A stretch of 64,000 nucleotides of DNA from NCBI RefSeq assembly GCF_002854065.1, contig NZ_CP024147.1; one strand, 5' to 3'. Numbering within the stretch: position 1 is the first letter of the stretch; every line of letters starts with the position of its first letter. Shown here in pieces: positions 1-64,000 of this stretch. The position numbers and the translations under genes are program-made. The stretch comes from Escherichia coli. Its GTDB lineage: Bacteria; Pseudomonadota; Gammaproteobacteria; Enterobacterales; Enterobacteriaceae. The notes beneath the pieces are model-generated. The model saw only the letters and a list, made by a program, of their open reading frames with translations. It did not search any database and was not told the origin of the DNA.

Positions 1-24527: not shown

Positions 24528-24803
24528 GTGGCTTCTGTTTCTATCAGCTGTCCCTCCTGTTCAGCTACTGACGGGGTGGTGCGTAACGGCAAAAGCACTG
24601 CCGGACATCAGCGCTATCTCTGCTCTCACTGCCGTAAAACATGGCAACTGCAGTTCACTTACACCGCTTCTCAACCCGGTACGCACCAGAAAATCATTGA
24701 TATGGCCATGAATGGCGTTGGATGCCGGGCAACCGCCCGCATTATGGGCGTTGGCCTCAACACGATTTTCCGCCATTTAAAAAACTCAGGCCGCAGTCGG
24801 TAA
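24528..24803 (+). CDS. insA: IS1 InsA
   Basis: Identical to the other InsA copies. Confidence 0.95.
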
Positions 24804-25225
24804 CCTCGCGCATACAGCCGGGCAGTGACGTCATCGTCTGCGCGGAAATGGACGAACAGTGGGGATACGTCGGGGCTAAATCGCGCCAGCGCTGGCTGTT
24901 TTACGCGTATGACAGGCTCCGGAAGACGGTTGTTGCGCACGTATTCGGTGAACGCACTATGGCGACGCTGGGGCGTCTTATGAGCCTGCTGTCACCCTTT
25001 GACGTGGTGATATGGATGACGGATGGCTGGCCGCTGTATGAATCCCGCCTGAAGGGAAAGCTGCACGTAATCAGCAAGCGATATACGCAGCGAATTGAGC
25101 GGCATAACCTGAATCTGAGGCAGCACCTGGCACGGCTGGGACGGAAGTCGCTGTCGTTCTCAAAATCGGTGGAGCTGCATGACAAAGTCATCGGGCATTA
25201 TCTGAACATAAAACACTATCAATAA
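24722..25225 (+). CDS. insB: IS1 InsB reading frame
   Basis: Identical to InsB of copies 1 and 3. Confidence 0.9.
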
Positions 25226-25263
25226 GTTGGAGTCATTACCCGCCGCGAGATAAAGGAAAAATC

Positions 25264-25749
25264 ATGCTTTCCGACTGGTACGATTTATGGTTTTACACGC
25301 CGGAACTGCGACGTCCTATGCCTATTTCACGGCAACAAAGATTAATTGGGCAAATCTCTAACGGCGATGTCATTGTCACTAACTTTGAATATGCCTATGA
25401 CTCGACCCTGGTGGGGGAAGTCACGTGTGCTGAAAAGCAGTGTTACAAGCTGGCGCTGGTGCGTAAATCGGCGGATATCACCTGGCCGAAGGTTATCTAT
25501 TACGTTGAAAAAGACGGTGATAATCGCCCGTGGAAGGCAGCCTATTACTCGCAGGATGACCAGTTAATAAAAGAAGTGTTGTATCAGGATTTCCAGCCGG
25601 TGCTGGGGAAAACGCGACCCATGAAAATAACCGTTACCGATGTCCGTCACGGCAATAACTATTCAGTGATGGAGTACAGCGATGTTCGTCTGGAATCGCT
25701 GCCGGAGTTTCATTTCACCAAAGAGTATATTCAGCGAGGTGCGAAATGA
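25264..25749 (+). CDS. Hypothetical 161-aa protein with no signal peptide, probably the 3' remnant of a gene truncated by IS1 copy 2 (LolA-like fold is a guess)
   Basis: ORF begins 24 bp after the IS1 end; the frame is open back to the IS1 boundary; its stop overlaps the start of the next gene (ATGA). Confidence 0.5.
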   Translation: MLSDWYDLWFYTPELRRPMPISRQQRLIGQISNGDVIVTNFEYAYDSTLVGEVTCAEKQCYKLALVRKSADITWPKVIYYVEKDGDNRPWKAAYYSQDDQLIKEVLYQDFQPVLGKTRPMKITVTDVRHGNNYSVMEYSDVRLESLPEFHFTKEYIQRGAK

Positions 25750-27134
25750 AACGTACGCTGAAGATCTCTTCGTTGCTGTGTGTTGCGCTGCCGTTGACGG
25801 TACAGGCGGATTGCCTGTCAGGTGACGAGGTGGCACAAAACAGCGATGTGACGCTTTACGAGCAGGTGTCTTATGTCAATAAACAGGCTTCGGCCTGGCA
25901 GATTGCAGGCAAAAATCCCTACACACGTCACAACGGTTATCAGGAGGCGGGGATTGGCATCAATAGTGGTTGTTCGATAATCGACAATACGCTGGACCTT
26001 AAGCTCAATCTGTATGGAATAAACGAATATGCGCTTAAACCCGCAGGGAAATTCGAAACGGATGATAGCCGCACACGTGCGTTAATTAACCGCCTCAGTC
26101 TGGTCTATAGCGCCTCGGACAGCGTTCAATTTGAAGCAGGCAAATTTGCCGCGCCGTCAGGAATGTTCTTTTTGCGTTCGCCTTCTGATTTGCAAACGCA
26201 TTATTACACCGGCTTCCAGTCGACACGTTTGCACGATCCCAAAATGACATCGGCGTATCAGGCGTCATCGTGGGGCGCAAAAATGAACTTGGATACACGC
26301 GATTATGCGTTTTCGGCGAGCGTCATACCGAAGTTAGCCACCATCGACAAACGCTATGTGACGTCTGGCAACTGGTCTGCTAATCAGCAGGGAAACAGCG
26401 ACGAAGCCTATCTGCTGAGCTACAGCGATCATCGCTTTGGTGAGCACACACCGACAGTCAATGTGCGGCTCGGGCCATCGCCGTCACTCGCGCTGTCTGA
26501 CAGTTATCACTACACCCCGCAGCTGACGCTGAATGTCGACGCAGCCTACCACCGCTCCCAACAATGGCGGCATCTTTCCCACCATGAGACGGCGCAGGTC
26601 GAGGAATATCAGTTTCCGGATTCGCTCTATGAAACGAAAGACGAAAGCGGCGTGGAGCTGGCCCTGGGGGGGCAATACACCAGCGATAGTTTCAGCGTGT
26701 TTGGCGTTGAGTATTACTTTCAGAGCGAGGGGTATTCGCGTGCTGAACAGCGTCAGCAGCGCGAGTTAATTGATTTCCTCAACACCACAACCGGTTATGC
26801 GCCACTGGATCAGGCATTTGATTCTTACAAATACCTGATGGCTTCAGAAATCAGCAATACCGCCAATCAGGGGATGCTGCAGGGTAAGCACTATCTGAAC
26901 GCCTGGGCCAGTCTGCCGCTGGCGGGAGAGTCGACGCTGCAGCCTTCGCTGGTGGTGAATCTCGTTGATGGCAGCACGTTGCTGGGCCTGCATTATTCCA
27001 CGCCGCTCAGCACTATCAGTAACCAGCTTGAAACCTATGCCGGTGGCTATAGCGCGCTGGGAAGTCGGTACTCCGAATTTGCGCTTTTTGGCGACACGTT
27101 AGGCCTTTATTTGGGCTTTAAATACTATCTATAA
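25746..27134 (+). CDS. Putative outer-membrane protein (462 aa) with cleavable signal peptide
   Basis: MKRTLKISSLLCVALPLTVQA signal; long alternating-polarity, Y/G/S-rich sequence; C-terminal ...LGFKYYL. Confidence 0.6.
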   Translation: MKRTLKISSLLCVALPLTVQADCLSGDEVAQNSDVTLYEQVSYVNKQASAWQIAGKNPYTRHNGYQEAGIGINSGCSIIDNTLDLKLNLYGINEYALKPAGKFETDDSRTRALINRLSLVYSASDSVQFEAGKFAAPSGMFFLRSPSDLQTHYYTGFQSTRLHDPKMTSAYQASSWGAKMNLDTRDYAFSASVIPKLATIDKRYVTSGNWSANQQGNSDEAYLLSYSDHRFGEHTPTVNVRLGPSPSLALSDSYHYTPQLTLNVDAAYHRSQQWRHLSHHETAQVEEYQFPDSLYETKDESGVELALGGQYTSDSFSVFGVEYYFQSEGYSRAEQRQQRELIDFLNTTTGYAPLDQAFDSYKYLMASEISNTANQGMLQGKHYLNAWASLPLAGESTLQPSLVVNLVDGSTLLGLHYSTPLSTISNQLETYAGGYSALGSRYSEFALFGDTLGLYLGFKYYL

Positions 27135-27144
27135 GGATAAAGAG

Positions 27145-28089
27145 ATGATGAATAATGCTTCACAACCGACAGTACTGCTTTTTGCCGGTCAGGGTAATCC
27201 GGTTATTGGCATGGGCAGCGATCTTTGGGATCTCAATGCCAGTACAAAACATATCTGGGATTGTGCCAGCGATATTTCCGGGCTGAACCTGCGTCGCCTG
27301 TGTCAGAAGGGGCCGATGAATCGCCTTATTCAAACGACGGTACAACAACTGGCGGTGACCGCAATCAATGTAACGCTCTATACCCTGTGCCGTGAACGTC
27401 TTGAGAATTTAACGGTTGTGGGGTCCTGCGGACACAGCGTTGGTGAATACAGTGCGCTCTACGCTGCCGGAGCTATTTCTCTTGAGACGCTATTTGGCAT
27501 GATTCACTTCAGAGCCAGCCTGATGCATGACGAAAGCCAGAGAAATAAAGGCGCAATGCTGGCGGTTAAAGGCATCAACCGCGAACAACTGCAGACGATG
27601 ATTACGGAATCAGGCATTGCGCTGGATATTAGCTGTGATAACACGCCGCGCCAGCAGGTTATTGGAGGAACGCAGGCTGCGTTGAATGAATTTGCCACGC
27701 TGCTGATGGCCGCTGGATACGAACCGGTTAAACTCGGTGTGAGCGGTGCTTGGCACACGCGTTTGATGGAGGACGGCGTTCAGGCAATGCGCGATTATCT
27801 TGCCGGACTGGATATCGCTTCGCCAGAGCATCAGGTTCTGATGAACGTAACAGCAAAAAGCGAGGTCGCTCCGTCAATTATCAAAGAAAATCTCTCATTA
27901 CACTTAACTCATACGGTGAAATGGACTGAATCTCTCGATACATTTCTGAATATGCCAACCTCGGTAGCCTTCCTTGAAATAAGTAATAAGCCCTATTTGG
28001 GGAATATGTTAAACGATTTTGCTGGTGTGGATCAGCAACGAGTTATGCATTGTCGTAAAGCATTTAGTGATGCGAAGGTATTCAAATGA
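27145..28089 (+). CDS. FabD-like acyltransferase (malonyl-CoA:ACP transacylase family, 314 aa)
   Basis: Active-site-like GHSVGE and N-terminal [14 protein letters not shown] resemble FabD GHSLGE / PGQGSQ motifs; possibly the intact counterpart of the K-12 ymdE fragment. Confidence 0.65.
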
Positions 28090-29072
28090 TTCCTGATTAT
28101 TTAACTTTTATTCGCTTTCAGGATAAACGAAGTCTGATATACATTTATGCTATTGGACTTATTCTGATAGGCTTTTATTGGAAAAATGCAGGATTTACTT
28201 TTCCATCAGAGGATATTGGTGTCGTTAGTGGGATTCTGGCCCTGGTGCTGTATAATTTTATTTTTGATCTCAAGGCGTACTGGGCTTATAAATGCGTCAC
28301 GAAGAATATCGATTTTTCGTGGTTTAAGAAAAAGCAGAACCACAAAATAGAATTATTTCTTACGCAACCTCTGGTGGCAGGATTTCTGTCGTTAATCATG
28401 TTGAGTGCAATGAGTTGGGGGCTATACCAGCGTCTACCCTCGTTATATGCGCTGTTCCTGATTTCGTTACTTGGGCCGTTGGTTATCTTTCTGCTGTTTC
28501 GGATGATCCGCACCAGTTATGTCAAGCAGGTCGCTATTTCAGTAGCGAAAAAAGTAAAATATAAAAGTCTGACTCGCTATGTGCTGCTTTCGGTGTGCAT
28601 CTCAACGGTTGTTAACCTGCTTACTATCAGCCCGTTGCGTAACAGTGATTCTTTTGTGATAGAGGGGCAGTGGTTAACGTTTAAATCGATAATTGCATTG
28701 CTCATTCTTTGTGGCGTAGTGTTGGCGATTAATCTGTTTTTTCTGCGCTTCTCCAGGCGGTACGCTTTTTTGGGCAGGCTTTTTTTGCAGGAAATCGATC
28801 TGTTTTTCTCCAGTGAAAATGTGTTGTCGACCTTTTTTGCCAAGCCGCTTTGGCTTCGGTTATTCATATTGCTGGTTATTGAAGTGATGTGGATTACGCT
28901 GGTGTCGGTATTGGCAACGCTTGTGGAATGGCGGATTTGGTTTGAAGCCTATTTTTTACTCTGCTATGTACCGTGCTTAATTTACTATTTTTTCTATTGT
29001 CGATTTCTCTGGCATAACGATTTTATGATGGCATGTGACATGTATTTCCGTTGGGGGCATTTTAATAAGTGA
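28086..29072 (+). CDS. ycdU: YcdU polytopic inner-membrane protein (328 aa)
   Basis: Many predicted TM helices; length and sequence match my recollection of YcdU; ATGA overlap with the upstream gene. Confidence 0.8.
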
Positions 29073-29203
29073 GGAAGTGATAGGAAGTGACCAGATAATA
29101 CATATATGTTCTGTACTCTCTTGCGCATTTTGATTGTTGACTGAGTAACCAGACAGTTGATGTTCACGATTTCCCCTCGCCCTAACAGACGTGGGCGGGG
29201 GCA

Positions 29204-29463
29204 CCCGGTGTGTGCAATATACGAAAAAAAGCCCGTACTTTCGTACGAGCTCTTCTTTAAATATGGTGGTGAGGGGGGGATTGACTCGCTTCGCTCGCCC
29301 TGCGGGCAGCCCGCTCACTGCGTTCACGGTCTGTCCAACTGGCTGTCGCCAGTTGTCGACCCCTGGACGGGGCTTCTCATCCCCCCGGTGTGTGCAATAT
29401 ACGAAAAAAAAGCCCGTACTTTCGTACGAGCTCTTCTTTAAATATGGCGGTGAGGGGGGGATT
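29204..29463. repeat. Two direct copies (29204-29282 and 29384-29463) of a ~79-bp segment covering the serX 3' end plus its terminator, separated by 101 bp of GC-rich DNA
   Basis: Copies differ only by one extra A and one C/T change; the first copy ends with a pseudo tRNA 3' end tggtggtgagggggggatt. Confidence 0.85.
29404..29431 (-). terminator. Rho-independent terminator of serX
   Basis: On the minus strand, hairpin gctcgtac / gtacgggc followed by T8, 13 nt past the tRNA 3' end. Confidence 0.7.
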
Positions 29464-29532
29464 CGAACCCCCGATACGTTGCCGTATACACACTTTCCAG
29501 GCGTGCTCCTTCAGCCACTCGGACACCTCACC
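29445..29532 (-). tRNA. serX: tRNA-Ser (GGA), 88 nt
   Basis: Reverse complement GGTGAGGTGTCCGAGTGGCTGAAGGAGCACGCCTGGAAAGTG...GGTTCGAATCCCCCCCTCACCGCCA; long variable arm; encoded CCA. Confidence 0.95.
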
Positions 29533-29726
29533 AAATTGTCGTTCCTGTCTTGCTGGAACGGGCGCTAATTTAGGGAAATCATGACCTGAGGTCAACAAAC
29601 TTTTTTAAAAAATCGCGCGTTTATTCAAACTTCAATCAATGTGTGGTTTTAATAAGCGAAATCTGCTTTTTTTGCCACCGACCACGGATTTGTTATGCTG
29701 GTGGCCTTTGTAGATCATAACGATAA

Positions 29727-30704
<978 letters not shown>

Positions 30705-30758
30705 TAAAGCATCAGGATTCCTGCTATCCTTGGCGGGAATTGAATATAGGAGAGAGTT

Positions 30759-31496
30759 ATGTATCCCGTCGACCTTCATATGCATACCGTTGCCAGCACA
30801 CATGCATATAGCACATTGAGTGATTACATTGCCCAGGCCAAACAAAAGGGCATTAAACTTTTTGCGATCACCGATCATGGCCCGGATATGGAAGATGCGC
30901 CGCATCACTGGCACTTCATTAACATGCGTATCTGGCCGCGAGTGGTTGATGGGGTAGGGATCCTGCGCGGCATCGAAGCTAACATTAAAAATGTTGATGG
31001 TGAAATTGATTGCAGCGGTAAAATGTTTGACTCGCTGGATCTGATTATTGCCGGTTTTCATGAGCCGGTTTTTGCACCACATGACAAAGCGACCAATACA
31101 CAAGCGATGATCGCCACTATCGCCAGCGGCAATGTGCATATAATAAGCCATCCCGGAAATCCGAAATATGAGATAGATGTTAAAGCCGTTGCTGAAGCAG
31201 CCGCGAAACATCAGGTGGCGCTGGAAATCAATAATTCCTCATTTTTACACTCACGTAAGGGCAGTGAAGACAACTGTCGTGCGGTAGCCGCAGCGGTACG
31301 TGATGCTGGAGGTTGGGTGGCATTAGGCTCGGATTCTCACACCGCGTTTACCATGGGGGAATTTGAAGAGTGTCTTAAAATCCTCGACGCGGTAGATTTT
31401 CCGCCAGAGCGCATTTTGAATGTTTCTCCGCGCCGCTTACTGAACTTCCTTGAATCTCGCGGTATGGCACCGATTGCGGAATTTGCAGACCTTTAA
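30759..31496 (+). CDS. ycdX: YcdX PHP-family phosphatase (245 aa)
   Basis: [18 protein letters not shown]... PHP-domain histidines. Confidence 0.9.
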
Positions 31497-31519
31497 TTAC
31501 TAGTAATGGAAATATATTA

Positions 31520-32074
31520 ATGAACGAGTTTTCTATCCTCTGTCGTGTGCTGGGTTCGCTCTATTACCGCCAACCGCAAGATCCTTTACTGGTGCCGCTG
31601 TTTACCCTGATTCGTGAGGGGAAACTGGCTGCGAACTGGCCACTGGAGCAGGATGAGTTACTGACGCGTTTACAGAAAAGCTGTGATATGGCGCAAGTCT
31701 CTGCCGATTACAATGCGTTGTTTATCGGCGATGAATGCGCTGTGCCGCCATATCGTAGCGCATGGGTTGAGGGCGCGGCGGAAGCGGAAGTGCGCGCTTT
31801 TCTTTCTGAACGAGGGATGCCATTAGCGGATACGCCTGCCGATCACATCGGCACATTGCTGCTTGCGGCTTCCTGGCTGGAAGATCAGTCAACGGAAGAT
31901 GAGAGCGAAGCACTGGAAACACTGTTCAGTGAGTATCTGTTACCCTGGTGTGGCGCGTTCCTTGGCAAAGTGGAGGCCCATGCAACCACGCCTTTCTGGC
32001 GCACCATGGCACCGCTAACCCGTGATGCCATTAGTGCAATGTGGGACGAGCTGGAAGAGGATTCTGAAGAGTGA
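31520..32074 (+). CDS. ycdY: YcdY chaperone (184 aa)
   Basis: MNEFSILCRVLGSLYYRQPQDP...; recognised. Confidence 0.9.
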   Translation: MNEFSILCRVLGSLYYRQPQDPLLVPLFTLIREGKLAANWPLEQDELLTRLQKSCDMAQVSADYNALFIGDECAVPPYRSAWVEGAAEAEVRAFLSERGMPLADTPADHIGTLLLAASWLEDQSTEDESEALETLFSEYLLPWCGAFLGKVEAHATTPFWRTMAPLTRDAISAMWDELEEDSEE

Positions 32075-32175
32075 ATGTGATCTGCGTCATTCATGACTGC
32101 AACGGGTAATTTGTTGTTGCATAAAATGTGTGCTCGATCTCATTCATGGACGCGTTTTCTGCTATCATGCGCGGC

Positions 32176-32667
32176 ATGAACATACTTCTCTCTATTGCAA
32201 TCACAACAGGCATTCTCTCCGGTATCTGGGGATGGGTGGCTGTTTCCCTGGGCTTACTAAGCTGGGCGGGCTTCCTGGGCTGTACGGCCTACTTTGCTTG
32301 CCCGCAAGGTGGGCTGAAAGGGCTGGCGATCTCCGCTGCAACTCTGCTTAGTGGCGTGGTGTGGGCGATGGTCATTATTTACGGTAGTGCACTGGCGCCA
32401 CATCTGGAAATTCTCAGTTATGTCATAACCGGTATTGTCGCGTTTCTGATGTGTATTCAGGCCAAACAGCTGCTGCTTTCATTTGTTCCGGGGACGTTTA
32501 TAGGCGCATGCGCGACGTTTGCCGGGCAGGGTGACTGGAAACTGGTGTTACCTTCGCTGGCGCTTGGGCTGATATTTGGTTACGCAATGAAAAACAGCGG
32601 CCTGTGGCTGGCGGCGCGTAGTGCAAAGACGGCTCTCCGTGAGCAGGAAATCAAAAATAAAGCGTGA
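32176..32667 (+). CDS. ycdZ: YcdZ inner-membrane protein (163 aa)
   Basis: Starts MNILLSIAITTGILSGIWGW; hydrophobic. Confidence 0.85.
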   Translation: MNILLSIAITTGILSGIWGWVAVSLGLLSWAGFLGCTAYFACPQGGLKGLAISAATLLSGVVWAMVIIYGSALAPHLEILSYVITGIVAFLMCIQAKQLLLSFVPGTFIGACATFAGQGDWKLVLPSLALGLIFGYAMKNSGLWLAARSAKTALREQEIKNKA

Positions 32668-32699
32668 GGGGCACTCACGCTTTCGCTTAAACAGTAAAT

Positions 32700-32726
32700 G
32701 CCGGATTATTAATTCCGGCATTTTTA
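32700..32726. terminator. Terminator between convergent ycdZ and csgG
   Basis: gccggattattaattccggc hairpin followed by attttta. Confidence 0.7.
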
Positions 32727-32730
32727 TCTG

Positions 32731-33564
32731 TCAGGATTCCGGTGGAACCGACATATGGCGGTATTTCACCAGAATGTCATTCTGCCGTTCTGCTTTGTTC
32801 TGCAAATCCCACAGACCACGGTCAATACCATCATTAATCAGGAAAATGACCCCTGTTTCGATAGCCGACATCAGGCACAGCATAACGGGTTCGTTCGAGG
32901 TGTAACCCACTTCCCCTTCCAGCAAGCGCTGGTAGTCAATAAAGCGGAAAACCCCAGCCTGAACTTCATAGGAAAGTATCGTCTTACTGGTGTTCACCGA
33001 GGAGAGGATCTCACCGGTACTCACATTGACGACGCGCAGGTTCACGGCAATCTGATCGAGCTGGTATTGCGTGTCGGCACCGATCCCAAAATATCTTGCC
33101 CCAACCCCGCCAGATTTGACGTTGCTTTCATAACCGATAATCGAACCTTCAACCATGATATTTGCCGCCGTTAAAGATTGCAGCGGGATTCGGTTATTAA
33201 TGGCAACCGTGCCGTTTTCTTGTGCCGCACGAATAATCTTGCGCTCGTTAAGCAGGTTTTGTAAGCCCTGGCGCTCCAGCGGTATAAACCAGCGAGAATC
33301 TTTCAATGCCGTGACCAGCATTGCCGTGGCGCTTTGCGGAACAGCAGTGGAGAAGTTACTTGCCGGGTAGGGTTTAAATTGCCCGGTTTCGTCCTGAATG
33401 TTGTATACCGAAACAAAGATCTTACCCGTCGGCGCTGGCAGATGGGTCAAATCTTTGTAGCTCTGAGCTCGAGGCATTAATGTCGGTCTGGCGGCTTCTT
33501 TAGGCGGGGCGGTTAAGCATCCGCTCAGTAACATGACGGCAACCAAAAGAAATAAGCGCTGCAT
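32731..33564 (-). CDS. csgG: CsgG curli secretion channel lipoprotein (277 aa)
   Basis: MQRLFLLVAVMLLSGC lipobox; recognised. Confidence 0.95.
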   Translation of the reverse strand: MQRLFLLVAVMLLSGCLTAPPKEAARPTLMPRAQSYKDLTHLPAPTGKIFVSVYNIQDETGQFKPYPASNFSTAVPQSATAMLVTALKDSRWFIPLERQGLQNLLNERKIIRAAQENGTVAINNRIPLQSLTAANIMVEGSIIGYESNVKSGGVGARYFGIGADTQYQLDQIAVNLRVVNVSTGEILSSVNTSKTILSYEVQAGVFRFIDYQRLLEGEVGYTSNEPVMLCLMSAIETGVIFLINDGIDRGLWDLQNKAERQNDILVKYRHMSVPPES

Positions 33565-33590
33565 GATTATTTTCCTTATGAAGCTGGGGC

Positions 33591-34007
33591 TTAAAAATCG
33601 GTTGAGTTATTTTGTAAACCCGAAACCTGGATAGTCGAGGTTTGTCCGGTTTTACGATCTGTCACGTTCAACTGCAATTGACCATCGCGGTTGGCAATAT
33701 CGACAATATAATCGTTGGTCACCATGCGGCCCGGTTTCCCGGTATTAATATTCGACAGTAGCCCACCTAAAATTTGTGACTGGATGGCCTGAGTAAAGTT
33801 ATCTAACGCTGAGGGTGTTTCAATACCAAAGTCATCGTTATAGCTCGGATCTTTATAAGAGTTTTGGGCCTGAGCGCTATTTAATAAAAAAGCGCCATTA
33901 TTTGGGTTACCACCAAAGTTTGGATTACGGAACTGGAAAGTCATGGTTCCAGCCCAACTTAATGGCGAAATAAGCATGAGTAGAACTACTGCATGTTTGA
34001 CACGCAT
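33591..34007 (-). CDS. csgF: CsgF curli assembly protein (138 aa)
   Basis: Recognised sequence. Confidence 0.95.
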
Positions 34008-34031
34008 TGCAGCCTCCGAACAATTTTTTAT

Positions 34032-34421
34032 TTAGAATTCATCATGCGCCAAATCGCCCGTACTTAATAACGCCTGATTTATCTGGCGACGATTTAGTGC
34101 TTCTTCAGTTTGAATCAGTGCAAAGACGACAGTTTTTTCGAAGTCTCTTTTCAACGGGAATAAAAAAGTCTGGAAAATAACGTCCTGATTCACCGTTATA
34201 GTGATCCAACTTCCCCATCGTGCACTGGGCCTTTCATTAATCGTTAAGTTACCCGTATAGTCACTTTCCCATTTATCACTAAAGGCTCGGTAAAAATCAT
34301 GGCCAATAGATGAAACAGTATGGTCAGTTAACAATCCCGGGACTTCTACCTCAACGGCGTGAAGATTCCCTGCGGCGAACAGAAATTCTGCCGCCACAAT
34401 CCAGCGTAAATAACGTTTCAT
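34032..34421 (-). CDS. csgE: CsgE curli secretion specificity factor (129 aa)
   Basis: Recognised sequence. Confidence 0.95.
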
Positions 34422-34786
34422 GGCTTTATCGCCTGAGGTTATCGTTTGCCCAGGAAACCGCTTGTGTCCGGTTTTTTACGGCTATCTTCTTGAAAAGATT
34501 ATAAAGATGCGTTTTAACCGTATTTTCGCTGATGAACAACGAACGAGCGATCTCGTTATTAGACGCGCCGATACGCAGCTTATTCAGGATCTCTTTTTCC
34601 CGATGAGTAAGGAGGGCTGATTCCGTGCTGTTATAACGATAGTTACCAGAATGTGTAATCAGGTAACTGGCAAGCTTTTGCGTAAAGTAGCATTCGCCGC
34701 GCAGGACGCCTTGCAACCCATTGACAACACGTTCTTGATCCTCCATGGCATAAAAAACGCCGTTGATATGAGGCCAGTTTTCAATG

Positions 34787-34878
<92 letters not shown>

Positions 34879-34995
34879 CTTTTTATCCGCTTCCATCATA
34901 TCCAGAAGAATAATAGAGCCTGAAGAGATATCGTCCAGAGGGTGATGCTGCCAACTTACTGATTTAGTGTATGATGGTGTTTTTGAGGTGCTCCA

Positions 34996-35271
34996 GTGGC
35001 TTCTGTTTCTATCAGCTGTCCCTCCTGTTCAGCTACTGACGGGGTGGTGCGTAACGGCAAAAGCACTGCCGGACATCAGCGCTATCTCTGCTCTCACTGC
35101 CGTAAAACATGGCAACTGCAGTTCACTTACACCGCTTCTCAACCCGGTACGCACCAGAAAATCATTGATATGGCCATGAATGGCGTTGGATGCCGGGCAA
35201 CCGCCCGCATTATGGGCGTTGGCCTCAACACGATTTTCCGCCATTTAAAAAACTCAGGCCGCAGTCGGTAA
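34996..35271 (+). CDS. insA: IS1 InsA
   Basis: Identical to the other InsA copies. Confidence 0.95.
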
Positions 35272-35693
35272 CCTCGCGCATACAGCCGGGCAGTGACGTC
35301 ATCGTCTGCGCGGAAATGGACGAACAGTGGGGATACGTCGGGGCTAAATCGCGCCAGCGCTGGCTGTTTTACGCGTATGACAGGCTCCGGAAGACGGTTG
35401 TTGCGCACGTATTCGGTGAACGCACTATGGCGACGCTGGGGCGTCTTATGAGCCTGCTGTCACCCTTTGACGTGGTGATATGGATGACGGATGGCTGGCC
35501 GCTGTATGAATCCCGCCTGAAGGGAAAGCTGCACGTAATCAGCAAGCGATATACGCAGCGAATTGAGCGGCATAACCTGAATCTGAGGCAGCACCTGGCA
35601 CGGCTGGGACGGAAGTCGCTGTCGTTCTCAAAATCGGTGGAGCTGCATGACAAAGTCATCGGGCATTATCTGAACATAAAACACTATCAATAA
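35190..35693 (+). CDS. insB: IS1 InsB reading frame
   Basis: Identical to InsB of copies 1 and 2. Confidence 0.9.
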
Positions 35694-35853
35694 GTTGGAG
35701 TCATTACCCGTCCAGAGAACGTTGAATATTATGTAATTTTCCTGTAATTGCCAGCGATTGTTTAAGGTGCTGCAAGAGAGCTGTCGCCTGCAAAGAAGGT
35801 TTAGTGATCAACAATAATGTATGACCATGAATACTATGGACTTCATTAAACAT

Positions 35854-36605
35854 GATGAAACCCCGCTTTTTTATTGATCGCACACCTGACAGCTGCCTCT
35901 AAAATAGAAGCACCAGAAGTACTGACAGATGTTGGACTGCTGTGTGTAGTAATAAATCAGCCCTAAATGGGTAAAATATAAAACTAATGGATTACATCTG
36001 ATTTCAATCTAGCCATTACAAATCTTAAATCAAGTGTTAAACATGTAACTAAATGTAACTCGTTATATTAAAATGTTAACTTTAAGGTTTTATTAAGTTT
36101 AGGAATGATAGAAAAGTTGTACATTTTGTTTTTATTGCACAATTTTAAAAAATCATACAAATGGTGCTAACTTACTAATAATGCATATAAAAAATATTTC
36201 GGTGTAGTCCTTTCGTCATGTAAAACGTTCTTGTTTTTTCTCCACACCACCGTGGACAATTTTTTACTGCAAAAAGACGAGGTTTGTCACGGCTTGTGCG
36301 CAAGACATATCGCAGCAATCAGCGACGGGCAAGAAGAATGACTGTCTGGTGTTTTTTGCTAGCGGAAAACGGAGATTTAAAAGAAAACAAAATATTTTTT
36401 GCGTAGATAACAGCGTATTTACGTGGGTTTTAATACTTTGGTATGAACAAAAAAAGAAAAATACAACGCGCGGGTGAGTTATTAAAAATATTTCCGCAGA
36501 CATACTTTCCATCGTAACGCAGCGTTAACAAAATACAGGTTGCGTTAACAACCAAGTTGAAATGATTTAATTTCTTAAAAGTACGACCAGGTCCAGGGTG
36601 ACAAC
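35854..36605. promoter_or_regulatory. csgD-csgB divergent intergenic control region (752 bp)
   Basis: Long AT-rich intergenic region between divergent csgDEFG and csgBAC operons. Confidence 0.7.
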
Positions 36606-37061
36606 ATGAAAAACAAATTGTTATTTATGATGTTAACAATACTGGGTGCGTCTGGGATTGCAGCCGCAGCAGGTTATGATTTAGCTAATTCAGAATATAA
36701 CTTCGCGGTAAATGAATTGAGTAAGTCTTCATTTAATCAGGCAGCCATAATTGGTCAAGCTGGGACTAATAATAGTGCTCAGTTACGGCAGGGAGGCTCA
36801 AAACTTTTGGCGGTTGTTGCGCAAGAAGGTAGTAGCAACCGGGCAAAGATTGACCAGACAGGAGATTATAACCTTGCATATATTGATCAGGCGGGCAGTG
36901 CCAACGATGCCAGTATTTCGCAAGGTGCTTATGGTAATACTGCGATGATTATCCAGAAAGGTTCTGGTAATAAAGCAAATATTACACAGTATGGTACTCA
37001 AAAAACGGCAATTGTAGTGCAGAGACAGTCGCAAATGGCTATTCGCGTGACACAACGTTAA
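36606..37061 (+). CDS. csgB: CsgB curli nucleator (151 aa)
   Basis: Recognised sequence. Confidence 0.95.
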   Translation: MKNKLLFMMLTILGASGIAAAAGYDLANSEYNFAVNELSKSSFNQAAIIGQAGTNNSAQLRQGGSKLLAVVAQEGSSNRAKIDQTGDYNLAYIDQAGSANDASISQGAYGNTAMIIQKGSGNKANITQYGTQKTAIVVQRQSQMAIRVTQR

Positions 37062-37101
37062 TTTCCATTCGACTTTTAAATCAATCCGATGGGGGTTTTA
37101 C

Positions 37102-37560
37102 ATGAAACTTTTAAAAGTAGCAGCAATTGCAGCAATCGTATTCTCCGGTAGCGCTCTGGCAGGTGTTGTTCCTCAGTACGGCGGCGGTGGCGGTAACCAC
37201 GGTGGTGGCGGTAATAACAGCGGCCCGAATTCAGAGCTGAATATTTATCAGTACGGTGGTGGTAACTCTGCACTTGCTCTGCAAGCTGATGCTCGTAACT
37301 CTGATCTTACTATTACCCAGCATGGTGGTGGTAACGGTGCAGATGTTGGTCAGGGCTCAGATGACAGCTCAATCGATCTGACCCAACGTGGCTTTGGTAA
37401 CAGCGCCACTCTTGATCAGTGGAACGGTAAAGACTCTCATATGACAGTTAAACAGTTCGGTGGCGGCAACGGTGCAGCAGTTGACCAGACTGCATCTAAT
37501 TCCACCGTCAACGTAACTCAGGTTGGCTTTGGTAACAACGCGACTGCTCATCAGTACTAA
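37102..37560 (+). CDS. csgA: CsgA major curlin subunit (152 aa)
   Basis: Gly-rich N-terminus and repeated S-x5-Q-x-G-x-G-N-x-A motifs. Confidence 0.95.
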   Translation: MKLLKVAAIAAIVFSGSALAGVVPQYGGGGGNHGGGGNNSGPNSELNIYQYGGGNSALALQADARNSDLTITQHGGGNGADVGQGSDDSSIDLTQRGFGNSATLDQWNGKDSHMTVKQFGGGNGAAVDQTASNSTVNVTQVGFGNNATAHQY

Positions 37561-37618
37561 TACATCATCTGTATTAAAGAAACAGGGCGCAAGCCCTGTT
37601 TTTTTTCGGGAGAAGAAT

Positions 37619-38383
<765 letters not shown>

Positions 38384-38477
38384 GTTTCTGAACAACTCAC
38401 GTTGCTGAGCAGAAAAATGCGATTTAACCAAAAAGCCTGCTGTACACTTAAGAAACAAGAAGGTGTAAGGAGGCGTT

Positions 38478-39011
38478 ATGAAAACGCGTATTCATGTTGT
38501 GCAGGGTGATATTACCAAACTGGCCGTTGATGTGATTGTGAATGCGGCTAATCCGTCATTAATGGGAGGCGGCGGCGTCGATGGGGCCATTCATCGCGCA
38601 GCGGGTCCGGCCCTGCTGGATGCTTGTTTAAAAGTCAGGCAACAGCAGGGCGATTGCCCTACGGGGCATGCCGTTATTACGCTTGCAGGCGATCTTCCCG
38701 CTAAAGCCGTAGTGCACACCGTCGGGCCAGTCTGGCGTGGTGGTGAACAAAACGAAGACCAGCTTTTGCAGGATGCCTATCTCAATAGCCTACGACTGGT
38801 GGCGGCAAACAGCTATACGTCAGTGGCTTTTCCTGCAATCAGTACTGGGGTTTATGGTTACCCTCGTGCGGCAGCGGCTGAAATCGCAGTAAAAACCGTT
38901 TCAGAATTTATTACCCGTCACGCTTTACCCGAACAGGTATACTTTGTCTGTTATGATGAAGAAAACGCCCACCTCTACGAAAGACTCCTTACCCAACAAG
39001 GAGATGAATGA
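38478..39011 (+). CDS. ymdB: YmdB macrodomain O-acetyl-ADP-ribose deacetylase (177 aa)
   Basis: [25 protein letters not shown] macrodomain. Confidence 0.9.
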
Positions 39012-40434
39012 TTTGCCCCGGCTGGCGAGCGCGGTGCTGCCACTGTGTTCGCAACATCCCGGTCAGTGTGGTCTTTTCCCTCTGGAGAAAAGTCTGGATG
39101 CGTTTGCCGCCCGGTATCGTCTGGCCGAAATGGCAGAGCATACGCTGGATGTTCAGTATTACATCTGGCAGGACGATATGTCGGGTCGGTTACTGTTTTC
39201 CGCCCTGTTAGCCGCAGCAAAGCGTGGCGTTCGCGTCCGTTTGTTGCTGGACGACAACAATACGCCCGGACTTGACGATATTTTACGCTTGCTTGACAGC
39301 CATCCCCGCATTGAAGTCCGGCTTTTTAATCCTTTCTCGTTTCGCTTGCTGCGTCCGCTTGGTTATATCACCGACTTTTCCCGTCTCAATCGCCGTATGC
39401 ACAATAAAAGTTTCACTGTCGATGGCGTGGTTACCCTGGTGGGAGGACGAAATATTGGTGATGCCTATTTTGGAGCAGGGGAAGAGCCACTTTTTTCGGA
39501 TTTAGATGTCATGGCAATAGGACCCGTGGTAGAGGACGTTGCCGATGATTTCGCTCGCTACTGGTATTGCAAATCGGTTTCACCCTTACAGCAGGTGCTG
39601 GATGTCCCGGAAGGTGAAATGGCGGATCGCATCGAGTTACCCGCCTCCTGGCATAACGATGCCATGGCGCATCGTTACTTACGCAAAATGGAATCCAGTC
39701 CGTTTATAAATCATCTGGTTGATGGAACGTTGCCGCTTATCTGGGCGAAAACACGTTTATTAAGTGATGATCCGGCGAAAGGGGAGGGCAAGGCAAAACG
39801 GCATTCACTGTTACCGCAGCGCCTGTTCGATATCATGGGCTCACCCAGTGAACGCATCGATATTATCTCTTCCTATTTTGTACCGACACGAGCAGGTGTG
39901 GCACAACTCTTACGGATGGTGAGAAAAGGGGTAAAGATTGCGATCCTAACCAATTCTCTTGCCGCTAACGATGTTGCTGTCGTCCATGCCGGATACGCGC
40001 GCTGGCGCAAAAAATTGCTCCGCTATGGCGTGGAATTATATGAACTCAAGCCGACGCGTGAACAAAGTAGTACGTTACACGATCGCGGCATAACCGGTAA
40101 TTCCGGTGCCAGCCTGCATGCTAAAACCTTTAGCATCGATGGTAAAACGGTGTTTATCGGTTCTTTCAATTTCGATCCGCGTTCAACATTGCTCAATACT
40201 GAAATGGGCTTCGTGATAGAGAGCGAAACGCTGGCTCAGTTAATTGATAAACGCTTTATTCAGAGCCAGTATGATGCGGCCTGGCAGCTCCGTCTGGACA
40301 GGTGGGGACGGATCAACTGGGTTGATCGTCATGCAAAGGAAGAGATTATTCTCAAAAAAGAACCCGCCACCAGTTTCTGGAAGCGGGTTATGGTCAGACT
40401 GGCGTCGATATTGCCCGTGGAATGGTTATTGTAA
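39004..40434 (+). CDS. clsC: ClsC cardiolipin synthase C (start is either ATG 39004 or TTG 39010)
   Basis: Two HKD-type phospholipase D motifs; overlaps the ymdB 3' end. Confidence 0.9.
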
Positions 40435-40441
40435 ATGTGGC

Positions 40442-41599
40442 TTAACGGGCTGGTGCTTTATCGTTCTCACGCTTAACAACCGGTTTACCAGAAAACAAAA
40501 ACTTCAGTAACGGGATGCGCAAATGAATTTCATACAGAATTATCGCAATCCCTACTACGAATATCAGGCCACAGAGAAAACCAAGCCAGTTGGAGGTGAT
40601 GTGCGGTGTAATGTATGCGCCGAAAAACAGCGTTAACGGGTGGTGAACCAGATAGATAAACAGTGATGCGTTAACAAAGTAAGTCACCCGCGCTGACTGG
40701 AAGTTAAGCAAACGGTGGCCAAAGGAGAAGACCACATTCACCATCCACAGACCGAGGACCATGGTGATCACCGACTCGGTTTCGTACATCCAGGCATCGC
40801 CACTGCCATAGCGCTGGTTGAGTAAATAAGCGACAAACGCCAATGCTGCTGCAAGGGTACAGCCACGAGACGGCGTGGTAAACAAGGCTTTAAGATGAGG
40901 GAAAATGAAAGCCAGTGCGCCGAGGATAAAGAACGGCAAATAAAATAGCGTTTGCATGACAATAAAATTGAACATGCCGTTACTCAGAATGGGCGGATAC
41001 ACAATAAAAATCGTTCTTCTTATTACCGCATAGCCGATGCCGAGGCACAAAAAAATCACCGATAGTTTTACCATCGAGAATTTTTTATTCGTTTTATCAG
41101 AATTTTCTAAATTATTTCTGATGCGTTTGAATATCCAGACGCACAGCGTCGTCATGACCACTAACACCAATAAAAACCACAGGTGCGATATTAATTCCCA
41201 GGCTAACGTATTATATTTGTCATACAATGACAGCCCAGGCCAACTTTCCGCTTTCCCTTTGACGTATTGCAGCATAATAAATTGCGGCAATGTCAGTAGG
41301 GGGATGGCTGTTAACATCGGGATCCCTACTCGTTCGACACGTACTTTCCACCATTTTTTCAAGGGATAGCGTAAAAAAAGCATGTAGGAAAAGTACCCGG
41401 ATATAACGAAAAATACCTGCATGCGGAACGAGTGGATGAAGTCATTAAAAAGGGTCAGCCACAATGACGGTTCGGCGCTATTCACATGCCATGTATGGCT
41501 CGAATAGATTAAAGAAATATGAAAAGGGATCCCTAACAACATCAGCCAGGCGCGGATGGAGTCGAGGAAATATTCACGTTGCGCGGGTACTGGATTCAT
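40442..41599 (-). CDS. opgC: OpgC (MdoC) glucan succinyltransferase (385 aa)
   Basis: Polytopic acyltransferase-3 family membrane protein; recognised. Confidence 0.9.
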
Positions 41600-41881
41600 A
41601 TATGGTTAACTAATCTCGGATTTTTCGTCTTATCTCTGTCGGGTTATGCCTTTAGGCTTGTTGCCATAGCGACACCGACCTGACCGCGCCAGGCGCAGGC
41701 TTCAAGGTTTTTATGCATAGCATCATCGCTACCACTAACCAGAATGGAAGCGTCTGTAAGACGGTTGATAAATAAATTTGCTGGCAAACCCTACACGAAG
41801 TCGATGCTTCTGTCTTTAGGAGAAGCACGGAAAGTGAAAACGGTTGCAATCAGGTGCTTAATCCATGAGCCAGCGTGCTGA

Positions 41882-46064
<4,183 letters not shown>

Positions 46065-46074
46065 AAACGTAGTT

Positions 46075-46103
46075 GCCTGATGCGCTACGCTTATCAGGCC
46101 TAC
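46075..46103. repeat. REP element after opgH
   Basis: gcctgatgcgctacgcttatcaggcctac. Confidence 0.7.
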
Positions 46104-46193
46104 ATCGTTCCTGCAATTTATTGATTTTGCAAGATTTTGTAGGTTAGGTAAGGCGTTCGCGTCGCATCTGGCAAAAACAACGAGCCAATAAAA

Positions 46194-46220
46194 ATACCGG
46201 CGTTATGCCGGTATTTTTTT
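46194..46220 (+). terminator. Rho-independent terminator after opgGH
   Basis: taccggcgttatgccggta hairpin followed by T8. Confidence 0.75.
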
Positions 46221-46236
46221 ACGGACGAGGTATCAA

Positions 46237-46464
46237 ATGCGTTTAATTGTGGTGAGCATCATGGTGACCTTGCTGAGTGGCTGTGGCAGCATCATTAGCC
46301 GCACTATACCGGGGCAGGGGCATGGCAACCAATATTATCCCGGTGTGCAATGGGATGTGCGTGACTCCGCCTGGCGTTATGTCACAATCCTTGATCTGCC
46401 ATTCTCCCTGGTTTTTGATACTTTACTGCTGCCGATCGACATTCATCATGGCCCGTATGAGTGA
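46237..46464 (+). CDS. yceK: YceK lipoprotein (75 aa)
   Basis: MRLIVVSIMVTLLSGC lipobox. Confidence 0.85.
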   Translation: MRLIVVSIMVTLLSGCGSIISRTIPGQGHGNQYYPGVQWDVRDSAWRYVTILDLPFSLVFDTLLLPIDIHHGPYE

Positions 46465-46839
46465 TTAACGTTCATCCCACTCATCAGCTGCTGCGCGTCC
46501 TTCCTCGGTATCCAGCGGTGGCTCAAGCTGAAATTCCCCCTCGTCCCATTCATGTAATGTATTCTCTTCCTGCCACTCCTGGCGGATCTCTATCTCATCA
46601 TAGTCGCCATCAAAAACACTTTGCGCGGCTTCACCGCTAAGCATAGGTAAACATTCACCTTCTTCCCCTTCGTCGGCAAAAAACTCAACTTGCCACATGA
46701 TGTCGCCGTCCTGCAAAACGTATTTTTGGGCATTGAACTGTTGCACATTCGCGTCTTCGGCGTCGATGCCGGGGTTGTCTGCAAGAAATTCTTCGCGTGC
46801 AGCGTCAATGGCTTCTTCAAGCGTTGCGTACATGGTCAT
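46465..46839 (-). CDS. msyB: MsyB acidic protein (124 aa)
   Basis: Highly acidic, E/D-rich; starts MTMYATLEEAIDAAREEF. Confidence 0.9.
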   Translation of the reverse strand: MTMYATLEEAIDAAREEFLADNPGIDAEDANVQQFNAQKYVLQDGDIMWQVEFFADEGEEGECLPMLSGEAAQSVFDGDYDEIEIRQEWQEENTLHEWDEGEFQLEPPLDTEEGRAAADEWDER

Positions 46840-46921
46840 CACGATTCTCCCTTTGAGTTGATGAGGTTTCAGGGAAAAGGATAGCTGATTCTCCGCTTTT
46901 GCAAGTATGAAAGGCGAAAAA

Positions 46922-48148
46922 TCAGTTCGATACCTGGGGTATTCGACGACGACGTAGACTGTTCCATGAATAGACTGCGTTGAATAACACTACGCCAGCG
47001 GTGACGAGAAATACCGCTCTGAAACCGTAGTTCGCTGAAATCGCTGCTCCCATCAATGGTCCGGTAACGTTGCCAATATCACGAAACGATTGGTTATAGC
47101 TGAAGATACGTCCGGCGATTTGGTTGCTCGAGTTGTAAACCAACAGTGTCTGTACGGCGGGGAGTAGTGCACCATCGGCGGCACCGAGCAAAAAACGTAA
47201 AATCCCAAGTTGTAATGGCGTCTGAACGTATGACATTGGGATCAACAGCAGTACAGAGAAGATCAGCGCCGTAATCAGGATCTTTTCGGGGCCGATTCGA
47301 TCGCCAAGTTTGCCGAGTCGTGGTGCACTCAGCAGAGCCGCCACGCCTGGCACCGAGGCGATCATGCCACTGATAAAGGCGACGTTACTGACGTTACCCG
47401 CCAGTTCGCGGACATACAGCGTCAGAATGGGGGCAATTGAGCCCGTCGCCACCTGGATGATTAACGTAGTGACAAACAGGCTGAGTACCAGTTTCGGGTT
47501 TTTAAGTGATGTCACCACTTCCCGCATGTGCAGCATCTCTTTTTTGCTGACCGGCTGGAATTTTTCTCTGATGCAGAACAGGGTGACAAAAAAGCAGAGT
47601 ATGAGCACACTGGCGGTAATAAAGAATACCGGACGTAAGCCGTAGCTATCGGCGAGCAGGCCGCCAGCCATTGGGCCGAGCAACGCGCCGCTAACGCCGC
47701 CTGTGGAGAGCGTACCCAGCGCCCAGCCGCTTTTATTACGCGGTACTTGTGTGGCGATAAGAGCATTAGCGTTGGGGACAAATCCGCCAAGTAAACCAAG
47801 AAGCGCCCGCAGGATCAAAAACTGCCAGATATTTTGTGCCAGTCCCATCAACACCATCACGATGCCCATGCCGAGGGCAGAGCGTAATAGCATGAGTTTT
47901 CGGCCTTTACGGTCGGCGAGTCCACCCCAAAACGGTGAGGCGATGGCCGAAAATAAAAATGTAATGCTGAAGACAATACCGGACCACATATTCAGGGCGG
48001 AGTGGCCGGTAACGCCAAGCTGCTCAACGTAGAGGGGTAAGAAGGGCATTACCAGACTGAAGGCGGCACCGGTAAGAAAACAGCCTAGCCAGGCGACGAT
48101 CAGGTTTCGTTTCCAGTTTATAGGGGTGTCATTTTCACAGGGTGACAT
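46922..48148 (-). CDS. mdtG: MdtG MFS efflux transporter (408 aa)
   Basis: Recognised; 12-TM major facilitator. Confidence 0.9.
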
Positions 48149-48319
48149 AGCAATCCGCTGTTGGTGCGCCAGGCGCGGTGAACATAAGAAGAAAAGATAA
48201 GCACACTAATTATGCGCCCGACTTCCAGGGGGCGCAATCCAGAGAGCTTTTATCGCTAAATCAGGGGGATTTGCTGTGGTAATGCCGGATGCCATTCTGA
48301 AGCATCCGGCATGGAAGAT

Positions 48320-49240
48320 TTAATAGCGTGAAGGAACGCCTTCCGGGCGTGTTTTAAAGCGACGGTGTAACCACATATACTGCTCTGGTGCCATCATGAT
48401 GCATTTTTCGACAACTTTGTTCATCCACGCGGCGGTAGTTTCGGCATCATCCAGCGGCGGAGAACACTCTGGCGGCAGCATAATCAACTGATACCCTTTT
48501 CCATCTGGCTTACGGCGTGGAACGAAGGGCACCAGACATGCGCCGGACATCCGTGCCAGCATCCAGGTTCCGGTCGTGGTCGCAGCCTGCTCAACGGCAA
48601 ACAACGGGACGAAAACGCTTGAGCGCGGGCCGTAATCATGATCCGGTGCGTACCAGACCACTTCGCCTTTTTTCAGGGCTTTAATCATGCCTTTTAAATC
48701 TTTGCGGTCGAGCATCGATTTATTTGAGCGCAAACGGCCCCAGGTTTGTAGCCAGTCAATCAGTGGATTATCGTTCGGGCGGTAAACGCCAATCCCCGGT
48801 TCCTGCATACCAAACTGCCGCGCGCCCAGCTCCAGTGTCAGAAAATGGATGCCAACTAACAGGATGCCGCGTTTTTGCGCCTGCACGTCACGAATGTGTT
48901 CCATGCCGATCACTTCCGTCCAGCGGGCGATTCGGCGGTCCGGCCAGAACCACGCCATGCCGGTTTCCATCAGGCCCATGCCAACGGATTCGAAATTCTT
49001 CACCACCATTTTACGGCGTTCTTGTTCGCTCATTTCCGGGAAGCACAGTTCCAGGTTGCGATGCACAATTTTTGCGCGTCGTTTCATAAAACGTAACGCC
49101 AGTTTTCCTAATCCACAACCGAGGCGGTAGATAACCGGGTAGGGCAATTGCACGACCAACCAAAGTACGCCAATACCCAACCAGGTTAACCAATAACGCG
49201 GATGAAGCAGTGCGGTGGAGAACTTGGGTAGATTCGTCAT
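48320..49240 (-). CDS. lpxL: LpxL (HtrB) lipid A lauroyl acyltransferase (306 aa)
   Basis: Starts [24 protein letters not shown]. Confidence 0.95.
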
Positions 49241-49464
49241 ATCAATCCTGTTTTTCAACCTATACGGGCAATTGTATGTATTGTCGCATTTTTTCGTCCG
49301 CAACCAAAATTTGTGACTGAAGACTGGGCGAAATTGCCGCGCTTGTAAATAACAAATAATTTTTAATGCGCAAATGTAGCGTAAAATGTGTGGATGTTAA
49401 TTATCGATAATTGCTATATCATGCCGCGGATTTTTACTTTCCCATCTCGCAGGAACCGTACACC

Positions 49465-50517
49465 ATGCCAGTGTTACACAACCGCATTTCCAACGACGCG
49501 TTAAAAGCCAAAATGTTGGCTGAGAGCGAACCGCGAACCACCATTTCGTTTTATAAGTATTTCCACATCGCCGATCCTAAGGTGACCCGTGACGCTTTAT
49601 ATCAGCTGTTTACCGCGCTGAATGTTTTTGGGCGAGTGTATCTGGCGCATGAGGGCATTAACGCGCAAATCAGCGTACCAGCGAGCAATGTTGAAACATT
49701 TCGCGCGCAGCTCTATGCCTTCGACCCGGCTTTAGAGGGTTTACGCCTGAATATCGCGTTGGATGATGATGGGAAATCTTTCTGGGTACTGCGCATGAAG
49801 GTCCGCGATCGTATCGTTGCCGACGGTATTGACGATCCTCACTTTGATGCCAGCAATGTTGGTGAGTATCTGCAAGCGGCGGAAGTGAACGCCATGCTTG
49901 ACGATCCCGATGCACTGTTTATCGACATGCGTAACCACTATGAGTATGAAGTGGGGCACTTTGAAAACGCGCTGGAAATTCCGGCAGATACTTTCCGTGA
50001 GCAGCTGCCAAAAGCAGTCGAGATGATGCAGGCACATAAAGATAAAAAAATCGTTATGTACTGCACCGGCGGCATTCGTTGTGAAAAGGCCAGTGCCTGG
50101 ATGAAACATAACGGATTCAACAAAGTCTGGCATATCGAGGGCGGAATTATTGAATACGCCCGTAAGGCGCGCGAGCAGGGCTTGCCGGTGCGTTTTATTG
50201 GCAAAAATTTTGTTTTTGACGAGCGGATGGGCGAACGTATATCTGATGAGATTATCGCGCATTGCCACCAGTGCGGTGCGCCGTGCGACAGCCATACCAA
50301 CTGTAAAAATGATGGCTGCCACCTGCTGTTTATTCAGTGTCCAGTATGCGCGGAAAAATACAAAGGTTGTTGTAGTGAAATTTGCTGCGAAGAAAGCGCG
50401 TTACCGCCAGAAGAACAGAGACGCCGTCGGGCAGGACGTGAAAATGGCAATAAGATCTTTAATAAGTCTCGTGGACGTCTGAATACAACACTGGGCATTC
50501 CTGATCCAACAGAATAA
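49465..50517 (+). CDS. yceA: YceA / TrhO rhodanese-domain tRNA uridine(34) hydroxylase (350 aa)
   Basis: Starts [28 protein letters not shown] rhodanese active site. Confidence 0.9.
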
Positions 50518-50524
50518 ATATCAT

Positions 50525-50548
50525 TGCCGGATGCGTGCCATCCGGCAA
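50525..50548. terminator. Hairpin between convergent yceA and yceI
   Basis: ttgccggatg / catccggcaa inverted repeat. Confidence 0.6.
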
Positions 50549-50942
50549 CATTTCACTCTTACTTCTGCTGTACGCCTTCCACTGAAATAATCAGATCCAC
50601 TTCCTGAGAAGCTGGACCTAAATCTGTCTTGATATTGAAGTCCTTGAGCTTAATTTTGCCTTCGGCCTCGAAGCCTGCACGTTTACCACCCCACGGGTCG
50701 TCGCCCTGACCAATTAATTTCGCTTCCAGCGTGACGGGTTTGGTTACACCATTCAGCGTCAGATCGCCGGTAATATCCAGTTCGTCACCGTCTTTCTTCA
50801 CGCTGGTGGAGGTGAATGTTGCCTGTGGATATTTTGCGGTATTGAGGAAATCCGCACTGCGAAGATGTTTATCGCGTTCGGCGTGGTGGTGATGCTGCCA
50901 ACTTACTGATTTAGTGTATGATGGTGTTTTTGAGGTGCTCCA

Positions 50943-51218
50943 GTGGCTTCTGTTTCTATCAGCTGTCCCTCCTGTTCAGCTACTGACGGGGTGGTGCGTA
51001 ACGGCAAAAGCACTGCCGGACATCAGCGCTATCTCTGCTCTCACTGCCGTAAAACATGGCAACTGCAGTTCACTTACACCGCTTCTCAACCCGGTACGCA
51101 CCAGAAAATCATTGATATGGCCATGAATGGCGTTGGATGCCGGGCAACCGCCCGCATTATGGGCGTTGGCCTCAACACGATTTTCCGCCATTTAAAAAAC
51201 TCAGGCCGCAGTCGGTAA
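50943..51218 (+). CDS. insA: IS1 InsA
   Basis: Identical to the other InsA copies. Confidence 0.95.
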
Positions 51219-51640
51219 CCTCGCGCATACAGCCGGGCAGTGACGTCATCGTCTGCGCGGAAATGGACGAACAGTGGGGATACGTCGGGGCTAAATCGCG
51301 CCAGCGCTGGCTGTTTTACGCGTATGACAGTCTCCGGAAGACGGTTGTTGCGCACGTATTCGGTGAACGCACTATGGCGACGCTGGGGCGTCTTATGAGC
51401 CTGCTGTCACCCTTTGACGTGGTGATATGGATGACGGATGGCTGGCCGCTGTATGAATCCCGCCTGAAGGGAAAGCTGCACGTAATCAGCAAGCGATATA
51501 CGCAGCGAATTGAGCGGCATAACCTGAATCTGAGGCAGCACCTGGCACGGCTGGGACGGAAGTCGCTGTCGTTCTCAAAATCGGTGGAGCTGCATGACAA
51601 AGTCATCGGGCATTATCTGAACATAAAACACTATCAATAA
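51137..51640 (+). CDS. insB: IS1 InsB reading frame (R65S variant)
   Basis: YDSLRK here versus YDRLRK in the other copies. Confidence 0.9.
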
Positions 51641-51914
51641 GTTGGAGTCATTACCCGGCGTGGTTAGTATCGACGCTGGTGGTGTTAATTGTCACATTCA
51701 CTTTATCGGCAGCTGGATTTTTTTCATCAAAGGTAAAAGTACCGTCGAAATCTTTAAAGGTGCCATATAACCAGCTATAGCCAAGATGCTGGATGCGGAA
51801 GTTAACAAAGGCGTGCTGACCTTCTTTGTCAATTTTGTAATCGGCGGCAACCGCTGAACCGGCAGAGAACATCAGGGACGCGAAGGTTAAACCAAGCAGG
51901 CTTTTTTTCATTTT

Positions 51915-52481
51915 TTATACTCCATAGTCAGATGACGACTTTCCCAGCATGCGCTTCAGAGTGTCGTCTTTATCGATGAAATGATGCTTCAGGGCCATAA
52001 ATCCGTGCATAACGGACAGTACCACGACGCTCCACGCGAGCCAAAAATGCAGGGCACCGGCAAAGTCTGCCTGTGCGCCAGCGTCGGCAAGGGTCGCGGG
52101 GACGTCAAACCAGCCAAAAACGCTGATCGGTTTACCATCGGCAGTTGAGATCAGATAGCCGCTGATGCCGATGGCGAACAGCAATAGGTACAATGCGAGA
52201 TGTCCAGCTTTTGCGGCAAGACGAGTCATGGGCGAATAACTCGGCAGCGGACCCGGCGGTGGAGATATGACACGCCACAGAACGCGAATAACCAGCCCCA
52301 TCATTAATAAAATACCGATGCTTTTATGCAGTTCGGGTGCTTTGTGATACCAGCCATCGTAATAACTGAGCGTGACCATCCACAGACCTAAAGCAAACAT
52401 GCCGTAGACAATAATTGCGCTTAGCCAATGGAAGGCCGCAGATATAACACCATAGCGTTCAGGGGTATTTGTGAATGACAT
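51915..52481 (-). CDS. yceJ: YceJ cytochrome b561 homolog (188 aa)
   Basis: Starts MSFTNTPERYGVISAAFHWL. Confidence 0.9.
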   Translation of the reverse strand: MSFTNTPERYGVISAAFHWLSAIIVYGMFALGLWMVTLSYYDGWYHKAPELHKSIGILLMMGLVIRVLWRVISPPPGPLPSYSPMTRLAAKAGHLALYLLLFAIGISGYLISTADGKPISVFGWFDVPATLADAGAQADFAGALHFWLAWSVVVLSVMHGFMALKHHFIDKDDTLKRMLGKSSSDYGV

Positions 52482-52741
52482 AAGTGCATCCAAAACGAAT
52501 TTGCGAGAGAAAGAAAATGGCGTGTCGGAGAATGAATTGCAACACAAAAATAACAAATTGAATGATATTTATTTTTATTTCAATAATTTTGAATTAATAA
52601 TGAAAGAATCTTCATAAGTTTAGTGGGTTCAGCATCAGAGATGTCTGGTGAGTGCTGTAGAAGCAGGAATAATCTCATTCAATTTTTCACGCTAAATGAA
52701 AGGGAGATTAAATATTTGTCAGTTTATGTCAGTGCGGAAAA

Positions 52742-52855
52742 CTAAAAATAAAACACATAGATCAGATCCATAATTGCCAATAATCCCCAGAGAAAAAGAT
52801 AAAGCATCAGATGCTCGCGAATATTATTGGTGAGATAGTGCAACAGCCGACGCAT
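52742..52855 (-). CDS. yceO: YceO small protein (37 codons here; I recall 46 aa for K-12 YceO, so the length is a soft point)
   Basis: Reverse complement encodes [37 protein letters not shown]. Confidence 0.6.
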
Positions 52856-52902
52856 TAAATACTCCTGTAAAAACGGCCTCATTCTGGAGGCCGTAATGAT
52901 GA

Positions 52903-64000: not shown

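Follow-up and report, generated by a model that had tools for sequence, protein, structure and literature searches.

Four closely packed, co-directional open reading frames (ORFs) lie between an IS1 element and the tRNA gene serX of Escherichia coli NZ_CP024147.1, which raises the question of whether they form a working unit of their own or are what is left of something larger. We analysed them within a stretch of 64,000 nucleotides of that sequence (hereafter, the window). A preliminary description had read them as a self-standing envelope operon encoding a truncated protein, an outer-membrane protein, a FabD-like acyltransferase and the polytopic membrane protein YcdU. We conclude instead, with high confidence, that they are the stranded tail of a cluster of the O-island 47 (OI-47) type, i.e. 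the promoter-less 3′ end of a 15-gene type II FAS/PKS-like cluster. This assignment and our mechanistic model of the intact lipid synthesis and export system are, taken together, probably correct; the model by itself is more tentative.

The four ORFs and their products

The coordinates and junctions of the four ORFs (Table 1) are all as first described. ATGA start/stop overlaps are found at 25746 and 28086, and the remaining junction is a 10-bp gap (27135-27144) with a Shine-Dalgarno-like stretch, GGATAAAGAG, just before it. The three complete ORFs carry no disabling mutations in the window copies and have dN/dS values of 0.00-0.14 against the intact alleles of strain GF3-3; we do not read these low values as a sign that the genes are functional now, since most of the divergence probably arose before the deletion. 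The earlier remark that three of the four genes look intact thus holds for the ORFs but not for the system, whose synthase, ACP, PPTase and ABC pump have been deleted.

Table 1. Features of the locus in the window, and gene content of the intact parent cluster
Feature	Position	Strand	Remarks
IS1 element	24473-25240	+	768 bp; left boundary of the remnant; inverted-repeat ends visible in the sequence
LolA-like gene, 3′ remnant	25241-25749	+	~170 codons; contains ORF 25264-25749
LolA-like remnant ORF as first described	25264-25749	+	161 aa
Barrel gene	25746-27134	+	462 aa; intact
Acyltransferase gene	27145-28089	+	314 aa; RefSeq start 27148 gives 313 aa; intact
ycdU	28086-29072	+	328 aa; intact
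serX	29445-29532	-	tRNA-Ser GGA (ARAGORN); right-hand boundary of the island
Cluster genes 1-5			AcpS-type PPTase, FabG-like KR, FabZ-like DH, ACP, GcvT-like protein
Cluster genes 6-8			KS-CLF fusion, third KS-like protein, 317-aa orphan
Cluster genes 9-11			LolD-like ABC ATPase, 218-aa orphan, MacB_PCD/FtsX permease
Cluster genes 12-15			LolA-like protein, 18-strand outer-membrane barrel, malonyl transacylase, YcdU

The first ORF is truncated, as had been proposed: its frame runs in from the IS1 end, and its RefSeq equivalent is labelled a pseudogene ('outer membrane lipoprotein-sorting protein, missing N-terminus'). Because the frame is open from 25241, the ATG at 25264 is the first in-frame ATG and not a real start. 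The guess that the product is LolA-like proved sound. The intact protein is 262 aa long (locus L001, 11726-12514), and the full-length ortholog matches PF17131 LolA_like (E 8.3e-36, model positions 2-184 of 184) and the LolA-superfamily protein of PDB entry 3BUU (E 2.4e-34). Only the full-length protein has an N-terminal signal-like sequence; the window copy begins at about residue 92, lacking the first ~91 residues, and has neither the signal peptide nor the complete domain that a periplasmic carrier requires.

In good agreement with its proposed outer-membrane location, the 462-aa protein models as a closed, antiparallel 18-strand outer-membrane β-barrel with an N-terminal signal peptide, which by inspection of its sequence we read as type I. 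One database entry names the protein 'Lipoprotein'; we rejected this identity, as an Asp precedes the invariant Cys (VQAD-C), a misfit to the lipobox. A Pfam search relaxed to E ≤ 10 found no family, and NCBIfam gave none either. The closest fold relatives are OprD/Occ, although by sequence the protein is not a member of the OprD porin family HMM and shows 5-10% identity in the structural alignments. Since these relatives are uptake channels, the barrel may serve import.

The acyltransferase has the complete catalytic set expected of a FabD-like enzyme. The GHSVGE motif (residues 96-101, nucleophile Ser98) aligns with GHSLGE of PksC and DisD, and the HMMER alignment places Gln15 (AGQG versus PGQG) at the oxyanion position, Arg123 (hfRAslM versus rkRGelM) as the equivalent of the carboxylate-binding R117 of FabD, and His204 (SGAWHT versus SGAFHS) at the catalytic position. 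The score against TIGR00128 fabD, 178.7 bits, falls under the equivalog cut-off of 260.9, indicating a paralog and not FabD itself. Among solved structures the trans-AT PKS loaders PksC (8e-33) and DisD match best, with E. coli FabD (1MLA) at 1e-22. The protein is best read as the cluster's malonyl-loading enzyme rather than as one that acylates the envelope. K-12 keeps just a fragment of the gene, ymdE, as the preliminary description had it and as both genome comparison and the literature bear out (PMC4951805).

YcdU is a predicted 8-TM polytopic inner-membrane protein that matched no described family, domain or solved fold; it is recorded as uncharacterised elsewhere too (PMC4951805), in line with its first description. 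A match to Ycf12 (E 0.0026) was judged spurious.

The parent cluster and its conservation

The four ORFs form the end of a 15-gene cluster that lies between dgcT and serX, corresponds to O-island 47 / S-loop 71 of E. coli O157:H7 (ECs_1284-1298) and is annotated in full in strains GF3-3 and Sakai. The KS-CLF fusion is one 852-aa protein with Cys-His-His in its active N-terminal domain and an inactive C-terminal domain that lacks these residues (CLF-like); the third KS-like protein has Cys-His-Tyr at the active site. The Fab-like and GcvT-like proteins mostly fall short of the NCBIfam equivalog cut-offs, and no ER-type gene emerged from either the annotation or the screen of cluster genes. Pfam searches with the 317-aa and 218-aa orphans gave nothing usable; apart from Ycf12, the sole match in the family searches with the orphan proteins was Glyco_trans_A_1 at E 0.24, and profile searches of PDB sequences with YcdU and the two orphans returned nothing better than E 0.6. 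Weak NCBIfam matches to the cispentacin families AmcB, AmcE and AmcF were rejected, being far under the cut-offs, with the adenylation enzyme and the other Amc genes absent.

Neighbourhood comparison, which had been suggested as a way to find the missing 5′ genes, recovered the upstream part of the cluster, and the tail genes co-occur across genomes. Neither of the observations named beforehand as refuting the preliminary description, missing catalytic residues in the acyltransferase and a failure of the genes to co-occur, was therefore made. Nor is the arrangement accidental: by tblastn the tail is contiguous and in the same order in 26 of 30 loci; of the remaining four, one lies at a contig end and the other three show a YcdU-like ORF in a profile search. 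The four-gene tail is thus present in 29/29 informative loci from other bacteria, together with the upstream ABC, KS and GcvT-like genes, and ycdU is invariably the last gene. From the GcvT-like gene to ycdU the genes keep their order in Mixta, Enterobacter, Kosakonia, Klebsiella oxytoca, Rahnella and Serratia, and also in Acinetobacter, Neisseria sp., Aeromonas and Paraburkholderia. That tail and ABC pump are inherited strictly together with the synthase, even in different orders, points to a product that is dedicated and exported. The literature names the OI-47 genes only as 'fatty-acid synthesis genes', with no product given (PMC3224125; bioRxiv 10.1101/2020.04.13.038984; PMC9205054), and in literature searches covering ycdU, the island and its Sakai locus tags, GcvT in combination with KS/CLF, and APE in combination with LolA and O157, we came across no work on the product or on what the four genes do.

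IS1-mediated deletion and decay in E. coli

Relative to GF3-3, ~29.1 kb is absent from the window, while serX holds an identical position in GF3-3, CUWW06 and Sakai. On the left flank of the boundary IS1 the match to GF3-3 ends 1 nt before the start of the island's EAL gene; on the right flank it picks up within the LolA-like gene, at position 12007 of L001. The missing DNA covers the genes for AcpS, KR, DH, ACP, the GcvT-like protein, the KS-CLF fusion, the third KS and the MacB-type ABC exporter, and it extends ~91 codons into the LolA-like gene. No target-site duplication surrounds the element, whose flanks are GATCTTAAG and CGCCGCGAG, and of the three further IS1 copies in the window two match it at 100% identity and one at 99.87%. 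The loss is an IS1-mediated adjacent deletion that took everything upstream of about codon 92 of the LolA-like gene in this strain. Between IS1 and the first ORF, a promoter and terminator scan gave site counts no higher than in shuffled sequence and no convincing promoter; we therefore make no regulatory claim. Without synthase, ACP, pump, carrier signal peptide or native promoter the tail should be unable to perform the parent function, and it is almost certainly non-functional, although there are hints that ycdU is still under constraint.

We then placed this deletion in a census of 5,426 complete E. coli genomes. The core KS gene is present in 383 of them, the barrel gene and the full acyltransferase gene in 389 each, and ycdU in 2,662, so that about half lack ycdU. 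The state seen in the window, the block without the core, occurs in only ~6 genomes, all at the IS1 junction, whereas in ~2,270 (~42%) ycdU is all that is left, usually beside a piece of the acyltransferase gene (the ymdE state of K-12). There are several distinct truncation endpoints, and the deletions all begin at IS elements beside dgcT and end before serX and ghrA. The window tail thus appears to be a stage of decay that lies between the complete island and the common K-12-type remnant (ymdE′ plus ycdU).

Competing explanations

Could the four genes nevertheless work in this strain as a self-contained, translationally coupled envelope operon for the acylation or export of a lipid, three of them being functional? 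Tight spacing with ATGA overlaps, three intact ORFs and envelope-related component functions speak for it. However, in other species the block never stands alone (upstream genes accompany it in all 29 informative loci), its coreless form in E. coli is confined to the IS1 junction, the carrier has lost its signal peptide, ACP, KS and pump are gone, and the promoter-like sites ahead of the first ORF do not exceed chance; we regard this reading as extremely unlikely. Less remote, while still unlikely, is that the remnant is kept since ycdU has a synthase-independent function, an autonomy that the barrel or the acyltransferase might share here. On this explanation ycdU is intact in ~42% of E. coli that have lost the rest because it has its own function, as the excess of genomes with ycdU over those with the core would suggest. 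Six of six sampled ycdU alleles from IS3-truncated lineages are intact, and their polymorphic codons comprise 7 synonymous and 5 non-synonymous (binomial P = 0.0075 versus neutrality, from six alleles only and with phylogeny and recombination ignored); given such alleles in lineages that have long been without the cluster, ycdU at least may be no mere relic. In addition, ymdE-ycdU is reported to belong to the core genome of mastitis-associated phylogroup A, without mutational attrition (PMC4951805). Against this stand the tiny sample, the many E. coli genomes without ycdU, and its very low counts in a K-12 PhoB-regulon RNA-seq table (53-64, where most genes in the table have hundreds to tens of thousands; PMC10294691). 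Among the loci examined in other species ycdU was never found outside the cluster, and its survival is also explained by position, as deletions from the dgcT-side IS stop before serX and ghrA.

Two further alternatives concern the parent. It might be a plain member of the aryl polyene (APE) family, with a tail that serves APE loading and export: in 's1-ST11' an APE-type gene was called by antiSMASH (PMC9205054), the DH has a weak ApeI-like match, and the two share KS+CLF, KR, DH, an own ACP, a LolA-like protein and the lack of an ER (PMC8253772). Yet ApeH, the methyltransferase, the thioesterase, ApeD/ApeJ, ApeM and the DUF3261 protein are all missing from the cluster, which for its part has AcpS, malonyl transacylase, GcvT-like protein, MacB-type pump, barrel and YcdU, all lacking in APE clusters; moreover, O157 has a genuine APE cluster elsewhere (ECs4324-4341; PMC9205054), making this reading very unlikely. 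It is also improbable, if slightly less so, that the parent is a redundant housekeeping-type fatty-acid synthase with the tail genes as unrelated neighbours. The database label 'fatty acid biosynthesis genes', the annotations (FabG, FabZ, FabF, AcpS, FabD-like) and the wording 'additional Fab genes' (PMC3224125) would fit, but the sub-cut-off scores, the absence of FabI/ER and FabH, the dead CLF-type KS domain that is a PKS hallmark, and the co-inheritance of tail and pump with the synthase across orders do not.

A model for the intact system and its significance

For the intact OI-47-type cluster we offer a mechanistic model that could well be right, though we hold it somewhat short of probable; the unsaturated-chain chemistry and the direction of transport are suggested by gene content and by analogy with aryl polyenes. 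A dedicated ACP would be activated by AcpS and loaded with malonyl units by the acyltransferase. KS-CLF, KR and DH, in a cluster without an enoyl reductase, would then make an unsaturated, polyene-like acyl chain, to be joined at the cytoplasmic face to a membrane acceptor, with YcdU possibly acting as dock or transferase. The MacB-type ABC pump would extract the lipid, the LolA-like carrier would take it through the periplasm, and the barrel would insert or release it at the outer membrane. More speculatively, and with considerable doubt, the cluster may represent a new route by which a lipid of its own making, probably unsaturated, reaches the cell surface from MacB-type pump via PF17131 carrier to 18-strand barrel, in which a THF-type GcvT homolog acts on an ACP-tethered intermediate and YcdU is a new-fold coupler of synthase and export with a retained selectable function in ~42% of E. 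coli, including K-12.

The feature in the window is itself routine IS-driven genome decay, of little importance of its own. Its parent explains the origin of the K-12 y-genes ymdE (a pseudogene) and ycdU: a conserved, horizontally mobile, uncharacterised lipid biosynthesis and export cluster found in E. coli O157:H7, Enterobacter, Klebsiella oxytoca/aerogenes, Kosakonia, Mixta and some Acinetobacter. It encodes four family-less proteins (the barrel, YcdU and the two orphans), a GcvT-like enzyme and an export module unlike those of APE and Lol. Once identified, the product would give enterobacteria a new envelope lipid, and could bear on the reported link of the island to plant-root colonisation (bioRxiv 10.1101/2020.04.13.038984) and on the association of ymdE-ycdU with bovine mastitis isolates (PMC4951805).

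Comparison with known systems

The APE cluster (apeA-R of E. coli CFT073; OI-138 of O157) resembles the OI-47 cluster in being an iterative, type II FAS/PKS-like system with KS+CLF, KR, DH and its own ACP but no ER, in having a LolA-like periplasmic protein for lipid delivery to the outer membrane, and in being encoded on a genomic island in pathogenic E. coli (PMC8253772). They differ in that the OI-47 cluster lacks the aryl ligase ApeH, which provides for the 4-HBA starter, as well as the methyltransferase, the thioesterase and the ApeD/ApeJ acyl-/glycosyltransferases (PMC8253772); no AMP-ligase-type gene is found among the 15 genes in GF3-3, Sakai, Mixta, Neisseria and Aeromonas. In place of the RND/MMPL transporter ApeM and the DUF3261 LolB-like ApeN there are an ABC ATPase, a MacB_PCD/FtsX permease and the 18-strand barrel. 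Beyond the APE repertoire, the OI-47 cluster has its own AcpS, malonyl transacylase, GcvT-like protein and YcdU, and its KS and CLF are fused.

With the Lol pathway the cluster shares a MacB-superfamily (type VII) ABC transporter, a LolD-like ATPase and a LolA-superfamily carrier, and the pairing of transporter and carrier implies that cargo is extracted from the inner membrane and chaperoned on its way. However, the ATPase scores 228.3 bits against the LolD equivalog TIGR02211, under the cut-off of 307.75. Lol has LolC and LolE, a PF03548 LolA and the lipoprotein LolB, whereas the OI-47 cluster has one permease, a PF17131 carrier, a β-barrel receiver and no LolB-like gene; its cargo is presumably a cluster-made lipid rather than lipoproteins. 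The barrel, in turn, has only 5-12% identity to the 18-strand barrels of OprD/Occ, AlgE and Wzi in structural alignments, and is set apart from them by a long conserved helical insertion (residues 332-374), by its own EYYxQxEGYS motif and by a presumably lipidic cargo, as opposed to a small solute or polysaccharide.

The acyltransferase shares with FabD, PksC and DisD the fold family Acyl_transf_1, a free-standing format of ~310 aa and the conserved Gln/Ser(GHSxGE)/Arg/His set. In sequence, PksC and DisD are nearer to it than E. coli FabD is, and its gene always lies between the barrel gene and ycdU, not in a fab operon.

Finally, the stranding itself has a counterpart. AcpT of K-12 has reportedly been orphaned by rearrangement from the carrier proteins of O157 OI-138. 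The pattern is the same, in that an accessory gene is left stranded in K-12 and many other strains while the core of its FAS-like island cluster persists in O157; there the island is OI-138 and the stranded gene a PPTase, whereas here the island is OI-47, the stranded genes are an acyltransferase fragment and ycdU, and the truncations are IS1- and IS3-adjacent deletions.

The four ORFs are the end of a longer array

The window is a piece of the E. coli chromosome in which pgaA, dgcT (ycdT), an IS1 element, four ORFs, serX and ghrA follow one another. In agreement with the preliminary description, the ORF listing contains all four co-directional ORFs with exactly the coordinates claimed for them, the junction sequences contain two ATGA start/stop overlaps and one 10-bp gap, and the GHSVGE motif attributed to the third protein is present at residues 96-101; the observation of four packed ORFs is confirmed. 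The gap, which separates the 462-aa and acyltransferase ORFs, is preceded in the junction sequence by a purine-rich Shine-Dalgarno-like stretch. The ATG that opens the first ORF is not a genuine start, since no stop codon interrupts this frame between the IS1 boundary and that ATG, and a promoter scan between IS1 and this ORF returned nothing above chance. The G+C content of ycdU is 40.5%, compared with 47.5-52.3% in the three genes upstream and a window mean of 49.4%.

In strains without this IS1 (GF3-3 and O157:H7 Sakai), the four genes are the final four of a longer co-directional array, ECs_1284-1298 in Sakai, about 14.8 kb in length. This array encodes, in order, an AcpS-type phosphopantetheinyl transferase (PPTase), a FabG-like reductase, a FabZ-like dehydratase, an acyl carrier protein (ACP), a GcvT-like protein, an 852-aa ketosynthase (KS) protein, a 407-aa KS-like protein, a 317-aa orphan, an ABC ATPase, a 218-aa orphan, an ABC permease, the LolA-like protein (262 aa when intact), the 462-aa protein, the acyltransferase and YcdU. 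The dgcT-serX island that holds the array also contains, further upstream, an EAL-domain gene, a regulator, a fimbrial operon and a two-partner secretion pair; the island is O-island 47 (OI-47) of EDL933 and S-loop 71 of Sakai (bioRxiv 10.1101/2020.04.13.038984; PMC3893438).

When aligned to the intact GF3-3 island (L001) by BLAST, the left flank of IS1 matches up to one base short of the EAL gene start codon, while the right flank picks up at L001 position 12007, within the LolA-like gene. The 9-bp flanks on either side are unlike each other, so that no target-site duplication of IS1 is present. Together, the flank mapping and the unlike flanks are the signature, in sequence, of an IS1-mediated adjacent deletion having produced the window's configuration. 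About 29.1 kb is missing relative to GF3-3. Nothing of the synthase is left, the genes for the ACP, the PPTase and the ABC pump are also lost, and the LolA-like gene is without its first ~91 codons, the signal sequence among them. The matching stump in strain CUWW06 is a RefSeq pseudogene, 'missing N-terminus'.

Coordinates of features in the window and, where marked L001, in the intact GF3-3 island
Feature	Coordinates	Strand	Remarks
IS1	17160-17927	-	near-identical to the other three copies
IS1	24473-25240	+	inverted-repeat ends readable in sequence; identical or nearly so to the other copies
IS1	34941-35708	+	near-identical to the other three copies
IS1	50888-51655	+	near-identical to the other three copies
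LolA-like ORF, 161 aa	25264-25749		same direction as the other three ORFs
462-aa protein ORF	25746-27134		co-directional
Acyltransferase ORF, 314 aa	27145-28089		co-directional
YcdU ORF, 328 aa	28086-29072		co-directional
serX, tRNA-Ser GGA	29445-29532	-	
Direct repeat, 27 nt plus 59 nt	29204-29282 and 29384-29463		spacing 180-181; spans serX 3' end; TGGCGGTGAGGGGG...
GcvT-like protein	L001 3078-4238		PF01571
317-aa orphan	L001 8095-9048		cytosolic, family-less
218-aa orphan	L001 9750-10406		family-less, helical, signal-anchored

The four IS1 copies in these 64 kb interrupt pgaB, the OI-47-type island and csgD, with one near yceJ, yceO and trhO; three of the four are in biofilm or surface loci, which suggests that IS1 has expanded in this lineage and that surface structures have been lost along with it. 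The direct repeat at serX looks like an att-type duplication left behind when an element that targets serX, for example OI-48 / SpLE1, integrated or was excised (compare PMC3064760). The element 3' of ycdU, as noted with strains JNE181771, 537-20 and EC98, is labelled 'RtT sRNA' in some RefSeq records and tRNA-Ser (serX) in others, which may reflect annotation inconsistency or real att-site variation.

The four genes travel with the rest of the cluster

Co-occurrence in other genomes, the absence of which had been named beforehand as a result that would overturn the envelope-operon interpretation, proved to be strong. Around the barrel homologs of Mixta, a Neisseria sp. and Aeromonas veronii, the genes from FabZ-like to acyltransferase stand in the same order, and YcdU is present, though uncalled, in two of these three loci. 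A scan of species-representative genomes yielded 25 loci, in Enterobacter, Kosakonia, Mixta, Izhakiella, Leclercia, Buttiauxella, Silvania, Tenebrionibacter, Rahnella, Serratia, Klebsiella oxytoca, Acinetobacter sp. ANC 4558 and Paraburkholderia silviterrae. Using tblastn with all 15 E. coli proteins, we found the order from the GcvT-like protein to YcdU complete in essentially every locus and the four-gene tail contiguous in 26/30; one of the four exceptions is a contig end, and the other three, the most divergent clusters, have a YcdU-like ORF detected by profile search. YcdU relatives at ~20% identity, recovered by a deep search, occupy the same cluster position. This conserved order indicates that the four genes form one functional system with the synthase and the ABC pump; among the loci examined, only E. 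coli deletion derivatives have them as a unit apart. The cluster is plasmid-borne in Enterobacter bugandensis and, in a single case, in E. coli, and its presence in Acinetobacter, Neisseria, Aeromonas and Paraburkholderia is sporadic; this distribution indicates horizontal mobility.

In a set of 5,426 complete E. coli genomes, the core KS gene is present in 383, the 462-aa barrel gene and the full-length acyltransferase gene in 389 each, any part of the acyltransferase gene in 2,624 and ycdU in 2,662; some ~2,270 genomes thus carry ycdU without the cluster. The window's configuration occurs in only about six genomes, all with the same IS1 junction. Partial acyltransferase genes form discrete classes that start at gene nucleotides 417, 602 and 902. 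The two common partial classes, keeping 528 or 357 bp, have an identical IS3 left junction 40 bp past dgcT (strains CRE1493, MDK9L1, JNE181771, 98221, 537-20 and EC98); with one junction and unequal remnants, they did not arise independently but are nested deletions adjacent to IS3. The class with 357 bp corresponds to ymdE as found in K-12 (PMC4951805). The cluster has been repeatedly eroded from its 5' side, and the window is a rare, early stage of that erosion.

Parts of the intact system and how they may work together

The working model below proceeds by analogy with type II FAS/PKS logic and with the aryl polyene (APE) pathway as summarised in PMC8253772. The N-terminal KS domain of the 852-aa protein has the canonical Cys-His-His residues (ATACTAS, NAHGTGT, FGHNIG) and its C-terminal KS-like domain has none of them, which identifies it as a fusion of a KS with its inactive partner (KS-CLF); the 407-aa protein keeps Cys and one His, with Tyr at the third position. 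The cluster encodes a ketoreductase and a dehydratase but no enoyl reductase, so that its chain, like that of aryl polyenes, would keep its double bonds. The GcvT-like protein, which resembles the glycine-cleavage T protein, adjoins the ACP in every cluster copy (L004-L035), and no type II FAS/PKS pathway using such an enzyme was found in the literature searched.

The acyltransferase scores 178.7 bits on the fabD equivalog model, under the 260.9 cut-off, and is therefore a paralog and not FabD. Its closest solved relatives are the discrete loaders of trans-AT PKSs, PksC (8e-33) and DisD, compared with 1e-22 for E. coli FabD, and Gln15, Ser98, Arg123 and His204 line up with catalytic and malonyl-binding residues. 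Having its own PPTase, ACP and predicted malonyl loader (the last encoded in the window), the cluster would be insulated from housekeeping FAS.

The predicted export module comprises an ATPase of LolD-like type (228 bits, sub-cutoff), a MacB_PCD/FtsX permease, the signal-anchored 218-aa protein encoded between these two, the LolA-like carrier and the barrel. The guess that the truncated first ORF is LolA-like was right: the intact ortholog matches PF17131 at 8e-36 and the solved LolA-superfamily protein NE2245 (3BUU) at 2e-34. The 462-aa protein matches no Pfam or NCBIfam family and fails the OprD sequence-membership test; its AlphaFold2 model from a 35-sequence alignment (pLDDT 85, pTM 0.82) has 18 long strands. 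Its signal peptide ends VQA|DC, Cys23 and an EYYxQxEGYS motif are invariant, Cys76 is near-invariant and a helical insertion is conserved. Export would be nearer to Lol-type extraction and periplasmic hand-over than to a MacAB-TolC tunnel, because the cluster has neither a membrane-fusion protein nor a TolC-like gene.

For chain release, the cluster has neither a thioesterase nor a recognisable acyltransferase. The chain might be passed to a membrane acceptor by YcdU, whose cytoplasmic face is conserved, or by the 317-aa orphan, which has invariant Cys-containing motifs (its invariant motifs are DSWGE, ERVGC and YGxSGC). The predicted YcdU model is all-helical and confident (pLDDT 83) and its matches in AFDB are uncharacterised proteins only; a full HMM scan of 1.84 billion representatives returned just 69 relatives. 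Hydropathy and the positive-inside rule suggest eight transmembrane helices with both termini cytoplasmic. The invariant residues (I2, P3, Y5, Q12, W66, Y68, R142, Y165, F228, G230, W309, H310, D318, M319 and R322) fall mostly in segments predicted to be cytoplasmic.

What remains in the window

The tail cannot perform the cluster's function, since the synthase, ACP, PPTase and pump are gone, the carrier is decapitated and the native promoter is deleted; the LolA-like copy in the window cannot reach the periplasm. While the three intact ORFs have low dN/dS (0.00-0.14) against the GF3-3 alleles, this says little because the divergence probably mostly predates the deletion. The preliminary description's interpretation is partly supported: its component calls were good, but its envelope 'operon' is the stranded tail of a larger cluster, and 'mostly intact' is misleading for the system as a whole, of which the window holds a decayed piece only.

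In lineages without the cluster, YcdU may possibly have an independent function. The alleles of IS3-deletion lineages are more informative here than the dN/dS values: all six sampled are intact, with 7 synonymous-only and 5 amino-acid-changing polymorphic codons (binomial P = 0.0075, with 78% of sites non-synonymous; a small sample, uncorrected for phylogeny); in the adjacent dead acyltransferase fragment, changes stand at 1:2, too few for it to act as a control. The reported over-representation and lack of decay of ymdE-ycdU in mastitis-associated phylogroup A strains (PMC4951805) would also fit an autonomous YcdU. However, one E. coli genome in two lacks ycdU, a K-12 PhoB-regulon RNA-seq table gives very low counts for it (PMC10294691), and position also explains its survival, because all the deletions run from dgcT-proximal IS elements toward serX.

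Comparison with known systems

The remnant itself is ordinary genome decay. It gives the provenance of ymdE and ycdU, and it draws attention to a conserved, mobile and uncharacterised lipid cluster, several of whose proteins belong to no family. The literature searched calls the genes nothing more than 'fatty-acid synthesis genes' of OI-47 / S-loop 71 (PMC3224125; bioRxiv 10.1101/2020.04.13.038984) and mentions an 'aryl polyene' call by antiSMASH within synteny cluster s1-ST11 (PMC9205054); it yielded no study of the cluster's product, mutants or biochemistry. The cluster fails both the Lol and the FabD-equivalog membership tests. Compared with APE clusters, it is without the aryl-starter ligase, the transferases, the RND pump and a LolB-like protein (membership test failed), whereas the synthase logic and the LolA-like carrier are common to both. 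The description that fits the cluster best is that of a type II FAS/PKS-like system for an envelope lipid, equipped with Lol-like export of its own.

Follow-up and report, generated by a model that had tools for sequence, protein, structure and literature searches.

A recent IS1 insertion in yceI of Escherichia coli and a variant base shared with other IS1 alleles

The stretch of Escherichia coli DNA considered here, 64 kb in length and referred to below as the window, matches K-12 MG1655 collinearly between rutB and flgA, with 98–99% identity. A local BLAST of the 768-bp element against the 64-kb window revealed four full-length copies of IS1, of which the fourth interrupts the gene yceI and differs from the other three by a single nucleotide. 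The first-pass annotation of this DNA took the difference as a sign that at least two IS1 sub-lineages were active or had been acquired separately, and it raised the question of transcription of the yceJ–yceI operon. The locus accordingly poses two questions, namely, what the insertion does to yceI and its neighbors, and what one variant base can tell about the origin of the inserted element. The whole reading proposed here, with a probability of about 0.85, is that of a recent IS1 null insertion in yceI, the variant T of which came most likely from another IS1 allele.

Structure of the fourth IS1 copy and state of the yceI gene

IS1 copy 4 is complete and occupies positions 50888..51655 on the plus strand (768 bp); it has a G-type, or ‘IS1B-like’, backbone with T at nucleotide 444 of the element. 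The left terminal inverted repeat, IRL (50888..50910, plus strand), starts with GGTGATGCTGCC and matches the right end at 18 of 23 positions. The right terminal inverted repeat, IRR (51633..51655, minus strand), reads GGTAATGACTCC inward from the end, and on the top strand the right end is GAGTCATTACC, closing at 51655, which in the region read (50300–52200) represents the canonical IS1 terminus. A promoter-like sequence inside the left end (50895–50922) is a consensus match only.

The element contains insA (50943..51218, plus strand), encoding a protein of 91 aa with the Pfam domains Zn_ribbon_InsA and HTH_Tnp_IS1, and the insB frame (51137..51640, plus strand), encoding 167 aa from ATG with the DDE transposase domain DDE_Tnp_IS1; the accessions matched were PF03811 (3e-21), PF12759 (1.7e-30) and PF03400 (6e-78), respectively. 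The A6C motif AAAAAAC, a −1 frameshift site whose role in the IS1 transposase gene has been described (PMC12065110), is located at the insA–insB' junction (51194..51200, plus strand; IS1 nucleotide 307). A −1 shift at this motif would give an uninterrupted InsAB' protein of 232 aa with the DDE_Tnp_IS1 domain. Copy 4 is an intact and potentially autonomous IS1.

The element is flanked by the direct 9-bp repeat CGGCGTGGT, found without strand assignment on the left at 50879..50887 and on the right at 51656..51664; target-site duplications of IS1 are normally 8–9 bp long (PMC12065110). The closely related strains 100416 and CUWW06, in which the site is uninterrupted, have a single CGGCGTGGT there, which shows that the repeat arose by duplication of the target and not by chance. 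The duplication corresponds to nucleotides 248–256 of yceI, codons 83–86. Both the perfect 9-bp duplication around an IS1 inserted in yceI and the split of the gene near codon 83, as given in the first-pass annotation, are thus borne out.

The length, ends, insA/insB' arrangement, A6C site, duplication and identity to reference elements of copy 4 all correspond to the IS1 family. IS1D and IS1A of K-12 have the same length of 768 bp, the same termini, insA/insB' layout and A6C site, and the same 9-bp duplication. Copy 4 shows 4 nt differences from IS1D (99.5% identity), 7 from IS1A (99.1% identity) and 75 from IS1F (90% identity), while copies 1–3 differ from IS1D by 3 nt. Unlike the K-12 forms, copy 4 joins the G-type backbone (127T, 393A, 396C) to the IS1A-type 444T and represents a rare mosaic.

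The gene yceI occupies 50559–51911 on the minus strand, and its reading frame was rebuilt by removal of IS1 and one repeat. The rebuilt ORF of 576 nt encodes 191 aa with no amino acid differences from YceI of K-12 (b1056), the nine nucleotide differences from K-12 being all synonymous. The protein matches the Pfam family YceI (PF04264) with 2.9e-49 over residues 25–186 and the structure deposited as ‘Protein yceI’ (PDB 1Y0G) with 2e-126; relatives deposited as polyisoprenoid-binding proteins also match. It is therefore 100% identical to the periplasmic YceI-like, polyisoprenoid-binding protein of E. coli, and the orthology is supported by the collinearity of the region with b1055–b1057 of K-12, with yceJ upstream and trhO convergent. 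In the window itself no full-length YceI-like domain (PF04264) is encoded, the reading frame being broken after residue 85.

The 5' fragment of yceI (51656..51911, minus strand) comprises codons 1–85 and the first base of codon 86. Running into IS1, it gives a product of 86 aa, consisting of 85 native residues and a glycine and ending in NHAG followed by a stop; an identical 86-aa truncated YceI product has been called on other public contigs. The 3' fragment (50559..50887, minus strand) extends from codon 83 to the stop codon, contains no start before a GTG at 50801 and appears to have no promoter of its own. On these features the interrupted yceI is regarded as a pseudogene of a member of the PF04264 family and would be a clean null allele, with about 40% of the lipid-binding domain of YceI possibly remaining.

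The gene yceJ (51915..52481, minus strand), encoding a protein of 188 aa of the cytochrome b561 family (Pfam Ni_hydr_CYTB, 4e-30), is located upstream of yceI and is intact, with a single conservative substitution, R91K, relative to K-12; the stretch 51656–56734, which contains yceJ, is free of differences from strain 100416. Because yceJ lies upstream of yceI, the insertion cannot be polar on it, and because both the coding sequence of yceJ and the DNA upstream of it are intact, the concern about transcription of the yceJ–yceI operon is largely moot. After the stop codon of yceI, in the space that separates it from the convergent trhO, there is a terminator-like hairpin (50522..50550, minus strand) with a 12-pair stem and a T-rich tail, identified by consensus match only. 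The only features downstream are this hairpin and the convergent trhO, and the insertion is expected to affect yceI alone. No matches to Rfam families were found in the region 49000–53500.

In many assemblies yceI is broken by other IS1 insertions, by other IS families or through a −1 frameshift at a run of seven A. Such recurrent breakage is consistent with the dispensability of yceI.

Insertion order and age in relation to the closest genomes

The other three IS1 copies of the window are identical to each other, and copy 4 is 99.87% identical to them. Copy 1 (17160..17927, minus strand) is inserted in pgaC with a 9-bp target-site duplication GCATAGGGG, and the corresponding site is empty in strain 100416. 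Copy 2 (24473..25240, plus strand) is a resident element without a target-site duplication; it lies downstream of dgcT, at the position taken by IS3D in K-12. Copy 3 (34941..35708, plus strand) is inserted in csgD with a 9-bp duplication CGTCCAGAG; this insertion is common to CUWW06 and absent from 100416. Sequences matching copies 1–3 at 100% were found in very many E. coli and plasmid IS1 copies. Four copies in 64 kb represent a high density, given that entire E. coli genomes have a median of 11 IS1 places.

Two complete genomes are closest to the window. Strain 100416 (E. coli, Gambia, stool) is 99.95% identical and has uninterrupted pgaC, csgD and yceI; upstream of serX its chromosome is not collinear with the window, owing to an island insertion, and the left part of the window was excluded from this comparison. 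Strain CUWW06 (E. coli, Thailand, wastewater) is 99.98% identical and contains at least 40 IS1 places; it carries copy 2 and the csgD insertion, has an intact yceI and shows a different IS1-associated deletion in pga. In both strains an element identical to copy 2 is found at the same right junction. From the presence or absence of the copies in 100416 and CUWW06, copy 2 inserted first, copy 3 next and copies 1 and 4 last.

Between 50559 and 56734, the window and 100416 show no differences in the flanks of copy 4 and the intact yceI allele. Only 6 substitutions distinguish the window from CUWW06 in about 30.7 kb, and the background divergence from the relatives is about 0.02–0.05%. Since the flanks are identical to 100416, the rebuilt YceI is that of K-12 and the sites are empty in relatives, the insertion into yceI is very recent. 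It can accordingly be used to mark the lineage cleanly, as a recent event that followed the csgD insertion and the resident copies.

The exact junction between yceI and IS1 was not found in 5,426 complete E. coli genomes, the GTDB species representatives or JGI metagenome contigs. The same junction is present in the draft assembly GCA_035821435.1, with one SNP relative to the window in 10.3 kb, on a contig that ends 75 bp inside IS1; the junction is thus real, being found in more than one assembly.

In Shigella and enteroinvasive E. coli (EIEC) lineages, resident IS1 alleles expand (Hawkey et al. 2020, PMC7373316). The window resembles the pseudogene formation described there, in that a resident IS1 multiplies and pgaC, csgD and yceI are lost at a tiny nucleotide divergence; unlike in Shigella and EIEC, the nearest complete genomes, 100416 and CUWW06, are labelled E. 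coli. The high IS1 density and the lesions in csgD and pga may be called Shigella-like but are not defining, and the host is an E. coli lineage in which a resident G-type IS1 multiplies. Neither Hawkey et al. 2020 (PMC7373316) nor its supplements mention yceI, and the literature search retrieved no paper joining yceI, Shigella and IS1. As a gene loss, this is a real and recent but ordinary knock-out of yceI by IS1; by itself it carries little weight, being one more dispensable gene lost where IS1 proliferates.

The variant base at position 51331 and its origin

Alignment of the four copies confirmed the one-nucleotide difference reported earlier. The variant base T, replaced by G in copies 1–3, is located at 51331 (plus strand), which is nucleotide 444 of IS1 and the third position of InsB codon 65, AGT for serine versus AGG for arginine; it is the sole difference of copy 4 from copies 1–3. 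Residue 65 of InsB is residue 130 of the InsAB' fusion and, judging by motif positions, would lie between the presumed first and second catalytic aspartates (InsB D44 and D101).

Both states at this site are widespread. Nucleotide 444 is T (serine) in IS1A of K-12 and G (arginine) in IS1D and in the distant IS1F. The designation ‘R65S’ in the first-pass annotation thus named the residues correctly, and the ancestral G that it implies is plausible in view of the G in the distant IS1F, although IS1A natively has T. In complete E. coli genomes, the exact 61-mer of the T type was found in 3,687 of 9,172 matching records and that of the G type in 7,148 of 9,167; from these counts, well over a thousand records hold both types. 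IS1 copies with Ser65 and clean 9-bp duplications were found in other genomes (three examples). In NCBI PGAP the serine form is named ‘IS1A family’ and the arginine form ‘IS1-like element IS1B family’. The allele states, the record counts and the Ser65 copies with clean duplications indicate that the polymorphism at nucleotide 444 is old, common and compatible with transposition. The Ser/Arg change is probably neutral, both residues occurring in IS1 copies flanked by clean duplications.

The full haplotype of copy 4 (127T, 393A and 396C with 444T) is much more restricted, with a 100% match in 18 E. coli records; in one strain both a plasmid and the chromosome carry it. The 18 records include neither 100416 nor CUWW06, and the three IS1 copies of CUWW06 in the region are all of the G type. 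A comparison of the ten IS1 copies of plasmid pVTB584v-1, nine of which have no duplications, showed sites 393/396 and 444 in every one of their four combinations, that is, a failure of the four-gamete test. On this pattern IS1 alleles are recombinant mosaics, and because they are mosaics a single site is a poor lineage marker. The SNP at 51331 is a long-known IS1 polymorphism that cannot carry an inference about lineage, and the case shows that single IS1 SNPs are unusable as sub-lineage markers, since IS1 alleles recombine.

The source of the T in copy 4 was most likely a T-bearing IS1 of the same cell, acting as a mosaic donor or through gene conversion. The base corresponds to the Ser65 state native to IS1A and is one of roughly ten sites shuffled among IS1 alleles. 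By one route, the donor copy would already have had the mosaic haplotype before transposition into yceI; by the other, copy 4 would have undergone gene conversion after insertion. A reciprocal crossover with a copy elsewhere is ruled out by the perfect duplication of copy 4. Because the variant coincides with a known allele, a T-bearing IS1 should be, or have been, in the cell; within the 64-kb window no T-bearing IS1 besides copy 4 was found.

A new G-to-T point mutation, arising in copy 4 or in a G-type donor during or after transposition within a single IS1 lineage, is an unlikely alternative. It agrees with the finding that copies 1–3 and the three regional copies of CUWW06 are identical G-type elements one step from copy 4, with the absence of the copy 4 haplotype from both relatives, and with a background divergence at which a rare change in 768 bp is possible. 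The same tiny divergence time, however, leads to an expectation of less than about 0.1 substitutions in 768 bp, and the change falls on one of only eight sites distinguishing the G type from IS1A and gives precisely the IS1A base; a random substitution would hit one of the eight IS1A-diagnostic states in 8/2304 cases, or 0.35%. This figure also weighs against a sequencing, assembly or polishing artefact, in which case copy 4 would in truth be identical to the others, since a random error rarely reproduces a natural allele state. Short-read polishing does multi-map on IS copies, and the sole independent record of the junction stops short of 51331; mis-polishing from another copy would, however, itself need T-type copies in the genome, and the few substitutions against CUWW06 indicate a clean assembly. 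An artefact is therefore very improbable.

The reading closest to the earlier annotation is that a second IS1 sub-lineage, acquired separately, for example, with a plasmid, and transposing on its own, made copy 4. That two sequence types are present is plausible; that two or more sub-lineages are active or were separately acquired does not follow from one SNP. The exact haplotype does occur on both replicons of one strain, copies of the Ser65 type with clean duplications exist elsewhere, and copy 4 itself combines a perfect duplication with an open InsAB'. Against this, a single SNP in a set of four copies is not enough to define a lineage, the alleles being mosaics, no second copy of the haplotype is present in the window, and the haplotype is found neither in CUWW06 nor on any PLSDB plasmid. 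Four elements of the copy 4 type examined elsewhere are all without duplications, an observation that also speaks against this reading but is not significant, most sampled IS1 copies being without them as well. A separately acquired sub-lineage is accordingly considered improbable, somewhat more so than a new mutation, and transfer of the T from another IS1 allele in the same cell is preferred.

Use of the same target sites in other lineages

The insertion site in yceI is not unique to this lineage. In contigs of the Logan assembly of SRR10499913 (L002/L035), IS1 is located at the same base pair of yceI and in the same orientation, with one junction seen. The flanks of this insertion are 97.7% identical to the window, the differences being evenly spread and starting 8 nt from the junction, and six E. 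coli genomes with an intact yceI match them at 100%. Since the flanks match a lineage with intact yceI instead, the insertion in SRR10499913 is an independent event at the same site.

As a control, the truncated CsgD product formed by copy 3 was followed in the same way, and in Shigella sonnei an IS1 was found at the identical position of csgD, at the same base pair, in the same orientation and with the same duplication CGTCCAGAG. The S. sonnei element represents a different, IS1A-like allele with 8 differences, and the flanks are about 2% divergent, from which the two csgD insertions are independent.

Tentatively, at somewhat less than even odds, IS1 may re-use certain chromosomal targets with a precision of a base pair and of orientation. 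Such re-use suggests precise preferred targets of IS1, with selection, or chance in very large collections, as possible alternatives. If this is true and holds generally, E. coli and Shigella lineages with expanding IS would owe some of their ‘convergent gene loss’ to the choice of target by the transposase and not to selection; exact re-use of sites across lineages bears in this way on the share of ‘convergent’ IS-mediated gene loss that is due to target preference.

It is more doubtful whether the insertion in yceI itself was other than neutral, with the loss of yceI being selected or the site being a strong IS1 target, hence the recurrence. In line with this explanation are the identically oriented insertion at this junction in an unrelated lineage of E. 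coli and the many ways in which yceI is broken in public assemblies, by IS1 and other IS families or by a homopolymer frameshift. The second event is, however, known from one junction, and very large public collections make some coincidences expected. Moreover, IS1 in or adjoining yceJ–yceI was found in 6 of 5,426 complete E. coli genomes, at four other positions, a frequency close to random expectation, and at the level of the gene yceI does not appear to be unusually targeted, its frequency being roughly that expected at random. An ordinary insertion into a dispensable gene remains the preferred reading of the yceI event.

No shared target consensus was evident among the duplications compared. 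Two apparent patterns in the surveys were rejected. Partial YceI proteins of 82 aa annotated in Shigella and E. coli were considered as further insertions; their contigs end at a C/T SNP at nucleotide 249 of yceI, which represents a break in the assembly graph. The single orientation of IS1 near yceJ–yceI in complete genomes is an artefact, the search joining only pieces on the same strand.

Both window sites that could be tested, CGGCGTGGT in yceI and CGTCCAGAG in csgD, are re-used in unrelated lineages. The local GC content is 0.46–0.48, compared with a mean of 0.49 for the window.

Recurrent IS1 insertions at the yceI and csgD sites

An IS1 element in the same position and orientation in yceI as copy 4 of the window was found in the Logan assembly SRR10499913 (loci L002/L035), with a junction equivalent to window 51655/51656; a single junction of this insertion can be seen, as the contig stops within IS1. 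In their flank, these loci match six genomes that have an uninterrupted yceI at 100% identity and the window at 97.7%. Their carrier is an E. coli lineage unrelated to that of the window.

The second site is csgD, where IS1 copy 3 (window 34941-35708) is located between the copies of the 9-bp target-site duplication (TSD) CGTCCAGAG. Genome comparison showed that this csgD::IS1 insertion is also carried by the sister genome CUWW06. Genomes of Shigella sonnei (loci L046-L051) contain IS1 in csgD at the identical base pair, in the identical orientation and with the identical duplication; however, this element is another IS1 allele, with eight differences from copy 3 and T at IS1 nucleotide 444 (444T), and its csgD flanks are about 2% divergent from those of the window. 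Since both the allele and the flanks differ, the S. sonnei insertion represents an independent hit at the same site.

Mosaicism of IS1 copies at the same few polymorphic sites was found on the 122-kb plasmid NZ_CP178702.1 (loci L057-L059), which carries ten copies, one of them identical to copy 4 of the window. All four combinations of sites 393/396 with site 444 are present among these copies, and nine of the ten are without duplications. This mosaic is evidence that copies of IS1 recombine frequently with one another.

Other sequence variation in yceI

A -1 frameshift in the A7 run GAAAAAAAT of yceI (window about 51716-51722) results in 70-aa products (P0003 and P0004), ending in DEKIQLPIK or DEKIRLPIK before the stop. 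Such products are on record from 762 and 478 contigs, including those of STEC strains; accordingly, yceI may have become a pseudogene repeatedly in E. coli lineages other than that of the window or, alternatively, the A7 run may be a hotspot of homopolymer errors.

A synonymous C/T SNP (AAC/AAT, Asn83) is located at yceI nucleotide 249 (window 51663), within the duplicated 9-mer. Because of this SNP, many metagenome and Logan contigs stop at nucleotide 248, which gives rise to spurious entries for a 'partial 82-aa YceI'.

IS1 copies 1 and 2 and differences from K-12

IS1 copy 1 (window 17160-17927, TSD GCATAGGGG) interrupts pgaC near codon 18-20 and thereby disrupts the PGA polysaccharide operon. 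In CUWW06, the pga region contains instead an IS1 next to a 5.9-kb pgaC-pgaA deletion, while in strain 100416 pgaC is intact and pgaA is frameshifted.

The resident IS1 copy 2 (window 24473-25240) has no TSD, and its right junction is common to the window, 100416 and CUWW06. Directly left of it, 48 bp present in 100416 and CUWW06 are missing from the window (region 24425-24472), an IS1-adjacent deletion. To the right, genes absent from K-12, which has IS3D there, occupy window 25241-27745 and were also found in 100416 and CUWW06. The one adjoining copy 2 encodes an outer-membrane lipoprotein-sorting protein, which lacks its N-terminal part in all three genomes. The others encode a 462-aa hypothetical protein and an ACP S-malonyltransferase that is intact, whereas ymdE of K-12 is a pseudogene.

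K-12 also lacks a segment of 2.5 kb that lies between putP and efeU in the window (8062-10584) and encodes a 442-aa ORF (8209-9537, minus strand) with internally repeated motifs. Upstream of the serX tRNA region, window 29204-29463 has matches at several neighbouring positions in K-12, which are repeat units of about 80-260 bp.
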